A stretch of DNA of 48,244 bases from Elusimicrobia bacterium CG08_land_8_20_14_0_20_51_18 (GTDB lineage: Bacteria > Elusimicrobiota > Elusimicrobia > Elusimicrobiales > UBA9959): the NCBI GenBank assembly GCA_002774685.1, contig PEXN01000105.1, positions 1-48,244 of the forward strand, in the 5' to 3' direction. Below the pieces are notes generated by a model. It made no database searches and was not told the DNA's origin. It was given only the letters and a program-made list of their open reading frames with translations. The position numbers and the translations under genes are program-made. Every line of letters starts with the position of its first letter. Positions within the stretch are counted from its first letter, which is position 1. Below, piece after piece: positions 1 through 48,244 of this stretch.

Positions 1-876
1 GAAGACGTGCCGGCCCTTTCTGTCGGCCACGAAGTAAAGAGCGTCTATTTCAGCCGGCGCCAGGGAGGCTCTGACAGATTCGACTCCCGGATTACAGATA
101 GGCCCCGGAGGAATGGAATTAACGTAATAAGTGTTGTAAGGCGAGGGGAATTTAAGGTCTTTATAGGATAAATTCTTTTTCCAATAGCCCAGGGCGTATT
201 GAACGGTGGGATCGGCCTCCAGGGGCATACGCTTTTTTATCCTGTTCAGATAAACGGCGGCTATAAGGGGCCTTTCCGTATCTATTACCGCTTCCCTCTC
301 CACTATCGAAGCGACTATCAGGATCTTATATTCCTCCAGCCCCATAAGGGCGGTCCTGCCGGAAAACAAAGGTTTTATGTTCCTTTCGTATTCGCCGGTA
401 AGGATATCCGTCACCTCTTCCGGCTTCATGTTTTTTTTCAGATGATAGGTCGAAGGGAAAAGGTAGCCCTCAAGTTTTTTCTCCTTTACCAGGTCCAGGA
501 AGGACGTTTCGTCGGAAATAACGCCGTTCGATTTCAGCCTCTCCGCTATCTGCTCGGCCCGCCAGCCTTCCGGAATGACTATTTTCACGCTCGAAATATA
601 GACCGAATGGGTAAGCTTCCAGAGCACGGCTTCGTGGGTAGACCTCTTCTTAAGCTCGTATTCGCCAGGCATTATTTTTTTTCCGGCGCCGGTAAACTTG
701 ACCAGCGCCCGGAACCAGAGGGAACTCCAGATTATCCCCGAGTCCTTAAGCTGTCTGGCTATCTGTGTGGCGGTACGGCCTTCTTCTACGGAAATCTTTA
801 CAGTTTCGCCCGGGTAAAAGAGATAGGCGGCGAAAAGCGGGAAGAATATGACCAGTAAAATGAAAAATTTTTTCAT
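1..876 (-). CDS. mltG: Endolytic murein transglycosylase MltG/YceG family (C-terminal end cut by window edge)
   Basis: Not in the ORF track because there is no stop inside the window. Reverse translation from the ATG at complement 874-876 gives MKKFFILLVIFFPLFAAYLFYPGETVKISVEEGRTATQIARQL... At nt 60-1 it reads ...APAEIDALYFVADRKGRHVF. This gives a membrane anchor plus a YceG-like C-terminal signature, with 292 codons open. Confidence 0.8.
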   Translation of the reverse strand, partial: MKKFFILLVIFFPLFAAYLFYPGETVKISVEEGRTATQIARQLKDSGIIWSSLWFRALVKFTGAGKKIMPGEYELKKRSTHEAVLWKLTHSVYISSVKIVIPEGWRAEQIAERLKSNGVISDETSFLDLVKEKKLEGYLFPSTYHLKKNMKPEEVTDILTGEYERNIKPLFSGRTALMGLEEYKILIVASIVEREAVIDTERPLIAAVYLNRIKKRMPLEADPTVQYALGYWKKNLSYKDLKFPSPYNTYYVNSIPPGPICNPGVESVRASLAPAEIDALYFVADRKGRHVF

Positions 877-878
877 TT

Positions 879-1415
879 TTATCCCAATTCCTCCGAATAA
901 AGCGTTCTGTACGCGGGGCCCGAGGGGCCCGAAAAACTTTCCATAAGATCGACTCTTCCGATCATTTCGCCGGCGGCGAAGCTGTGGCGCCTGAACCTGT
1001 ATATCAGGTTATTGTCGGGTTTTTTCCCGACCCGTCCCAGAGTGACATGGGGGGAAAAACGGTCCTCGAACATGAAACCCGCCTTAAAAAGTTTTCCCCT
1101 CAAAACCGCGTACATCCCTGACAATTCTTCGCGGCCTTTCTCAATCCCGGCCCAAAGCACCCTGGGCCTCCCGAAATCCGGAAAAGCGCCGGTATTTGAA
1201 ACCGTCAGCTCAAAACTACGGAACCCGGCGAAACAGCGCATGGCGTCCTTTACCGCTTTGAGATTGGCTTCCGTCACGGCCTCTCCCAAAAAAACCAGCG
1301 TCAGGTGAAGATTTTCCTTTTCCACCCATTTTACGCCTTTGACCGGAGGCCCGTTGAAACAGGAAAGACGTTCCCTCAACTCTTCGCCGAAATTTATGGC
1401 TATGAAAGTCCTCAT
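879..1415 (-). CDS. thpR: RNA 2',3'-cyclic phosphodiesterase / 2'-5' RNA ligase family (2H phosphoesterase)
   Basis: 178-aa ORF carrying the two H-x-T-x motifs of the 2H fold (HLTLVFLG and HVTLGRV) at the expected spacing. Confidence 0.85.
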   Translation of the reverse strand: MRTFIAINFGEELRERLSCFNGPPVKGVKWVEKENLHLTLVFLGEAVTEANLKAVKDAMRCFAGFRSFELTVSNTGAFPDFGRPRVLWAGIEKGREELSGMYAVLRGKLFKAGFMFEDRFSPHVTLGRVGKKPDNNLIYRFRRHSFAAGEMIGRVDLMESFSGPSGPAYRTLYSEELG

Positions 1416-2317
1416 TCCCGGCCGTTTTTTTTCCTTTTATCCGCCGCTCTTTTTTTTACGGCCTTTTTCACCTTGTTTTTTTTGTTCCCGGCCCCTTTCC
1501 CCTCGCCGCCGGAAGTCTTGACTTTGAGAAGAAAGTTTCTGAGCCTTTCCCTTTTTTCCCGGGGAAGTCTTTGCCATCTTTTCTTGTAAGCGGCCATATT
1601 TTTTTTCAGGACGGCAAGGCCGGACCTGTGTTTCATGAGCTTTGAAATTTTTATCACCTTGGGCCTTCTTATCGAAGGGGAAAGGGTAAGCTCGCTTCCC
1701 TTGCCGATCTGTATTTCCTGCGCTCCGTTCCCCTCTTCGCTCGGCGTCACGCCGAGCTGCCCCTCTTCGAAAACTCCGAAGGTGGTCTCCTTATTGAACA
1801 GGGACTGCTCCACGGCGAATTCGGTGCCCCTTATAGCGCAAACTGCGACCGGAGTGTGTATCTTCATTGAGAACTTCTTTCCAAGGACTCTTTCGAATTT
1901 GCCTATTATGGCCCCAAGGTTAAGGACCAGCGATGTATCTTCCTGTTGCAGGTTTTTAACCTCGAGCTCGGTGTTCCGGTCCACCTTTATGATCCCGCTG
2001 TTGCTGAAATAAAGTTCGGCATAGCCGGTGGAACCGGTTTTGACCGTATCGTCCGGGTCCACGGGATAATAGGAAGTTCCCTCTACGGTCACGTATTCCT
2101 CGGCGCCGGAATTTTTTATTTTTACGTCCCCGGAAATCCTCTTTATAAGCACCTCGAAATCGCCGGAAGAAGGGGCGCCGCCGGCTTCCTGCATTCTCCT
2201 GGCCTCTTCCATCATTTTGTTGTATTGTTCCATATCCGGCTGCTCCGGCTGTTTCTGCGAAAAAGACGAGGCAACGGTAAGGAGTAAAACCAGGCCCGTC
2301 GTTATTATTTTCATCAA
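1412..2317 (-). CDS. Secreted FecR-domain protein with Lys-rich C-terminal tail
   Basis: Signal-peptide-like N-terminus (MMKIITTGLVLLLTVASSFS), a FecR-type segment (...HTPVAVCAIRGTEFAV...) and a KKNKVKKAVKKRAADKRKKNGRE tail. It has 4-nt overlaps with the tyrS stop and the thpR start. Confidence 0.55.
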   Translation of the reverse strand: MMKIITTGLVLLLTVASSFSQKQPEQPDMEQYNKMMEEARRMQEAGGAPSSGDFEVLIKRISGDVKIKNSGAEEYVTVEGTSYYPVDPDDTVKTGSTGYAELYFSNSGIIKVDRNTELEVKNLQQEDTSLVLNLGAIIGKFERVLGKKFSMKIHTPVAVCAIRGTEFAVEQSLFNKETTFGVFEEGQLGVTPSEEGNGAQEIQIGKGSELTLSPSIRRPKVIKISKLMKHRSGLAVLKKNMAAYKKRWQRLPREKRERLRNFLLKVKTSGGEGKGAGNKKNKVKKAVKKRAADKRKKNGRE

Positions 2318-3492
2318 GCCCCCCTGATTATTTTTCTGAAATTTCTTTTTCCGGCCTGGAGTATCGCGTCCCTCGGCTCAAAAACCCCGTCTTCCGAGAT
2401 TTTTTGGGAATCGATTCTGACGGCCCCGCCCTCTATCAAACGCCGGGCCTCGTTCCCGCTTTTCGCCGCTCCGGCGGCGACGATTATCTGGGAAATTTTC
2501 ATCGGCTCCCGTATCACGAATTCAGGCATTTCCGACGGAAGCTCGTTCCTTGAAAAGACCTGTTCGAAACCCTGCCTGGCCTTTACGGCCTCTTCCCGGC
2601 CGTAGAACTTCTCCACCAGCGTTTCCCCGAGCTTCTTTTTGGCTTCCATAGGGTGCGCCGCCCTCACTTCGGCCATATCCGCCTCCGTCAGCAATTCGTA
2701 ATAGGAGTTCATGGTTTCGTCGCTCAAAGACATCGTCTTCCCGAAGATATCCTTCGGCTCGTCGTTAAAGGCTATGTAATTGTCGTAGGATTTGGACATT
2801 TTTTTTACGCCGTCCGTGCCCACCAGCAGGGGCATGGTCAGCGCCGTCTGCGGCGGCTGCCCGTAAAGCTTCTGCAGGTCCCTGCCCATGAGCAGGTTGA
2901 AGATCTGGTCCTGCCCGCCCAGCTCCACGTCCGCCTTGACGGCGACGGAATCGTAGCCCTGGAACACCGGGTAAAGCATTTCCAAAAGGCTTATGGGACT
3001 TTCCTGCTTCATTCTGTTCTTGAAATCTTCCCTCTCCAGGAGACGGGAAACCGTCACGCTTTTGGCTACGTTTATGAAATCTGAAAGCGAATCCTTTTTA
3101 AATTCGGTGAAAGGGATCAGCCATTCGCTGTTGAATTTAATCTCGGTCCTTTCACGGTCCAGTATCCTGAAAGCCTGGTCGGTATAGGTTTTGGCGTTGG
3201 CGAGCACCGAAGCCTTGTCCAGGACGGGCCTGGTGGAATCCTTGCCGGAGGGATCGCCCACCTGCGCGGTAAAATCGCCTATTATAAAGACCACCGTATG
3301 GCCCATCTCCTGAAAATGTTTCAGCTTGTTGAGAGGCACGATATGCCCGAGATGCAGGTCGGGACGGGTAGGGTCCACTCCGAATTTCACCCTCAGTTTC
3401 CTGCCGGAGACGAGTTTTTCCTTAAGTTCCGTTTCATTGACGAGATTTACGGACCCCCTTTTTATCAAGCTTATCTGTTCTTCGGTATTCAT
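2314..3492 (-). CDS. tyrS: Tyrosine--tRNA ligase
   Basis: Class I motifs HIGH (DLHLGHIVP) and KMSKS (VKKMSKSYDN), plus a C-terminal S4-like module (ARRLIEGGAVRIDSQKI). GAGGA lies 4 nt upstream of the ATG. Confidence 0.95.
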   Translation of the reverse strand: MNTEEQISLIKRGSVNLVNETELKEKLVSGRKLRVKFGVDPTRPDLHLGHIVPLNKLKHFQEMGHTVVFIIGDFTAQVGDPSGKDSTRPVLDKASVLANAKTYTDQAFRILDRERTEIKFNSEWLIPFTEFKKDSLSDFINVAKSVTVSRLLEREDFKNRMKQESPISLLEMLYPVFQGYDSVAVKADVELGGQDQIFNLLMGRDLQKLYGQPPQTALTMPLLVGTDGVKKMSKSYDNYIAFNDEPKDIFGKTMSLSDETMNSYYELLTEADMAEVRAAHPMEAKKKLGETLVEKFYGREEAVKARQGFEQVFSRNELPSEMPEFVIREPMKISQIIVAAGAAKSGNEARRLIEGGAVRIDSQKISEDGVFEPRDAILQAGKRNFRKIIRGA

Positions 3493-3714
3493 AAAATCCT
3501 CAAAGCCGGAAATTGAGATTAAGATATTAACACATCAGGAGATTAAGGGCTTTACGCGCCATTCAGCCCCGGATTTAAACGCTTAACCCGAAAAATTCAG
3601 TTGTCCTCTTCGAGGACTATCCCCTCCACATGGGCTATGAGGAATGGGATGGGCGGCATTTCCGCTTATAAACCGCGAATTTTTTTGTCCCCGAATTTTT
3701 TGCCGTTTCACGGC

Positions 3715-3942
3715 GGCCACCCCGATAAAGGAGCAATCACGCTCCGCGTCCCACTCCCCGCAACGAAGTAGCCGCTCTTTACCCCACAAGTAGGGGCCGC
3801 TCTTTATGCGGTGCGGTAGCCCATATAGACGGGACAGCCCCGGAACAACGAGCCTCCGGCTCATCAGGTGTCGGCTTGCCCGCTGGGCGCAGCCAGGGAG
3901 GCTCTGACGACGACCTCTTGTATGGGGCGTATCGGGGTGGCC
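3715..3942. ncRNA. Unclassified structured element, copy 1 (paralogue of 38364-38574); strand unresolved
   Basis: A 13/13 Watson-Crick closing helix pairs 3715-3727 (GGCCACCCCGATA) with 3930-3942 (TATCGGGGTGGCC). An internal 8-bp helix pairs 3850-3857 with 3897-3904, and there are several short GC hairpins. Block 3747-3775 is 24/29 identical to 38413-38441. GC-rich hairpins continue in the flanks (about 3600-4045). ORFs called here are Arg/Gly/Pro-rich shadows. Confidence 0.45.
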
Positions 3943-4016
3943 GGGTTTTACCCTGCCACCCACTCAGCGGCTCAAAGCCGCTCCTTTCAGTATGACCAGG
4001 CGGCAGCCGCGGCGGT

Positions 4017-4041
4017 GAATCCTTCAGCAACTGAAGGATTC
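4017..4041. terminator. Perfect 11-bp hairpin (GAATCCTTCAG-CAA-CTGAAGGATTC), terminator-like
   Basis: Lies 58 nt downstream of the priA-like stop on the minus strand, with no U-tract on that strand. A T-rich tail (AGGTTAATTTCTCAATCTTTATTTT) follows on the plus strand, so it could instead end a plus-strand RNA covering 3600-4045. Confidence 0.35.
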
Positions 4042-4098
4042 AGGTTAATTTCTCAATCTTTATTTTCCGAATCTCTTGCTCCATATATTTTATATTTT

Positions 4099-6039
4099 TT
4101 ACAGGTCGGTTAAAACCGAGATTTTTGTTTTTTTCGGCGGCTTAAGGCCGGCTATAAAGGCGAGGAAAGGCCCATAGGCGTCTTTCCCTATCTTAAAAGT
4201 GTTGGAATGCGAATATTTCGAAAGCCTCTTCACGAATTTCAATTTATAAGGATACCGGTGCTCTATTATGTTTAATTCCGAAAGTCTGGCCTCGTCCCTG
4301 AGACTTTCGATGAAAGAATTGGAAAAGTCCTTGAGCGAAACGGGATCCGCGGAAATAAATTCGACCCGAGCCATAAAACTGAAAGGGGGATAGGAAAAGG
4401 TCTTTCTAAGGTCCAGTTCCTCTTCCAGAAATTTTCTGTAATCCGCGAAATCCAGAAAGGAGAACGACTCGGGCTCGTGGCTCTGTATCACCAGCTCGGA
4501 ATCCCCGTAGCCGAGCAAAGCCGAAGCTTTCATTATGTTTTGAAGGATCTTTTCGTTAAGCCGGAAGTCCGCGGAATTTTTGTGATACATCTCCGCGAAA
4601 GCCACCGTTCCCGCCTCCCTTACCAGGAAAGAGTCGAGTATTATGGCGGTGCCGAGGAGGACGTCGAAATTGCCGTCCATTATCCCGGTTATTATTTTTT
4701 CGGTTTCGTTCACCGATTTTTTCACGTCGTCGCCGTCGAATTTAAGTATCCTTTTTTCCGGATACATTTTTTTCAGTTCTTTAAATATCCTTTGTACGCC
4801 GAAACCTTTGGCCACCATCAGCTGATTGCCGCATTTTCCGCAGGAGGCGGAATATTCCTCTTTGTGCGAACAATAGGAACAGCGGTAGAATCTGGCGCCT
4901 TCCTCGTCCTCGAAAATATGCATCAGGGAATTACACTTCCCGCATCTTTTCATCCAGTAGCATTTGGCGCAGAAACTCCTGGGGGAAAAGCCCCGGCTCG
5001 AGGCTATCACATAGGCTTTTCTGCCGGCAGCCATAGCCCTTTTCACCGCCTCGTTCAATTCCGGAGAAACCGCCGTCTCGGGATTTTTCCTCATGTCGAC
5101 CATCTCATAACGGATCTTGCCCGTCCCTCCCTCGTCCAGCAGTTCCAGGCCGCCGTTCAGGTGCAGGTGATAGAGCTCCGCATCGGGAGGATTCCCCGCG
5201 AGCAGTATCTTATGGCCGAAAATCCCGGCCAGCTTCATAGCCAGCGCCCTGGTATTGTAATAAGGCTTCTGGTCGAACTGCCTGTACATCTCGTTCCCGT
5301 GGTCGGCCATAATTATAAGCGTTTTCGCCAGGAATGGCAGAAAAACGGAAGATTTCGTCCCCGCTACAATTCTCTTTTCTCCCGCGTAAACATGATTCCA
5401 AAGTTCGCGCTTCCGCTTTTTGGTCAGGCGGCTGTGCCAGAGAGCAGTTTCTTCCGCCAGCGCGCCGTTAAGAAAACTTTTGTAAAGGGCTATGGCCGAA
5501 GGGATGTCAGGGACCAGAAAAAGACAGCGGAGGCCTTTGGAAAGGGCGTAGGCGGCCGCCGCGGTAAGATTTTCGGATTCCTTCCGGTCGTTGAAAACCA
5601 GAGCGGCGGTTTTATCCTCCGCGTCCAGAAATTTTTTTATCTTTTCCGAAAATTCCGGATTTTCAAAAACGGCCACGGAAACTCTTTCAGGGGCGGGGAG
5701 TACCGGGCCGTCCGGTATAAGGGCCAGGAAGTTACCCAGCACCACAGGCGCCTCGCAATACCACCTCGAGGCCATGTATGAAACGATCTCTCCAAGCTTT
5801 TCAGGAGGAAAAACCGGTTCCGAGTCCACCGCTTCGGTTATTTCCTTTAACGAGGGCAGGGCCGAAAGGTCGGCGTCCTTTTCTTCGAGAACGGCGGTCA
5901 CATAGCCCGCGACCCTCTCCCTTCCGGCGAAAGACGCGACTATACGCAATCCCGGCTTCATCAGGCCGGTAAGTCTCTCCGGTATCCTGTAATAAAAGGT
6001 TCTGTTAAGGGCTATGGGAAAAGAAACTTCGGCTATCAT
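4099..6039 (-). CDS. priA: Primosomal protein N' (PriA)-like, with degenerate ATPase/helicase motifs
   Basis: PriA architecture and length (646 aa). N-terminal DNA-binding region, and the Cys-rich zinc module CAKCYWMKRCGKCNSLMHIF...YRCSYCSHKEEYSASCGKCGN. The Walker A, DExH, SAT and motif VI positions are not conserved (see finding). Confidence 0.75.
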   Translation of the reverse strand: MIAEVSFPIALNRTFYYRIPERLTGLMKPGLRIVASFAGRERVAGYVTAVLEEKDADLSALPSLKEITEAVDSEPVFPPEKLGEIVSYMASRWYCEAPVVLGNFLALIPDGPVLPAPERVSVAVFENPEFSEKIKKFLDAEDKTAALVFNDRKESENLTAAAAYALSKGLRCLFLVPDIPSAIALYKSFLNGALAEETALWHSRLTKKRKRELWNHVYAGEKRIVAGTKSSVFLPFLAKTLIIMADHGNEMYRQFDQKPYYNTRALAMKLAGIFGHKILLAGNPPDAELYHLHLNGGLELLDEGGTGKIRYEMVDMRKNPETAVSPELNEAVKRAMAAGRKAYVIASSRGFSPRSFCAKCYWMKRCGKCNSLMHIFEDEEGARFYRCSYCSHKEEYSASCGKCGNQLMVAKGFGVQRIFKELKKMYPEKRILKFDGDDVKKSVNETEKIITGIMDGNFDVLLGTAIILDSFLVREAGTVAFAEMYHKNSADFRLNEKILQNIMKASALLGYGDSELVIQSHEPESFSFLDFADYRKFLEEELDLRKTFSYPPFSFMARVEFISADPVSLKDFSNSFIESLRDEARLSELNIIEHRYPYKLKFVKRLSKYSHSNTFKIGKDAYGPFLAFIAGLKPPKKTKISVLTDL

Positions 6040-6047
6040 ATAACCGG

Positions 6048-6082
6048 CGAGAACGGAGAATAGAGATTAGAGATTAGAAAAC
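6048..6082. repeat. Heptad stutter tract (CGAGAAC GGAGAAT AGAGATT AGAGATT AGAAAAC)
   Basis: Five consecutive 7-nt units, two of them identical, in the 66-nt UDG/priA spacer. Confidence 0.7.
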
Positions 6083-6105
6083 GGCGGCCGGTTTTAAAAT
6101 ATTTT

Positions 6106-7017
6106 TTAGGCATTATTTTTTTCGAGGAAAGACTTCAGCATTTTCATGTCTTCCCAGGCGTCCTTTTTCAGGTTGGGATTCCTGAGCAGGGCCGCCGGAT
6201 GATAAGTGGGAAGGATTTTAAGATCGAAATCGAAAGTAAAGCTGTAGGGAACGTCGTACATTTTACCCCTTAGCTGGCTGATGCCTTTGGTCTCGTTAAG
6301 CATGAACTTTGTGGCCACGTTCCCGAGAGTCACCACGCAGAGGGGCCTTATGAGCCTTATCTGTTCCTCGAGGTAACCGCGGCAGGCGGAGATTTCGGCC
6401 GGAGTCGGGGGCCTGTCGTTCCCGCGCGCCTCCGGGGTTTCCGGATTCGTCATGGGGTGGCACTTGACTATATTGGCGATATAAACGCTCTGCCTGGAGA
6501 GATTTATGGCGGCGAGGATTTTATCCAGGAGCTGGCCGGACCGGCCGACGAAAGGTTCGCCGCGATGATCTTCGTCGTAGCCGGGACCTTCGCCCACGAA
6601 CATCACCCTGGCCTTGGGGTCTCCCACGCCGAAAACCGGATTCAGTCTGGAAAGCCCGAGAAGGCATTTCCTGCATCTAAGAACTTCTTCCCTCAAGGTG
6701 CCCAGGAGATCGGAGCCCGCCGCCGTTTTTTTCCCTTTGCGCGGCCCGGGAACAGACTCCGACGGGACACAGGCGGACGAAACCGTGACGACAACCGCAG
6801 CCTTTTCCGGTTCCGGTCCGGAGACGCGCATTTCAGCCGCAGACGCCTTTGTCTGCAACCGGGCCCGCGCGGCCGTCTGCGGATTCCCACCGGCAACATG
6901 AGGCTTGCGACCTGCGACCTGCGGCATCCCGCCTGCAGGCGGGATATACGTATCTTCGTCAAGATTCTTTATGTATTTAACGAGCTCGCCCCTTATTTTC
7001 TTGATCTCATTTTTCAT
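6106..7017 (-). CDS. Uracil-DNA glycosylase, family 4, with about 130-aa low-complexity N-terminal extension
   Basis: Family-4 signature GEGPGYDEDHRGEPFVGRSGQLLD and C-terminal HPAALLRNP. The start is uncertain; an internal ATG at 6925-6927 is possible. Confidence 0.85.
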   Translation of the reverse strand: MKNEIKKIRGELVKYIKNLDEDTYIPPAGGMPQVAGRKPHVAGGNPQTAARARLQTKASAAEMRVSGPEPEKAAVVVTVSSACVPSESVPGPRKGKKTAAGSDLLGTLREEVLRCRKCLLGLSRLNPVFGVGDPKARVMFVGEGPGYDEDHRGEPFVGRSGQLLDKILAAINLSRQSVYIANIVKCHPMTNPETPEARGNDRPPTPAEISACRGYLEEQIRLIRPLCVVTLGNVATKFMLNETKGISQLRGKMYDVPYSFTFDFDLKILPTYHPAALLRNPNLKKDAWEDMKMLKSFLEKNNA

Positions 7018-7330
7018 CTTTGGTCTTTTCTTTCTTTTTAAGCTTGTCTTTCCTGGCGTCCTTTTTCTCGGAGATTCTTTCCATCTTTATCTGGTTGTCT
7101 TTCCCCACGGCCTCTTTTATCTCTTCCTCGGTCACTTTTTTGGAAACCACGTCCTTCAGGGCCACGTCTATTATTTCCGCCACCGGCTTAAGCCTGTATT
7201 CTTCCGTGAATTTCAGATGGGTCGCCCACAGCATGGCGAGAACCACGTCATTATATTTGGAAGGGCCGTAATCGGCTATAACGTTGTCCAGATTTATATT
7301 TTCTTCTTTTTCTTTTGCGGCTTTAGTCAT
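7007..7330 (-). CDS. rpoZ: DNA-directed RNA polymerase subunit omega (probable), Lys-rich C-terminal extension
   Basis: Small ORF directly downstream of gmk, which is the conserved gmk-rpoZ arrangement. It has an omega-like core (SKYNDVVLAMLWATHL). Confidence 0.6.
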   Translation of the reverse strand: MTKAAKEKEENINLDNVIADYGPSKYNDVVLAMLWATHLKFTEEYRLKPVAEIIDVALKDVVSKKVTEEEIKEAVGKDNQIKMERISEKKDARKDKLKKKEKTKDEK

Positions 7331-7346
7331 GCTTCCTCCGTGTCTT

Positions 7347-7979
7347 TTATATCTTCAAGCTTGAAAGCTGTCCTTTGAAGTCCTTCGCGAAAGCCCCGTT
7401 CCTGGCCAGACGGCATTTTTCCGCGTTGGCTATCCCTATTATATCGTTTACGGCGTCTTCAAGCCTGTCGTTTATAACCAGATAGTCGAAACGCAGGGCC
7501 TCTCCGAGCTCCTTGCGCGCCGTGTTCATCCTTACCTTCATCTCAGCGGGTCTCTCGCCCCTTTTCTCAAGCCTCTTTATCATCGTCCGCAGGTCGGGAG
7601 GAAGAAGAAAAACCGAAACGGAGTCCGCGAAAATTTTCTTCACGGACCTGGCGCCTTTTACGTCTATGGTCATGAACGGAATCTTCCCGCGCTCAAGTAT
7701 GCTTATGACCGATCTCTTCGGAGTGCCGTAAAGCCGGCCGTGCACCTCCGCCCACTCTATCAGCTCTCCCATCTTCCTGAGCCGGTCGAACTCCGCAGCG
7801 TCGACGAAATAATAATCGCGGCCTTCTTTTTCTCCCGGTCTTTTTTCCCTGGTGGTGCAGGTTACGCTGAAAGCGAACCTCTTATCTTTTTTGACAAGAT
7901 GATTTTTAACGGTGGACTTTCCGCCCCCCGAGGGGGCGGAAATCACCACGGGAAAATATTTTTTTTTGACGCTTTTCAT
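7347..7979 (-). CDS. gmk: Guanylate kinase
   Basis: P-loop SAPSGGGKST and the GMP-binding segment TTREKRPGEKEGRDYYFV. Confidence 0.95.
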   Translation of the reverse strand: MKSVKKKYFPVVISAPSGGGKSTVKNHLVKKDKRFAFSVTCTTREKRPGEKEGRDYYFVDAAEFDRLRKMGELIEWAEVHGRLYGTPKRSVISILERGKIPFMTIDVKGARSVKKIFADSVSVFLLPPDLRTMIKRLEKRGERPAEMKVRMNTARKELGEALRFDYLVINDRLEDAVNDIIGIANAEKCRLARNGAFAKDFKGQLSSLKI

Positions 7980-8009
7980 TCGAGCATACCGAATACCGCT
8001 GTCTACCGA

Positions 8010-8048
8010 TTTTAAGGTTTTAAGGGTTTGAGGGTTTAAGGTATTAAG
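8010..8048. repeat. 8-9-nt stutter tract (TTTTAAGG TTTTAAGGG TTTGAGGG TTTAAGG TATTAAG)
   Basis: Read directly in the ppdK/gmk spacer. Confidence 0.7.
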
Positions 8049-8055
8049 TGTGTCC

Positions 8056-8084
8056 GCCTTATGCCTCTTTGCCTTCTGCCTACT
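8056..8084 (-). repeat. Heptad array nnnAGGC x4 on the transcribed strand (AGTAGGC AGAAGGC AAAGAGGC ATAAGGC)
   Basis: The plus strand reads GCCTTAT GCCTCTTT GCCTTCT GCCTACT. On the minus strand the array begins 2 nt after the ppdK stop codon. Confidence 0.7.
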
Positions 8085-8086
8085 GT

Positions 8087-10870
8087 TTACTTCCCTTTTC
8101 TCGGGTTCTTTATCTGCGCCTGCGCGGCCGACAGAATGGCTATCGGAACGCGGAACGGGGAGCAGGAGACGTAGTTAAGCCCCGTCTTGTGGCAGAATTC
8201 CACGGAAGCCGGTTCTCCGCCCTGTTCGCCGCAGATGCCTATCTTAAGGTCTTTGCGGGTCTTGCGGCCGCGTTCGACGGTGATCTTTATCAGCTCGCCC
8301 ACGCCGACCTGGTCTATGGTCTGGAAAGGGTCCACCGGGATTATCTTCTGATCCACGTATTCCTTCAGGAAATAGCCCGAATCGTCGCGGGAATAGCCGA
8401 AGGTCATCTGGGTGAGGTCGTTGGTGCCGAAAGAGAAGAACTGCATGGTCTCCGACAGCTTGCCCGCGATAAGACAGGCGCGCGGGATTTCTATCATGGT
8501 GCCGACCATATAGGCGAACTTCACGCCGCGGGACTTGGAGACCTCCGCGTACACTTTATGGATGAGCCCGGCCTGGTGGGTGACTTCCGCTTCGAGCGAA
8601 ACGACCGGGATCATGATGTCCGGATAAGCTTTCACGCCTTCCTTGTACAATTCGGCGGCGGCCTCGAAAATGGCCCTGGCCTGCGTCTCGGTTATCTCGG
8701 GATAAGTTACGCCGAGCCTGACGCCCCTGTGGCCCATCATCGGGTTGGATTCGCGCAGGGCGGTAGCGCGGGCTTCGAGTTCCTCGAAAGAGATATCGAG
8801 GGACTTGCCGAGCTCTTCAAGCTTTTCCTTCTGATGGGGAACGAACTCATGGAGCGGCGGGTCCATCAGGCGGATGGTAACATGCAGCCCTTCCATGACC
8901 TTCAGGGTGTTCTTAATGTCGTTCTTCATGTAAGGGAAGAGATCGTTGAGAGCGGCCTTCCTCTCTTCGAGGGTCTTGGACATGATCATTTTTCGCAGCT
9001 GGAACAGGGCCTGGTCGGAACCCTTGCCGTAAAACATATGTTCTATGCGGAACAGGCCTATGCCTTCGGCGCCGAACTTGCGGGCCACGGTGGAATCGGC
9101 CGGGGTGTCGGCGTTGGTCCAGACCTTAAGCGCGCGCACGCCGTTGCAAAGCTTGAGGAACTCGCCCAGGGTGCCCAGGGATTCGCTGGCGTCTATCATT
9201 CCCATCCGGCCTTTGTAGACGAGGCCTTTGGAGCCGTTAAGGGTTATCCAGTCGCCTTCCTTGAGTGTTTCGCCGCCGAGGCGCAGGGTTTTGGAACCGC
9301 GCTCTATCTCTACGCCGGCGCAGCCTACGACACAGCATTTGCCCCAGCCGCGGGCCACGAGGGCCGCGTGGGAGGTCATGCCGCCCCTGGCGGTGAGGAT
9401 GGCTTCGGCCGCCCTCATTCCTTCCACGTCTTCGGGATTGGTTTCTTCGCGTACTAAAATGACTTTTTTACCTTCTTTGTTCCATTTAACGGCGTCGGCC
9501 GCGGTGAAAACTATCATACCCACGGCGCCGCCGGGACCGGCGGGAAGGCCCTTGCCTATCGACTTGGTCTTGGCTTCGGCCTTCGGGTCTATGATCGGGT
9601 GGAGGAGTTCGTCAAGCTGGGAGGGGGTAACGCGCATGACGACTTCCTCGCGGGTGGCGAGTTTTTCCTTATACATATCGAGAGCCATGCGGACGGCCGC
9701 CGGGCCGTTCCTCTTGCCGACGCGGCACTGCAGCATGTACAGTTTGCCGTTCTCGACGGTGAATTCTATGTCGAGCATGTCGCGGTAATGCTTTTCGAGC
9801 TTGGCGCGGATGGCGGCCAGCTCCTTGTAGCAGGCGGGCATCAACTGCTGCATTGATTTAAGATTCCTGGACTGGTCGCTGCGGCTTTCCTCGTTGATGG
9901 GATGCGGGGTGCGGATGCCGGCCACGACGTCCTCGCCCTGGGCGTTCTCGAGGAACTCGCCGTAAAAATAATTTTCGCCGGTGCCGGGGTTGCGGGTAAA
10001 GGCCACGCCGGTGGCGGAAGTGTCGCCCATATTGCCGAACACCATGCTCTGCACGTTGACGGCGGTTCCCCATTCGGCGGGGATCTTCTCTATCTCGCGG
10101 TATTTCACTGCCTTGTTGCCCATCCAGGAGGCAAACACGGCGCCGATGGAACCCCAGAGCTGGTCCATGTGGTTGTCGGGAAATTCCTTGCCCAACGCTT
10201 CCTTTATCCTGGCCTTGAACTGTTCGGCCAGTTCCTTAAGGTCGTTGGCGCTCAGGTCGGTGTCGGACTTGGCGCCGCGCTTCTGCTTCATGGCGTCCAT
10301 GATATGCTCGAGCTGTTTGCGGATGCCCCTGTTGTCCTCGACCTCTATGCCGGCGCCTTTCTCCATGACGACGTCGGAGTACATCATGATGAGGCGGCGG
10401 TAGGAATCGTATACGAAGCGGGGATTCCTGGTGAGCTCTATGAGGCCCGGAATGGTCGCGGTGGTAAGACCGCAGTTAAGTATGGTTTCCATCATGCCCG
10501 GCATGGATTTCCTGGCGCCCGACCGCACGGAGACGAGGAGCGGGGTCTTCGGGTCGCCGAATTTTTTGCCGGTCAGTTCCTCGACGCGGGCGAGGTTCTT
10601 TTCGACGTCGGCCCTGAGCTGTTTCGGATAGGACCTTTTATTGGCCCAATACCAGGCGCAGACTTCAGTGGTTATGGTGAAGCCCGGTGGTACCGGGAGC
10701 TTCAAAGAGGGATGCCCCGCCATTTCGGCCAGGTTCGCGCCCTTGCCGCCGAGCAAATTTTTCATGGATTCTTTGCCTTCGGCTTTTCCGCCGCCGAAGG
10801 AATAGACCATCTTCGAAATTTTAGCCTGTTTCTTGGAATTATTTGATTTTTTAACAGCCGTTTTAGCCAT
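8087..10870 (-). CDS. ppdK: Pyruvate, phosphate dikinase
   Basis: Phosphohistidine motif GGMTSHAALVARGWGK and C-terminal PEP-utilising domain (KIGICGEQGGEP). I moved the start to the ATG at 10868-10870 (MAKTAVKK...), which has AGGAGA 7 nt upstream. The 28 extra codons in the ORF track have no SD. Confidence 0.95.
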   Translation of the reverse strand: MAKTAVKKSNNSKKQAKISKMVYSFGGGKAEGKESMKNLLGGKGANLAEMAGHPSLKLPVPPGFTITTEVCAWYWANKRSYPKQLRADVEKNLARVEELTGKKFGDPKTPLLVSVRSGARKSMPGMMETILNCGLTTATIPGLIELTRNPRFVYDSYRRLIMMYSDVVMEKGAGIEVEDNRGIRKQLEHIMDAMKQKRGAKSDTDLSANDLKELAEQFKARIKEALGKEFPDNHMDQLWGSIGAVFASWMGNKAVKYREIEKIPAEWGTAVNVQSMVFGNMGDTSATGVAFTRNPGTGENYFYGEFLENAQGEDVVAGIRTPHPINEESRSDQSRNLKSMQQLMPACYKELAAIRAKLEKHYRDMLDIEFTVENGKLYMLQCRVGKRNGPAAVRMALDMYKEKLATREEVVMRVTPSQLDELLHPIIDPKAEAKTKSIGKGLPAGPGGAVGMIVFTAADAVKWNKEGKKVILVREETNPEDVEGMRAAEAILTARGGMTSHAALVARGWGKCCVVGCAGVEIERGSKTLRLGGETLKEGDWITLNGSKGLVYKGRMGMIDASESLGTLGEFLKLCNGVRALKVWTNADTPADSTVARKFGAEGIGLFRIEHMFYGKGSDQALFQLRKMIMSKTLEERKAALNDLFPYMKNDIKNTLKVMEGLHVTIRLMDPPLHEFVPHQKEKLEELGKSLDISFEELEARATALRESNPMMGHRGVRLGVTYPEITETQARAIFEAAAELYKEGVKAYPDIMIPVVSLEAEVTHQAGLIHKVYAEVSKSRGVKFAYMVGTMIEIPRACLIAGKLSETMQFFSFGTNDLTQMTFGYSRDDSGYFLKEYVDQKIIPVDPFQTIDQVGVGELIKITVERGRKTRKDLKIGICGEQGGEPASVEFCHKTGLNYVSCSPFRVPIAILSAAQAQIKNPRKGK

Positions 10871-10899
10871 TGTATTGTCTCCTGTGGATATAAGAAATA

Positions 10900-10954
10900 A
10901 TAGGGTTTGGAACCCTATAATGACATAATAGCAAATTAACCCGACATCCCGCAA
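10900..10954 (-). promoter_or_regulatory. Candidate ppdK promoter (TTGCGG-N18-TATTAT) with palindrome ATAGGGTT-TGG-AACCCTAT just downstream
   Basis: On the minus strand, -35 is the complement of 10949-10954 and -10 is the complement of 10925-10930. The 8-bp-arm palindrome is at 10900-10918. Confidence 0.3.
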
Positions 10955-10990
10955 TTGATAGCGTTTATATGATTCCTGGACCGGATGACT

Positions 10991-11494
10991 CTAAACCATG
11001 TCCGAATACGAACCGGAAAGGAGATCCTTGCCGGTTATGCCGAAGAGTTTCATGTAGAACCCGCACTGCCTGAGCAATTTTTTCTTTTCCGAGGCTTTTT
11101 TGCCCATGGCCTCTATCTCCGCGAAACTGCCAAGGCCTTTCACTTTGTCTATGTGGAATTTTACGTTCTTCAGGAAATATATCCCGCGTTCTTTGTCCAC
11201 AACGGTTTTCACGCCCAGCGCGGAGGACAAAAGCTCTTTCAGTTCCCCGCCGGGGGCGGTTTTATAAAGGAGTATATCGGATTCCTTGGGGCCCTTCTTA
11301 TTCTTCCTCTTGTAATATATCAGGCTGTTCTCTATACGGCCTTCCCTCAATTTCAACCGTCCTGAAAGAACATTAAAATAAGTGTCAATCTGGCGGTCCA
11401 GGCCCCGGAATTCCGCGCGCAGAGATTCGAGGATTTTCCTTATTTTCACCGGATCCTTTATTTTCGCTTTTATCTCAATATTTATCACTCTCAT
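10991..11494 (-). CDS. CYTH-domain protein (class IV adenylate cyclase / CyaB-like)
   Basis: 167 aa. N-terminal NIEIKAK (ExExK-type strand), ...DTYF...GRLKLREG...LIYYKR... and C-terminal HIDKVKGLGSFAEIE, as in CyaB-like CYTH proteins. Confidence 0.7.
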   Translation of the reverse strand: MRVINIEIKAKIKDPVKIRKILESLRAEFRGLDRQIDTYFNVLSGRLKLREGRIENSLIYYKRKNKKGPKESDILLYKTAPGGELKELLSSALGVKTVVDKERGIYFLKNVKFHIDKVKGLGSFAEIEAMGKKASEKKKLLRQCGFYMKLFGITGKDLLSGSYSDMV

Positions 11495-11514
11495 TTTTTA
11501 ATCGCCGAACTTTC

Positions 11515-11589
11515 CCCGACTTCCGACTTGTCAACTTTTCAACTTTCTTTATTCTTTCTCAATTTCTTAATCTCTCAATCTCTTAATCA
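11515..11589. repeat. Paired-octamer stutter tract
   Basis: CCCGACT TCCGACT / TGTCAACT TTTCAACT / ... TTTCTCAA TTTCTTAA TCTCTCAA TCTCTTAA. Successive units are duplicated and then mutate stepwise. Confidence 0.65.
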
Positions 11590-11598
11590 CCTTGTTGT

Positions 11599-11648
11599 CC
11601 CTTTATTCTTTCATCCCTCATCCTTTATCCCCTATCCCTTATCCCTAT
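11599..11648 (-). repeat. Heptad array GGGATAA-type x6 on the transcribed strand
   Basis: The minus strand reads TAG GGATAAG GGATAGG GGATAAA GGATGAG GGATGAA AGAATAA AGGGA. It starts at the ptrB stop codon (11645-11647). Confidence 0.7.
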
Positions 11649-13744
11649 TTATCTATCCCTTCCAGCTTGAAGACGAAGGCGAAAATAAGCGCTTTTTCTT
11701 TCAGGTATTCGAAGCGTCCGGTCTTTCCGCCGTGGCCGGTGGACATATCCGTTTTCAGCAGCATCAGGCTTTTGCCCGTATTGAAATCCCTGAGCTTAGC
11801 GGTCCATTTGGTCGGCTCCCAGTACTGCACCTGGGAATCGTGGTAGCCGGAGGTTATCAGCATGTTCGGATAAGGTTTTTTCTCCACGTTGTCGTAGGGG
11901 GAGTAGGATTTCATGTAATCGTAATATTCCTTTACGTTCGGATTGCCCCATTCGTCGTATTCGCCGGTAGTAAGGGGGATGGAATCGTCCAGCATGGTGG
12001 TTATAACGTCCACGAAAGGGACCTGCGCTATTATCCCTTTATAAAGCTCGTTAGCCATGTTTGAAACAGCGCCTACCAGCAATCCTCCGGCGGAACCGCC
12101 GGCCGCATAAACGTGACCCGCGGAGCCGTAACCTTTTTCTATCAGGAACCTGGTCCCGTCTATGAAATCATTGAAGGTGTTTTTCTTGGCCAGCTGCCTG
12201 CCGTCCTCGTACCATTTCCTGCCTAAATCGCTGCCGCCGCGTATATGTATCCTGGCATAGGCGAACCCTCTGTCAAGCAGACTGAAAGTATTCGGGCCGA
12301 AATCGGCGTCAAGGCTGTAACCGTAGGAACCGTAGCCGTAAACGAAAAGTTTTTTGACGGAATTTTCGGGGAACTTCTTGTCGTAAACCAGAGTCACGGG
12401 GACCCTGGCGCCGTCCCTCGCCGCGAACCACAGCCTTTCCGTGGCGTACCTGGAGATATCATAACCCGGCACCTCGTCCCTTTTGAGAAGGGAGGATTTC
12501 CTGGTTTCAAGGTCGAAATCGTAAACCGAAGGAGGCGTCACCATGGATTCGTAATGATACCTGAAAACGCCGCTTTCATACTCCATATTTTCGCCGGGAT
12601 AGACCGCATAGGCCCGGTCCGGGAAATCGATATAAAAGCTTTCGCCGTTTTTCCTGTTTATCACCTTGAAACCGGCTAAAGCGTTCTTTCTTTCCTGAAC
12701 GATGAACCAATCCTTGAAAACCTCCATGGATTCTATAAGCGCTTCGGCGCTGTGCGGCAAGAAATCTTTCCAGTTTTTCACGTCCGTGTTTTCCCTGGAA
12801 ACGGAAGATACCTTGAAATTTTTCGCGTCCCTGTTGTGCAGGATGTAAAAGACGTCCCCGCCGTCCTCCACCGAATACTCGAGCCCCTTTTCCCGGGGAT
12901 AAAAAACCCTGAACACGGCGGAACCGCCTTCGGCCGAGGCGTAACGGACTTCGGTGAAAAGCGTGGTCTGGGAGTTCAGAAAAATATATTTGTCGGTAAT
13001 CGCCTTGGAAACGTAGAGCGAAAAGGTTTCGTCCGCTTCGTAATAGATCTCCTTGTCGGCTGCCGGCGAACCGAGCTCATGGGAAAGGAACCTGTCCCAA
13101 CGCAGGGTCCGGCTGTCCTGTTTTACGTAGAAAAGAGTCTTATTGTCGTTGGCCCAGGTCATATTGCCGGCCGTGTTCTCTATCTTTTCCTCCAGGGTCT
13201 TGCCCGTAACGAGGTCCTTGAAGTAAATCGTGTAAAATCTACGGCCGGTGAAATCGGCGCCGTAAGCTATCATCTTGTGATCCGGCCTTACCGAAGGGAA
13301 CCTTACGGAACAGAATTCCCGGCCCTTGGCCAATTCGTTCACGTTCAGTATGACTTCCTCTTTCCCGGCCGGGTCTTTTCTCATATAAAAAGGATACTCC
13401 AGCCCCGTCTCGTACCTTTTGTAATAATAGTAGTTACCGTATTTGAAAGGAACCGTCGAATCGTCTTCCTTTATCCTGCTCCTCATTTCGGCATAAAGCT
13501 TTTCCTGGAATTTTCCGGTATCCGCCATTACCTTGTCGGTGTACTCGTTTTCGGCCTTGAGATAGTCCAGCACGTCCTTCGTATCTCTTTCTTTCATCCA
13601 GAAATAGTCGTCCACCCGCACGTCCCCGTGCTTTTCGAGTTTATGCGGTATTTTTTTAGCTTCGGGCGGTTTTACCATATCTTCTCCTTTTAAGCCGAAC
13701 GGCAATAGCAAACAAAAAACGGTGAAACATATCTTGTTTTTCAC
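11645..13744 (-). CDS. ptrB: Oligopeptidase B / prolyl oligopeptidase family (S9A), secreted
   Basis: Beta-propeller plus alpha/beta hydrolase domain, with nucleophile elbow GGSAGG and C-terminal His in MSTGHGG. GTG start with GGGAGG 4 nt upstream. Signal-like N-terminus. Confidence 0.9.
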   Translation of the reverse strand: MKNKICFTVFCLLLPFGLKGEDMVKPPEAKKIPHKLEKHGDVRVDDYFWMKERDTKDVLDYLKAENEYTDKVMADTGKFQEKLYAEMRSRIKEDDSTVPFKYGNYYYYKRYETGLEYPFYMRKDPAGKEEVILNVNELAKGREFCSVRFPSVRPDHKMIAYGADFTGRRFYTIYFKDLVTGKTLEEKIENTAGNMTWANDNKTLFYVKQDSRTLRWDRFLSHELGSPAADKEIYYEADETFSLYVSKAITDKYIFLNSQTTLFTEVRYASAEGGSAVFRVFYPREKGLEYSVEDGGDVFYILHNRDAKNFKVSSVSRENTDVKNWKDFLPHSAEALIESMEVFKDWFIVQERKNALAGFKVINRKNGESFYIDFPDRAYAVYPGENMEYESGVFRYHYESMVTPPSVYDFDLETRKSSLLKRDEVPGYDISRYATERLWFAARDGARVPVTLVYDKKFPENSVKKLFVYGYGSYGYSLDADFGPNTFSLLDRGFAYARIHIRGGSDLGRKWYEDGRQLAKKNTFNDFIDGTRFLIEKGYGSAGHVYAAGGSAGGLLVGAVSNMANELYKGIIAQVPFVDVITTMLDDSIPLTTGEYDEWGNPNVKEYYDYMKSYSPYDNVEKKPYPNMLITSGYHDSQVQYWEPTKWTAKLRDFNTGKSLMLLKTDMSTGHGGKTGRFEYLKEKALIFAFVFKLEGIDK

Positions 13745-13943
13745 GGCCCCTCCCGTATACGGATAAAATTATATCATTTCCGCGCGGCGCGCCATGTCCG
13801 ATGCGGGTTCGGAACGGGCATTTTAAAAAACTCCCCGACTCCCCGAACCTGGTTCGGGTATAAAGCGGGAGGTTTGTAGGACGGACCGAAAGGCCTATAC
13901 CGGAATAAGACCTTAAACTCTGGCATAAAACGCTCTCGAGCCC

Positions 13944-13949
13944 CATAAT
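13944..13949 (+). promoter_or_regulatory. -10-like box CATAAT 6 nt before the ATG (leaderless-type start)
   Basis: CATAAT-atcatc-ATG(13956), with no SD in the preceding 20 nt. Confidence 0.35.
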
Positions 13950-13955
13950 ATCATC

Positions 13956-14921
13956 ATGAAGCGAATAATCCTTTTAATACCCCTGCTCTGCCTTTCCGGA
14001 CCAAGCTCATTTTCTCAGGAAACGGCTATGGATGAACTGCTTCAGTACGGGGGAGAAGATTATAGCATGGAAATACCCGCGCCTGGAAAAGCAAACGCGG
14101 CCCTTGCGGAAAACGGTTCAAACCCCGCGGAAGCCAGGCAATGGCTGCCTCCGGACAATGATGAGCCGGGCTTTTCCTGGCCGGACGAAGGGGGAACGGT
14201 TTCCAAAAGCGCCGCCGAAACCGGCGCCGGAGGGTATTACGTCCTTATCAAAAATCTCTCCACGTTTTTCAAAAGCTCAGATTCCGATTCCTCGACTCTT
14301 GCGGAAAACCAAAAATGCGTTTTGTCGCCGAACGCGAAATATAAAACCCTCGCCATGCCGGATTTTTACGGCGACCACGTCGTAGCGGAGCTGGACGCCG
14401 CCGCCTCCACCTGCCCGTTTACGAAAGGCTATATCTACATGCCCCACGTTTCGGCCACTTCCGCCGGCGGGGCTTCCCAATTGCCTGCGAACATCCGGGC
14501 CTTTCTCGACACCCTCGCCCACGCCGAAGGCACGGAAGAAAATTACAACCTTATGTTCACTTTCGCCGAATTCAAAGACTACAAGGACCACCCGAGAGAC
14601 AGGCAATGCAGCGGGAAATTGTGTTCGGATGCCGCCGGCCGCTACCAGTTCCTCTCCAAAACCTGGGACCCGCTCGCGGAAGATCTGGGCCTCAAGGATT
14701 TCACGCCTCCTAATCAGGATAAAGCCGTCCTGGAATTGATCAGACGAGCCGGCGCTTATACGGCCGTCAGCAAATCCTCGGAATACGCCAATTTCACGAA
14801 AGCCCTGAACAAACTGAACGGCATATGGGCGTCCCTGCCCGGCAGCCCTTACGGCCAGCCCACTCATTCCACCGCTTCCCTCTGGAACTTCTACAAAAAA
14901 AGCCTAGCGAAATACAAATAA
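13956..14921 (+). CDS. Secreted lambda-lysozyme-like lytic transglycosylase (GH104-type C-terminal domain)
   Basis: Signal peptide. The C-terminal 150 aa carry LAHAEGTE..., AAGRYQFLSKTWD and IWASLPGSPYGQP, as in phage lambda R-type transglycosylases. The N-terminal ~170 aa have no motif I recognise. Confidence 0.7.
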   Translation: MKRIILLIPLLCLSGPSSFSQETAMDELLQYGGEDYSMEIPAPGKANAALAENGSNPAEARQWLPPDNDEPGFSWPDEGGTVSKSAAETGAGGYYVLIKNLSTFFKSSDSDSSTLAENQKCVLSPNAKYKTLAMPDFYGDHVVAELDAAASTCPFTKGYIYMPHVSATSAGGASQLPANIRAFLDTLAHAEGTEENYNLMFTFAEFKDYKDHPRDRQCSGKLCSDAAGRYQFLSKTWDPLAEDLGLKDFTPPNQDKAVLELIRRAGAYTAVSKSSEYANFTKALNKLNGIWASLPGSPYGQPTHSTASLWNFYKKSLAKYK

Positions 14922-14951
14922 AGCTCCCCCTGCCTCGCCCGGGACGGTAAG

Positions 14952-14976
14952 TTGGTCAACCCCGGGGGTTGACCAA
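14952..14976. other. 25-nt perfect palindrome TTGGTCAACCCC-G-GGGGTTGACCAA
   Basis: Arms are 12/12 complementary. It lies 31 nt after the GH104-like stop and about 50 nt upstream of the cinA -10 box. No U-tract follows. Confidence 0.6.
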
Positions 14977-15025
14977 CCAGGTCAGCTTCCAAAAATGAGG
15001 GTTAAGATGGGGGAAAAGGTTATTT

Positions 15026-15033
15026 TGTATAAT
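15026..15033 (+). promoter_or_regulatory. TGTATAAT box 7 nt before the cinA ATG (leaderless-type start)
   Basis: TGTATAAT-catagtc-ATG(15041), with no SD. Confidence 0.4.
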
Positions 15034-15040
15034 CATAGTC

Positions 15041-16279
15041 ATGAATAGAACGGCTTTTTTCATAGCGACGGGCAGCGAGCTCATAAATTTCAAGGTAAAC
15101 CAGTACGCGCCGCTCTTTTCGGAAAAACTGAAGGACCACGGGATACACCTCAAGGGGGAAATCACCGTGGGCGACGATTTAGCCGACATAAAAAAAGCCT
15201 TAATTTTCGCCCTTAAAAACTACGGCCTCATAATTTCCTGCGGCGGTCTGGGGCCGACCTTCGACGACCTGACCAGGCGGGCTTTTTCGGAAGTCCTCGG
15301 GATAAAGCTGGTCCGTTCAAAAAAAATAGCGTCTTTTCTCAAGAGGAAATACCGTCTTGCGGCTCTTCCACCGAACATGACGGACCAGCGCCTGGTCATG
15401 AAAGGCGCGGAGCTTTTTCAAAACGACAACGGCACGGCCTTCGGCCAGGCCGTTTCCGCCAAAGGCCGGACCATAATACTCCTCCCTGGACCCAGGAACG
15501 AATGGGAACCGATGTGGGGAAAAAGCGTGAAAAAATTCCTGGCCGGAAAATTCCGAAGCAAAAAAACCGGTTCGGAAAGGTTCAAAATAGCGGACATGAA
15601 AGAAATGGAGGTCCAGAAAATCTTAAACCCGCTGATGGAAAGACACAAAAACGCCGGCTATACGGTCCTGGCCGGACCCAATATCTGCGAATTCTCTTTT
15701 AGAACGGCCGAAAAAAAACAGGCTTTAAAAATAAAGAAAGAGATACAAAGGGCGCTGAGAGAAAAGATCTACGGTTACGGGACCGAAACCCTCGAAGGAA
15801 ATCTCGGAAAGGCGTTGAGAAAAAGGGGTAAAACACTGGCCGCGGCGGAATCCTGCACCGGCGGGCTTCTTTCAAGCCTTATAACCGACGTCCCCGGCAG
15901 CTCGGACTATTTCAAGGGCGGAGTGAACGCCTATTCGAACGCGGCTAAAATGGAAGTTCTCGGCGTCAAAAAAGCGACGCTGAAAAAATCCGGCTCGGTC
16001 TCGGTAGAATGCGCCTCGGAGATGGCCGAGAGAGCCAGGACGCTGTTCAAAACCGATTACGCCGTTTCCGTTACCGGGATAGCCGGGCCCGGCGGCGGGA
16101 CGCCTCAAAAACCCGTGGGACTGGTTTATTTCGGCCTGGCCTCCGAGGGGGGAACCCTGGTTTTTAAGAAAAATTTCAGGGGCGGCAGAAAATTCATAAA
16201 AAACTGCTCGGCGAATACAGCTTTGTTCCTGGCTCTGAAATTAATAAAATGTGGAGAAGGCGTAAGGCGCAAGGCATAA
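15041..16279 (+). CDS. cinA: CinA family protein (MoCF-like N-domain + nicotinamide-nucleotide amidohydrolase PncC-like C-domain)
   Basis: N-domain CGGLGPTFDDLTR. The C-domain has TLAAAESCTGGLL and VSVTGIAGPGGG. Confidence 0.9.
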   Translation: MNRTAFFIATGSELINFKVNQYAPLFSEKLKDHGIHLKGEITVGDDLADIKKALIFALKNYGLIISCGGLGPTFDDLTRRAFSEVLGIKLVRSKKIASFLKRKYRLAALPPNMTDQRLVMKGAELFQNDNGTAFGQAVSAKGRTIILLPGPRNEWEPMWGKSVKKFLAGKFRSKKTGSERFKIADMKEMEVQKILNPLMERHKNAGYTVLAGPNICEFSFRTAEKKQALKIKKEIQRALREKIYGYGTETLEGNLGKALRKRGKTLAAAESCTGGLLSSLITDVPGSSDYFKGGVNAYSNAAKMEVLGVKKATLKKSGSVSVECASEMAERARTLFKTDYAVSVTGIAGPGGGTPQKPVGLVYFGLASEGGTLVFKKNFRGGRKFIKNCSANTALFLALKLIKCGEGVRRKA

Positions 16280-16303
16280 GGCGAAAGTTATAGGAGATAA
16301 AAA
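16255..16303 (+). repeat. Seven consecutive heptads, the first four nnAAGGC
   Basis: AGAAGGC GTAAGGC GCAAGGC ATAAGGC GAAAGTT ATAGGAG ATAAAAA. The array begins in the last 8 codons of cinA and runs across its TAA (16277-16279). Confidence 0.75.
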
Positions 16304-16358
16304 AATCTTCTTCCGCTTTAAACTTGCCGCCGGCGGCCCGTTATTACAGGAGACTGCC

Positions 16359-16919
16359 ATGAAAAAAAAGACACTGACAATTTGCGCCATGCTGGCGGCC
16401 GCTATGGCCTTTTTAGCTGCCGGCTGCAAGGAAAAAGAAGCCGTGGAAACGGTAAAACAGGAAACCGCGCTGGAAACTCCCGCCCCGGGAGGCGCCCCGG
16501 CCGGATACGCGAAAACCGGTTACTATTTCAAGCTCCCGAATTACAAAGGCGGGGATGTAGACCTCGAAACTTACGCCGGCAAGCCCGTCCTTGTCATGTT
16601 CTTCACCGAAAACTGCCCCTATTGCAGAAAGGCGGCGCCTTTCATAAATTCGGTACATGAAAAATACGCCTCCAAAGGGCTTCCCGTCATAGGGATCTCG
16701 GTAAGGGACGGGGCGGAGAGCGCGCGCGGTTTCGCGGAAGATTTTAATCTTAAATTCGATCTGGCCTACAAGGGAGGGCCGGTTTCCAGGAAATACGGCA
16801 TACAGGGCGTTCCTTTCATCTATCTGCTGGACAAAAACCATGAGCGGATAAAAACCTGGCCGGGCTACGACGAGAGCTACGACGCGGATATAGAGGCGAA
16901 AATCCAGAAAGTCATATGA
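16359..16919 (+). CDS. TlpA-like thiol:disulfide oxidoreductase lipoprotein
   Basis: Lipobox LAAGC and thioredoxin-fold CxxC (NCPYC). AGGAGA SD. Confidence 0.8.
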   Translation: MKKKTLTICAMLAAAMAFLAAGCKEKEAVETVKQETALETPAPGGAPAGYAKTGYYFKLPNYKGGDVDLETYAGKPVLVMFFTENCPYCRKAAPFINSVHEKYASKGLPVIGISVRDGAESARGFAEDFNLKFDLAYKGGPVSRKYGIQGVPFIYLLDKNHERIKTWPGYDESYDADIEAKIQKVI

Positions 16920-18043
16920 GCGTAAAAATACTAAAGGGCAGCATAATTTTCAATACGGCTTTCGACGTAGGCTGGGAGATAAACCTGGCGAAAGTCGAGG
17001 AGACCCTTCTTTCCGCGGAAAAGAAAAGCTCCAGGTTCAGGTTCTCCAAGGACCCCCGTAAAGCCATAATAATAAAGGAAGCCCCGATAAAGATAGACCT
17101 GCCGCAGGAAGAAATAACCATTTTGGGTAAAAAATACAAGACCTCCGTCTATTCCAGGGTCTGGGATTACGGGGTGATTTCCATAAACCTGGAGATCCCG
17201 ATAGAAACCGGTTCTTCCTGGGAAGAGCTGGTGAACATCGCCGGCACGCTGGAAACCGATCCCGAAATAGAGAAACTCTCCATAAGGCTTAAGGACAACC
17301 TGAAGGCCAGTATAATAAACCACATAAAAAACCCGCAGGAATGGGATTATTTCGAGGACTACATAACCTATTTTCTGGAAGGCCTGGACGGCGTCTCCAA
17401 ACCCCTGGAGCTTTTTGAAAAAGCCGACATCGCGGCGCTTATCCTCGGGGAGAACGAACACAAGCTTTCCACGATGTCCTCCCTCCCGATAACCGACAAT
17501 TATATACAGTACTACGATGACGACCTGGCCATAATAGACTGGAACAGCGCCGTCCTCATAGAGCCGTCGGGAAACAGGGACGTGGCCGACGTGATAGAAT
17601 TTTCCCTTACGCATCTCCTGGAGCTAAGGTATTACGATTACATGATAGACAAAAAACTGGACGAGCTTTACGACATCATAAACGGGGAGAACAAGGGCCT
17701 GAAAAGGGTAATCAAGACCCATTATGAAAAGATAGCCAGGGAATCCAGCCAGAATTATGTGGATTTCTCCGATTTCACCGCCAAGGTGGAAAACTCGCTT
17801 AAGACCGTGGGCGATCCTTACGTGGCCACGGTGTTCAGGTCCTGCGCAGAACAGTTCAGGTTCGACGACTGGTACCAGTCCATTTCGAGAAAAATGAACA
17901 CCCTTTTCCAGATAACCCAGATATTCCAGGGGGAGATCACGGCGATAAGAAGCCACCTGCTGGAAATAATAATCATACTCCTGATAGCGCTGGAACTGAT
18001 TCCGCTGGGCTGGCAGTTAATGGACTATTTTTTCCCGCGCTGA
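16916..18043 (+). CDS. DUF155/RMD1-like protein with C-terminal TM helix
   Basis: ATGA overlap with the upstream gene. The C-terminal segment RSHLLEIIIILLIALELIPLGW resembles the conserved RMD1/DUF155 terminal helix. The rest matches only weakly from memory. Confidence 0.45.
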   Translation: MSVKILKGSIIFNTAFDVGWEINLAKVEETLLSAEKKSSRFRFSKDPRKAIIIKEAPIKIDLPQEEITILGKKYKTSVYSRVWDYGVISINLEIPIETGSSWEELVNIAGTLETDPEIEKLSIRLKDNLKASIINHIKNPQEWDYFEDYITYFLEGLDGVSKPLELFEKADIAALILGENEHKLSTMSSLPITDNYIQYYDDDLAIIDWNSAVLIEPSGNRDVADVIEFSLTHLLELRYYDYMIDKKLDELYDIINGENKGLKRVIKTHYEKIARESSQNYVDFSDFTAKVENSLKTVGDPYVATVFRSCAEQFRFDDWYQSISRKMNTLFQITQIFQGEITAIRSHLLEIIIILLIALELIPLGWQLMDYFFPR

Positions 18044-19207
18044 TCAATCCGGAAAATACCTTTTTACTTTCGCGGAAAATTCCGATAAATATTTTTTGGG
18101 GAGATTCGAGATGGCCTTGTATTTCATTTTCAGGTAGTTGATAAATTTCCCGTTCTGCCTTATTCTGAAATCCAAATGCGGGCCCGTGGAAATCCCGGTG
18201 GAGCCGACATAGCCTATCACCTGGCCCTGCGACACTCTCCTCCCGGTTCTCAGCCCTCTCGCGTACCTGGAAAGGTGACCGTAACTGGTGATATACCCGG
18301 ACGAATGTTTTACCTCTATAAAATTCCCGTAGCCGCCTTTCCAGCCCTTCCAGACCACCGTCCCGTCAGCTACGGAAGAAACCGGAGTACCGGTGCCGGC
18401 GGCGTAATCTATGCCCAGGTGGGGCCTGACGTATTTCAAGACCGGGTGATACCTTTTCAGGGTAAAGCGGGAGGAGATGCGCCTGTAACTGAGGGGGGCC
18501 CGCAAAAACATGCTCCTAGCCCCTTCGCCGTTCTCGTTATAATAATTTCCTTTAAATTCCACGGCTATTTTCCGGCCGGCCTCCGAACCTTCATACATCG
18601 CGGCGGTTATTTTCTGGGAAATTATCCGGCCATTTTTGGTCTTTTCTATTTCGTAAAAAACCCTGAATTTGTCGCCGGCGCGGACTTCGGTGAGAAAATC
18701 CACGGTCCAGGCGAATATATCGGTAAAATCCAGTATGGTCTCGGCCGGCACGTCTTCCGAAGACATGGCTTCCCAAAGGTTATCCTTTATTTTCCCGGAA
18801 GCCTCGTAGGAAACGGCGTCGACCGGGACCGCCGTCTCGGAAAAGGAATATTTGCCTTCCTTTTTGAAAACGGAATAATTTTTCGTTCCTTTTTCTATGG
18901 TTATATATTTAAAATCGGCGGAAGAGAAGGCGATGGCGTAGGAATCCCTTTCACCCAGCTTTCTGAAATCTATTTTTCCGGTAAAGGCCTTTATGACGCC
19001 CCTTTTATCGGTTTCCGAAACGCCGCATTCTTCCAGTTCCTGTTCCAGGACGCCGGAAAAAGTGCCGGTCGAGTAGGAAATGCCGCTGAAGAGCTGGAAA
19101 TCCAGCGGCTTACCGGTCTTCAGAACGTTATAAAAAAAGATCAAAGACAGAGCCAGCACGGGGAAACCCGCGAGATATATAAAAAGCCTTTTCTTAAAAT
19201 CTCTCAT
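18044..19207 (-). CDS. M23 family peptidoglycan metallopeptidase, membrane-anchored
   Basis: HLGIDYAAGTGTPV (HxxxD) and GSTGISTGPHLDFRI. The usual HxH reads H-L-D here. Confidence 0.85.
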   Translation of the reverse strand: MRDFKKRLFIYLAGFPVLALSLIFFYNVLKTGKPLDFQLFSGISYSTGTFSGVLEQELEECGVSETDKRGVIKAFTGKIDFRKLGERDSYAIAFSSADFKYITIEKGTKNYSVFKKEGKYSFSETAVPVDAVSYEASGKIKDNLWEAMSSEDVPAETILDFTDIFAWTVDFLTEVRAGDKFRVFYEIEKTKNGRIISQKITAAMYEGSEAGRKIAVEFKGNYYNENGEGARSMFLRAPLSYRRISSRFTLKRYHPVLKYVRPHLGIDYAAGTGTPVSSVADGTVVWKGWKGGYGNFIEVKHSSGYITSYGHLSRYARGLRTGRRVSQGQVIGYVGSTGISTGPHLDFRIRQNGKFINYLKMKYKAISNLPKKYLSEFSAKVKRYFPD

Positions 19208-20679
19208 CAGCAGTAAAGGTATTCCTCGACTATTTTTTTGATGTCCTCTTCTTTCCCGTAAAGTTTCTCGCTGAGGTTCTTATCGCCGTAACTCCTCAGC
19301 CTTTTAACCAGCCCGTCTATCACCGGCTGGGGGAAAACCCCTCCCTTCTCGTAAACCTCGCGATCCTTCAAAAGTTCGTCGGCGGATTCGGCGCAGGAGG
19401 CGGGCAGGGAAGGGAACTTCTCCCTGATTTCCAGGTTTTCCTTGCGGAAAACATTCCTATCGATGAAATGTTCCTCGGCGTAATTCACCGAATCCTTCAT
19501 TTCAAAGCCGTGGGCTGCCGCCATGACCAGGCCCGAAAGCAGGAGATAAATATTGGCCGAACCGTCGGCCGACCTGAATTCCACGGTCTGGTTGCCCTCG
19601 TATCCGGTTCTTTTTTTGACCTGGGGATTCATATCCGCGACCATGTCCTTTTCCAGATTCCAGCCGAGCGGAACCCTGACCAGAGCCGACCTGTTCCTGT
19701 ATCCCCAGCATACGTTTATGGGCGCTTCCTGGTGGGGGACCAGCCTCAGGTAGGAGGTGGGCACGGTATTGCCGAAAGCCGTAAGAGAGCGGGCTGATTT
19801 CAGCCAGCCGGCTATAACCTTTTTTGCCTCGTCGGAAAGGTTCTTGTTCTTCAGCATTACGTTCTTCCCGTTCTTCGCCAGACAGGCGTGTATATGGAAA
19901 CCGGAGCCGGCGTGGCCTACGGATATCTTCGGGGCGAAGGTTATTACGACGCCGTATTTGTAGCCCAGGGAGGAAAGTATCCACCTGGACACGACTATCT
20001 CCTCCGCCGATTTCAGGAGCGGCTGGGGCAGAAATTCTATCTCGTGCTGGCTCATTTCCTGCTCCTCCGTCCTTATGAAGCCGACCTCGCTGTGCGCGTA
20101 TTTTATATGCCCTCCGCAGCGGTCTATAAGGTTGGCGGCTTCCACCCGGAGGAATTCCCATTTATTGAAAGGGGCGCTTTCATGATACCCTTTCTGGGCT
20201 ATGGCCGGGTAAAGCGCGTTTTTGGGGGAGATCACGTAATATTCCAGCTCGCCCAAGGCCTTCATTTCAAGGCCGGCGGAATCGCGGAATCTCTTGTCGG
20301 CCTTTTTAAGGATATTGTCGGGGGAACTGGCGAAAGGGTTGCCGTCCTTGTCGTAAAAACCGCAAATGACGTCCATGGCCGGGATCTGGGAAAAAGGGTT
20401 GATGAAAACGCTGGAATATCTCGGGACGACATAAAGGTCGCTGGAGGAGGCGTCTATGCTCCTGAAAAGGCTGGAACCGTCCGCCCTCTCGCCGCAGGAC
20501 AGTATCTTGTCCAGGTATTTCGGGTCGTTTACGGTGAAATTCAGGGTTTTGAGCCTGCCGTCGCCGGCCACATATCTGAAATTAAAGATCTCCACTCCGT
20601 TGGCTTTGGCGAATTTCAGCAGGTCTTCTCTGGTGAAGCTTCTGGCGTCCTTATTAAGCGCTTTTTCGATCAGGTTCAT
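19207..20679 (-). CDS. glnA: Glutamine synthetase family protein
   Basis: GS catalytic-domain motifs GSGFHIH and NRSALVRVP. AAGGAG SD (complement of 20687-20692) lies inside repeat copy A. Confidence 0.8.
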   Translation of the reverse strand: MNLIEKALNKDARSFTREDLLKFAKANGVEIFNFRYVAGDGRLKTLNFTVNDPKYLDKILSCGERADGSSLFRSIDASSSDLYVVPRYSSVFINPFSQIPAMDVICGFYDKDGNPFASSPDNILKKADKRFRDSAGLEMKALGELEYYVISPKNALYPAIAQKGYHESAPFNKWEFLRVEAANLIDRCGGHIKYAHSEVGFIRTEEQEMSQHEIEFLPQPLLKSAEEIVVSRWILSSLGYKYGVVITFAPKISVGHAGSGFHIHACLAKNGKNVMLKNKNLSDEAKKVIAGWLKSARSLTAFGNTVPTSYLRLVPHQEAPINVCWGYRNRSALVRVPLGWNLEKDMVADMNPQVKKRTGYEGNQTVEFRSADGSANIYLLLSGLVMAAAHGFEMKDSVNYAEEHFIDRNVFRKENLEIREKFPSLPASCAESADELLKDREVYEKGGVFPQPVIDGLVKRLRSYGDKNLSEKLYGKEEDIKKIVEEYLYC

Positions 20680-20686
20680 AAAAGAC

Positions 20687-20789
20687 TCCTTAATTAACGG
20701 CAGATCAAGATTAAGACTGAGTAAGTTTAGAGTTTAGAGTTCTCTAAACCACGTTGCTCTAAACTAAGTTGCTCTAAACTAAATTGCGG
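20687..20789 (-). repeat. Intergenic repeat family, copy A (short form; functional orientation is the minus strand, toward glnA)
   Basis: Shares CTCAGnCTTAATCTTGATCTGCCGTTAATyAAGGAG, CTCTAAACTCTAAAC and 15-nt units with copies B and C. It has three tandem 15-mers on the plus strand at 20742-20756, 20757-20771 and 20772-20786 (CTCTAAAC + 7 nt). Confidence 0.8.
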
Positions 20790-20863
20790 AAATTATATTT
20801 TAAGTATATCAAATTTTTCAGGCTTTTCAGGAACGGAGCACGAGTTAAAATAGCCCGTTTGGA

Positions 20864-20893
20864 TTGACTTTAAGGTGTGTTAAATTTTATAAT
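20864..20893 (+). promoter_or_regulatory. rpsO promoter TTGACT-N18-TATAAT
   Basis: -35 at 20864-20869 and -10 at 20888-20893, leaving a 5' UTR of about 45 nt before the ATG at 20943. Confidence 0.55.
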
Positions 20894-20942
20894 ATACTTA
20901 ACAATAGAAACATTAAAACCAAAAAAGAGAGTGTGAAAAACG

Positions 20943-21212
20943 ATGACAATGACAAAAGCAAAGAAAAAAGAAGTTATTGAGAAGGTTTCGGCCGGGCCGA
21001 ACGACACGGGCTCCAGCTCGTCGCAGGTAGCCCTGCTCACCGAAAGAATACAGTACCTTTCAAAACATCTTACCAACAACCCGAAAGATAACTCCTCCAA
21101 AAGGGGCCTTTCATTGCTCATTTCCAAGAGAAAGAGCCTTCTTTCTTACTTGGAAAGGACAAACAAAGAAGAATATCAGAAGCTGATAAAGCAATTAGGC
21201 TTAAGGAAATAA
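20943..21212 (+). CDS. rpsO: 30S ribosomal protein S15
   Basis: GSSSSQVALLTERIQYLSKHL... is the typical S15 sequence. 89 aa. Confidence 0.95.
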   Translation: MTMTKAKKKEVIEKVSAGPNDTGSSSSQVALLTERIQYLSKHLTNNPKDNSSKRGLSLLISKRKSLLSYLERTNKEEYQKLIKQLGLRK

Positions 21213-21218
21213 AAATAT

Positions 21219-23336
21219 ATGAAATCCAACAACTTAGTCCACTTCGAAGAGAAGGTGGGAAGAGACTTAATTTCGTTAGAAACCGGAGTACTCGCCAAAC
21301 AGGCGAACGGCGCCGTAGTCTTGAAACTCGGCGATAACGTCATACTGGCGGCCTGCACCCAGGCCGGCAAACCGAGGACGGCGCCTCCCGAATTCGTTCC
21401 CTTGACGGTCGAATACAAGGAAAGGACCTACGCGGCCGGAAAGATCCCGGGTGGCTTCTTCAAAAGGGAAGGCAAAGCCAGAGAAAAAGAAGTTATCTCG
21501 GCGAGGCTCACCGACAGGTCCATAAGGCCTCTTTTCCCGGAATATTACAACACCGAAACGCAGGTGGTGCTCATGGTGCTTTCCAGCGACGGCGCCATAG
21601 AACCCGGCGTCCTCGCCATAAACGCGGCCTCGGCGGCGCTCATGATCTCCGACATCCCCTTCAAAGGGCCCGTCAGCGCGGTCAGAATCGCCAAGGTCAA
21701 CGGGGAATACGTGATAAACCCGACTTTCGAGGAAAGGAAAACGGCGGAACTCGAACTCGTGGTCTCCGGAACCCTCGAAGGCGTGCTCATGGTCGAAGGC
21801 GGCGGAAAAGAGATCCCCAACGAAGAACTCATAAAGGCGATCGAAGCGGCCAAGATAGAGATAAACAAACTCTGCAAGGCCCAGGTAGAACTGGCCAAGC
21901 TGTCCAACAAGCCCAAAATAGAGGTGGTAAAACCCGAAATGAAATCGGAAATAGCCGAAGACCTGCAGGCCAATGCCAAGAAAGACATAGAAAAAGTTCT
22001 CAACGCCTTCCCGGACAAGAAAACCATGGAAGCGGGGCTTTCGGCCATCCAGGAAGCCATGATAAAGAAATACCAGGAGAAATACCCGGAAGACGCGACC
22101 ATAGCCTACCAGGTCAAAACCCTGATGAACGACGTCATCTACGACGTTTCCAGGGACATAGTCCTCAATAAGAAGGTCAGGACCGACGGCAGGAAATACG
22201 ACGAGATCAGGGCCATAAGCATCCAGACCGGCTATCTTCCCAGGACCCACGGCTCGGCCGTTTTTACCAGGGGCCAGACCCAGGCCATAGCGGCCACGAC
22301 CCTCGGCACCCAGGACGACCAGCAGATACTGGACGACCTGGAAGGCAGGAGCATGGACAGGTTCATGCTGCACTACAACTTCCCCGGTTTTTCCACCGGC
22401 GAAGTGAAGCCGGACAGAGGCCCCAGCAGAAGGGAAATAGGCCACGGACATCTCGCCAAGAGAGCCCTTTCTTACCTGCTTCCCGATGAGGCCGACTTCT
22501 CCTATACCATAAGGATAGTTTCCGACATCCTGGAATCCAACGGTTCCTCCTCCATGGCCACCGTCTGCGGCGGTTCGCTCTCATTGTTCGACGCCGGCGT
22601 GCCGATGAAAGGCGCCTGCTCGGGCATAGCGATGGGACTCATAACCGGCAAGAATAAACACGCCGTCCTTTCCGATATAGCCGGTCTCGAGGACCATTTC
22701 GGAGACATGGATTTCAAGCTCGCCGGTTCACGGAAAGGCATCACCGCCTTCCAGATGGACGTAAAGCTTGCCAGCGGCATTCCGATGGACATCCTTAAGG
22801 AAGCCATCGAACAGGCGGCGCGGGGAAGGAATCATATCCTGGACCTCATGGAAAAAGCGCTTCCCGCGCCAAAAACCGATCTTTCCGCTTACGCGCCCAA
22901 GATGGTGAAAGTGGCCATACCTAAAGACAAAATAGGCGCTTTCATCGGACCCGGCGGAAAAAACATAAAAGCCGTGATAGAGAAAACCCAGGCCAATATA
23001 GAAGTCAATGACGACGGCATGGTTTTCATTTCGAGCCCCGACCAGGCCAGCGTAGACATGGCGAAGAAGATAGTGGAGCAGTTCGCCATGGAAGTCGAAG
23101 TGGGCAAGGTTTACAAGGGCAAGGTCGTGAACATAGTGGAATTCGGAGCTTTCGTGGAAGTCCTTCCCGGAAAGGAAGGTCTGCTGCACATCTCCGAAGT
23201 CGACCTGAAGAGGATAAACAGAGTGGAAGATGTGCTGAAACTCGGAGACGAAATAGACGTAAAAGTGATAAACATGGAAAACTCCGGCAGGTTCAAGCTC
23301 TCCAGGAAAGTCCTCCTGCAGGCCAAGCGCGACTAA
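21219..23336 (+). CDS. pnp: Polyribonucleotide nucleotidyltransferase (PNPase)
   Basis: Two RNase PH domains, a KH domain (IGAFIGPGGKNIKAV) and an S1 domain (GKVVNIVEFGAFVEVLPGKEGLLHISE). It starts 6 nt after rpsO. Confidence 0.97.
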   Translation: MKSNNLVHFEEKVGRDLISLETGVLAKQANGAVVLKLGDNVILAACTQAGKPRTAPPEFVPLTVEYKERTYAAGKIPGGFFKREGKAREKEVISARLTDRSIRPLFPEYYNTETQVVLMVLSSDGAIEPGVLAINAASAALMISDIPFKGPVSAVRIAKVNGEYVINPTFEERKTAELELVVSGTLEGVLMVEGGGKEIPNEELIKAIEAAKIEINKLCKAQVELAKLSNKPKIEVVKPEMKSEIAEDLQANAKKDIEKVLNAFPDKKTMEAGLSAIQEAMIKKYQEKYPEDATIAYQVKTLMNDVIYDVSRDIVLNKKVRTDGRKYDEIRAISIQTGYLPRTHGSAVFTRGQTQAIAATTLGTQDDQQILDDLEGRSMDRFMLHYNFPGFSTGEVKPDRGPSRREIGHGHLAKRALSYLLPDEADFSYTIRIVSDILESNGSSSMATVCGGSLSLFDAGVPMKGACSGIAMGLITGKNKHAVLSDIAGLEDHFGDMDFKLAGSRKGITAFQMDVKLASGIPMDILKEAIEQAARGRNHILDLMEKALPAPKTDLSAYAPKMVKVAIPKDKIGAFIGPGGKNIKAVIEKTQANIEVNDDGMVFISSPDQASVDMAKKIVEQFAMEVEVGKVYKGKVVNIVEFGAFVEVLPGKEGLLHISEVDLKRINRVEDVLKLGDEIDVKVINMENSGRFKLSRKVLLQAKRD

Positions 23337-23340
23337 AAGC

Positions 23341-23502
23341 AGGTTAAGCGTTAGATTAAGGTTGAGAGAACAGTAATTTAGTTTAGAGTAATTTAGTTCA
23401 AAGTAATTTAGTTTGGAGCAACTTGGCAAAACAGCTCTAAACTCTAAACTTTAAACTCTAAACTTTCTCAGCCTTAATCTTGATCTGCCGTTAATCAAGG
23501 AG
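23341..23502 (+). repeat. Intergenic repeat family, copy B (long form; faces accB)
   Basis: The core 23381-23449 is the exact reverse complement of 24281-24349. It has three 15-nt direct units at 23373-23417 and CTCTAAAC at 23435, 23442 and 23456. It ends with the accB SD AAGGAG at 23497-23502. Confidence 0.9.
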
Positions 23503-23507
23503 ATCTT

Positions 23508-23999
23508 ATGAAAAAAACCAAGAATCCGAACGGACCCGCCGCCTTAAACGACGTAAAGAAATTTTACGATTTCATGACTTCCAACAAGCTGGAAGTCCTT
23601 GAATTTTCCCAGGGGGAAACTTACATAAAGCTGGTAAGGAAGAACGCCCAGCCGATAAACGCACACCCCATCCCCGTTTTTACCAGCAACATGCCCGCCA
23701 TGCAGATCCCCCAGAGAGGCCAGCAGGGCGGCGTACAGCAGGCTCCCCAGGCTCCGGCCGGCGAGACGATAAAATCGCCGATGTCAGGAATCTTTTACCG
23801 GGCGCCGAGCCCGTCGAGCCCGCCCTATGTCCGGGAGGGCGACACCGTAAAGCGGGGTCAGGTGCTCTGCATAGTGGAAGCCATGAAAGTTTTCAACGAG
23901 ACAAAGGCGGATTTCGACTTCAAGGTGCTCAAAGTCCTGGTGGAAAACGGCAAGGCCCTGACGCTTAATCAGGATATCTTTCTGATAGAGAGGATCTGA
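23508..23999 (+). CDS. accB: Biotin carboxyl carrier protein (biotinyl-domain protein)
   Basis: C-terminal biotinyl domain with CIVEAMKVFNE (the EAMK biotinylation motif), a Pro/Ala/Gln linker and a BCCP-like N-domain. No accC is adjacent. Confidence 0.85.
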   Translation: MKKTKNPNGPAALNDVKKFYDFMTSNKLEVLEFSQGETYIKLVRKNAQPINAHPIPVFTSNMPAMQIPQRGQQGGVQQAPQAPAGETIKSPMSGIFYRAPSPSSPPYVREGDTVKRGQVLCIVEAMKVFNETKADFDFKVLKVLVENGKALTLNQDIFLIERI

Positions 24000-24214
24000 T
24001 GCAGGAAAATTTTTCCGAAGTCGTGTCGCAAAACGCCGAAAAAATAATCGGCCTCCTGAAGAACGCGCCGGCGGCCAATTCCTGGGACATAAAACTCAAG
24101 CTGAAACTCTCCAGCTCCAATCTTTATCTGGCGCTCGGCTACCTTATCTCGGCAAATAAAATAACGATTTTTCCGGACGACCTCAATTACAAAATAAAAC
24201 TGAACCAGGAATAA
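23999..24214 (+). CDS. Small winged-helix protein (DUF2582-like)
   Basis: 71 aa with a TGATG overlap with accB. The segment NSWDIKLKLKLSSSNLYLALGYLISANKI resembles the DUF2582 wHTH family. Confidence 0.5.
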   Translation: MQENFSEVVSQNAEKIIGLLKNAPAANSWDIKLKLKLSSSNLYLALGYLISANKITIFPDDLNYKIKLNQE

Positions 24215-24248
24215 ATCCGGGGCGCCGTGAGAAGTTGTCCCAGCCGGG

Positions 24249-24411
24249 TTAACGGCAAATTAAGACTGGGATACAGGAAAGTTTAGAGTTTAGAGCTGTT
24301 TTGCCAAGTTGCTCCAAACTAAATTACTTTGAACTAAATTACTCTAAACCAAGTTGCTCTAAACTGAATTACTGTTTTCTCAACCTTAAGCTAATCCGTC
24401 GCTTAATCTGC
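24249..24411 (-). repeat. Intergenic repeat family, copy C (long form; inverted relative to B, same orientation as A)
   Basis: The core 24281-24349 is the reverse complement of 23381-23449 (69/69). The flanks are imperfect, and the terminal leader/SD segment is degenerate (CTTAATTTGCCGTTAACCC). Confidence 0.9.
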
Positions 24412-24432
24412 TTTATTAACAGGAGTGGGACG

Positions 24433-26721
24433 ATGTATAAACTATTCTCGACGAAACCAAAAACTCCCAAAAACGCGAGAAAATCCGGTTTTTCCGAAAT
24501 TTTTTACTGGGTAGCCACCTTATCGGCGGTTCTCTGGCTCTTCTGGATAATCCTCAATCCCAGCCAGAAAGGAATAGCCGGAAGGCTGTTTTTCGATTCC
24601 CTCCATTCCTTTTTTGGAGCGTCCGTTTACTTCCTGCCTTTTCTGCTCCTTTACGGCATAATAGCCATCCTCCTGAGGCTGGGGAAGCCGAACAAAGGGA
24701 TAATCACTCTCGGCGCCGGGATAGTTTTCTTCCTGACGGCCCTCTCCTCCATCCTGGATTTCGCGAGGTACAAGACCCAGAGCCGGGTCTTCGACGGCGG
24801 CTACCTGGGCCATTTCACGGACACCGCTCTCATAACGGTTTTCGGAGACGCCGGGTCCCTCATTTTTTCCGTCGCCCTGCTTATCCTTTCGGCTCAGATA
24901 ATATTCAAGATTTCCTGGGGCAGGCTGGCCGCCTCTTCGATGAACGCCCTGAAAATTGATTACAAACAGTGGACCATGGCCAGGAACGAGTTCAGGAACA
25001 AACTTAAGACCATAAAGGATAACGAGGACAGAAAAGAAAAAGTTTACGACATCAAACCGGTGTCCCTCGGCGCGGCTCCCGCGCCCGAGCATGAAACCCC
25101 CGCGCAGAAGGGGAAAAAGCCCGCCGAAAAACAGGAACCCGCGGTTAAACAGGAACCGCAACGGCCGCCGGTTCAGATACTCAATTCGATAAACCCGTTT
25201 AAAACGGAAAAAGCCAGGCCCGCAAAAGAGGAGAAACCTCCCATCCCCGGGCAGTTCGCCCATTTCAAGAATTTCAAGCTTCCGTCGATAAACCTGCTGA
25301 GCGTGGTGGAAAACCAGAACGCCGGGCCGGACTCCGACGAGATACAGTCGTCCAAGCAGAAACTCGAGGAAACCCTTAAAAGTTTCGAGATCTCGGCCTA
25401 TGTTTCCGGGGTATACCCGGGACCCGTTATCACCAGGTACGAAGTCACTCCCTCTCCCGGCGTTAAAATAAGCTCCATAGTCTCCCTTTCCAACGATATA
25501 GCCCTGGCCATGAGAGCCCAGGGGATACGGGTAATAGCCCCGATTCCCGGCAAATCGGCCATAGGCTTTGAGATCCCCAACGCCAACAGGGCCAAGGTGG
25601 GCCTGAGGGAAATACTGGAAAGCCCCCAATTCAACCAGTCCAGGGGCCATCTGACTTTCGCCCTCGGCAGGCAGGCGGAGGGTTCGGTGGCCGTCGCGAA
25701 CCTCGAATCCATGCCGCATCTTCTAGTGGGCGGCGCCACGGGCAGCGGCAAGAGCGTTTTCCTGCAGGCCCTCATCCTTTCGATAATTTACAGGAACACC
25801 CCGGACGAGGTAAAATTCCTTTTCATAGACCCTAAACGCCTGGAGCTGACCTTCTATGAAGGCATTCCCTATCTTTACGACCCCAAGGTGACCGCTGACA
25901 GGGTTTCGGTCATAACCGACGCCAAAGAGGCGGCGAAATCACTGATAGCCCTGACCAGGGTCATGGAAAAACGCTACAAAAAATTCGAGAAGGCCAGGGT
26001 CAAGAACATCGCCGCCTATAACAAATGGGCGCAGGTCAACAACCAGCCGCCGGAATTTTACATCGTGGTGGTCATAGACGAACTGGCCGACCTGATGCTT
26101 CAGGCCAAGAACGTGGTGGAAGAGAACATCCAGAGGCTGGCCCAGATGGCGAGAGCCGTGGGCATACACCTCGTACTCGCCACACAGAGGCCTTCCGTGG
26201 ACGTCATAACGGGCGTCATAAAGGCCAATCTTCCTTCGAGGGTGGCCTTACAGGTCACTTCCAAAGTGGATTCCAGGGTCATAATAGACAGCCCGGGAGC
26301 GGACGCGCTTATCGGGAAAGGCGACATGCTTTACCTCGGCATAGAACAGCAAAAGGCGGACAGGATACAGGGCTGTTACGTGGGAGAGGATGAAATAGAG
26401 AAGATCTCCGCTTTCATAAAGGAGCAGGGCGCGCCCAATTATCCGCCCCTTACCGAAGAAGAAGAGATGAATACCGAAGGCAAAGGCGGTTCCTCCGAGG
26501 AACTGGTAAACGCCCTGAAACTGGTTGTCGAAAGGAGAAGGGTTTCCCAGGACCTTCTCAAGGCTCATTTCGGATCTTCGGCCAGGGCTACCAATATCCT
26601 CAGCCTCCTCGAGGTTAAGGGGTTTATACACAAGCCCGAAGGCTCCAACCGGTGGGAAATATTTTTCGACAGGATAGAAGGCTTTCTCAGCCAGCACGCC
26701 GGGGAAGTCGGCAAACAGTAA
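24433..26721 (+). CDS. ftsK: DNA translocase FtsK
   Basis: N-terminal TM helices, a Pro/Lys/Glu linker, Walker A GGATGSGKS, TQRPSVDVITG and a C-terminal gamma wHTH. I moved the start to the ATG at 24433 (AGGAG SD). The upstream 44 codons are a translation of repeat C. Confidence 0.95.
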   Translation: MYKLFSTKPKTPKNARKSGFSEIFYWVATLSAVLWLFWIILNPSQKGIAGRLFFDSLHSFFGASVYFLPFLLLYGIIAILLRLGKPNKGIITLGAGIVFFLTALSSILDFARYKTQSRVFDGGYLGHFTDTALITVFGDAGSLIFSVALLILSAQIIFKISWGRLAASSMNALKIDYKQWTMARNEFRNKLKTIKDNEDRKEKVYDIKPVSLGAAPAPEHETPAQKGKKPAEKQEPAVKQEPQRPPVQILNSINPFKTEKARPAKEEKPPIPGQFAHFKNFKLPSINLLSVVENQNAGPDSDEIQSSKQKLEETLKSFEISAYVSGVYPGPVITRYEVTPSPGVKISSIVSLSNDIALAMRAQGIRVIAPIPGKSAIGFEIPNANRAKVGLREILESPQFNQSRGHLTFALGRQAEGSVAVANLESMPHLLVGGATGSGKSVFLQALILSIIYRNTPDEVKFLFIDPKRLELTFYEGIPYLYDPKVTADRVSVITDAKEAAKSLIALTRVMEKRYKKFEKARVKNIAAYNKWAQVNNQPPEFYIVVVIDELADLMLQAKNVVEENIQRLAQMARAVGIHLVLATQRPSVDVITGVIKANLPSRVALQVTSKVDSRVIIDSPGADALIGKGDMLYLGIEQQKADRIQGCYVGEDEIEKISAFIKEQGAPNYPPLTEEEEMNTEGKGGSSEELVNALKLVVERRRVSQDLLKAHFGSSARATNILSLLEVKGFIHKPEGSNRWEIFFDRIEGFLSQHAGEVGKQ

Positions 26722-26745
26722 CGGGCTAAGGCGAACAGAGGTAAT

Positions 26746-27462
26746 ATGAAAAAAATAATTTTAACCGCCGTTTTTTTTACGCTTCTCGCGGGGAACTCCT
26801 TTTGCGGGGAAGCCGGAAAGGAAAGGGCCGCGCCTGAAATAAACGAATCTTCCGGAGCCGTCTCCGGTCCAGCGCCGGAAGTCCTGAAAGTGGTGGAAAA
26901 ACTGAAAGAGTGGGACGCGAAGCTCGAGTCTCTCAAATCGGATTTTTCCCAGGAAGTGGATTTTACCAACGCCGGCATCAAGCAGAAAGTGGAAGGGACT
27001 CTCAGCTATAAAAAAAAGGACCGCCTGCGCATAGAACATCTGAAACCCTCCAGGCAGCTTATCATAACGGATAAAAGGGATATTTTTATCTACAAGGTCG
27101 AGGACGAACTGGTTTACAAGACTTCCTGGGATTACTGGAAAAAGACGCAGGACCAGAATCTTTCCGGCATACTGGACATGGGGAATTACTCGGAACTCGC
27201 CGAAAAGAACGAAATAAAAGTCACCGAGACCCCGGAGGGAATAAAGGCCGAATTCACCAGCAAGAACAACCCGGGCGTCTACCTGCTGACCCTGACGCTT
27301 TCCGCCACCGATTATTTCCCGTACGAGGCCTCCCTGAGAGTCGACAAAACCCTTATAACCACCAAACTCACAAAGACCGAAATAAACGGCGAACTCGACG
27401 ACAAGCTTTTCAAATTCGTAAAACCCAAGAAAGCGGAACTTATAGAGATAAAAAGAAAATGA
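26746..27462 (+). CDS. LolA-like outer-membrane lipoprotein carrier family protein
   Basis: Signal peptide, about 215 aa mature. The sequence pattern is typical of the LolA/RseB-like open beta-barrel family (FSQEV..., GTLSYKKKDRLRIE...). Confidence 0.55.
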   Translation: MKKIILTAVFFTLLAGNSFCGEAGKERAAPEINESSGAVSGPAPEVLKVVEKLKEWDAKLESLKSDFSQEVDFTNAGIKQKVEGTLSYKKKDRLRIEHLKPSRQLIITDKRDIFIYKVEDELVYKTSWDYWKKTQDQNLSGILDMGNYSELAEKNEIKVTETPEGIKAEFTSKNNPGVYLLTLTLSATDYFPYEASLRVDKTLITTKLTKTEINGELDDKLFKFVKPKKAELIEIKRK

Positions 27463-28061
27463 CCCTCGCGAACAGAATCACCCTTACCAGAATCTTCCTC
27501 AGTTTCGTAGTGTTTTTCCTGATCCTCGAAAAGACCTTCGTCTTCGAACTGCTGGCCATGATAATACTCATAATCGCCATGCTCTCCGACTACATAGACG
27601 GGAAAATAGCCAAAAGCACCAACACCGTGACCAGATTCGGGGCCATAGCGGACCCTTTCGCGGACAAGATTCTGGTGCTTTCCTGTTTCATAGCTTTCGC
27701 TTCGATAAAAGACCTGAACATCCCGCTCTGGGCCATCTTCCTTATAATGCTCAGAGAGCTCACCGTCTCCACCCTGCGCGTCCTGGCCGCGCTTCAGAAT
27801 TTCGTGCTTAAGGCCGAAGCCGCGGGGAAGTTCAAAACCCTGATACAATTCATCTCCATCTACATAATACTCATAATACTGACCCTGAAATATTATTCTC
27901 CCCAGCCCTTATGGATAAAAAAGCTTCTTCCTTATCTCAAAATCCTGCCCTACTGGCTCAGCGTCACGGCCGCCGTCGTCACCGTGATAAGCGGAATAAT
28001 CTACCTTATAAACCACAACAAGATGCTCAAAGAATCCTGGAGCGAAAAGAAGTCAAAGTAG
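27459..28061 (+). CDS. pgsA: CDP-diacylglycerol--glycerol-3-phosphate 3-phosphatidyltransferase
   Basis: CDP-alcohol phosphatidyltransferase motif DYIDGKIAK...GAIADPFADK. Multi-TM, with an ATGA overlap upstream. Confidence 0.85.
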   Translation: MTLANRITLTRIFLSFVVFFLILEKTFVFELLAMIILIIAMLSDYIDGKIAKSTNTVTRFGAIADPFADKILVLSCFIAFASIKDLNIPLWAIFLIMLRELTVSTLRVLAALQNFVLKAEAAGKFKTLIQFISIYIILIILTLKYYSPQPLWIKKLLPYLKILPYWLSVTAAVVTVISGIIYLINHNKMLKESWSEKKSK

Positions 28062-28062
28062 C

Positions 28063-28545
28063 ATGGCCATAAACAACCGAGTAATAGATTTCCTGGCGAC
28101 CGGATTCTGGATAAGCCTCATTCCGGCCCGCTTCAATTCCTACAAAAAGTTCAAGGGAACCGGCCTTTTCGGCACCCTCCTGGCCCTGCTCCTGGCCCCG
28201 CTGCTTCCCGGTAATTTTTTCGCTTTCACGGCTTTTCTCCTTTTCTTCTTCTTTTTTTCCGTCTGGATCTCCGGAAGGGCCTTTGGCGAGGCGGGGGAAA
28301 AAGACAATCCGCTCATAGTGATAGACGAGGTCTGCGGCTACTGGGTTTCCCTTCTTTTTATTTCAAGGGACCTGAAAAGCCTCCTGACCGCCTTCGTTTT
28401 CTTCAGGTTTTTCGACACGCTGAAACCCTGGCCCATAAAAAGGATAGAGGCCGAAACGGGGGGCGGCGCGGGAATAGTTCTGGACGACGTACTGGCCGGC
28501 GTTTACGCGGGAATTTTGACTTTTCTACTGTCAAAGTTTATATAA
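28063..28545 (+). CDS. pgpA: Phosphatidylglycerophosphatase A
   Basis: IVIDEVCGYW, FRFFDTLKPWPI and GIVLDDVLAG motifs. Adjacent to pgsA. Confidence 0.85.
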   Translation: MAINNRVIDFLATGFWISLIPARFNSYKKFKGTGLFGTLLALLLAPLLPGNFFAFTAFLLFFFFFSVWISGRAFGEAGEKDNPLIVIDEVCGYWVSLLFISRDLKSLLTAFVFFRFFDTLKPWPIKRIEAETGGGAGIVLDDVLAGVYAGILTFLLSKFI

Positions 28546-28556
28546 TATAAAATAAG

Positions 28557-29480
28557 ATGAAAAATAAAAGCGCCGTTTTAAGTTTTGCTTTTTGCCTTTT
28601 TCTGCTGCTTTCGGCGGGCCTAAAAGCCCAGGGAAAGGCGGAAGCGTCTTCGGAAACCGCGAAACAGCAGGAACCCGCCGTTATTCCCGTAACCGGCGAA
28701 GAAACCTCCGAAAAGCCCAAGAACGGCAAATTCGAATTCCGGGAAGCGAAAACGCCCTTGAGCGGCATAGTCCTGACCTCCACGGCTTACAGGGGAAAGG
28801 GGAAAAACTCCATAGGCACGGCTCTCGATTTTAACGCCTCTTATTACATAGGCAGGCTTTACGGCAAAAACACCTACTCCTGGGCCACGAACAAGACCAA
28901 TTACCTGGACCGCGTCGGCCTCTGGCTTCTGGAAGTCGACGGCAAAATGATGATACAGACCGAAGACAGGTGGCGCCCGGCTCTGGCCAGCGGCGTAAAG
29001 GGTATCTTTCAGTTCAGGGACGCGGCACAGCCCTCCCTTAACAGCCCGTCCGTCTCGGTAAAGGTGGACAGTAAAAACACCAACACCTACGCCTCCGCCT
29101 ACCTCTCGATGAGCAAACGGATACACGATAAATTCATGCTGAACCTGGGATACGCGGACGGCGACATGCCCAAAATGATCTACCAGATGTCGGAATTCCT
29201 CTCGAACGAGGCCATAAACCTGACCAGGAATTCCACCGGCAAGCCCATACTCCCGCAATCCACCCTGTACGCCGGGTTCATCTGGCTTTTCCGGGACAAG
29301 ATGCCCATAGAAGCGGAAATAATAATACCCCAGGGCGCGCCTTTAAGCCCGAAACTTATAAATCTCCAACTGGGCACCCTGCTCAAATTGAATTTCCAGG
29401 TTTCTTATCTTACTTATAGGAGCGGCTGGGAATACCTCGGCATGTTCAACTTCAGATACTCCCACTTTCCGAAAAAATAA
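28557..29480 (+). CDS. Hypothetical secreted protein (possible outer-membrane beta-barrel)
   Basis: Signal peptide and alternating-hydrophobicity strands. No motif recognised. Confidence 0.5.
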   Translation: MKNKSAVLSFAFCLFLLLSAGLKAQGKAEASSETAKQQEPAVIPVTGEETSEKPKNGKFEFREAKTPLSGIVLTSTAYRGKGKNSIGTALDFNASYYIGRLYGKNTYSWATNKTNYLDRVGLWLLEVDGKMMIQTEDRWRPALASGVKGIFQFRDAAQPSLNSPSVSVKVDSKNTNTYASAYLSMSKRIHDKFMLNLGYADGDMPKMIYQMSEFLSNEAINLTRNSTGKPILPQSTLYAGFIWLFRDKMPIEAEIIIPQGAPLSPKLINLQLGTLLKLNFQVSYLTYRSGWEYLGMFNFRYSHFPKK

Positions 29481-29485
29481 TCTTT

Positions 29486-30061
29486 ATGGTAATTTTTATA
29501 CTACTAATCATAATTTTCGGGATTACCGCTTTTTTTCTTTTGAATTCTACGACTAACAATATAGACAAAAGAATGGACGAACTCGCTGTTCTTTTCCATG
29601 GAAAAAAAACCGCCGGCGAGGCTTTTACCTCACAATACTCCAACGGCCTGACCTTCAGCCATTCCGGTTTTGAAATAGAGCTTAGCGTGTTTTGGCAGCG
29701 GGTCTATTCCCTGGAAATAACCCTGCTCAAAAAAAACGATTTTGAATTCATTGCATATGAAAAAAGCCGGGATTACGAGGACAGCAAAACTTTAAAGATG
29801 AAATTGCTGGAAATCAGTGACATGGGCCTGAGTAATTTTCGCGTATATTCGAAAGACGAAGCCGTCTCGGGCAGGATAATAAACGCCTCTTCCTCCCTGG
29901 AACTGCTGGCTCAAAAAGGATTTACCACGACGGAGGCGACGAGCCATTTTCTCAAATCCGGGAAAACCGCGCCTGACATCGACGCCGACCTGCGGCCTGA
30001 AAACGTCAAATTTATAATAGAAAGATTGGCTGATATCCAGAAGAATCTGCAAGCCAGATAA
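29486..30061 (+). CDS. Hypothetical membrane-anchored protein
   Basis: N-terminal TM helix (MVIFILLIIIFGITAFFLL). No motif recognised. Confidence 0.45.
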   Translation: MVIFILLIIIFGITAFFLLNSTTNNIDKRMDELAVLFHGKKTAGEAFTSQYSNGLTFSHSGFEIELSVFWQRVYSLEITLLKKNDFEFIAYEKSRDYEDSKTLKMKLLEISDMGLSNFRVYSKDEAVSGRIINASSSLELLAQKGFTTTEATSHFLKSGKTAPDIDADLRPENVKFIIERLADIQKNLQAR

Positions 30062-30091
30062 AACCCCACTCCCGGAAAAAACTCACGCTTC

Positions 30092-32194
30092 TCATTTCAT
30101 CCTGTTCAGGTAGAACGCGGCTTCCTTGTGGCTCGGGTTTATCCGCAGGGTTTCCAGAAGCTCCTGACGCGCCCTGTTCGGGTCGGTGTTCCAGTAGAGA
30201 ATGGCGGTATTATAATGGGCCTGGGCCATACCGGGGTCGTAATAAAGGGCCAGGGCGTAGCTCTCTTCGCTTTTCTTCCTGTCCCCGAGCTTCTCGTGGC
30301 ACACCCCTATATTGAGAAGGGCGTAGGCGAACCCTTTTTTGAGGGAGGTTTTCAATTCTTTCAGGGAGTGATATTCCTCGGCTTTTTTCAGGAGCTTTCT
30401 GTAGACTTCACCCGAACTCTCGAAGGCGGACAAAGCTCCGGCCCAATCGCCGGAATTCGCCAGGTAAAGACCTTTATAAAGGGGCGCGTCAGCGAGGTTT
30501 TCGTCCAGTTTTGCCGCCAGGTCCAGAAAAACCGGAACCCTTTTTTCCTTTACACCGAAATTCACCAGATAAGCGGACATGGAAACCAGGGCCTGCGCGT
30601 AAGCGCCGGCCAGATCCGAGACGAAAAAATCGTTATAAGGCTTTTTAAAACCCGAAAAGGCGAACTTTTCCAGGTTCTCGGGCGCCGGGACCGCCCCTTT
30701 TTCCGGCAGGATTTCGCAGGTAAGTCCGTTGGGGATATTGGGGAGGTCCGCCGGCAGCACGGCGTCAAGGGTGGCGTAGAGCCTCCTGCCGTTCAGCTTT
30801 TTCAAACCCTTCCAATTTTCCGCCGCCTGTTCATTCACGTTCACCAGCGTAAGCCCCCTGTTTATTCTCGACTTCTGGTACCAGGGCGAACCGGAAAGGC
30901 CCTGTCCTATTATCGCCAGGTCCGGCCTCATACCCTCGGTATAAGCGAAATACCACAGGGAAAACAACTGTACGTCTTTTTTCGCCACCAGAATGGAATT
31001 CGCGGGAAGTCCCCGAAAAACGTCTTCGGCATAATTTTTGGCGACGTCGAGGTTTCTCCTGTCGGAGTATGGAAAATTGAAATATAAAGCGAGGGCCAGA
31101 GCCGAAGCCAACACCAGCCCCGGTAAAAAACGTTTTTCCCGGGCCAGAGAAGCGAAACCGAACGCCCCGAAAACCGCCAGTATAAGGTCCGGAATAAGAT
31201 AATTCGGCTCCACTATGGAAAGGGCGTGCGGATTAGGCGGCATATTCGCCATAAACAGGAAAACCGGGCCGGTAATAAGGAAAAGCCCGCCCAGCAGACA
31301 GAAGCTTTTCCGGTCGCGGAGATACTCGCTCCGGAAGCCGGCGAACACGAACAACAGGGCGAGATTGAAATTTTCCGCCAGGTGAAGGAAATAAATTTTA
31401 AGGTTAGGGAGAAAGAGTTCTCCGGGCCGGTAATTCAGGGAAATAAGGTCGAGGGTGGAGCCGTAGCTCTTCCTGGTTATGACGTTTATGAAGTTCCCGA
31501 GTTTGGACGGCTCCGACCAGTTTATCAGCGGGTCCGCGGCGGAAGCGAAAGGCAGGTAGAGATAAACCGAAAAACCCGCCAGAAAAAACAGGAAAGACTT
31601 GCTCAAAAGGGGAAAAAAACCGGGAAGCGTTTTTACCTTTAAAAAGATGAGAACGAGGAAGACCGGGTACATCAGGGAAATATCCATCCTGTTCCCCATG
31701 AAAAGACCGCATAAAAAAGCGAAAAGATAAAGACGGGCGGAGGAGAACGACTTTTCCATCTCCCAAATCAGGTAAAGCAATACGGCGGCGAAAAAGACGT
31801 GAAGGGAGTACATTTCGGAAACGCTGGAAACGGTGTGCATGGTAAAATTAAAGGCAAAAAGCAGGGTAAAAAGAACGGAAGGCAGGAGGCCGGCCCTTTT
31901 GGAAAGAAAAAGGTACAGGATGAAGGACGCCGCCGCGCCGAAAAGCGCGGAAAAAAGGTTGAGTTTATAGGCTATGGTCCCGGGCAAAAAAAATGAAAAG
32001 AACCTCCCCAGGAGATTATAGAGCGGATAGCCCGGCTGGTGGGAGATGGACATGGACCAGACGTCCAGGGCCATTTCTCCCGCGTCCCTGTAAGGAGCCA
32101 GCGTAGACGGCATAAAAAAAACGTAAACGGCCAAAACAACCGCCGAAAGAGCCGCCCCGGCGATAATGTTTTTGTTCTTTAAAAACTCCGGCAT
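30092..32194 (-). CDS. DUF2723-type membrane glycosyltransferase-like protein with C-terminal TPR repeats
   Basis: About 11 TM helices with N-terminal ...YVFFMPSTLAPYRDAGEM..., and a C-terminal TPR region. The start is set at the ATG 32192-32194 (MPEFLKNK...), which is preceded by TGTTATAAT. Confidence 0.75.
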   Translation of the reverse strand: MPEFLKNKNIIAGAALSAVVLAVYVFFMPSTLAPYRDAGEMALDVWSMSISHQPGYPLYNLLGRFFSFFLPGTIAYKLNLFSALFGAAASFILYLFLSKRAGLLPSVLFTLLFAFNFTMHTVSSVSEMYSLHVFFAAVLLYLIWEMEKSFSSARLYLFAFLCGLFMGNRMDISLMYPVFLVLIFLKVKTLPGFFPLLSKSFLFFLAGFSVYLYLPFASAADPLINWSEPSKLGNFINVITRKSYGSTLDLISLNYRPGELFLPNLKIYFLHLAENFNLALLFVFAGFRSEYLRDRKSFCLLGGLFLITGPVFLFMANMPPNPHALSIVEPNYLIPDLILAVFGAFGFASLAREKRFLPGLVLASALALALYFNFPYSDRRNLDVAKNYAEDVFRGLPANSILVAKKDVQLFSLWYFAYTEGMRPDLAIIGQGLSGSPWYQKSRINRGLTLVNVNEQAAENWKGLKKLNGRRLYATLDAVLPADLPNIPNGLTCEILPEKGAVPAPENLEKFAFSGFKKPYNDFFVSDLAGAYAQALVSMSAYLVNFGVKEKRVPVFLDLAAKLDENLADAPLYKGLYLANSGDWAGALSAFESSGEVYRKLLKKAEEYHSLKELKTSLKKGFAYALLNIGVCHEKLGDRKKSEESYALALYYDPGMAQAHYNTAILYWNTDPNRARQELLETLRINPSHKEAAFYLNRMK

Positions 32195-32200
32195 AACTAG

Positions 32201-32209
32201 ATTATAACA
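32201..32209 (-). promoter_or_regulatory. Extended -10 box TGTTATAAT 6 nt before the ATG (leaderless-type start)
   Basis: The minus strand reads TGT TAT AAT cta gtt ATG, an exact match to TGnTATAAT. No usable SD. Confidence 0.45.
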
Positions 32210-32626
32210 AAACATCCTCAACGGGGCATAGAGAAGAGAGAACGACGTTCGGTTTATCTCTGGTTCGGCGAAAAAAACCGAAGATGCGACAGTTACCCGC
32301 TGGGCGGAGTTTTCAAAATCCTGCTCCGAAGATATAAAGACAACGACTACGGGAAAAACGACCTCTCCTTCGCTCTGGCCCCTGAAAATAAGAGTATTTA
32401 TATTCCACTTGGCAGCGATTTCATCAGATTTGAGAGGAACGGAGACATCTTTAAGGCTTTTTACAGTCCTGACGGAATGAATTACACCGAAGCGTTAACG
32501 GAAAAAAGGGGAGAAGAGATAAAAGGCCTTTCCCAGAAGATAGTCCTTGGCGGCCAGGCTTTTTCTTCTTCGGCCGATTTCGCCGAATATGAGTATATAA
32601 AGCTTAACGGCGTTCCGCTTTTCTAA
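32207..32626 (+). pseudogene. Start-less C-terminal fragment of a concanavalin/LamG-like (DUF1349-like) protein
   Basis: A 139-codon open frame with no ATG/GTG/TTG until codon 92, so it is absent from the ORF track. It translates to ...DLSFALAPENKSIYIPLGSDFIRFERNGDIFKAFYSPDGMNYTEAL...AEYEYIKLNGVPLF*, a protein-like beta-sandwich pattern. Confidence 0.4.
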
Positions 32627-32629
32627 GCC

Positions 32630-34642
32630 TCAAAGTTCCCCTTTAAACCTTCTGAACGCCAGCTCGGCCGAAAAAAACAAAACGAGAAAAAGCAGAAAAT
32701 AAAAGCTGGCTCCCGGCGTAAAAGTTTTGTTTACCCTGTAATATTCCTTTTTCTGCGCGGAGAAATATCCGGGTTTAAGCTCCGAAAGTTTAAGAGCCTC
32801 CGGCCGGCCGGAATATTTTTCCAGCCCTTCCGCCGAAAACCCTTCCCGGTAAAGTATATTTTCATCGAGGTTTATTTTACCGGAATATTTTTCCGAATAC
32901 CCGTCCCTGAAACTCGTTTCCACGCTCACCGAATAGACGCCTTTCTCTAGCGGAGGGAGGTAAGCCCTGTAGACTCCCCGTTTCCTGAAATTGAAAGCGA
33001 GAGGCAGCTTTATCCCTTTTCCCGCTATATGCCCTTTCAAAACGGCCCCGTCATGGGTCAGGGGCCCGTAATTCTCGTCCAAAACATAGGCGTTGACGTA
33101 AAAACGGCCGGTTTTGGAAACCGTAAAATCCGCCCTTTTCAGGTCCAGGGTAAAATCCAGCCAGGAAAAAATATTTTTATAAAAATCGTAGTAAAAATAC
33201 CGGTTTTTTTCTCCCGCGGAAAAGGTCTTCCACTGCCAGAGGCTCATGGAATTTATCATAACGACCCGGCCCTTGCCGTATTTTTTTTCGCTGACCAGCG
33301 GGTACCTGGAACCGCCGTATTCGAAACCTATTATTTCCCTGGAATCCGCGGCCGGACGTGAAAGGACGAACTCCCCGCGCAGGGGGGGAATGTTTTCCGT
33401 CAGGCCCGAAGCGACCGGATGGGGGGAGGGAAAAAGACGCGCATAGTCCGTTTTTTTTATCTCCAGGGGAAGAGCCGGAAGAAGTTCCCTGAAATTTTCA
33501 CTCGGGCTTTTCGCGAGCGACTCAGCCATGGCCCCTCCGCCTATAAGGAGCAGGCTCCCGCCCTCTTTCACGAATTTGGCCACATTATCCAGGTAAAAAC
33601 TGTTTATGGCCAGCTGGCGAAAATCGAATTCCTCCAGCACGAAAACGTCGAAATGGAAAAGGTCCTTGAGGAATATCTCCTCTCTCGGGAAAGGAATAAG
33701 GGAAAGCTCGTCTTCCCTGACGCTGAGAGAATCCCCGGGCTCCCGGAGAATTATGAAGGAAAGCATATCGAGGGAAGGATTGGATTTGAGGTATTCCCTC
33801 AAAAAATAGTAGCCGTGATTCGGAACCCCGCTGAGATAAACTATTCTGAGCTTATCCCTGAAAACGTTTACGGAAAAATTAAGACATTTTTCAGCCGCGC
33901 CGGAAAAGGCGCAAAGCCCGTAATCGTGCTTCCCTATTCCCTTCGGGGAAACCGTGAAACTGCCGGCGGAACCGTTGGGGAATTCCCGGCTTCCGGTTTT
34001 TATCCCGTTGTCCCGCAGTTCCGTCCTGATTCCTCCGGCGTTTCCAAAAACTTCAAAATGCACGTTGAAAGGCATGTGGAGAAAAGCCAGGTCCGGGTAT
34101 TTGAGGGCCTCTATCCTCAGCGGCTCTTTTTCGGAAGGCTCTCCGACCAGAACGAATTCAACCTTCCCGTCGGTCCCCGTCACCGGGCTGTAACCGTCGG
34201 TGAAGTAAACGATCCTTTCATAACCCGATGGCAGGGCCCCCAGGGCTCCCTCGAAATCGGAATAATAGGCTTCTCCCGTTCCGGGCGGGAATCCGGAGTA
34301 AAGCCTGTCGGCGGCGTAGAAGATGCTTTTCCGGGACGTCCCGCTTTCCAGAAGCCACTTTTCCGCCAGAGCGGCCTTGGAAAGAGGCCCGGTCAAACCG
34401 GTTTTGGACCTCATATAGACGGAGGAGTCTATTACATAGGCCGTCTCCGGCTCGCGGTATTCCCTTTTCTTAAAGTCCAAAGCCGGATTAAGCGCCAAAA
34501 CTCCGAGCAGGATCAGGAAAGAGAATCTCAGCGCCTTCAGGCGGGGCAAAGATTTTTTTCGGACCAGAAAAAACGCCGAGACGGCGAGAAAAAACAGGCA
34601 GCCGGCCAGCACATAAGGATTATATCCGAACCTTATTTCCAT
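32630..34642 (-). CDS. Large membrane protein of the Bat/MoxR cluster (N-terminal double TM, GATase1-like region suspected)
   Basis: The N-terminal TM pair resembles BatA_N. Central ...VFVLEEFDFRQL...FVKEGGSLLLIGG... resembles the DUF1355-type domain that accompanies MoxR-DUF58 operons. C-terminal TM. Confidence 0.55.
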   Translation of the reverse strand: MEIRFGYNPYVLAGCLFFLAVSAFFLVRKKSLPRLKALRFSFLILLGVLALNPALDFKKREYREPETAYVIDSSVYMRSKTGLTGPLSKAALAEKWLLESGTSRKSIFYAADRLYSGFPPGTGEAYYSDFEGALGALPSGYERIVYFTDGYSPVTGTDGKVEFVLVGEPSEKEPLRIEALKYPDLAFLHMPFNVHFEVFGNAGGIRTELRDNGIKTGSREFPNGSAGSFTVSPKGIGKHDYGLCAFSGAAEKCLNFSVNVFRDKLRIVYLSGVPNHGYYFLREYLKSNPSLDMLSFIILREPGDSLSVREDELSLIPFPREEIFLKDLFHFDVFVLEEFDFRQLAINSFYLDNVAKFVKEGGSLLLIGGGAMAESLAKSPSENFRELLPALPLEIKKTDYARLFPSPHPVASGLTENIPPLRGEFVLSRPAADSREIIGFEYGGSRYPLVSEKKYGKGRVVMINSMSLWQWKTFSAGEKNRYFYYDFYKNIFSWLDFTLDLKRADFTVSKTGRFYVNAYVLDENYGPLTHDGAVLKGHIAGKGIKLPLAFNFRKRGVYRAYLPPLEKGVYSVSVETSFRDGYSEKYSGKINLDENILYREGFSAEGLEKYSGRPEALKLSELKPGYFSAQKKEYYRVNKTFTPGASFYFLLFLVLFFSAELAFRRFKGEL

Positions 34643-34680
34643 ATTTACTCTCTCTAATTTCGTTCTTTATTTTTTCTATT

Positions 34681-34718
34681 CCTTGTTTATCCCTTATCCC
34701 TAATCCTTTATCCCTTAA
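34681..34718 (-). repeat. Heptad array GGGATAA-type on the transcribed strand
   Basis: The minus strand reads GTTAAGG GATAAAG GATTAGG GATAAGG GATAAAC AAGG, starting 3 nt after the DUF4159 stop. Same motif family as 11599-11648. Confidence 0.7.
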
Positions 34719-34721
34719 CTT

Positions 34722-35480
34722 TTAATATTCCATTAATTGCGAATCTATTTTTCTTATTCTGTCCATGATAAGCGGCTGGTGCACCGCGTCCGATTTATAG
34801 TCGCCGGTGAGGAAATACATCACGGCGTTGAGCAGGACGCGTCTGGACATTTCCCTCTGGGCCTCGCCGCCGGGCACGCATTTATAAAGATATTTGCCGT
34901 TCCCGTCTTTCCGCCAGACCGAATAAATATCGTTCTTGAAGAACAGAGACGCCTTTCTTCCCTCAAATTCCGTCCCCTTGGGTACGGCCGAGAAAAAATA
35001 ACGGCCGAAGGGCCTGTTTATGATAAAAAAACTCTTAAAAAGAGGCTCATCGGAACGCAGGGGCTTCATTTCCGAATTAAAAACCGTCCCGTTGAGCTTT
35101 TCGGCCCAAAGCGAAAAAGCGCTGTCCATTTCCCCGCTGGAATCGTTTATAAGCAAATTGCCGCCGGAAGAAAAATATTTCCTTAATTTAACTATTTCTT
35201 CGAAATCCGGGTCCGCCGGCGGCCTGGAACAGGAAAGAAGTAAAATAGGATAAAGCGAAAGCTCGTCTTTAAGGGAAATTTTTTTCATCTTTACCGGAAG
35301 CCGGATGTTCGCGGCCCCGTCCAGCCAAAGCGCTATTTCCGAGTAAACCTTTTCATCGAACCCGCAGGGACTCCCCTGATAGGGGTCCAGTACCGCCATA
35401 TTGAGTTCCAGGGCGGATGCGGCCTGGGCAAAAAACAGGAAAAAAAAGGCTATTTTAGCCCGTCTCAAAAATATTTCCAT
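34722..35480 (-). CDS. DUF4159-like secreted protein
   Basis: Signal peptide. Its position and size match DUF4159 members of MoxR/DUF58/VWA operons. 16-nt overlap with the upstream gene. Confidence 0.5.
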   Translation of the reverse strand: MEIFLRRAKIAFFFLFFAQAASALELNMAVLDPYQGSPCGFDEKVYSEIALWLDGAANIRLPVKMKKISLKDELSLYPILLLSCSRPPADPDFEEIVKLRKYFSSGGNLLINDSSGEMDSAFSLWAEKLNGTVFNSEMKPLRSDEPLFKSFFIINRPFGRYFFSAVPKGTEFEGRKASLFFKNDIYSVWRKDGNGKYLYKCVPGGEAQREMSRRVLLNAVMYFLTGDYKSDAVHQPLIMDRIRKIDSQLMEY

Positions 35481-37414
35481 AATATAAGATTCTCCAGCGC
35501 CATCGACGCCGCGGCGAGTAAAACTAGAAAATGAAAAACCTCTATCTTGTAGGCCCGGCTCTTGAACTCCTCCATGAAATTATTTTCTGGAACTTTCTCC
35601 CATGGAGGGTTTTCGGCTTTTTCCAGCGCGCTTTCTTTAACGGCGGGATCCGTATTGCAGGAAAAATACAGGGTTTCTTCGGCGAAATCGCCCCGGTAAA
35701 CGCCTGGAATCTGGCATTTGAACTCCGGACCGTAAGCCCTGGAAAACTTTCCTTCCCGTAAACCGAAAACGGCCGAAGGACGGTTTTTTTCCGGAAAGGG
35801 AAAAACGCCTATAAAAAAGGAATTTCCTTCTTCGGAAAAATCGCTTTCGGCCGTCCTTTTCAGTATATCCCAAAAAACCGGCTTTAAGGCGATATTGGAA
35901 TTCATTATCTCCGCGGAAAAGGAAAAAGCGTAAGATTCCCCGGGAGCCGAAGGGATCCTGAAAAAAGCCGGATAAACCGCGTTCCCGGCTTTAAGATAAA
36001 GCCAGGTCGCGGCTGTCCGTGAATTGGCCAGGGCGTAAAATTTCTTGACATAGACCTTCTCCAACTCGTATTTGGCCGGGTCCAGGGAAGTTCCTCCGGC
36101 CGCCCCGGAAAGCCGGAAATCTCCCGAATAAACCTTCCCTTCAAGCCCCGGAAAGGAGTTTCCCAAAAAAGCAAAATCTTTTTCCGGGTTTTCCGGAACC
36201 ATGAAAAAAGGGATTTTAGCCGCGAACAGCGGCTTGAGCGATTCCGGAGGGGAAACGGAAAAGGCGAATATTCTGGAATATTCGGAAAGCTTTTCGGCGC
36301 CGGTCGTCGACGCGTCCAGAAAATCGGCGTCAAAAAAGGCGTTTTCTTCTTTCAAAAGTCTGAAAATCTCCTTGGCGAAATAAGCCGGCCGGCCCGGTAT
36401 GTAAGCCTCCCGTCCCGAATAGAGAAAGGCCGCTTTCCTGAAATTACCGGCGGAGCACAGGTAATACCTGTCGTCGGCCGCGAGGGCGTCGCCCGAAGTT
36501 TCCAGATAACCGCATCTCTCCCCTCTCTCCAGCGAAAGCGAGAAAGAAACCGAAGTCCCTTTTTTGAATTCGGCCGTTCTCCAGTTGCCGCAGGCCGCCG
36601 TATCGCAGTATCGCAATCTGACGCGTCCGGAAAACGGCTCCGACGACTTCAATTTGCCGCTTATACGCAGGCGCGAGCCTTTTTCGGAAAGCTTTCCGGC
36701 CGCCTTAACCTCTTCGAACCAGAAATTCAGCGGTTTTTTTCCGAAATCCGCCGAAAACAATCTCCCCGGCGCGGGCTCCTTTAAGGCCGCGCGGAGGCCG
36801 TTCGCGGACTCGTCGCTGGCCAAAAAAATTATTTTCTTCCTTCCCGAACGCCCGGAAAGCAGCTCTTTCGCCTTTTCCAGGGCGGCGGAGTAATCCGTGC
36901 CGGAATAGGAAAAGGAGGGATCGGAGGGGAACTTTTCCAGAGCTTCCGCCGGAGGCATAAATTCTCCGGCGCTTTTGATCTTCCCCGAAAAAGAAATTAC
37001 GGCTACGCCGGAGTTTTCCGAAAGCTCCGCTATTATTTTTTTTGCCAGCTCATGCGCCCTGAAAAAATACGTTTTTTCTTTCACCCGGGCGGACATGGAG
37101 TAGGATTCGTCGGAAAGTATTACAAGGTCCACGTTTTCCTTCAGGTGACCGGAAGCGAAACGCCCGGGAAGCTTCCAGTCCGCGTAAGGTCCGGAAAAGG
37201 AAAAGATTATAAGAAAAAGGAACAGGCACCTGAGCAGGAGAACGGCATACTTGAGACGGTTGGTTCTGGCTATCTCCGCCGCCTTAAGCTCCCTGAAGAT
37301 AACCAGCGAGGGAAAGACTATCCGCTTCTTTTTAAACCTGAGAAAAAAATAGACCGCGGCCGGGACGACGGAAAGCGGAAGAAAAAGGAGCAACCGTTCA
37401 TCTGCGAAGGTCAC
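35465..37414 (-). CDS. BatA_N-type double-TM protein with VWA domain
   Basis: N-terminus LLLFLPLSVVPAAVYFFLRFKKKRIVFPSL (aerotolerance-regulator N-terminal type) and MIDAS DxSxS (DLVILSDESYSMS). GTG start with GAGGGGG upstream. Confidence 0.7.
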   Translation of the reverse strand: MTFADERLLLFLPLSVVPAAVYFFLRFKKKRIVFPSLVIFRELKAAEIARTNRLKYAVLLLRCLFLFLIIFSFSGPYADWKLPGRFASGHLKENVDLVILSDESYSMSARVKEKTYFFRAHELAKKIIAELSENSGVAVISFSGKIKSAGEFMPPAEALEKFPSDPSFSYSGTDYSAALEKAKELLSGRSGRKKIIFLASDESANGLRAALKEPAPGRLFSADFGKKPLNFWFEEVKAAGKLSEKGSRLRISGKLKSSEPFSGRVRLRYCDTAACGNWRTAEFKKGTSVSFSLSLERGERCGYLETSGDALAADDRYYLCSAGNFRKAAFLYSGREAYIPGRPAYFAKEIFRLLKEENAFFDADFLDASTTGAEKLSEYSRIFAFSVSPPESLKPLFAAKIPFFMVPENPEKDFAFLGNSFPGLEGKVYSGDFRLSGAAGGTSLDPAKYELEKVYVKKFYALANSRTAATWLYLKAGNAVYPAFFRIPSAPGESYAFSFSAEIMNSNIALKPVFWDILKRTAESDFSEEGNSFFIGVFPFPEKNRPSAVFGLREGKFSRAYGPEFKCQIPGVYRGDFAEETLYFSCNTDPAVKESALEKAENPPWEKVPENNFMEEFKSRAYKIEVFHFLVLLAAASMALENLILWKYF

Positions 37415-37487
37415 GCTGACGCCCCCTCAGGCCGCGACGCGGCCTCGAATAAATACCGGCCGGAGATCGGACGGGGAAACGGATGGT

Positions 37488-38363
37488 TCATGTCCGCCGC
37501 CCTTCCGTGAGCCGCCTCAGCGAACTGACATCTCCCTCTTCCGAAACCCGGAAATAACGCGTATTCTGCAGGGAAAAAGCGGCGCGGCACTCGCTCAGCC
37601 ACTTTTCATGTTTTTCTTCGAGGATCTTCCTGAAACCGGAATATTCAAAGGCCAGTTCCTCTCCCGTTTCCGCGTCGGAGAGAAGGACTTCCCCGGCGGA
37701 ACTTATTATTTTACCGAGGTCCTTCTCGAAAAAATGAAAGACCGTCTTTTCCCTGGGATTCGCGGCCAGGACGGCCGCCAGCGCCCTGAGTTTTTCCCGG
37801 GGAAAAAAAAGGTCCGAAAAGAAGGCCATTCTGCAGTTCTTCCCCGTTTCGGCGGCCTTGCCGGCGAAAGTTTCCACTTCGAAATTCCCGCCGGAAAATT
37901 CCGCCGAAGAAAAAAACTCGTCGAGAATTATCAGTTTTTCGAAACCGCGGAGAGAGGGGCTGGAAACCGTTTTTTTCTCCCGCAGCAGGTGGAGGTTCAG
38001 CTTTTCTCCCCTTAAAAGCAGTATCCCGCAGGCGTAAAGGGCGAATTTCACGAAAAGCCGGGAATATTCCCCGGAAAAACCCATGGAAGCCGAAGCGTCG
38101 AAAAAAATTTCCCAGCCCGTACGTCTTTCCTGAAGAAAATCCTTGACATAGAGCCTCTCGTTCCTGGCATAGGCTTTCCAGTCTATAAACCGGGAGCCTT
38201 CTCCGGCATTGTGGCTGCGGTGTCCGGCGAATTCCGAATCGGGAGTCCTGGAAGAAATATTGCCCAGGTTCATTCCGCCGGCTTCTCCGCCGCGGCTGAA
38301 ACCCTGCCTGCTGCCCGCCAGATTTTTTATTTTTTTTATATCTTCGTCGTCGAGATATTTCAT
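37488..38363 (-). CDS. DUF58 family protein
   Basis: Signature ...GEGSRFIDWKAYARNERLYVKDF... typical of DUF58 proteins that follow MoxR ATPases. Confidence 0.85.
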   Translation of the reverse strand: MKYLDDEDIKKIKNLAGSRQGFSRGGEAGGMNLGNISSRTPDSEFAGHRSHNAGEGSRFIDWKAYARNERLYVKDFLQERRTGWEIFFDASASMGFSGEYSRLFVKFALYACGILLLRGEKLNLHLLREKKTVSSPSLRGFEKLIILDEFFSSAEFSGGNFEVETFAGKAAETGKNCRMAFFSDLFFPREKLRALAAVLAANPREKTVFHFFEKDLGKIISSAGEVLLSDAETGEELAFEYSGFRKILEEKHEKWLSECRAAFSLQNTRYFRVSEEGDVSSLRRLTEGRRT

Positions 38364-38574
38364 CCGGCCACCCGCTTATCCCGACACCCGCTCAGGGCAT
38401 AAAGCCCGTTTTCGTCCCGCTCCTCACAGCGAAGCAGCCGCTTTATGCGGTAGCCCGAACAGAAGGGACAGTCCCTTCCCCTTATTCCATAAGGAAGAGA
38501 GACGGGCAAGCGGGTGTCGGGATTATCAGTCTTTAAAATATCGTGCCGCTTTATGCGGCAAGCGGGTGGCAGGA
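38364..38574. ncRNA. Unclassified structured element, copy 2 (paralogue of 3715-3942); fills the whole TPR/DUF58 spacer
   Basis: Nested helices pair 38366-38377 with 38560-38570 and 38378-38392 with 38509-38523 (15/15). Hairpins sit at 38395-38407, 38434-38454, 38480-38494 and 38545-38559. CACCCGCT and AGCGGGTG are each duplicated, which allows alternative pairing. Confidence 0.5.
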
Positions 38575-39642
38575 TCATTTTCCGGAACCCGCCCGCCTTA
38601 CGAGATGAGCGAGCTTTTCTCCGGCCGGTCCGTATCCGAGGTCCGCGCTTTTTTTCCAGTCCTTCAGGGCTTCCTTTACCCGGCCTTCCTGAAAATTTAT
38701 TCTGCCGCGAAGATCGTAAAGAAGGGGGAGGTCGGCCCCGGTTTTTGCCATGGCCAGCTCGGCGTATTCGAGAGCCTCTTTCTGCCTGTTAAGCCTGTAA
38801 AGCTGTTTTGAAAGAAAATACGCGTCATAGGAGGAAATTTCCTTTCCCCGGAGCGCGGCCGCTTTTCCCATATCCTCGCAAGCCCCGGAATAATCCCCGA
38901 GCTCTTCCAGAAAAAAAGCCCTTTCTTCCAGGTAATCCGCGGTTTCCGGCGACGCCGAAACCGCCCTGGAAACGCAATATATCGCGTTTGAACGCAAACC
39001 CGCTCCTTTATAGGCCTTGTACAGGCCGAACCATATCTCGGGATTTTCCGGATACCTGAGCAGGGCCTTTTTCAGGTCGGAAACGGCCTCCGGGTATTTT
39101 CCCAGTCCGGTGAGGAGCCCTGCTCTTTCCGGGAGCAGAGAATAATCCGACGGATCTATCTTTACCGCGCTGTTCAGGTCGGCCAGGGCTTTTTCCTCCC
39201 GCCCCGTTTCCGCGTAAGCGCGCGCCCTCATGAAATAAGCTTCGGTGTCGAACGGGTCGAGGCTCAGCGATTTGGAGGCGTAAAAGATCTCTCCCTCGTA
39301 ATCTTTCAGATATTCGCCCAGGATGAAAGCTTTCAGGTTATACGAAGCTGCTTCCGGGTAACCGAGCTTTATGCTTTTTTCCAACTCTTCAAGAGCCCGC
39401 TCATAAAGCCCCTGATTCTTCAGGGCCATCGCCTTAAGATAGAACAGGTAGCCGTTCCCGCCGTGCCCAGGCAGGGATTTTTCTATAAGCTTAAGCGCTT
39501 CTTCGTTCCTGTCTTCCCTTAAAAAATCTCCGACCACGGCGATATCCGGAGCGTCAAGCAGGTCCCCGCAAACATGATAAAAAAAATAGGAAACGGAAAA
39601 AAGGGAAAAAAGCGTCAATATCGCGAGGGGAATTCTTTTCAT
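38575..39642 (-). CDS. TPR-repeat protein, membrane-anchored or secreted
   Basis: Multiple TPR repeats. The start is set at the ATG 39640-39642 (MKRIPLAILTLFSLFS...), which overlaps the moxR stop as ATGA. The ORF-track N-terminal 67 codons are a shadow inside moxR. Confidence 0.8.
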   Translation of the reverse strand: MKRIPLAILTLFSLFSVSYFFYHVCGDLLDAPDIAVVGDFLREDRNEEALKLIEKSLPGHGGNGYLFYLKAMALKNQGLYERALEELEKSIKLGYPEAASYNLKAFILGEYLKDYEGEIFYASKSLSLDPFDTEAYFMRARAYAETGREEKALADLNSAVKIDPSDYSLLPERAGLLTGLGKYPEAVSDLKKALLRYPENPEIWFGLYKAYKGAGLRSNAIYCVSRAVSASPETADYLEERAFFLEELGDYSGACEDMGKAAALRGKEISSYDAYFLSKQLYRLNRQKEALEYAELAMAKTGADLPLLYDLRGRINFQEGRVKEALKDWKKSADLGYGPAGEKLAHLVRRAGSGK

Positions 39643-40670
39643 CTCGAAATTATGTCTTTTATTATGTCGTCGGCTGAAACCGAGTCGGACTTCGCCTGAA
39701 AATTGAGTATTATTCTGTGCCTGAGCGCCGGACCCGCCACGGCCTTGACGTCTTCCGCCGAAGGGGCGCACCGGCCCTGCAGGGCGGCCCGCGCCCGCGC
39801 CGCCAGGACCAGGTATTGCGAACCGCGGGGGCCGGCTCCCCACAAAACGTATTTTTTTATTTTTTCCGAAGAAGAACAGGCGGGCCTCGTTTCGGCCGCC
39901 AGCCTGACGGCGAAATCCACCACGGAGTCGGCGGCCGGCAGACTTGCGACGGTTTTCTGCATCCTGGAAATTTCCCCGGCGCCTGCCGCTTTTTCGAGCC
40001 CGGCCGTTTCAAGGGAAGGAATCTCTCCGGCTATTTTTTTTTCTTCCTCTATTTTCGGATAAGAGATGTTAAGCTGCATAAAAAAACGGTCCAGTTGGGC
40101 CTCGGGGAGGTTGTAAGTCCCCTCCTGCTCTATCGGATTCTGCGTGGCAAAAACCATGAAAGGGGAGGGAAGGGGATAGCTTTCTCCGGCTACGGTAACG
40201 CTCAACTCCTGCATGGCCTCGAGCAAAGCCGACTGAGTTTTACTGGGCGCCCTGTTTATTTCGTCAGCCAGTACAAGATTCGCGAAAACCGGTCCCCGGA
40301 AAAATTCGAAAGCTTTTTCTTCGCGTTCTTTACGAACCAATATCTCATAACCCGTTATATCCGAAGGCATCAGATCCGGCGTGAACTGTATCCTGGAAAA
40401 TTTAAGGTCCAGTATCCTGGACAAGGAGGAAACCAGAAGCGTTTTTGCGAGCCCGGGGACGCCGACTATCAGCACGTGGCCCCTGGAAAAAAGCGAAACG
40501 AGTATATTCCCGACCGTTTCCTCCTGGCCGGTTATGATCTTTGAAAGCTCTCTCTTTATTTTGCTTCCGCAATCGGAAATTTCGCGGATTTTATTTTCCA
40601 TTTCATTCACCCCGCCACCTGCTTGCGAATCGCTTTCAGACTTGGGCGGAAAGCGGTGCGGGGTGGTCAT
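39639..40670 (-). CDS. MoxR-like AAA+ ATPase
   Basis: Walker A GVPGLAKT and Walker B LADEINRAP. The start is ambiguous. ATG 40668-40670 is preceded by TGTATAAT-N7. ATG 40599-40601 (MENKIREI...) is preceded by GGGGTGA and gives the usual MoxR length. Confidence 0.9.
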   Translation of the reverse strand: MTTPHRFPPKSESDSQAGGGVNEMENKIREISDCGSKIKRELSKIITGQEETVGNILVSLFSRGHVLIVGVPGLAKTLLVSSLSRILDLKFSRIQFTPDLMPSDITGYEILVRKEREEKAFEFFRGPVFANLVLADEINRAPSKTQSALLEAMQELSVTVAGESYPLPSPFMVFATQNPIEQEGTYNLPEAQLDRFFMQLNISYPKIEEEKKIAGEIPSLETAGLEKAAGAGEISRMQKTVASLPAADSVVDFAVRLAAETRPACSSSEKIKKYVLWGAGPRGSQYLVLAARARAALQGRCAPSAEDVKAVAGPALRHRIILNFQAKSDSVSADDIIKDIISR

Positions 40671-40688
40671 AAAATTGATTATACAAAA

Positions 40689-40723
40689 AAAAGGCAAAAG
40701 GCTTCAGGCTCAAGGCAGAAGGG
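40689..40723 (+). repeat. Five consecutive heptads nnnAGGC (AAAAGGC AAAAGGC TTCAGGC TCAAGGC AGAAGGG)
   Basis: Read directly. It lies just upstream of the moxR start region, and the motif is on the non-transcribed strand relative to moxR. Confidence 0.75.
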
Positions 40724-40813
40724 GGGATTTTCAAAAAAAATTGTCGCTAATTTCCTATCGGATTGTTTTCGTCCGCTATCTGGCGCCGATCTCTATTCTC
40801 TGAGGTTATATGG

Positions 40814-40856
40814 TAGGGCTGCCTTTTTGGGGGGTAGGGTGAGGGAGGCAGCCCTA
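40814..40856 (-). other. 11-bp perfect hairpin (TAGGGCTGCCT / AGGCAGCCCTA) with a 21-nt G-rich (plus) / C-rich (minus) loop
   Basis: The stem pairs 40814-40824 with 40846-40856, and the loop is TTTTGGGGGGTAGGGTGAGGG. It would sit at about +4 to +46 of a transcript from the candidate moxR promoter. Confidence 0.55.
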
Positions 40857-40866
40857 ACATGATTTT

Positions 40867-40895
40867 ATTCTACCACCTCTTTTGACTTTTGTCAA
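40867..40895 (-). promoter_or_regulatory. Candidate moxR-operon promoter TTGACA-N17-TAGAAT
   Basis: On the minus strand, -35 is the complement of 40890-40895 and -10 is the complement of 40867-40872. Confidence 0.5.
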
Positions 40896-40903
40896 GCGTC
40901 CTA

Positions 40904-40919
40904 TGTAACCTGAGTTACA
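40904..40919. promoter_or_regulatory. Inverted repeat TGTAAC-N4-GTTACA (operator-like)
   Basis: 6-bp arms located 9 nt upstream of the -35 of the candidate moxR promoter, in the divergent moxR / REC-GGDEF control region. Confidence 0.35.
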
Positions 40920-41010
40920 AAAGCTTCACGCCCCGGGTTCCCGGTTCGCGCGGATTTCCCCGGACGCCGTCTCGGGAGGCTCTTGAAAGAGCTCCTGACG
41001 GATTTTTCCG

Positions 41011-41039
41011 TTGATTTAAGATTATATTTTTTTTATAAT
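41011..41039 (+). promoter_or_regulatory. Promoter TTGATT-N17-TATAAT placing +1 on the ATG of the REC-GGDEF gene
   Basis: -35 at 41011-41016 and -10 at 41034-41039, then tttaat, then ATG at 41046. No SD. Confidence 0.55.
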
Positions 41040-41045
41040 TTTAAT

Positions 41046-42020
41046 ATGGCGGTTAAAGATTCGGTTTCGGGGGACTTTTTGCCGGACAAAAAAAAGATTT
41101 TAGTCATCGACGACGACGTCAACGTGGCCATCCTGATATCCGCGCTTTTCAAGAAATTCAACTACGAACTTACCCCCCTGTACAGCGGAAAAGAGCTGAT
41201 GGATTATCTGAAAAAATCCAAACCTGACCTGATACTCCTGGACCTGAAGCTGCCGGACATCAACGGTCTGGACCTCTGCAAAAAAATAAGGGAAAATCCC
41301 TACAACAGCGACATCCCGATAGTGATCCTCAGCGGCGTCGCCGAACTGGACGCCAGGGTCGACGTCATAGAAAGCGGCGCGGACGACTATATAACCAAGC
41401 CCTTCGACGTGAGGGAATTGCGGGCCAGGATAAACAGGACCCTCAGCAGAAAAAAAGTAGACACTTCCCTGAACCCGCTTACCGCCCTGCCGGGAAGCCC
41501 TTCCATAGAAGAATTCATAAAAACCAGGATAAAAAACAACAAGAATTTCGGCTTTGCCTATGTGGACGCGGACAATTTCAAGTCTTACAACGACGTTTAC
41601 GGCTATGCCAGGGGCGACGAAGTCATAAAAAAGATAGCCGAAATAATAATCTCCGCCACCAAGAAATTTTCCGGCGAAGACTATTTTGTGGGACATATAG
41701 GCGGCGACGATTTCGTTTTAATAACTTCCCAGGACAAAACGGAGACCGTGGTCGAAGAGGTTATACGGGAATTCGACTCCGTTATAGGAGGCTTCTACTC
41801 GGAAGCCGACAGAAAAACCGGCTCTATAACCACTCTCGACCGGCAGAACAAGATGAAAAGTTTCCCGCTTATGACGCTTTCGGTGGCCGTGGTCATCCCC
41901 AACAAACCCACACATTACGCCAAAATAGTTGAAAACGCGTTCGAGATAAAAAGATACCTGAAATCTCTCCCTCACAAGAAAACCAGCAAATACCACAAGG
42001 ACAGAAGAATAAATGAATAA
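41046..42020 (+). CDS. Response regulator: receiver domain + GGDEF-family cyclase domain with GGDDF motif
   Basis: REC: ILVIDDD, DLILLDLKLPD and DYITKPF. Cyclase: YVDADNFKSYNDVYGYARGDEV...GHIGGDDFVLI (GGDDF at 41700-41714). Confidence 0.85.
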   Translation: MAVKDSVSGDFLPDKKKILVIDDDVNVAILISALFKKFNYELTPLYSGKELMDYLKKSKPDLILLDLKLPDINGLDLCKKIRENPYNSDIPIVILSGVAELDARVDVIESGADDYITKPFDVRELRARINRTLSRKKVDTSLNPLTALPGSPSIEEFIKTRIKNNKNFGFAYVDADNFKSYNDVYGYARGDEVIKKIAEIIISATKKFSGEDYFVGHIGGDDFVLITSQDKTETVVEEVIREFDSVIGGFYSEADRKTGSITTLDRQNKMKSFPLMTLSVAVVIPNKPTHYAKIVENAFEIKRYLKSLPHKKTSKYHKDRRINE

Positions 42021-44130
42021 AGACCAGGACATCATAAACAAGAACTTCGCGGGCTGCCTGATCCTTGAGAAAGTGGGGCAGGGCGGCATGGGCAGCGTTT
42101 ACAAGGCCAAACACCTCACCCTGAACAAGACGGTCTGCGTCAAACTTCTTTCCAGGGAGCTTTCTTACGACCAGAGGAACATAGAATTTTTCATGAGAGA
42201 AGCCCGCTCGGCCGCCAAGCTCGACCACCCCAATATAGTGCACGTCTACAATTTCGGCGAGGAAAACGGACAGTATTTCATAGTCATGTCCTACGTCGAG
42301 GGAAAAACACTCCAGGATGTCCTGAACGAAAAAAAAGTGCTCGGCATTCCCGAAGCCTCGGAAATAATCATAGAAATACTGGAAGGGCTGGCTCACGCCC
42401 ATTCTAAAAGCATCATCCACAGGGATATCAAACCCTCCAATATCCTGATAACGACGAACGGAGTGCCCAGGATAGCCGACTTCGGCCTGGCCAGAAGCGT
42501 AAACGAGGAAAAACAGCTTACCATAGCCGGGGAAATGGTGGGAACCGCCTATTTCATGTCGCCCGAACAGGGCCTGGCGCAGAAGGTCGACACGCGCGCC
42601 GACCTCTACGCTCTGGGGGCCACTTACTTTTATCTCATCATGGGCAAATACCCTTTCGAGGGTAAAACCTCGATAGAGGTCATAAGCAAACATATAAACG
42701 AACCGCTGCCGAATATGTTCGTAATGAAACCGGACATCCCCATCTGGCTGACCAAGATCATAGAAAAACTGATGAAAAAAGATCCGGAGGAAAGATACCA
42801 GAGCGCCGAAGAAGTCCTCAAAGAACTGAAAAAACAAAAAGCCAGGAATTACGAGAACATAAACGAAAGCACGGAAATGAATTATGAGATGGATGACCTG
42901 AACAAAAAGTCCGAAGCGGCGCGGATACAGGCCTCCCTGAAACCCAAAAATCCGCAAACCCAGGTCCCGGGCCTGGTAATGGACCACTATTCTTCGGAGA
43001 TACTGGAAACGACGGGGGATAAGGAGAAAAAAGAGGCTCCGGCGAAAACGCCTGCGCGCGAAGAAAAAAAACCGAAACTGCAGTTCAATCTGCTGAACAA
43101 GCTCATAAAAACGCTCTACCATTTTTCCGCCCTGCTTTTCTCTCTTATGGTTTTTATCTTCGTAGGCGGGACCTTCCAGAACCCGGAAAATACGCTGGTT
43201 TCCATGATGTCGCCCTTCCTGAAATGGCCGGTCCCGGCTTTCGGCCTGGTTTTGGCGGGCCTGGCGCTCGCGGCCTTCGCCGTGCGCCTGAAACCGCTGA
43301 AATTCACCCCGGTTTACGCCTTTTTCGCTCTCGCGATGATTTTTTTGGCGTATGCCGGCGCCAATATGGCCTTTTACCCGGAAACCGCCGATTCCGTCTC
43401 CAGGGTTTTTTTCAATTTTAAAACCGCCGTCACAAACCTCTCTTATTCCAAAAACCTATGGGCCCTGGCCCTGGTACTCCTGCTCGCAGCCTGGAAGCTT
43501 TCCGTCAGGGAAACCCTTTATCAGAGGATCCTTTCCACTTTTCTCTTCCTCATGGCCTTTCTTATCTTTTACTCCTACGCCAAGGGGATCTCGCTTTATA
43601 AGGCCGAGGTGTTCGAAAAAAACTGGCTTTATTCGGCCCTGATCTGCACGTCCGTAGCGGTCATCTCAAATCTCGTCAAGGGAGGCATGTATATCTTCCT
43701 GCACCCAGCCCTGCTTACCCTGGTCGCGTTTTTTTCCATTTTTCACGCCGTGGAAAAACCGGAAATCAGGCGGCTGACGGACGAAAAGGAGAACCGGGAA
43801 GCCGCTTTGGTGGCGCAGGACAGGAGGATGGCCGCGCTGGCTTTCCAGATGGAGAACGCGAACGAGATGCCCGAATACGACTTCGAGGGCAGGCCCATAG
43901 TGAAGCCCAGGAAAGACATAAACAAGATCCTCGAGGAAATAAAGCCGAGGAGCAGGGAAAAACTGGAGCAGGACTCCAAAAAAGAATACGATGAACGCGT
44001 AAAAAACAACCTTTTCGAATCTTTTCGCGGTCACGGCGCTCTTATCCTGCTGGCTCTGGCGCTTTTCGGCATACTCAACGTTATGTTCTTCGAAGAATTG
44101 ATCTTTTACGAAAAAATGTTTTCAGAATAG
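42013..44130 (+). CDS. Ser/Thr protein kinase with C-terminal polytopic membrane domain
   Basis: Hanks motifs GQGGMGSVYKAKH, VCVKLL, HRDIKPSNIL, DFGLA and SPEQ, then a charged linker and about 6-7 TM helices. 8-nt overlap with the upstream gene. Confidence 0.9.
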   Translation: MNKDQDIINKNFAGCLILEKVGQGGMGSVYKAKHLTLNKTVCVKLLSRELSYDQRNIEFFMREARSAAKLDHPNIVHVYNFGEENGQYFIVMSYVEGKTLQDVLNEKKVLGIPEASEIIIEILEGLAHAHSKSIIHRDIKPSNILITTNGVPRIADFGLARSVNEEKQLTIAGEMVGTAYFMSPEQGLAQKVDTRADLYALGATYFYLIMGKYPFEGKTSIEVISKHINEPLPNMFVMKPDIPIWLTKIIEKLMKKDPEERYQSAEEVLKELKKQKARNYENINESTEMNYEMDDLNKKSEAARIQASLKPKNPQTQVPGLVMDHYSSEILETTGDKEKKEAPAKTPAREEKKPKLQFNLLNKLIKTLYHFSALLFSLMVFIFVGGTFQNPENTLVSMMSPFLKWPVPAFGLVLAGLALAAFAVRLKPLKFTPVYAFFALAMIFLAYAGANMAFYPETADSVSRVFFNFKTAVTNLSYSKNLWALALVLLLAAWKLSVRETLYQRILSTFLFLMAFLIFYSYAKGISLYKAEVFEKNWLYSALICTSVAVISNLVKGGMYIFLHPALLTLVAFFSIFHAVEKPEIRRLTDEKENREAALVAQDRRMAALAFQMENANEMPEYDFEGRPIVKPRKDINKILEEIKPRSREKLEQDSKKEYDERVKNNLFESFRGHGALILLALALFGILNVMFFEELIFYEKMFSE

Positions 44131-44138
44131 GAGAAACC

Positions 44139-47100
44139 GTGAAAAAAAACATATCCAACTCGATTTTCGCCCTGATAATGACGCTTACCATACTGGCGCT
44201 CTATTTTCAGGGAGCGGTAATAGAGAACATAGAGCTTAAATTTTACGATTTCTACTCCTCCATAAAAGCCCCTTCTTCCACCAGCAACGACATAACGCTT
44301 ATCGAGATAAACGACGAAAGTCTCGCTAAAGTCGGCAGGTGGCCATGGGAAAGGTCCAAAATAGCGGAAATGATAACCTGGCTGAATTCCCAGAACGCGA
44401 AACCCGCCATAATAGGCCTCAATATCCTTTTTTCCGAGCCGGAGAACAATAAATCCAAACAGGTGGCCGACCGGATAGAGGCGAGGTACAAGGAACTGGT
44501 CGCCCAGAAAAAAATAAGGGAAATATCGAAGGACTCCGAATTCCTGGCCACCGTGGACGGTCTTAAAAAGGACCTGGACAACGATTTAAAACTGCAGATA
44601 GCGATCAGCACGGGCGGTAACGTGGTTCTGCCTATGTTTTTCGAATTAAGCGAAATAAATTCCAAGCCCAGGGAAGAACCGGAATATTTCAAGTCCATGG
44701 CCATCACTCTCAACCAGAATTCCCCGGAAGAAATGCGGGATGAAGCCTCCGGCCTGACGCTCCCGATAGACTCCCTGGGCTCCGGCGCCAGGGCGGTGGG
44801 ACACACCAACGTCGTGAACGACATCGACGGCTCCCTTAGAAGGCATAACCCTTTCCTGGAATACAACGGCAGCGTCTATCCTTCCTTCCCCGTACAGATA
44901 GCGAATCTCTACGCCGGCAAGGAATCCAGGGACCTCGTCCTTAAATCCGGAGAAAATTTCAGAATAGGGAAGAACACTATCGCCCTGGACACCGACTCCT
45001 CCATGCATCTCTCTTACAGCAAGGGCGGAAAAACCTTCAGGTCCTATTCTTTCTACGACGTCATAAACAACAAGATAGTCCCGGAAGCTTTCAACAACAA
45101 GGTAGTGCTGATAGGGCTTACGGCTCACGGTTACGTAACCACCTACGTCACGCCGGTGGAAAAGAGCATGACCAACCTGGAGCAGTCGGCCAATGTCATA
45201 GACAACCTCATGAAAGGCGATTTCATCCACGTCCCGCAATGGGCCGCTATGGCGGAAATTTCCGCCATAGCGGCGGTGGGCCTGTTCGCCATAATAGCGC
45301 TGCCTTTTCTGAAAGCCGCCATGGGCGCCATAGTCTCCATACTCATACTTCTCCTGCTGATGGGAACCTCCTCCTATCTTTTCATTTACAAGGGCATGTG
45401 GATAAAAATGACCTACCCTTCAGCGCTGCTTATCGCTTCGTATATTTTTATAGTTTCCAAGAGATTTTTCTCCACCGAAAAGAAAAAAGAGCTCATAGAA
45501 GTTTCCCAGATAGAAACCAACAAGATGCTCGGCCTTTCCTTCCAGGGCCAGGGCATGCTGGACCTGGCTTTCGAGAAGTTCAGGCTCTGCCCGGTGGACG
45601 ACAATATGAAGGAACTGCTCTACAATTTGGGCCTGGATTTCGAGAGGAAAAGGCAGTTTAACAAGGCGAAAGCCGTTTACGAACACGTATCCGAAAAAGA
45701 TCCCGGCTACAAAGACCTTAAGGAAAAAATAGAAAACCTGACTAAAGCCGCCGACGGCGGAGTATTCGCGAGCCCGGCCGGAAAAAACAAGGAAAGCACC
45801 ATTTTGGTCTCAGGCTCGAGCGCCACTCCCACGCTGGGCCGCTACGAAGTCATGAAAGAGCTGGGGAAAGGCGCCATGGGCATAGTCTACCTGGGCAAAG
45901 ACCCGAAGATCAACAGGACGGTGGCCATAAAAACGATGCGTTTCGAGGAAGGGTTGGAAGAAAAGGAAATGAAAGCCCTGAAAGAAAGATTTTTCCGGGA
46001 AGCGCAGGCGGCGGGAAATCTTTCCCATCCCAATATAGTCAAGATCTTCGACGCCGGCGAGGACCAGGACATAGCTTATATGGCCATGGAACTTCTTAAG
46101 GGCGAAGACCTCAAAAAATACACCCGGAAGGAAAACATCCTGCCTCGGGAAAAGGCCCTGCTCTACACCTACCAATCCGCGCTGGCGCTGGATTACGCCC
46201 ACAAGAACGGGGTGGTGCACCGCGACATAAAACCGGCCAATATAATGCTTCTCGAAGACGGCTCGCTGCGCGTAACCGACTTCGGCATAGCCAGAATACA
46301 GGAATCCTCCAAAACCGCCACCGGGACCGTGATGGGAACTCCCTACTACATGAGCCCGGAACAGATACAGGGCAAGAAAGTGGACGGCCGGGCGGACCTT
46401 TTCTCGCTCGGAGTAACCATGTACGAACTGCTCACCTGCGAAAGACCCTGGAAAGGCGGCGAATCCGTGGCCACCCTTTTCTATCAGATAACAAGCGAGC
46501 CCTATCCGGATCCCAGGGAATACGACAAGAGCCTGAGCGAGCCGATAATAAGGATAATCGACAAGGCCCTGAAAAAAAATCCGGACGAAAGATATCAGAA
46601 CGGGGCCGAAATGGCGGAGGACATAAAAGCCGTCATGGACGACAAGTCCGGCGGACAAACCTCCGCCGCCCCGGCTGCCGCCGCTAAAAACCCGGCCCCG
46701 AAACCGGCGGCAAATCCGGCTCCGGCGCCGGCCCCGAAGCCGGCACCGGCTACAACCGCTAAAACCCCGGCCCCTCAGCCGGCGACCAAACCGGCTCCAG
46801 CGCCGGTCCCGAAACCGGCCCCGGCTATGCCCGCTAAAACCCCGCTCCCTCAGCCGGCGGCCAAGGCGGCCCCGGCTCCCGCTCCGGCGCCGAAACCGGC
46901 TCCCAGACCGCGGCCCGCGGCTCTGGATCTAGGCGGAATAACGGTGGAAAAAGAGCCCAAGGCGGCTATGCAGCTTAAACCGGCCGAGCTTTCGCTTCAG
47001 CCCGGCGGACCGAAAAAGGAACCGGTCAAAGAAACGCCCAAATCGGACCCTATAGTGAAAGACAGCCTGCAGCTCCCTATTTCGGAAACGCTTAACCAAA

Positions 47101-47240
47101 GCTCCGAAAAATCCCCGGAAAAGCCGGCGCCTCTGGCGGCCAATCCGCCGGGACCGGGGGAAAACGGTTATGATTTTGAAAAGACTCTTCCTCTCATCTA
47201 TCCCGAGGAAGAAGGGGGGGGAAATGAGTTTAAAAATTAA
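44139..47240 (+). CDS. CHASE2 sensor - TPR - Ser/Thr kinase - Pro/Ala-repeat protein
   Basis: CHASE2 signature (ITLIEINDESLAKVGRWPWERSKIAEMITWL...GLNILFSEPE) followed by TM helices. The kinase has GKGAMGIVYLGKD, VAIKTM, HRDIKPANIM and DFGIA. GTG start with GGAGAA SD. Confidence 0.9.
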   Translation: MKKNISNSIFALIMTLTILALYFQGAVIENIELKFYDFYSSIKAPSSTSNDITLIEINDESLAKVGRWPWERSKIAEMITWLNSQNAKPAIIGLNILFSEPENNKSKQVADRIEARYKELVAQKKIREISKDSEFLATVDGLKKDLDNDLKLQIAISTGGNVVLPMFFELSEINSKPREEPEYFKSMAITLNQNSPEEMRDEASGLTLPIDSLGSGARAVGHTNVVNDIDGSLRRHNPFLEYNGSVYPSFPVQIANLYAGKESRDLVLKSGENFRIGKNTIALDTDSSMHLSYSKGGKTFRSYSFYDVINNKIVPEAFNNKVVLIGLTAHGYVTTYVTPVEKSMTNLEQSANVIDNLMKGDFIHVPQWAAMAEISAIAAVGLFAIIALPFLKAAMGAIVSILILLLLMGTSSYLFIYKGMWIKMTYPSALLIASYIFIVSKRFFSTEKKKELIEVSQIETNKMLGLSFQGQGMLDLAFEKFRLCPVDDNMKELLYNLGLDFERKRQFNKAKAVYEHVSEKDPGYKDLKEKIENLTKAADGGVFASPAGKNKESTILVSGSSATPTLGRYEVMKELGKGAMGIVYLGKDPKINRTVAIKTMRFEEGLEEKEMKALKERFFREAQAAGNLSHPNIVKIFDAGEDQDIAYMAMELLKGEDLKKYTRKENILPREKALLYTYQSALALDYAHKNGVVHRDIKPANIMLLEDGSLRVTDFGIARIQESSKTATGTVMGTPYYMSPEQIQGKKVDGRADLFSLGVTMYELLTCERPWKGGESVATLFYQITSEPYPDPREYDKSLSEPIIRIIDKALKKNPDERYQNGAEMAEDIKAVMDDKSGGQTSAAPAAAAKNPAPKPAANPAPAPAPKPAPATTAKTPAPQPATKPAPAPVPKPAPAMPAKTPLPQPAAKAAPAPAPAPKPAPRPRPAALDLGGITVEKEPKAAMQLKPAELSLQPGGPKKEPVKETPKSDPIVKDSLQLPISETLNQSSEKSPEKPAPLAANPPGPGENGYDFEKTLPLIYPEEEGGGNEFKN
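46683..46907 (+). repeat. Three tandem 75-nt in-frame repeats (25-aa AKxPxPxPAxxxAPAPxPKPAP units)
   Basis: The units start with GCTAAAA at 46683, 46758 and 46833. This is the most GC-rich stretch of the window. Confidence 0.8.
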
Positions 47241-48033
47241 TTTCTCGGGAGCCACAGACCCGGGCAAAGTCAGAAAAAACAACGAAGACAGCTTCCTCGT
47301 GGACGAACGGCTTAACCTGGCCATAGTGGCGGACGGAATGGGCGGGCATAATTCCGGGGAAATAGCCAGCCAGATAGCCGTAAACGTCACCAGGGAAAAA
47401 TTCCTGGACATGGCTAATACCGAACACAAACCGGCGAATTACAACGGGAAATTCCAGTTGCATACCAACCAGCTCGCTTTCGCCTCGCAGATGGCAAACA
47501 CCATTATTTACGAGACCGGCCTCGCCAAGTCGGAAAATAAAGGCATGGGCACGACCCTGACCGCCGTTCTGTTTCAGAACGACAAACTGTCCATAATTCA
47601 CGTGGGAGACTCGCGGGTGTATCTGTTCAGGGAAAACACCCTTTACCAGATCTCCCAGGACCACTCGCTGGTCATGGACCAGGTCAGGCGGGGGATAATA
47701 ACGAAGGAACAGGCGGAAAAATCGCCGCTTCAGAACATCCTTACCAGAGCCATGGGCACCCAGAAAACGATAGAGGTGGACATGAGCGAAATAGAGCTCA
47801 AGGAAAACGACAGGATATTCCTCTGCACCGACGGTCTCTTTAAATGCGTCAAAGAGGATTCCGCGGCGGATATACTCAGGGGGAATAAGGACGTCAGGGC
47901 CTCTTGCGAAAAATTAATAGAAACTGCTAATATAAATGGTGGACCGGACAATATAACGGTAGTGGTCGGAGAGGTAAAAAAGAAGACCTTCAAGGAAAAA
48001 ATGAAAGACATGGTCGGGAAGATAAACATATGA
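47224..48033 (+). CDS. PP2C-family Ser/Thr protein phosphatase
   Basis: TDPGKVRKNNEDSF, VADGMGGH, VGDSRVYL, LCTDGL and GGPDNITVVV. The start is set at ATG 47224, overlapping the kinase gene end by 17 nt. Confidence 0.9.
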   Translation: MSLKINFSGATDPGKVRKNNEDSFLVDERLNLAIVADGMGGHNSGEIASQIAVNVTREKFLDMANTEHKPANYNGKFQLHTNQLAFASQMANTIIYETGLAKSENKGMGTTLTAVLFQNDKLSIIHVGDSRVYLFRENTLYQISQDHSLVMDQVRRGIITKEQAEKSPLQNILTRAMGTQKTIEVDMSEIELKENDRIFLCTDGLFKCVKEDSAADILRGNKDVRASCEKLIETANINGGPDNITVVVGEVKKKTFKEKMKDMVGKINI

Positions 48034-48244
48034 TAAAACTATTCGTGAAATTCGAGTCCTCATTCATTAAAGAATTCCGCTCCGAGAATCCCGGCGTGAC
48101 CATAGGGAGAAAAGCGGACAACGATCTCGTTCTCGATAACGCCACGGTTTCCGGGCATCACTGCAAGATCTACAAGGCGGGGGAAACTTTTTTCATAGAA
48201 GACCTGGGATCCACGAACGGCACTTTCGTAAACGGGAAAAAGAT
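48030..48244 (+). CDS. FHA-domain protein (N-terminal part; runs off the window end)
   Basis: Not in the ORF track. ATGA overlap with the PP2C stop. It translates to MIKLFVKFESSFIKEFRSENPGVTIGRKADNDLVLDNATVSGHHCKIYKAGETFFIEDLGSTNGTFVNGKK, the canonical FHA core (GR...S..H...DLGSTNGT). Confidence 0.85.
   Translation, partial: MIKLFVKFESSFIKEFRSENPGVTIGRKADNDLVLDNATVSGHHCKIYKAGETFFIEDLGSTNGTFVNGKK

What the first reader, a model, noticed from the sequence alone, without database searches (positions are those of the whole stretch)
3600..4045. Larger paralogue of the same element between the priA-like gene and tyrS, with compensatory closing-helix changes
The core 3715-3942 is closed by a 13/13 helix (GGCCACCCCGATA / TATCGGGGTGGCC). 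Both copies start GGCCACCC and end GGGTGGC(C). The inner part of the helix differs on both strands together (CCGATA/TATCGG here, GCTT/AAGC in copy 2), so pairing is kept while the sequence changes. Two conserved internal blocks support homology. 3747-3775 (CGTCCCACTCCCCGCAACGAAGTAGCCGC) matches 38413-38441 at 24/29. GCCGCTCTTTATGCGG...TAGCCC..AGACGGGACAGCCCC (3796-3840) matches 38437-38475 with two small gaps. This copy carries an internal duplication of GCCGCTCTTTA (3771 and 3796) and an extra domain closed by 3850-3857/3897-3904. An alternative helix, 3935-3941 (GGGTGGC) with 3955-3961 (GCCACCC), competes with the closing helix, so the switch-like layout recurs. More GC hairpins flank the core (3603-3617, 3967-3981, 4017-4041). 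The 606-nt gap has no credible CDS.
Basis: partly seen in the sequence, partly recalled or inferred. Interest (0 to 1): 0.72.

Follow-up and report, generated by a model that had tools for sequence, protein, structure and literature searches.

The report
Mobile palindromic repeat, not a riboswitch
The strongly folded 450-base stretch between the priA-like gene and tyrS is one copy of a family of hairpin-forming, non-coding repeat elements scattered through this Elusimicrobiota genome; it is an insertion, not a dedicated regulatory RNA of tyrS.

Summary
A 13/13 closing helix (3715-3727 / 3930-3942), two collinear 30-nt blocks shared with copy 2 (25/30 each) and the flanking hairpins are all there. 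No Rfam family, tRNA or tmRNA matches.

The interpretation as a tyrS-linked structured or switch RNA does not hold. Three related Elusimicrobiota keep the UDG-priA-tyrS-FecR order but have only 18-52 nt between priA and tyrS, so the 606-nt gap is an insertion.

The homologous unit is 3583-4048. It has imperfect terminal inverted repeats (CCYGAA..., 10/14) and a direct TTAA on each side. A roughly 88-90% identical copy lies in an unrelated context (L086) flanked by CTAA. Three independent assemblies that carry this priA break inside the element. At least nine sites carry family members, including deletion derivatives, one copy with the core inverted and copies with different cargo.

Five copy-2-type members sit exactly at start codons, are flanked by a direct TGA, and each keeps an open frame from the 5' ATG to the 3' (A/G)TGA although the peptides are unrelated. 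This resembles the mycobacterial MIRUs.

Inside the shared core, covariation is weak.

Best reading: a mosaic, MITE-like palindromic repeat family, which I found described nowhere and which is so far seen only in one narrow Elusimicrobiota lineage. A functional RNA core is not excluded.

The parts
3583..4048 (-). Whole composite repeat element (copy-1 type), including the flanking TTAA direct repeats
   Evidence: Homology with L086 (unrelated flanks) and with L008/L085 starts at 4047-4048 and ends at about 3583 (about 3572 in L085). Relatives have only 18-52 nt between priA and tyrS.
4045..4048 (.). TTAA direct repeat, priA side (candidate target-site duplication)
   Evidence: Read directly. 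L086 has CTAA at both ends in the same positions. Both fit the YTAR 4-bp duplication known for IS5.
3583..3586 (.). TTAA direct repeat, tyrS side
   Evidence: Read directly.
4031..4044 (.). Terminal inverted repeat, priA side (minus-strand reading CCTGAATCCTTCAG); also the 3' arm of the hairpin 4017-4041
   Evidence: 10/14 identical to the reverse complement of the other end, both in the window and in L086.
3587..3600 (.). Terminal inverted repeat, tyrS side (plus-strand CCCGAAAAATTCAG)
   Evidence: alignment.
3953..4006 (-). Minimal palindromic module: 13-bp stem (3994-4006 with 3953-3965) enclosing the hairpin AGCGGC-TTTGA-GCCGCT (3966-3982). It resembles the outer frame of copy 2.
   Evidence: The local alignment to the end of copy 2 covers the 3' arm and inner hairpin of this module. 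The stem is perfect (13 bp) in L086 and has 3 G.U on the minus strand in the window.
3715..3942 (-).
   Evidence: L086 keeps the helix with one compensated pair and one G.U. L085 has lost its 3' arm through a deletion of about 130 nt.
3742..3844 (-).
   Evidence: Covariance model R1 scores 80.1 bits, E = 1.5e-17, on the minus strand.
3842..3923 (-). Extra domain inside the hairpin GCCCC/GGGGC (3837-3841 with 3924-3928)
   Evidence: About 76 nt are absent from L086, where the hairpin is GCCCC-ATAAGA-GGGGC.
3610..3656 (+). Degenerate fragment of the core in the opposite orientation
   Evidence: R1 scores 23.2 bits, E = 0.0045. The same fragment is at L085:10536-10581.
38360..38578 (-). Copy 2 (type 2) with its flanking TGA direct repeats. 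It lies between the TPR gene stop and the DUF58 start and contains a 72-codon open frame.
   Evidence: The outer helix is 38367-38377 with 38560-38570. The inner helix (38378-38523) has 15 standard pairs plus one terminal G.U.
2314..3492 (-). tyrS, downstream neighbour (context)
   Evidence: Pfam tRNA-synt_1b.
4099..6039 (-). priA-like gene, upstream neighbour (context)
   Evidence: Pfam PriA_3primeBD. Three independent assemblies carrying this exact protein end inside the element, at window positions 3761, 3793 and 4021.

Best explanation
Window 3583-4048 is a non-autonomous, mosaic palindromic repeat element (MITE-like) that inserted between priA and tyrS in this Elusimicrobiota lineage. It is built from modules of one repeat family:
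- an outer pair of imperfect terminal inverted repeats flanked by a duplicated TTAA;
- a minimal palindrome carrying a small GC hairpin with loop TTTNA;
- a hairpin-closed unit (3715-3942) carrying a core of about 100 nt that is also the cargo of copy 2;
- a degenerate inverted fragment of that core.

Shown: it is an insertion, it is repeated at many unrelated sites, it has inverted-repeat ends and flanking direct repeats, and it decays through deletions and cargo changes.

Inferred:
- It is moved in trans by a transposase encoded elsewhere. This could be a DDE enzyme, given the TIRs and YTAR-like duplication, or a hairpin-recognising single-strand DNA enzyme, given the covarying stems.
- It is co-transcribed with priA and tyrS on the minus strand, where it folds into stable hairpins.
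- Any effect on tyrS is incidental (mRNA stability, processing, read-through).

The related type-2 members, including copy 2, insert into the TGA of an ATGA start context. The terminal A or G of the element rebuilds the downstream start codon. The 5' ATG then opens a frame that runs through the element and stops on the downstream start codon. Translation would thus open the helix that buries the G-rich, Shine-Dalgarno-like 3' arm and hand the ribosome to the downstream gene.
For: Insertion:
- The UDG-priA-tyrS-FecR-LigT-YceG order is conserved in L001, L003, L004 and L005, with priA-tyrS gaps of 52, 18, 51 and 51 nt.
- Model R1 finds no copy in those loci.

Repeat:
- The metagenome scan and BLAST give family members at nine or more sites in hand: the window (2 copies), L081, L082, L086, and L085 with three full members and one partial fragment within 10.6 kb. 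A further member, known only from its translated frame, is in an NCBI Elusimicrobia MAG (P0125).
- Three independent assemblies carrying the identical priA end inside the element.

Ends:
- The composite has TIRs at 10/14 and TTAA (window) or CTAA (L086) on both sides. This fits the YTAR duplication of IS5.
- Five type-2 copies have TCC...GGA ends and a direct TGA on each side.

Decay and mosaicism:
- L085 lacks the 3' arm of the closing helix. L086 lacks the extra domain.
- L085:7021-7149 lacks most of the core. L085:5102-5254 carries two simple hairpins as cargo.
- The cargo of copy 2 is inverted relative to L081, L082 and L085b.

Not coding:
- No Pfam match.
- The codon score of the 72-aa frame is below 99.4% of real gene windows.
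- An exhaustive protein search finds only two true relatives, both translations of other copies.
- Differences between copy 2 and L081 fall 4, 3 and 7 on codon positions 1, 2 and 3 (hand count).

Open-frame rule:
- All five type-2 copies have a length that is a multiple of 3 and are open only in the ATG frame. For four of them the chance of openness in shuffles is 0.04, 0.08, 0.04 and 0.21, before the additional 1/3 for frame.

Literature:
- MITEs are defined by TIRs, direct repeats and stable stem-loop transcripts (PMC10969869).
- MIRUs insert at start codons with a coupled ORF (PMC12548453).
Against: - No autonomous element with matching ends was found. Only about 125 kb of DNA from this lineage and its close relatives was available.
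- No empty site was seen within the same species. The empty sites are in relatives with 68-73% TyrS identity.
- The TIRs of the composite are imperfect (10/14), and TTAA/CTAA could partly be chance in AT-rich flanks.
- Stems covary extensively. Five and four compensated pairs occur in the inner helices of L082 and L085c relative to copy 2, and two covarying positions occur in the TTTNA hairpin.
- Non-Watson-Crick pairs are mostly G.U on the gene-sense strand: 11 against 3 after removing duplicates (hand count checked; binomial p about 0.06). A purely DNA-level TIR model does not predict this. It points to selection on a folded single strand.
- The core is 84-90% identical between copies whose frames differ, so some constraint on it is possible.
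Confidence: 0.72

Rival explanations
1. The core of about 100-150 nt is a functional structured RNA, either an sRNA or a cis-acting mRNA element. It has been duplicated or carried around, and copy 1 is a larger paralogue with an extra domain.
For: - Very stable folds.
- The core-sense strand folds better than the opposite strand in 4 of 5 copies.
- The G.U bias favours the gene-sense strand, which coincides with core-sense in only about half of the copies (hand count checked).
- The S1 stem changes from U-A to C-G between types, and closing helices are compensated.
- The core scores 79-97 bits with one model in all copies.
- No Rfam family matches, so it would be new.
Against: - Absent from the priA-tyrS junction and from about 50 kb of related genomes.
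- The core occurs in both orientations relative to neighbouring genes, about three each.
- It is deleted or replaced in family members that otherwise persist.
- The L085 copy has lost one arm of the closing helix.
- Internal covariation is not above control.
- No sigma-70-like promoter on either strand.
Confidence: 0.15
2. The inverted repeats flank an invertible DNA segment (inverton-like switch) whose orientation controls the downstream gene.
For: - Perfect 13-16-bp inverted repeats flank 115-200 nt directly upstream of genes.
- The cargo of copy 2 is inverted relative to L081, L082 and L085b within the same outer frame.
Against: - Both orientations were never seen at one locus. L078 and the eight contigs carrying the copy-2 ORF all have the same orientation.
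- No invertase gene is nearby.
- No promoter-like site lies in the segment.
- One historical inversion by recombination between the repeats explains the data.
Confidence: 0.05
3. The elements are small protein genes, a Cys-containing peptide of about 72 aa in Bat/MoxR operons, and copy 1 is a frameshifted pseudogene.
For: - An open frame with ATGA overlaps at both ends in copy 2 and L081; a gene was called on it in the JGI contig.
- 72% amino-acid identity between P0122 and P0123.
- An in-frame 6-nt indel between copy 2 and L081.
Against: - Non-coding codon usage and no family match.
- Only two relatives among 1.8 billion representatives.
- The frame stays open when the cargo is inverted, deleted or replaced, which gives unrelated peptides.
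- Substitutions are not concentrated at third codon positions.
- The fold z-score of -8 to -9 is atypical for coding sequence.
- In copy 1 the two blocks lie in different frames with a stop between them.
Confidence: 0.03
4. A T-box or other leader RNA regulating tyrS.
For: The position upstream of tyrS; GGGTGG and TACCGC strings faintly recall the T-box sequence.
Against: - No hit to any Rfam model even at E up to 10 on either strand.
- Absent upstream of tyrS in relatives.
- The same element occurs next to unrelated genes.
Confidence: 0.01

Closest known systems
Bacterial MITEs (e.g. Correia elements of Neisseria, ERIC, QMITE of Coxiella)
   Same: - Small and non-coding, with terminal inverted repeats.
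- Short flanking direct repeats.
- Many dispersed intergenic copies.
- Transcripts that fold into very stable stem-loops.
- Often co-transcribed within operons (PMC10969869).
   Different: - No cognate insertion sequence has been identified.
- The element is a mosaic of nested palindromic modules with exchangeable cargo.
- Stems covary rather than being identical between copies.
- G+C-rich (57-64%) in a 51% G+C genome, whereas MITEs are usually A+T-rich.
MIRUs (mycobacterial interspersed repetitive units; Supply et al. 1997, as summarised in PMC12548453)
   Same: The type-2 relatives, including copy 2, sit at start codons or stop/start overlaps. They carry an ORF whose end overlaps the downstream start by 4 nt, so the insertion preserves translational coupling.
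   Different: - MIRUs are 46-101-bp direct tandem repeats (from my own knowledge), not long palindromes.
- They are mycobacterial.
- Copy 1 itself has no such frame.
Rickettsia palindromic elements (RPE)
   Same: Palindromic repeats of about 150 bp that persist because they keep a reading frame open.
   Different: RPEs insert inside protein genes as in-frame fusions. These elements lie between genes as separate coupled frames.
REP/REPIN/BIME elements mobilised by RAYT (HUH) transposases; IS200/IS605-derived palindromic elements
   Same: - Mosaic clusters of GC-rich palindromes.
- Structure rather than sequence is conserved in the stems.
- A recurrent small hairpin with a conserved loop (TTTNA) and a covarying stem.
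- Strand asymmetry.
- A short specific sequence at both boundaries.
   Different: - Units are much longer than 20-40-nt REPs.
- There is no consistent GTAG/CGTC tag: GTAG sits next to the CCGC hairpin in copy 1 but is GCAG in copy 2.
- Long terminal inverted repeats pair the two ends, which IS200/IS605 ends do not do.
- No RAYT or TnpA gene was seen.
T-box leader of tyrS (Rfam RF00230)
   Same: Position upstream of an aminoacyl-tRNA synthetase gene; a large structured leader.
   Different: No match to the model, not conserved in relatives, and found next to unrelated genes.

Membership tests
MITE (miniature inverted-repeat transposable element) | Small size, no transposase gene | tested here: met
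   The element is 466 nt. ORFs of 81-126 aa have no Pfam hit and non-coding codon scores.
MITE | Terminal inverted repeats | tested here: met
   Composite: 10/14 in the window and in L086. Type-2 copies: 10-16-bp terminal helices.
MITE | Target-site duplication (flanking direct repeats) | tested here: met
   TTAA/TTAA in the window and CTAA/CTAA in L086. TGA/TGA in five type-2 copies. These were read directly. No same-species empty site confirms them.
MITE | Multiple dispersed copies in one genome | tested here: met
   Nine or more sites in contigs of the same or closely related organisms. Assemblies break inside the element.
MITE | Occupied versus empty orthologous sites | tested here: met
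   The priA-tyrS gap is 18-52 nt in L001 and L003-L005, against 606 nt here. These relatives are distant (68-73% TyrS identity).
MITE | Cognate autonomous IS with the same terminal repeats | not testable with these tools
MIRU-like start-codon-coupled repeats | Internal ORF overlapping the flanking genes' stop and start by 4 nt, in the same orientation | tested here: not met
   Not met for copy 1, the finding: there is no through-frame. Met for copy 2, L081, L082, L085b and L085c.
MIRU-like start-codon-coupled repeats | Direct tandem repeat units of about 46-101 bp | tested here: not met
   The elements are single palindromic units. No tandem array was found at either copy.
T-box leader | Match to the T-box covariance model (specifier and T-box sequence) | tested here: not met
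   cmscan of 3450-4150 on both strands at E up to 10 gives no T-box hit. There are no gathering-level hits in the whole window.
T-box leader | Conserved upstream of the regulated synthetase gene in relatives | tested here: not met
REP/REPIN (RAYT-associated) | 20-40-nt imperfect palindromes with a GTAG or CGTC tag at the foot | tested here: inconclusive
   GTAG precedes the CCGC hairpin on the plus strand in copy 1 (3766-3769), but it is GCAG in copy 2. The units are far longer than REPs.
REP/REPIN (RAYT-associated) | RAYT gene in the genome | not testable with these tools
   Only 48 kb plus a few contigs of this organism are available.
Any Rfam 15 family (RNase P, tmRNA, 6S, SRP, OLE, HEARO, ROOL and others) | Score at or near the gathering threshold | tested here: not met
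   ARAGORN finds nothing.

The most novel reading that the evidence does not exclude
The conserved core of about 100 nt (blocks CUGUCCC..GGGYUACCGC-hairpin..GGGAC on the minus strand) and the recurrent TTTNA hairpin form a functional, mobile structured nucleic acid. It could be an RNA or single-stranded DNA recognised by a so far unidentified enzyme of this lineage, such as a guide or scaffold RNA or a hairpin-dependent transposition substrate. The family would then have evolved a start-codon-splitting insertion strategy that rebuilds the host start codon and keeps translational coupling through a palindrome.
Probability: 0.12. Interest if true: 0.7.

Novelty: new member of a known kind. Interest (0 to 1): 0.38.

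Why it matters
It removes a false lead. This is not a new riboswitch or large regulatory RNA of tyrS.

It documents a repeat family in Elusimicrobiota, a phylum with few studied mobile elements, that I found described nowhere. Its copies break metagenome assemblies and can create chimeric joins; L008 versus the window may be one example.

The type-2 members give a second, independent example, after the mycobacterial MIRUs, of selfish repeats that insert at start codons and survive by keeping an open, translationally coupled frame. Here that happens through a very stable palindrome that buries the ribosome-binding region. That part is testable and of some general interest for how operons tolerate insertions.

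Tried and rejected
- Rfam at gathering level on the whole window, and permissive scans of both copies: only noise.
- tRNA and tmRNA search: none.
- Genome-contig scan with GCGGTAGCCC-N8-GGGACAG: 69 hits, which equals the random expectation, and none in Elusimicrobiota. The same pattern in viral contigs gave 2 chance hits in coding regions.
- DUF58 neighbour search with too strict a cut-off returned only the protein itself.
- P0125 (NCBI MAG) could not be located as DNA.
- Plasmid collection, distant BLAST: no match.
- MAFFT plus RNAalifold on whole units misaligned the two types. I therefore modelled only the shared core. Its internal covariation is not above control.
- The protein-gene reading of the 72-aa frame was rejected on codon usage, the lack of relatives and unrelated peptides in other copies. 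The HMMER hits to long proteins with Zn-ribbon repeats rest only on the motif GRGCPYCSG.
- The 17-nt exact match of 3892-3908 to window 59-75 lies in a coding-looking region and was treated as chance.
- Sigma-70 promoter scan of 3400-4200: none on either strand. Only weak terminator-like hairpins appear on the plus strand.

Full report
**1. What is in the sequence**

The region lies in the 606-nt gap between a priA-like gene (4099-6039, minus strand) and tyrS (2314-3492, minus strand).
- The 13/13 closing helix 3715-3727 / 3930-3942.
- The shared termini GGCCACCC and GGGTGGC.
- Two collinear 30-nt blocks shared with copy 2 at 25/30 each.
- The duplicated GCCGCTCTTTA, the extra domain closed by 3850-3857 / 3897-3904, and the flanking hairpins.

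Folding is better than shuffles: z = -3.6 and -3.1 for copy 1, and -7.8 and -9.3 for copy 2. Nothing in Rfam 15 matches either copy, even at E up to 10. There is no tRNA or tmRNA.

**2.

TyrS places the window in Elusimicrobiota. The best named hits are Elusimicrobiales at 65-70% identity. I fetched the tyrS loci of three relatives with 69-73% TyrS identity. All keep the order UDG, priA, tyrS, FecR, LigT, YceG. The priA-tyrS spacer in them is 52, 18, 51 and 51 nt. The structured 450 nt are therefore an insertion in this lineage, not a conserved tyrS leader. A covariance model of the shared core finds no copy anywhere in those loci.

**3. It is a dispersed repeat**

An exhaustive protein search with the accidental 72-aa frame of copy 2 found two further translated copies. 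A metagenome scan with a core pattern on the minus strand (CTGTCCCNNCTNTNNGGGNTACCGC) and follow-up BLAST added more family members.
- L081 (identical to L079 and L080).
- L082.
- L086.
- Three full members and one partial fragment within the 10.6-kb contig L085.

L085, L008, L078 and L087-L089 come from the same species as the window, at 97-100% identity. L081 and L082 have the same G+C content (0.51). L082 also shares a second repeat family with the window.

Three independent assemblies that carry the identical priA protein all end inside the element, at window positions 3761, 3793 and 4021. This is what assemblers do at multi-copy repeats.

**4. Anatomy of copy 1**

Comparison with L086, whose flanks are unrelated, shows homology from 4047-4048 to about 3583 at 88-90% identity. 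The unit has three end features.
- Imperfect terminal inverted repeats: minus-strand CCTGAATCCTTCAG against CCCGAAAAATTCAG, 10/14. L086 also has 10/14.
- A direct TTAA on each side (3583-3586 and 4045-4048).
- L086 has CTAA on each side. Both tetramers fit the YTAR 4-bp duplication of IS5-type elements (PMC5009759).

Read on the minus strand, the unit contains, in order:
- an 11-bp hairpin that includes the left repeat (4017-4041);
- a minimal palindrome (3994-4006 pairing with 3953-3965) enclosing the hairpin AGCGGC-TTTGA-GCCGCT;
- the hairpin-closed unit 3715-3942 with the shared core (3742-3844; R1 80 bits);
- an extra domain (3842-3923), about 76 nt of which L086 lacks;
- a small hairpin (3702-3714);
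- a degenerate core fragment in the opposite orientation (3610-3656; R1 23 bits);
- a final hairpin (3603-3617).

GCCACCC at 3955-3961 is the arm of the neighbouring palindrome, which carries the same end motif.

The same-species copy in L085 has a deletion of about 130 nt that removes the 3' arm of the 13-bp closing helix. That helix is therefore dispensable for persistence.

**5. The copy-2 type and the start-codon rule**

Five elements share one architecture: copy 2, L081, L082, L085:7021-7149 and L085:5102-5254. From the outside in, they have:
- terminal repeats TCCnGCCACCCGCTT... or TCCAGACACC...;
- a second perfect 15-16-bp inverted repeat;
- a variable cargo;
- an AT-rich linker;
- a small GC hairpin with loop TTTNA.

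The cargo differs between copies. It is the shared core in L081 and L082, the same core inverted in copy 2, a remnant of it in L085b, and two unrelated hairpins in L085c. The outer frame occurs in both orientations relative to the downstream gene.

In all five, the element is flanked by a direct TGA. The 3' TGA overlaps the start codon of the downstream gene: ATGA four times and GTGA once. The base before it is the last base of the element. The 5' copy reads ATGA. In copy 2 and L081 this overlaps the stop of the upstream gene. Removing copy 2 together with one TGA restores GGAAAATGAAATAT, a normal ATGA stop/start overlap.

All five have a length divisible by 3 and are open only in the frame that starts at the 5' ATG. 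For four of them the chance of openness in shuffles is 0.04-0.21 each, before the factor of 1/3 for frame. Yet the peptides are unrelated where the cargo differs. Codon usage is non-coding, there is no family match, and substitutions are not concentrated at third positions (hand count).

I infer selection for translation through the element rather than for a peptide. The G-rich 3' arm of the outer helix ends 2 nt before the start codon and would otherwise be sequestered. This matches what is reported for mycobacterial MIRUs, which 'insert themselves at start codons' with a coupled ORF at -4 spacing (PMC12548453). Copy 1 has no such frame. Its two blocks fall in different frames with a stop between them.

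**6. RNA structure or DNA palindrome?**

Complementarity is clearly maintained.
- L086 against copy 1: one C-G to G-C swap and one G.U.
- Inner helices of L082 and L085c against copy 2: five and four fully compensated pairs.
- The TTTNA hairpin has four stem variants with two covarying positions.

Among imperfect pairs, 11 are G.U on the gene-sense strand and 3 would be G.U only on the other strand (non-redundant hand count checked; p about 0.06). The core-sense strand, which for both window copies is the minus strand, folds better than its complement in 4 of 5 units. This suggests selection or mutation bias acting on one folded strand. That strand could be the mRNA or a single-stranded DNA transposition intermediate.

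Three points weigh against a dedicated RNA. Paired termini are also what inverted-repeat elements need. The internal helices of the shared core show no covariation above control (2 pairs with double changes; 37 of 500 shuffles reach the score). The core also occurs in both orientations relative to local transcription.

**7. Conclusion and comparison**

The finding is a real, strongly structured, repeated element. Its best description is a mosaic MITE-like palindromic repeat that landed between priA and tyrS.

It meets the testable MITE criteria: small size, no transposase, terminal repeats, flanking duplications, many copies, and occupied versus empty sites. The cognate transposase could not be sought.

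It differs from typical MITEs in three ways. It is G+C-rich, it is built of nested modules with exchangeable cargo, and its stems covary. The last point leaves a hairpin-dependent (HUH-type) mobilisation possible.

It is not a T-box, not any Rfam family, and not a protein gene.

I found no description of such a family in Elusimicrobiota, so it is a new member of a known kind. The residual novel possibility, about 12%, is that the core or the TTTNA hairpin is a functional RNA or single-stranded DNA module.

Noticed in passing
window 20686-20800, 23351-23502, 24278-24394; L082:3824-3904: A second, unrelated intergenic repeat family. It consists of arrays of a 15-nt unit (like TAGAGTAATTTAGTT) in inverted orientation, with 56-81-nt inverted repeats at 93-96% identity. 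The arrays bracket rpsO-pnp and an accB-like gene and lie upstream of ftsK. The family is also present in L082.
   Followed up: partly
window 46668-46892: Three tandem 75-nt repeats (75-81% identical) inside the 1033-aa ORF 44139-47240. They encode a Pro/Ala-rich repeat.
   Followed up: no
L008:1-570 and L085:8664-10463 versus window 4049-4110: In two other contigs of the same species, the copy-1-type element is preceded by a YgiQ-like radical-SAM gene instead of priA. In L008 it is still followed by tyrS. This could be a second genomic copy, recombination between copies, or an assembly chimera at the repeat.
   Followed up: partly
L085:5040-5420 (minus strand): A TGTTATAAT box ends about 7 nt before the 5' ATG of the type-2 element at L085:5102-5254. 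The element frame, and before insertion the host gene, may therefore be translated from a leaderless mRNA.
   Followed up: no
L082:303-330: Directly next to the L082 element there is a second ...GGCGGCCGGATGA end-like sequence. This suggests repeated insertion into the target that each insertion regenerates.
   Followed up: no
window 4099-6039: The priA-like protein is only about 30% identical to its syntenic counterparts, while the neighbouring TyrS is about 70% identical. Pfam detects only the 3' DNA-binding domain and a zinc ribbon.
   Followed up: no
window 3892-3908 and 59-75: A 17-nt exact match (GCCAGGGAGGCTCTGAC) links the extra domain of copy 1 and the start of the window. The second site looks coding, so this is probably chance.
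   Followed up: partly
window 38575-39843 and 39639-40697: The longest ORF for the TPR protein overlaps the MoxR gene by about 200 nt, so its real start is probably further downstream. The operon order here is MoxR-TPR-[element]-DUF58-BatA/VWA.
   Followed up: no
proteins P0124, P0126-P0133: The 72-aa element frame gives HMMER hits (E 1e-7 to 1e-3) to long proteins made of repeated zinc-ribbon units (...EWDxEKN...GRGCPYCSG...). The similarity rests on one short motif and was judged spurious.
   Followed up: partly

Follow-up and report, generated by a model that had tools for sequence, protein, structure and literature searches.

Two unrelated genes, glnA and accB, are preceded in one stretch of an Elusimicrobiota genome by almost the same nucleotides, and the question raised by this locus is why the two should seem to share both a leader and a ribosome-binding site. 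The stretch, referred to here as the window, is 48,244 nt long and is contig C68 of a 1.83-Mb Elusimicrobiota MAG that comprises 166 contigs and is 81% complete. A preliminary description of the locus took the repeat found before both genes to be a portable leader or expression module. The explanation favoured here, which we think is probably the right one, is that the copies belong to a dispersed repeat of the MITE type, non-coding, palindromic and modular in build and similar to Correia and BrickBuilt elements, that was inserted between stop codons and Shine-Dalgarno (SD) sequences. The common 'leader' of glnA and accB is the same terminal repeat lying beside two independent SDs, a palindromic repeat showing the same end to any neighbouring gene, which is why two unrelated genes appear to have a leader and ribosome-binding site in common.

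Three copies of one repeat around glnA, accB and ftsK

The window contains three copies of the repeat, A, B and C. Copy A, located by alignment and a repeat search, is on the minus strand at 20680-20785 if the side with the SD and start codon is included, with the element part covering 20692..20785. Its modules are the terminal motif CTTGATCTGCCGT (20697-20709), a 7-nt arm CTCTAAACTCTAAAC (20725-20739) and three 15-nt units (20742-20785), it is a partial copy with one end only, the terminal module of the far end being absent. The gene that follows it is glnA-like (19207..20679, minus strand, from the ORF list) and encodes a 490-aa protein of the glutamine synthetase family, with a match to NCBIfam TIGR00653 GlnA that has an E value of 6.7e-67 and is below the curated cut-off. 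Translation of glnA starts at the ATG at 20679 on the minus strand, and its SD, AAGGAG (20686..20691, minus strand), is found in the context TAATTAAGGAG, outside the terminal motif common to the whole family and with the start codon 6 nt further on. The letters first given for this leader are correct except for the spacer between SD and ATG, which is TCTTTT and thus has one T more than was written. Directly upstream of copy A a consensus scan predicts a promoter-like sequence, CTGAAA-18-TATAAT (20792..20821, minus strand, 10/12 matches), and with this putative promoter, the -10 of which ends at 20792, the 5' UTR of glnA would consist almost entirely of copy A.

Copy B (23335..23493, plus strand) is full length. 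On the left it starts with the terminal repeat AAAGCAGGTTAAG, which shares the final A of the TAA that ends pnp (23334-23336), and it continues with the 15-nt units, then the 7-nt CTCTAAA units, then the right motif CTTGATCTGCCGT (23479-23491) and TA. The SD of accB, AAGGAG (23497..23502, plus strand), is 5 nt past the terminal motif of this copy. The accB gene itself, which encodes BCCP (23508-23999, plus strand, NCBIfam TIGR00531, E 3.9e-30), is bracketed by copies B and C, as is a wHTH-like ORF of 71 aa (23999-24214, plus strand). Copy C (24250..24417, minus strand) is inverted relative to B, and its B-like end CTTAATTTGCCGTTAA (the ACGGCAAATTAAG of 24252-24264) points, as was described at the outset, toward the end of the wHTH gene, the stop codon of which is 37 nt away, and has no GGAG after it. 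The earlier account did not extend to the opposite end of copy C, CTTAATCTGCTTT (24402-24414), which lies 6 nt before the AGGAG (24421-24425) of ftsK, a gene with its true ATG at 24433 (24433..26721, plus strand, NCBIfam NF007615, E 5e-105) that has this end of the copy as its leader. Copy C gives ftsK a leader similar to those of the other two genes because the arms of the repeat are complementary and its two ends are therefore alike. For both accB and ftsK the repeat would be intercistronic. A promoter inside the repeat was considered and rejected, the best consensus matches being 9/12 and the same sequence in copy C being one that would fire antisense into the wHTH gene.

The resemblance between A, read on the minus strand, and B, read on the plus strand, is as close as it had been reported to be. 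The two end in a near-identical stretch of ~47 nt before AAGGAG-N5/6-ATG, their common inverted-repeat arm is 56 nt long with 93% identity (pair I3 in the repeat search), and an exact 23-mer, CTTAATCTTGATCTGCCGTTAAT, is common to both, with 2 matches in the window compared to 0 in 100 shuffles. In both copies the 23-mer runs on into TAAT(C/T)AAGGAG, followed by 5-6 nt and ATG. The copies are indeed inverted around rpsO and pnp, two genes that are confirmed by matches to NCBIfam TIGR00952 and TIGR03591, both above cut-off (20943..23336, plus strand), although the arms are 2705 nt apart and not the 2.55 kb first given. Copy C was said to have the same body, and it is 100% identical to B over 72 nt, with the corresponding inverted pair (I1) 96% identical over 81 nt. 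The copies are mosaics, in that B and C have a perfect core of 72 nt and diverged ends, whilst A and B have a common end and different core units.

Structure and folding of the repeat family

Beyond what was seen in the window the repeat forms a family that is spread genome-wide, with at least 20 loci having the same core when BLAST and word clustering are used. The layout of a full copy is TA - ACGGCAGRTTAAG - variable words - (TTTAGAGyAAyTTAG) x 1-6 - short loop - (CTCTAAA) x 1-6 - variable words - CTTAAYCTGYYKT - TA, in which the number of units varies freely from 1 to 6. The terminal inverted repeats ACGGCAGRTTAAG and CTTAAYCTGYYKT are found at both ends of copies B and C, and of the copies on C9, C135 and C140. 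Copies are 105-190 nt in size, stop codons are abundant in all of their frames and no ORF is called across them. As the 15-nt and 7-nt arms are complementary, either strand has few Cs in its 5' arm and few Gs in its 3' arm, and a gene beside either end thus sees "...CTCTAAA...CTTAAYCTGYYKT" running toward its start.

As RNA, copy B is predicted to form a hairpin of -52.6 kcal/mol, with a z score of -4.8 (to -5.5) and a stem that closes just before CGUUAAUCAAGGAG. It is apparent that full copies alone fold better than their shuffles, the other examples being those on C135 (z -2.7), C24 (-2.3), C9 (-2.7) and C140 (-3.8), with the fold of copy A no better than that of its shuffles (z +0.3). A search of Rfam over 20500-24600 on both strands gives no match at E values up to 1. 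Covariation along the stem would not tell an RNA function apart from symmetry imposed on the ends by a transposase. In the MFE fold the sequence GTTGTCCCAG at 24235-24245 of the window, upstream of copy C, pairs with GAGTGGGAC at 24422-24432, by the SD of ftsK; the flanks of the copy C insertion are complementary, and this may be due to chance.

Related short words, among them GATTAAG, GGTTAGA, GTCTCAR and TTGCAAC, abound between the genes of this genome and are enriched 10-60 fold in non-coding over coding DNA. Such 'brick' words dominate the non-coding DNA of the genome, and other tandem arrays of short words, for example (GTCTCAR)n, CTTCACGCTTTACG and ACTTGCAAC, make up additional palindromic elements in spacers (C94:3390-3470 and many others). 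Elsewhere in the window, at 46668-46892, there are three tandem 75-nt repeats, 75-81% identical and rich in GCC/CCG codons, that probably encode a Pro/Ala-rich repetitive protein segment.

The words of the repeat recur regularly, every 15 nt or every 7 nt, they are 10-20 fold enriched in non-coding DNA, and (CTCTAAA)n arrays are found in several genera, all of which would suit an array of operator-like sites. The 7-nt and 15-nt words would then be bound by a DNA- or RNA-binding protein, for example the wHTH protein encoded between B and C, and the repeats would mark its regulon. Against this, the genes adjacent to the repeats are without a common function, the number of units is free, the wHTH gene is syntenic in relatives that do not have the repeat, and many other families of words fill spacers in the same manner, and an array of this kind is extremely improbable.

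Position of the repeat ends relative to Shine-Dalgarno sequences

The preliminary description had the repeat supply both the leader and the ribosome-binding site of glnA and accB. The first half of this holds by position, the DNA just 5' of both SDs being repeat; the second half does not, as the SD lies outside the repeat. This is apparent from an inventory of the terminal motif over the whole MAG, in which CTTAAYCTGYYKT with at most 1 mismatch has 95 matches, 37 in coding regions, which on a rough estimate is about the number expected by chance, and 58 in non-coding DNA. The stricter CTTAAYCTGYYKTWA has 16 exact matches and its reversed control has 0. How often such ends adjoin a start codon had been put forward as informative, and the outcome is divided, with 24 of the 58 non-coding ends having an SD 2-9 nt on (mode 4) and a start codon 11-19 nt on, provided that the start codon opens an ORF of at least 50 aa, and with 34 that do not. 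Approximately 9 of the 58 meet the stop codon of the adjoining gene with no gap between, as where CTTAACCTGCTTT followed by TA overlaps the TAA of pnp, and the remaining non-coding ends face other repeat modules.

At the 34 non-coding ends away from starts GGAG or GAGG within 16 nt is found once and is absent from the other 33. Among the 24 start-adjacent ends the spacer from motif to SD ranges over the 2-9 nt noted above and differs in sequence, and in relatives that are free of the repeat accB and glnA have SDs of their own at the customary distance. The SD is for these reasons placed outside the repeat; it belongs to the gene and not to the repeated unit. The repeat is leader or intercistronic RNA by position only.

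The genes after the 24 start-adjacent ends include fabZ, rpsA, rplS, rpsH, rpsM, scpB, pgk, a tryptophanase (tnaA)-like gene, yebC, a gene for an SPFH protein, accB, ftsK and glnA, with the remainder assigned by eye only. A reading of these genes as a regulon was rejected, as they are functionally unrelated housekeeping genes. Ends of the family are found before the SDs of rpsH, rpsM, rplS and rpsA in ribosomal-protein clusters (C34:2690-3048, C34:~9140-9295, C25:10628-10748 and C24:7260-7601), and their presence inside such clusters implies that long hairpin inserts are tolerated in core operons. It is improbable that the hairpin elements are more than tolerated and that the common terminal module (CUUAAYCUGYYGU-UAA) by 24 housekeeping SDs, including those of four ribosomal-protein genes, acts as a shared processing, standby or stabilising site, in which case it would constitute a repeat-based layer of post-transcriptional control in this lineage.

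Orientation of the repeat at gene junctions

A lack of orientation bias had been named at the outset as a result that would speak against a portable module, and a bias toward downstream genes was not detected. The gene set used for the junction tests comes from a crude home-made ORF scorer and contains 1496 genes, with rpsO among those that it missed. On this set motif-bearing junctions are 31 of 1043 co-directional (3.0%), 4 of 141 convergent (2.8%) and 6 of 146 divergent (4.1%), so each type of junction is occupied about as often as its share of all junctions would predict. The motif is directed to the start in 21 cases and to the stop in 15 at co-directional junctions, and in 32 and 19 cases respectively at all junctions. 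For the asymmetric core, again at co-directional junctions, the 7-nt arm is toward the start in 4 cases and the 15-nt arm in 5. With no detectable bias, placement by an SD reflects where the elements can survive and not a direction in which they were recruited.

The idea of a portable leader and ribosome-binding site module, in which the repeat would bring the SD along with the leader and would have been taken up, always facing the same way, so as to drive or co-regulate translation of glnA, accB and other genes, has to be judged on this evidence as a whole. It can draw on the proximity of the 24 ends to an SD and start codon, on the excess of motifs directed to starts over those directed to stops at all junctions, and on the pair A and B, which are identical at 11 of 12 nt past the motif through AAGGAG in a form, TAATYAAGGAG, that is found only 3 times in the genome. 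It does not explain why the SD is missing from 33 of 34 ends away from starts, why the spacer is variable in length and sequence or why relatives have an SD without having the repeat. The even orientation of the core, the proportionate use of junction types and the lack of a common function among the downstream genes weigh against it too, as do the folds of 17 copies, of which 9 have the more stable fold on the sense strand and 8 on the antisense strand, with no signal of selection at the RNA level. We therefore abandon the expression module proposed in the preliminary description, which is very improbable.

Orthologous junctions in other Elusimicrobiota

The nearest AccB loci are all from MAGs of Elusimicrobia/Elusimicrobiota, and the synteny of pnp-accB-wHTH-ftsK is kept in more than 40 relatives. 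In the two nearest relatives the pnp-accB junction reads TAGGAGGAAAAATG and TAGGAGCTGCTATG, with its own SD and no repeat, and in many other relatives there is a spacer of 55-66 nt with a GC hairpin and GGAGG. For the 69 relatives in which pnp is beside accB the median spacer is 58 nt, compared to 171 nt here, with 22 spacers no longer than 30 nt and an SD recognised by our own rule in 54. The repeat is absent from the pnp-accB spacers of relatives that were inspected, these being 17 together with the 16 of the 69 that are longer than 100 nt. The same is seen on the other side of the wHTH gene, where ftsK follows after a spacer of 3-10 nt in the nearest relatives and of 218 nt in the genome of the window. 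In L021 and L023 glnA also diverges from rpsO, and there it has a GGAGG/GGAG of its own.

In a scan for AccB of genome and metagenome contigs the closest relatives are ~60% identical (62% or less), and no empty site from a close strain was found among them. Judged by sequence comparison, these junctions in distant relatives show a lineage-specific gain of the element and not recent mobility. The terminal motif is present in two other genera of the same family, with 7 and 3 exact matches, and (CTCTAAA)n arrays extend to several genera of the order; the occurrence of the motif in other genera implies that the repeat family predates the genus.

A number of other features were seen in the relatives. 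In another genus (L173, G004:C13, ~1480-1530) there is a minimal element that consists of two terminal repeats head to head, GCAGGTTAAG against CTTAATCTGTTGTTAA, between a stop codon and the next ATG. Many Elusimicrobia relatives, in the range L012-L029, have a conserved GC-rich stem-loop (CCGGCCCCCGCG...CGCGGGGGCCGG) and then GGAGG in the pnp-accB spacer, for example at L016:1720-1795, which may be an intercistronic attenuator or stabiliser that the repeat-bearing genome lacks. The nearest accB relative has a CRISPR-like array with the repeat GTCTTCCCCACGCAGGTGGGGGTGTTTC directly upstream of rpsO (L009:250-560), where the genome of the window has glnA.

Possible local copying between A and B

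Whilst the family as a whole does not carry an SD, the pair A and B could have acquired a common SD region by descent. Copy A would in that case be truncated, and gene conversion or illegitimate recombination with the inverted copy B 2.7 kb off would have produced or homogenised it along a tract that ran through the SD. That A is without the terminal repeat of the far end is consistent with such an origin, as are the presence of CTTGATCTGCCGTTAAT in A and B alone, the continuation of their identity as TAAT[C/T]AAGGAG, an 11-mer with just 3 occurrences in the genome, and the same mosaic pattern in B and C with their perfect core and diverged ends. The stretch that has to be accounted for is short, however, as AAGGAG, the most frequent of the strong SDs, precedes 9% of genes, and the element is usually bounded by TA or TAA, so that only ~3 nt are left unexplained; moreover glnA of L021 and L023 already has an SD at the same position. 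Local copying is on balance unlikely, though it merits more consideration than the other alternatives, and an SD region shared by A and B would not turn the repeats in general into expression modules.

Probable insertion between stop codon and Shine-Dalgarno sequence

Returning to a MITE-type insertion as the preferred explanation, what is seen of such elements here is small non-coding copies, terminal inverted repeats, many dispersed copies and absence from the orthologous junctions inspected. TA flanks both ends of full copies, and TA directly follows the motif at 21 of the 24 start-adjacent ends and 24 of the 34 others, although TA may itself belong to the terminal repeat. At 19% of genes a TA is present no more than 6 nt ahead of GGAG, and TAA is frequent among stop codons. 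We infer from these boundaries that the elements inserted at TA sites, possibly with duplication of the TA, and that they were at some time mobile; stop codons and extended SDs would then have been the TA targets. Insertions would have survived only where both the stop codon and the SD stayed intact. As the elements fill the very short spacers of a compact genome, their ends fall against each gene's own SD.

The pnp-accB junction allows such an event to be reconstructed. If copy B were taken out together with one TA, pnp and accB would be joined as GAC-TAA-TCAAGGAGATCTT-ATG, which is as tight as junctions commonly are, and with TA duplication and an SD borne by the gene the predicted empty site would be GACTAATCAAGGAG. 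Once inserted the element would presumably be transcribed, as an intercistronic or 5'-UTR hairpin. With stop codon and SD joined at its base, this hairpin may keep them near each other whilst most of the SD stays unpaired, and by analogy with Correia elements the hairpin could be a substrate of RNase III or a stabiliser.

The mosaic nature of the copies is a counterpoint to transposition, as recombination or conversion could have operated as well or instead. A search with PF13358 of the 81%-complete genome gave no transposase with matching ends, the one gene found (IS630-type, C135:27303-28423) having termini that differ. This IS630-family transposase gene (L089) is split over two overlapping frames and is located at the end of its contig.

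The locus is a caution against calling such stretches riboswitches, regulons or expression cassettes in Elusimicrobiota MAGs. In addition, long hairpins within ribosomal-protein operons and the pnp-accB operon, placed 2-9 nt from SDs, provide a natural test set for the relation of intercistronic structure to coupling and mRNA processing.

Comparison with known repeat elements

Repeats of the BOX, RUP, REP/BIME and ERIC types are modular and hairpin-forming, they are co-transcribed in operons and are tolerated between cistrons. The likeness of the present repeat to these is by analogy, with both the sequences and the grammar of the modules being different, and no membership is claimed.

The Correia elements (CREE/nemis) of Neisseria are ~100-160 bp long with terminal inverted repeats, they occur in many copies and are mostly found 5' of genes (Snyder et al. 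2009, PMC2649163). When a Correia element lies between a native promoter and its gene it becomes part of the mRNA, and its hairpins are cut or bound by RNase III; promoters can form at the ends of the elements, one copy abuts an initiation codon and duplication of the target has been reported (PMC2649163). The repeat described here is likewise small and non-coding with terminal inverted repeats and many copies, its full copies fold into long structures and its ends abut SDs or stop codons. It differs in that there is no relation in sequence, in having internal tandem units of 15 nt and 7 nt, in its uncultivated Elusimicrobiota host, and in that duplication of the target is inferred solely from the TA at its boundaries. 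It is not a member of the Correia family and is at most a functional analogue, with a hairpin potential that is predicted.

In its architecture the repeat is closer to the BrickBuilt MITE of Porphyromonas gingivalis, a tandem minisatellite with a leader and a tail that have small inverted-repeat ends, which is always intergenic and has a variable number of units (Klein et al. 2015, PMC4596501). The minisatellite within a MITE, the inverted ends, the intergenic location and the variable unit number are features of both, although the two are unrelated in sequence. BrickBuilt is based on one direct array of 23-nt units and is located at a distance of 49-591 nt from coding sequences (PMC4596501), whereas the present repeat has two complementary arrays, one of 15-nt and one of 7-nt units, that pair as a hairpin, and its ends are 0-9 nt away from stop codons or SDs. 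The repeat before glnA, accB and ftsK is probably the relic of an ordinary kind of mobile element, with Correia/CREE as its closest functional analogue and the BrickBuilt MITE as its closest architectural one.

Follow-up and report, generated by a model that had tools for sequence, protein, structure and literature searches.

Several families of small bacterial repeats bear comparison with the element described here. MIRUs are units of 40–100 bp, Correia elements duplicate TA and RPEs insert within coding sequence. REPs are 20–40 nt long with a conserved GTAG head, are found in hundreds of copies and are not known to be linked to start codons, and REPINs are strand-specific single-stranded hairpins that are mobilized by a Y1 (RAYT) transposase. 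As summarized in a published account (PMC12548453), MIRUs are apparently mobile short repeats of mycobacteria that lie at start codons and intercistronic junctions (Supply et al. 1997). The same account has the ends of the MIRU ORF overlapping the flanking stop and start codons with a spacing of -4, an arrangement that is thought to keep translational coupling and so to neutralize the insertion (PMC12548453). RPEs and other repeats fuse in-frame with host ORFs, and the frames stay open (PMC3184786). The upstream repeats of Neisseria (REP2) and Borrelia are found immediately upstream of genes, with their own ribosome-binding site and start codon and with internal stem-loops (PMC3184786).

Our study revealed that the 211-nt gap between the TPR and DUF58 genes of a Bat-like operon (38364–38574) is filled entirely by a palindromic element, referred to here as copy A; positions are those of the window, which is the whole stretch of 48,244 nt that was analysed. 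The operon runs from a promoter-like site (40895–40867) through MoxR, TPR, the element, DUF58, a BatA/VWA-like gene and DUF4159 to a GATase1-like gene, and the proteins adjoining the element are held at NCBI as PIS47075.1 and PIS47074.1, from the MAG of an uncultivated "Elusimicrobia bacterium", whose locus tags have the form COT17_*. The MoxR/TPR junction of the same operon, which is free of the element, is a plain ATGAAAAG overlap. We consider it probable that the segment is a nested palindromic MITE/BIME-like insertion at the TPR/DUF58 ATGA overlap, in which translational coupling has been kept by way of a pass-through ORF (Table 1).

Table 1. Features of copy A in the window, and the places in which its relatives were found
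Feature	Location	Strand	Description
Pass-through ORF, 72 codons	38360..38578	-	MILPPACRIK...DKRVAG, then stop; covers the whole element
ORF start	38578-38576	-	ATG, overlapping the TPR stop TGA 38577-38575 (ATGA)
ORF end	38362-38360	-	TGA, overlapping the DUF58 ATG 38363-38361 (ATGA)
Upstream ATGA	38575..38578	-	TPR stop and ORF start; copy one of a putative target-site duplication (TGA/ATGA)
Downstream ATGA	38360..38363	-	ORF stop and DUF58 start; copy two of the putative duplication
Outer arm beside hairpin	38560..38574	-	TCCTGCCACCCGCTT; C-rich, anti-SD-like; pairs with 38363-38377
Shell hairpin	38545..38559	-	GCCGC-AUAAA-GCGGC
AT-rich shell spacer	38524..38544	-	ACGATATTTTAAAGACTGATA; aligns with the spacers of G, D, C and F
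Inner inverted repeat, 5' arm on gene strand	38509..38523	-	ATCCCGACACCCGCT; 15/15 pairs
Inner inverted repeat, 3' arm	38378..38392	-	AGCGGGTGTCGGGAT
Cargo X, ~89 nt	38414..38502	-	Centre of copy A
Most conserved cargo part	38437..38475	-	GGGACTGTCCCnTCTnTnnGGGyTACCGCATAAAG(AG)CGGC
Outer 3' arm	38363..38377	-	AAGCGGGTGGCCGGA; last A is the A of the DUF58 AUG
SD-like purine run in outer 3' arm of copy A			AAGCGGGU; 6 nt before the DUF58 AUG
Copy B	3715..3942	-	Shell-less; between priA and tyrS; X and an extra ~80-nt module
Solitary shell half	3950..3985	+	CCCTGCCACCCACTC and hairpin AGCGGC-TCAAA-GCCGCT; adjoins copy B; nhmmer E = 2.8e-8
Copy C	L016-L018		Between a DUF58/VWA gene and the gene after it in a second MoxR operon; overlaps of 4 nt at either side
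Copy D	L019		Adjoins the ATG of an unannotated gene that lies downstream of a 300-aa ORF
Copies F and G	L022		Each directly before a gene; TATAAT-like box just upstream of the 5' ATG
Copy E	L024/L025		X without shell

The element is built in two tiers, with outer 15-nt inverted repeats that come with a hairpin and an AT-rich spacer and, inside these, 15-nt inverted repeats around a variable cargo. A 15-nt arm, a hairpin of 5–6 bp whose loop is rich in A, ~20 nt of AT-rich spacer and a second arm complementary to the first make up the shell, and the inner repeats and their cargo are placed between the spacer and the second arm. In copy A the outer helix (38560–38574/38363–38377) comprises 14 Watson–Crick pairs and one mismatch, and across all of the shelled copies (A, C, D, F and G) the outer arms are 15–16 nt long, with 12–14 Watson–Crick pairs and, in addition, G.T pairs. 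The terminal repeats are TCCNGNCACCC-type ends. In the other copies, too, the 3' arm brings an SD-like run at a 6-nt spacing (GGAGAGG in F, GGAAAGG in C and AAGGGGGU in G), to which the 5' arm is complementary. The stem of the shell hairpin co-varies, reading GCCCGC/GCGGGC in D and GGCGGC/GCCGCC in C and F, and 34 of its 34 cells across six copies are Watson–Crick; the inner arms also co-vary (ATCCCACCACCTATT/AATAGGTGGTGAGGAT in D and ATCCAGACACCCGAA/TTCGGGTGTCTGGAT in F). Compensatory arm changes of this kind between copies would also be expected of a selected RNA structure.

Much of this pairing had been described in an earlier note on this DNA, and all of the helices listed there are present where it had placed them. 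Direct reading bore out its outer helix, in which 38366–38377 (GGCCACCCGCTT) is complementary to 38560–38570 (AAGCGGGTGGC), and its inner helix, in which 38378–38392 (ATCCCGACACCCGCT) is complementary to 38509–38523 (AGCGGGTGTCGGGAT) at 15 of 15 positions, and the GC hairpins were found at 38395–38407, 38480–38494 and 38545–38559. The two occurrences each of CACCCGCT and AGCGGGTG to which it had drawn attention are also present, and are duplicated in copy A because the outer and inner arms chance to be similar there. The two arms are alike in A and F only, and are unrelated sequences in C, D and G.

Cargo X was identified in copies A, C and D, lying inverted to the shell in D, and also in B, B' and E, which have no shell. 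Copy G has the shell and the inner repeats but lacks X, its cargo being a small hairpin only, and in copy F two unrelated hairpins take the place of X. With respect to the shell, the cargo of A faces in one direction and that of C, D and G in the opposite one; with respect to the host gene, the shell faces in one direction in A, D and G and is reversed in C and F. Between variable flanks, ~45 nt of X hardly change across A, B, B', C, D and E. No covariation was detected inside X (covariation term +0.52), which carries no covariation information because its sequence barely varies. A conserved centre of ~45 nt is unusual for a MITE.

Relatives were sought using the 72-aa translation as a mismatch-tolerant proxy for the DNA, by pattern scanning of metagenomes and by local blastn and nhmmer searches on the contigs retrieved. 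At least seven related loci were found, together with an eighth as a peptide only (P0010), which was the one further copy revealed by an exhaustive profile search; all of these are from the same few metagenomes and from one lineage. The source metagenomes are JGI 3300025021, 3300004238/9 and 3300005235/6 and ENA ERZ272933xx. Two weaker profile matches, P0011 and P0014, look by inspection like translations of unrelated repeat arrays. A scan of metagenome contigs with CTGTCCCNNCTNTNNGGGNTACCGC found four true loci, although this pattern was too strict, missing copy E by one base and not returning copy A. The corresponding scan of genome contigs with GGTAGCCCNNNNAGANGGGACAG gave nine matches, none resembling the element, of which at least six fall in one conserved coding motif that is gatB-like by inspection. 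No match to the element was found in the viral contig, phage and plasmid collections. A generic scan of ~90 kb for insertions of the form ATGA-palindrome-TGA returned only A, D, F and G and one probable chance match. Several contigs stop within or beside an element, a pattern that fits a repeat at which assemblies break.

The six metagenome contigs with the locus of copy A all have the same sequence for the element, and orientation at single loci was uniform, with agreement among the six contigs for A and the three for C. Copy D has a good SD, AAAGAGG, 7 nt ahead of its upstream ATG. The earlier note had taken 3715–3942, our copy B, for a second copy of the element, and this was correct for the ~95-nt centre, which is common to both, but not for the outer helices, which are absent from copy B. 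Its extra module is bounded by CGGCCACCCCGATA/TATCGGGGTGGCCG, and B and E have a module beyond X in common. B' (L023) is an ortholog of B that shows a compensatory change in the bounding helix, and the ortholog of B in L022 is without its 3' part and stays with priA, not tyrS. A hammerhead reading of the CUGAUGAG module in B and E was rejected, as it is without GAAA and without stem III. A T-box reading of B upstream of tyrS was likewise discarded, given that there was no Rfam match and that B keeps with priA in L022, and resemblances to 6S, SRP and RNase P RNA were not confirmed.

These copies resemble a MITE family in that they occupy at least seven dispersed loci, on separate contigs from a single population or genus, are 129–228 nt in length, contain internal ORFs that belong to no family and, in A, C, D, F and G, possess terminal inverted repeats. 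The earlier note had reasoned that near-identical copies at random sites, with target-site duplications, would mark the segment as a plain MITE. This was true in part, since copies exist at no fewer than seven loci and five of them have TGA/ATGA repeats, but the copies are not near-identical, their sites are non-random and their arms show compensatory change.

The 211-nt segment was found to be strongly structured on both strands as RNA, as had been proposed for the spacer that fills the TPR–DUF58 gap. The MFE was -108.9 kcal/mol for the plus strand (z -8.69, with 0 of 200 shuffles as good) and -113.6 kcal/mol for the minus strand (z -7.92, dinucleotide-preserving shuffles), and the gene strand as ssDNA gave -63.5 kcal/mol (z -8.66, shuffle test). 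A two-tier fold is common to all five shelled copies, with z values of -6 to -12. On the gene strand of copy A the DUF58 initiation region is buried, in agreement with the earlier description, as the SD-like run and the AUG are both paired with a probability of ~1.

The strongest regularity among the shelled copies concerns their flanks and reading frame. All five are flanked by ATGA ... (A/G)TGA. In each of them the start codon of the following gene shares bases with the 3' TGA, and every reconstructed empty site (5/5) reads ATGAA. The MIRU-like overlap is ATGA on both sides in A and C, and (A/G)TGA with the downstream start in D, F and G. A TGA/ATGA direct repeat is present at each of the five, and the palindromic ends overlap it, with one extra base in D; because the repeat ends (ATG-ATCC...GGAT-GA) overlap the flanks, the duplication could be of 2, 3 or 4 bp. 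The ATG-to-TGA lengths of the five copies (219, 228, 225, 153 and 129 nt) are all multiples of 3, and frame 0 is the sole open frame in each, with a P(open) of 0.04–0.22 per copy under dinucleotide shuffling (0.04 for copy A). The joint P for openness and phase is ~2e-8 if the copies are independent, a value that overstates the significance because the copies share ancestry. When the elements were flipped in silico, the open frame was kept in copy A only (1/5). The peptides differ entirely in D, F and G, with D reading a different frame and an inverted cargo, and the codon differences between A and C, judged by eye from aligned codons, are mostly non-synonymous. As the peptides are unconserved while the frames stay open, the conserved property is openness and phase, and not a protein. 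The open frame through the element probably serves the translation of the downstream gene.

We therefore envisage that a small non-autonomous nested palindromic repeat may have entered the ATGA stop/start overlap between TPR and DUF58 in a MoxR-TPR-DUF58-BatA-like operon, and that its insertion may have duplicated TGA (or ATGA), so that the TPR stop codon and the DUF58 ATG would both have been retained. As neither an empty allele nor an ortholog was found when DUF58 homologues were searched for an empty site at E<=1e-30, which returned the protein itself only, we infer the insertion and the duplication from the flanks. In the mRNA, the element would form a two-tier hairpin of ~-118 kcal/mol, the outer helix of which would bring the first codons past the upstream ATG into pairing with the SD-like run that the element supplies and with the start codon of DUF58. 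DUF58 expression would be rescued because the element is, in effect, "translation-transparent". A ribosome ending TPR at its UGA would re-initiate at the overlapping AUG, read the 72 codons straight through the structure, melting the hairpin as it went, and terminate at the UGA that overlaps the DUF58 AUG, whereupon the same ribosome, or a new one on the exposed SD, would start DUF58.

The outer arms also carry a signal of strandedness. We define the element's own strand as that on which the hairpin-proximal arm is 5', and on this strand the outer arms contain 11 G.T cells (~8 independent events) and 0 A.C cells. The own strand coincides with the gene (mRNA) strand in A, D and G but is antisense to the gene in C and F, and it has the lower MFE in four of the five shelled copies. 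The G.T asymmetry follows the element and not the host gene, which implies that the structure is preserved on the strand of the element itself. This argues against a riboregulator of the host gene and favours an element-autonomous single-stranded stage, whether an ssDNA intermediate or an element transcript. DDE transposases of the IS5/Harbinger type would be compatible with a 3-bp TNA duplication; unlike such a duplication, the strand-asymmetric G.T pairs suggest a single-stranded stage in mobilization. A mobilizing enzyme is presumed, although no RAYT gene was found among the 10 ORFs screened in the 48-kb window and no transposase with matching ends was seen, ~8 loci being known. It is rather unlikely that the element is an undescribed selfish two-tier carrier and not an IS-derived MITE. 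Such a carrier would home to ATGAA, bring its own SD and pass-through ORF, propagate through a single-stranded form and shuttle or invert the conserved ~45-nt functional module X, which is free-standing in B and E.

A role at the level of the transcript is unlikely. In this reading the element would be a REP/BIME-like intercistronic palindrome that acts chiefly on the transcript and not on translation, by blocking 3'-5' exonucleases, by being processed by RNase III/E or by terminating in part and so setting the TPR:DUF58 expression ratio, with an open frame that is incidental or weakly selected. For this, the intercistronic site, the palindromic mosaic in alternating orientation and the solitary half-unit beside copy B would be fitting. 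However, the in-phase open frame, seen in 5/5 copies versus 1/5 when flipped, is hard to call incidental, and copies F, G and D are at the 5' ends of genes and not between cistrons. The shell hairpin with its U-rich spacer did score as weakly terminator-like, but the U-run is set apart from the hairpin stem. Helices that are perfect over 15/15 bp would be RNase III substrates, and Correia and ERIC elements offer a precedent for long helices in this capacity.

Centre X invites a reading of its own, as a functional ncRNA or ssDNA module (a small RNA, a ribozyme or a protein-binding site) that is free-standing in B and E and has been captured, or is carried as inverton-like cargo, in A, C and D. 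This we regard as quite unlikely. The near-invariance of X between variable flanks, its shell-free state in B and E, the variation in cargo orientation between copies across perfect 15-bp repeats and the compensatory change in the closing helix between B and B' would all suit such a module. Set against these are the lack of covariation within X and of any Rfam match, the lack of orientation polymorphism at any single locus (with agreement among six A contigs and among three C contigs) and the ortholog of B in L022, from which the 3' part is missing.

The earlier note had interpreted the segment as a regulatory switch with mutually exclusive pairing registers, and this interpretation did not survive. 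In copy A the nested fold has an energy of -118.0 kcal/mol. In the alternative registers an outer arm pairs with the inner arm of the opposite side (5' outer with 3' inner, or 5' inner with 3' outer); their energies are -84.3 and -82.8 kcal/mol, so that each is ~34 kcal/mol worse, and a pseudoknot would be needed for both together. Register swapping is impossible in C, D and G, where the arms of the two tiers are of unrelated sequence. Two comparable conformers conserved in homologues, as in a riboswitch, were consequently not found, and neither was an association with one gene family in one orientation. Copies are found ahead of DUF58 and of unrelated genes, behind another DUF58 and in the gap that separates priA from tyrS, and their presence before unrelated genes in either orientation does not fit a ligand- or gene-specific riboregulator. 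No gathering-level match was obtained from Rfam 15, which covers riboswitches, T-box, 6S, SRP, RNase P, tmRNA and ribozymes, for the window or for L018, L019, L022, L023 and L025. At E<=10 the element and 3650–4010 returned noise, the best score being 16.8 bits versus a 44-bit cut-off; this check, run on both strands, upheld the earlier opinion that no known RNA family is involved. The reading of the 211-nt segment as a riboswitch or switch is not supported and was rejected. More broadly, we view a dedicated cis-regulatory RNA of the Bat-like operon (riboswitch, thermosensor or attenuator) that toggles registers at the DUF58 start as very unlikely. Such an RNA could account for the very stable fold that buries the SD and AUG, for arms that differ between copies in a compensatory manner and for the adjacency of A and C to DUF58 genes of two different MoxR operons, but not for a cargo that is inverted or absent in some copies, nor for a G.T asymmetry that tracks the element and leaves C and F with A.C mismatches on the mRNA strand.

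Finally, it is highly improbable that the 72-codon ORF is a genuine small protein of the Bat-like operon, for although gene callers predict it on every contig (6/6 of the metagenome contigs with the locus) and it has perfect 4-nt overlaps at both ends, a Pfam search gave no family, its homologues in the databases are other copies of the element only, its peptide is wholly changed in D, F and G and mostly non-synonymously substituted between A and C by inspection, and its sequence is that of a palindrome that recurs at unrelated loci.

If the insertion reading is true, the strategy inferred for mycobacterial MIRUs, in which a repeat enters at a start codon with an ORF that passes ribosomes to the host gene, would have arisen independently in a deep-branching uncultivated phylum, in an entirely different, palindromic and nested architecture. 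The locus would then provide a natural test-bed for termination-reinitiation and for the helicase activity of the ribosome across a hairpin of -118 kcal/mol. It would also serve as a warning for annotation, as every metagenome assembly has "genes" of 40–75 codons called from these elements, and the elements could be used as a marker for assembly breaks and for strain typing in this lineage. A false riboswitch candidate has, in addition, been removed from the Bat/MoxR operon.

In comparison with known systems, the leader-peptide attenuators of ermC and cat and the riboswitches that sequester an SD likewise have an upstream ORF and a hairpin that hides the SD or AUG and is opened by translation. 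However, those systems are gene-specific, short (8–20 codons) and responsive to a signal, whereas the present element precedes unrelated genes, is found in both orientations and is without a second stable conformer. The Neisseria REP2 and Borrelia repeats are similar in that a repeat directly before a gene supplies the ribosome-binding site, but those repeats include a promoter and join their own ATG to the gene, whereas the pass-through ORF of the element ends on the start codon of the gene. REPs, BIMEs and REPINs share with it the character of extragenic palindromes between the genes of operons, with mosaics in alternating orientation, and mobilization in the manner of REPINs would fit the G.T asymmetry of the element's own strand.

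Closer in form are the Correia/NEMIS elements of Neisseria, the ERIC and YPAL elements of enterobacteria and the RPEs of Rickettsia, which are co-transcribed bacterial MITEs that fold into long hairpins. The element resembles these in its terminal inverted repeats, its short flanking direct repeat, its size within 100–250 bp, the absence of a transposase gene, its location inside transcription units and a reading frame that stays open. It differs from Correia elements and RPEs in having a TGA/ATGA repeat at a start codon, its own SD, compensatory arms and a second tier with cargo.

The likeness to MIRUs lies in the placement. Like MIRUs as summarized in the account cited above, the element carries an ORF that is co-oriented with the flanking genes and overlaps their stop and start codons. 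MIRUs are direct, often tandem and actinobacterial, and are not reported as long nested palindromes, whereas the element is a single unit per site with a two-tier inverted repeat and an orientation-free variable cargo, in an Elusimicrobia host; sequence kinship between the two is not expected. Taken together, the best reading is that the element is a small palindromic mobile repeat that combines a MIRU-like start-codon placement with a coupling ORF.

Contig ends in the metagenome were repeatedly seen to fall in an element or at most ~120 nt away from it. These ends are an assembly-break signature, which suggests that the true copy number of the element is above the number recovered. The contexts of individual copies varied. 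Copy E, a shell-less copy, was flanked on both sides by a 24-nt direct repeat, AGATTTGAGGGTTGGAAGGTTGG, which is far longer than the TGA repeat found around the shelled copies. Copy A, which lies between the TPR and DUF58 genes of the Bat-like operon, was spanned in its entirety by an opposite-strand ORF of 200 codons, and it was the only copy whose frame would stay both open and in phase after insertion in reverse. The shelled copies F and G each had a TATAAT-like box only 8-9 nt 5' of the upstream ATG. Leaderless translation is therefore possible, and leaderless mRNAs may be the templates for the F and G host genes and now also for their pass-through ORFs.

Positions of the features described (window coordinates unless a metagenome contig is named)
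Feature	Position	Detail
Element at or near a contig end, L004	1-29	
Element at or near a contig end, L016	1362-1589	of 1641
Element at or near a contig end, L019	79-330	
Element at or near a contig end, L024	36-308	
Element at or near a contig end, L025	120-420	
Direct repeat flanking copy E	L025 93-116 and 381-404	
Regions with the TATAAT-like boxes of F and G	L022 5262-5290 (minus strand); 7000-7023	
ORF spanning copy A	38209-38811	+
priA-tyrS gap	3493-4098	600 nt; holds copy B
Terminator-like hairpin	~3600-3625	
Extra module, copy B	3840-3905	
Extra module, copy E	L025 170-235	
Region with the tandem-repeat arrays and inverted repeats	20686-24394	
Inverted repeat pair	23372-23452 / 24278-24358	96%
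Inverted repeat pair	20686-20741 / 23447-23502	93%
pnp	21219-23336	
Biotin-lipoyl carrier gene	23508-23999	
75-nt tandem units	46668-46892	75-81% identical
Pyrimidine-rich repeat	11612-11661; 34688-34716	

Other repeats were also observed in the window. Three consecutive intergenic regions carried arrays of a 15-nt, TTGCTCTAAACTAAG-like tandem repeat together with long inverted repeats, and these bracketed pnp and the biotin-lipoyl carrier gene. They are a family distinct from the element of copy A, and may represent operator arrays or, alternatively, an invertible segment. Two intergenic regions shared a short pyrimidine-rich repeat, TATCCCTTATCCCT..., and one of these regions lies immediately downstream of the DUF4159 gene of the Bat-like operon. 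Within a 1033-aa CHASE2/Ser-Thr kinase ORF, three tandem units coded for a Pro/Ala-rich repeat.

Copy B, also shell-less, was set apart from tyrS by a terminator-like hairpin (GTCCTCGAAGAGGAC followed by a T-run), and no T-box was detected in the priA-tyrS gap. In a relative (contig L022) B and its hairpin likewise followed priA, but the next gene was different and B had lost its 3' part. Copies B and E shared an extra module, GAGGTCGTC...GACACYTGATGAGCCGGAGGCTCGTTGTTCCGGGGCTG. Neither GAAA nor stem III was present in this module, and a hammerhead identity was therefore ruled out; the CUGAUGAG motif that it includes is box C- or hammerhead-like.
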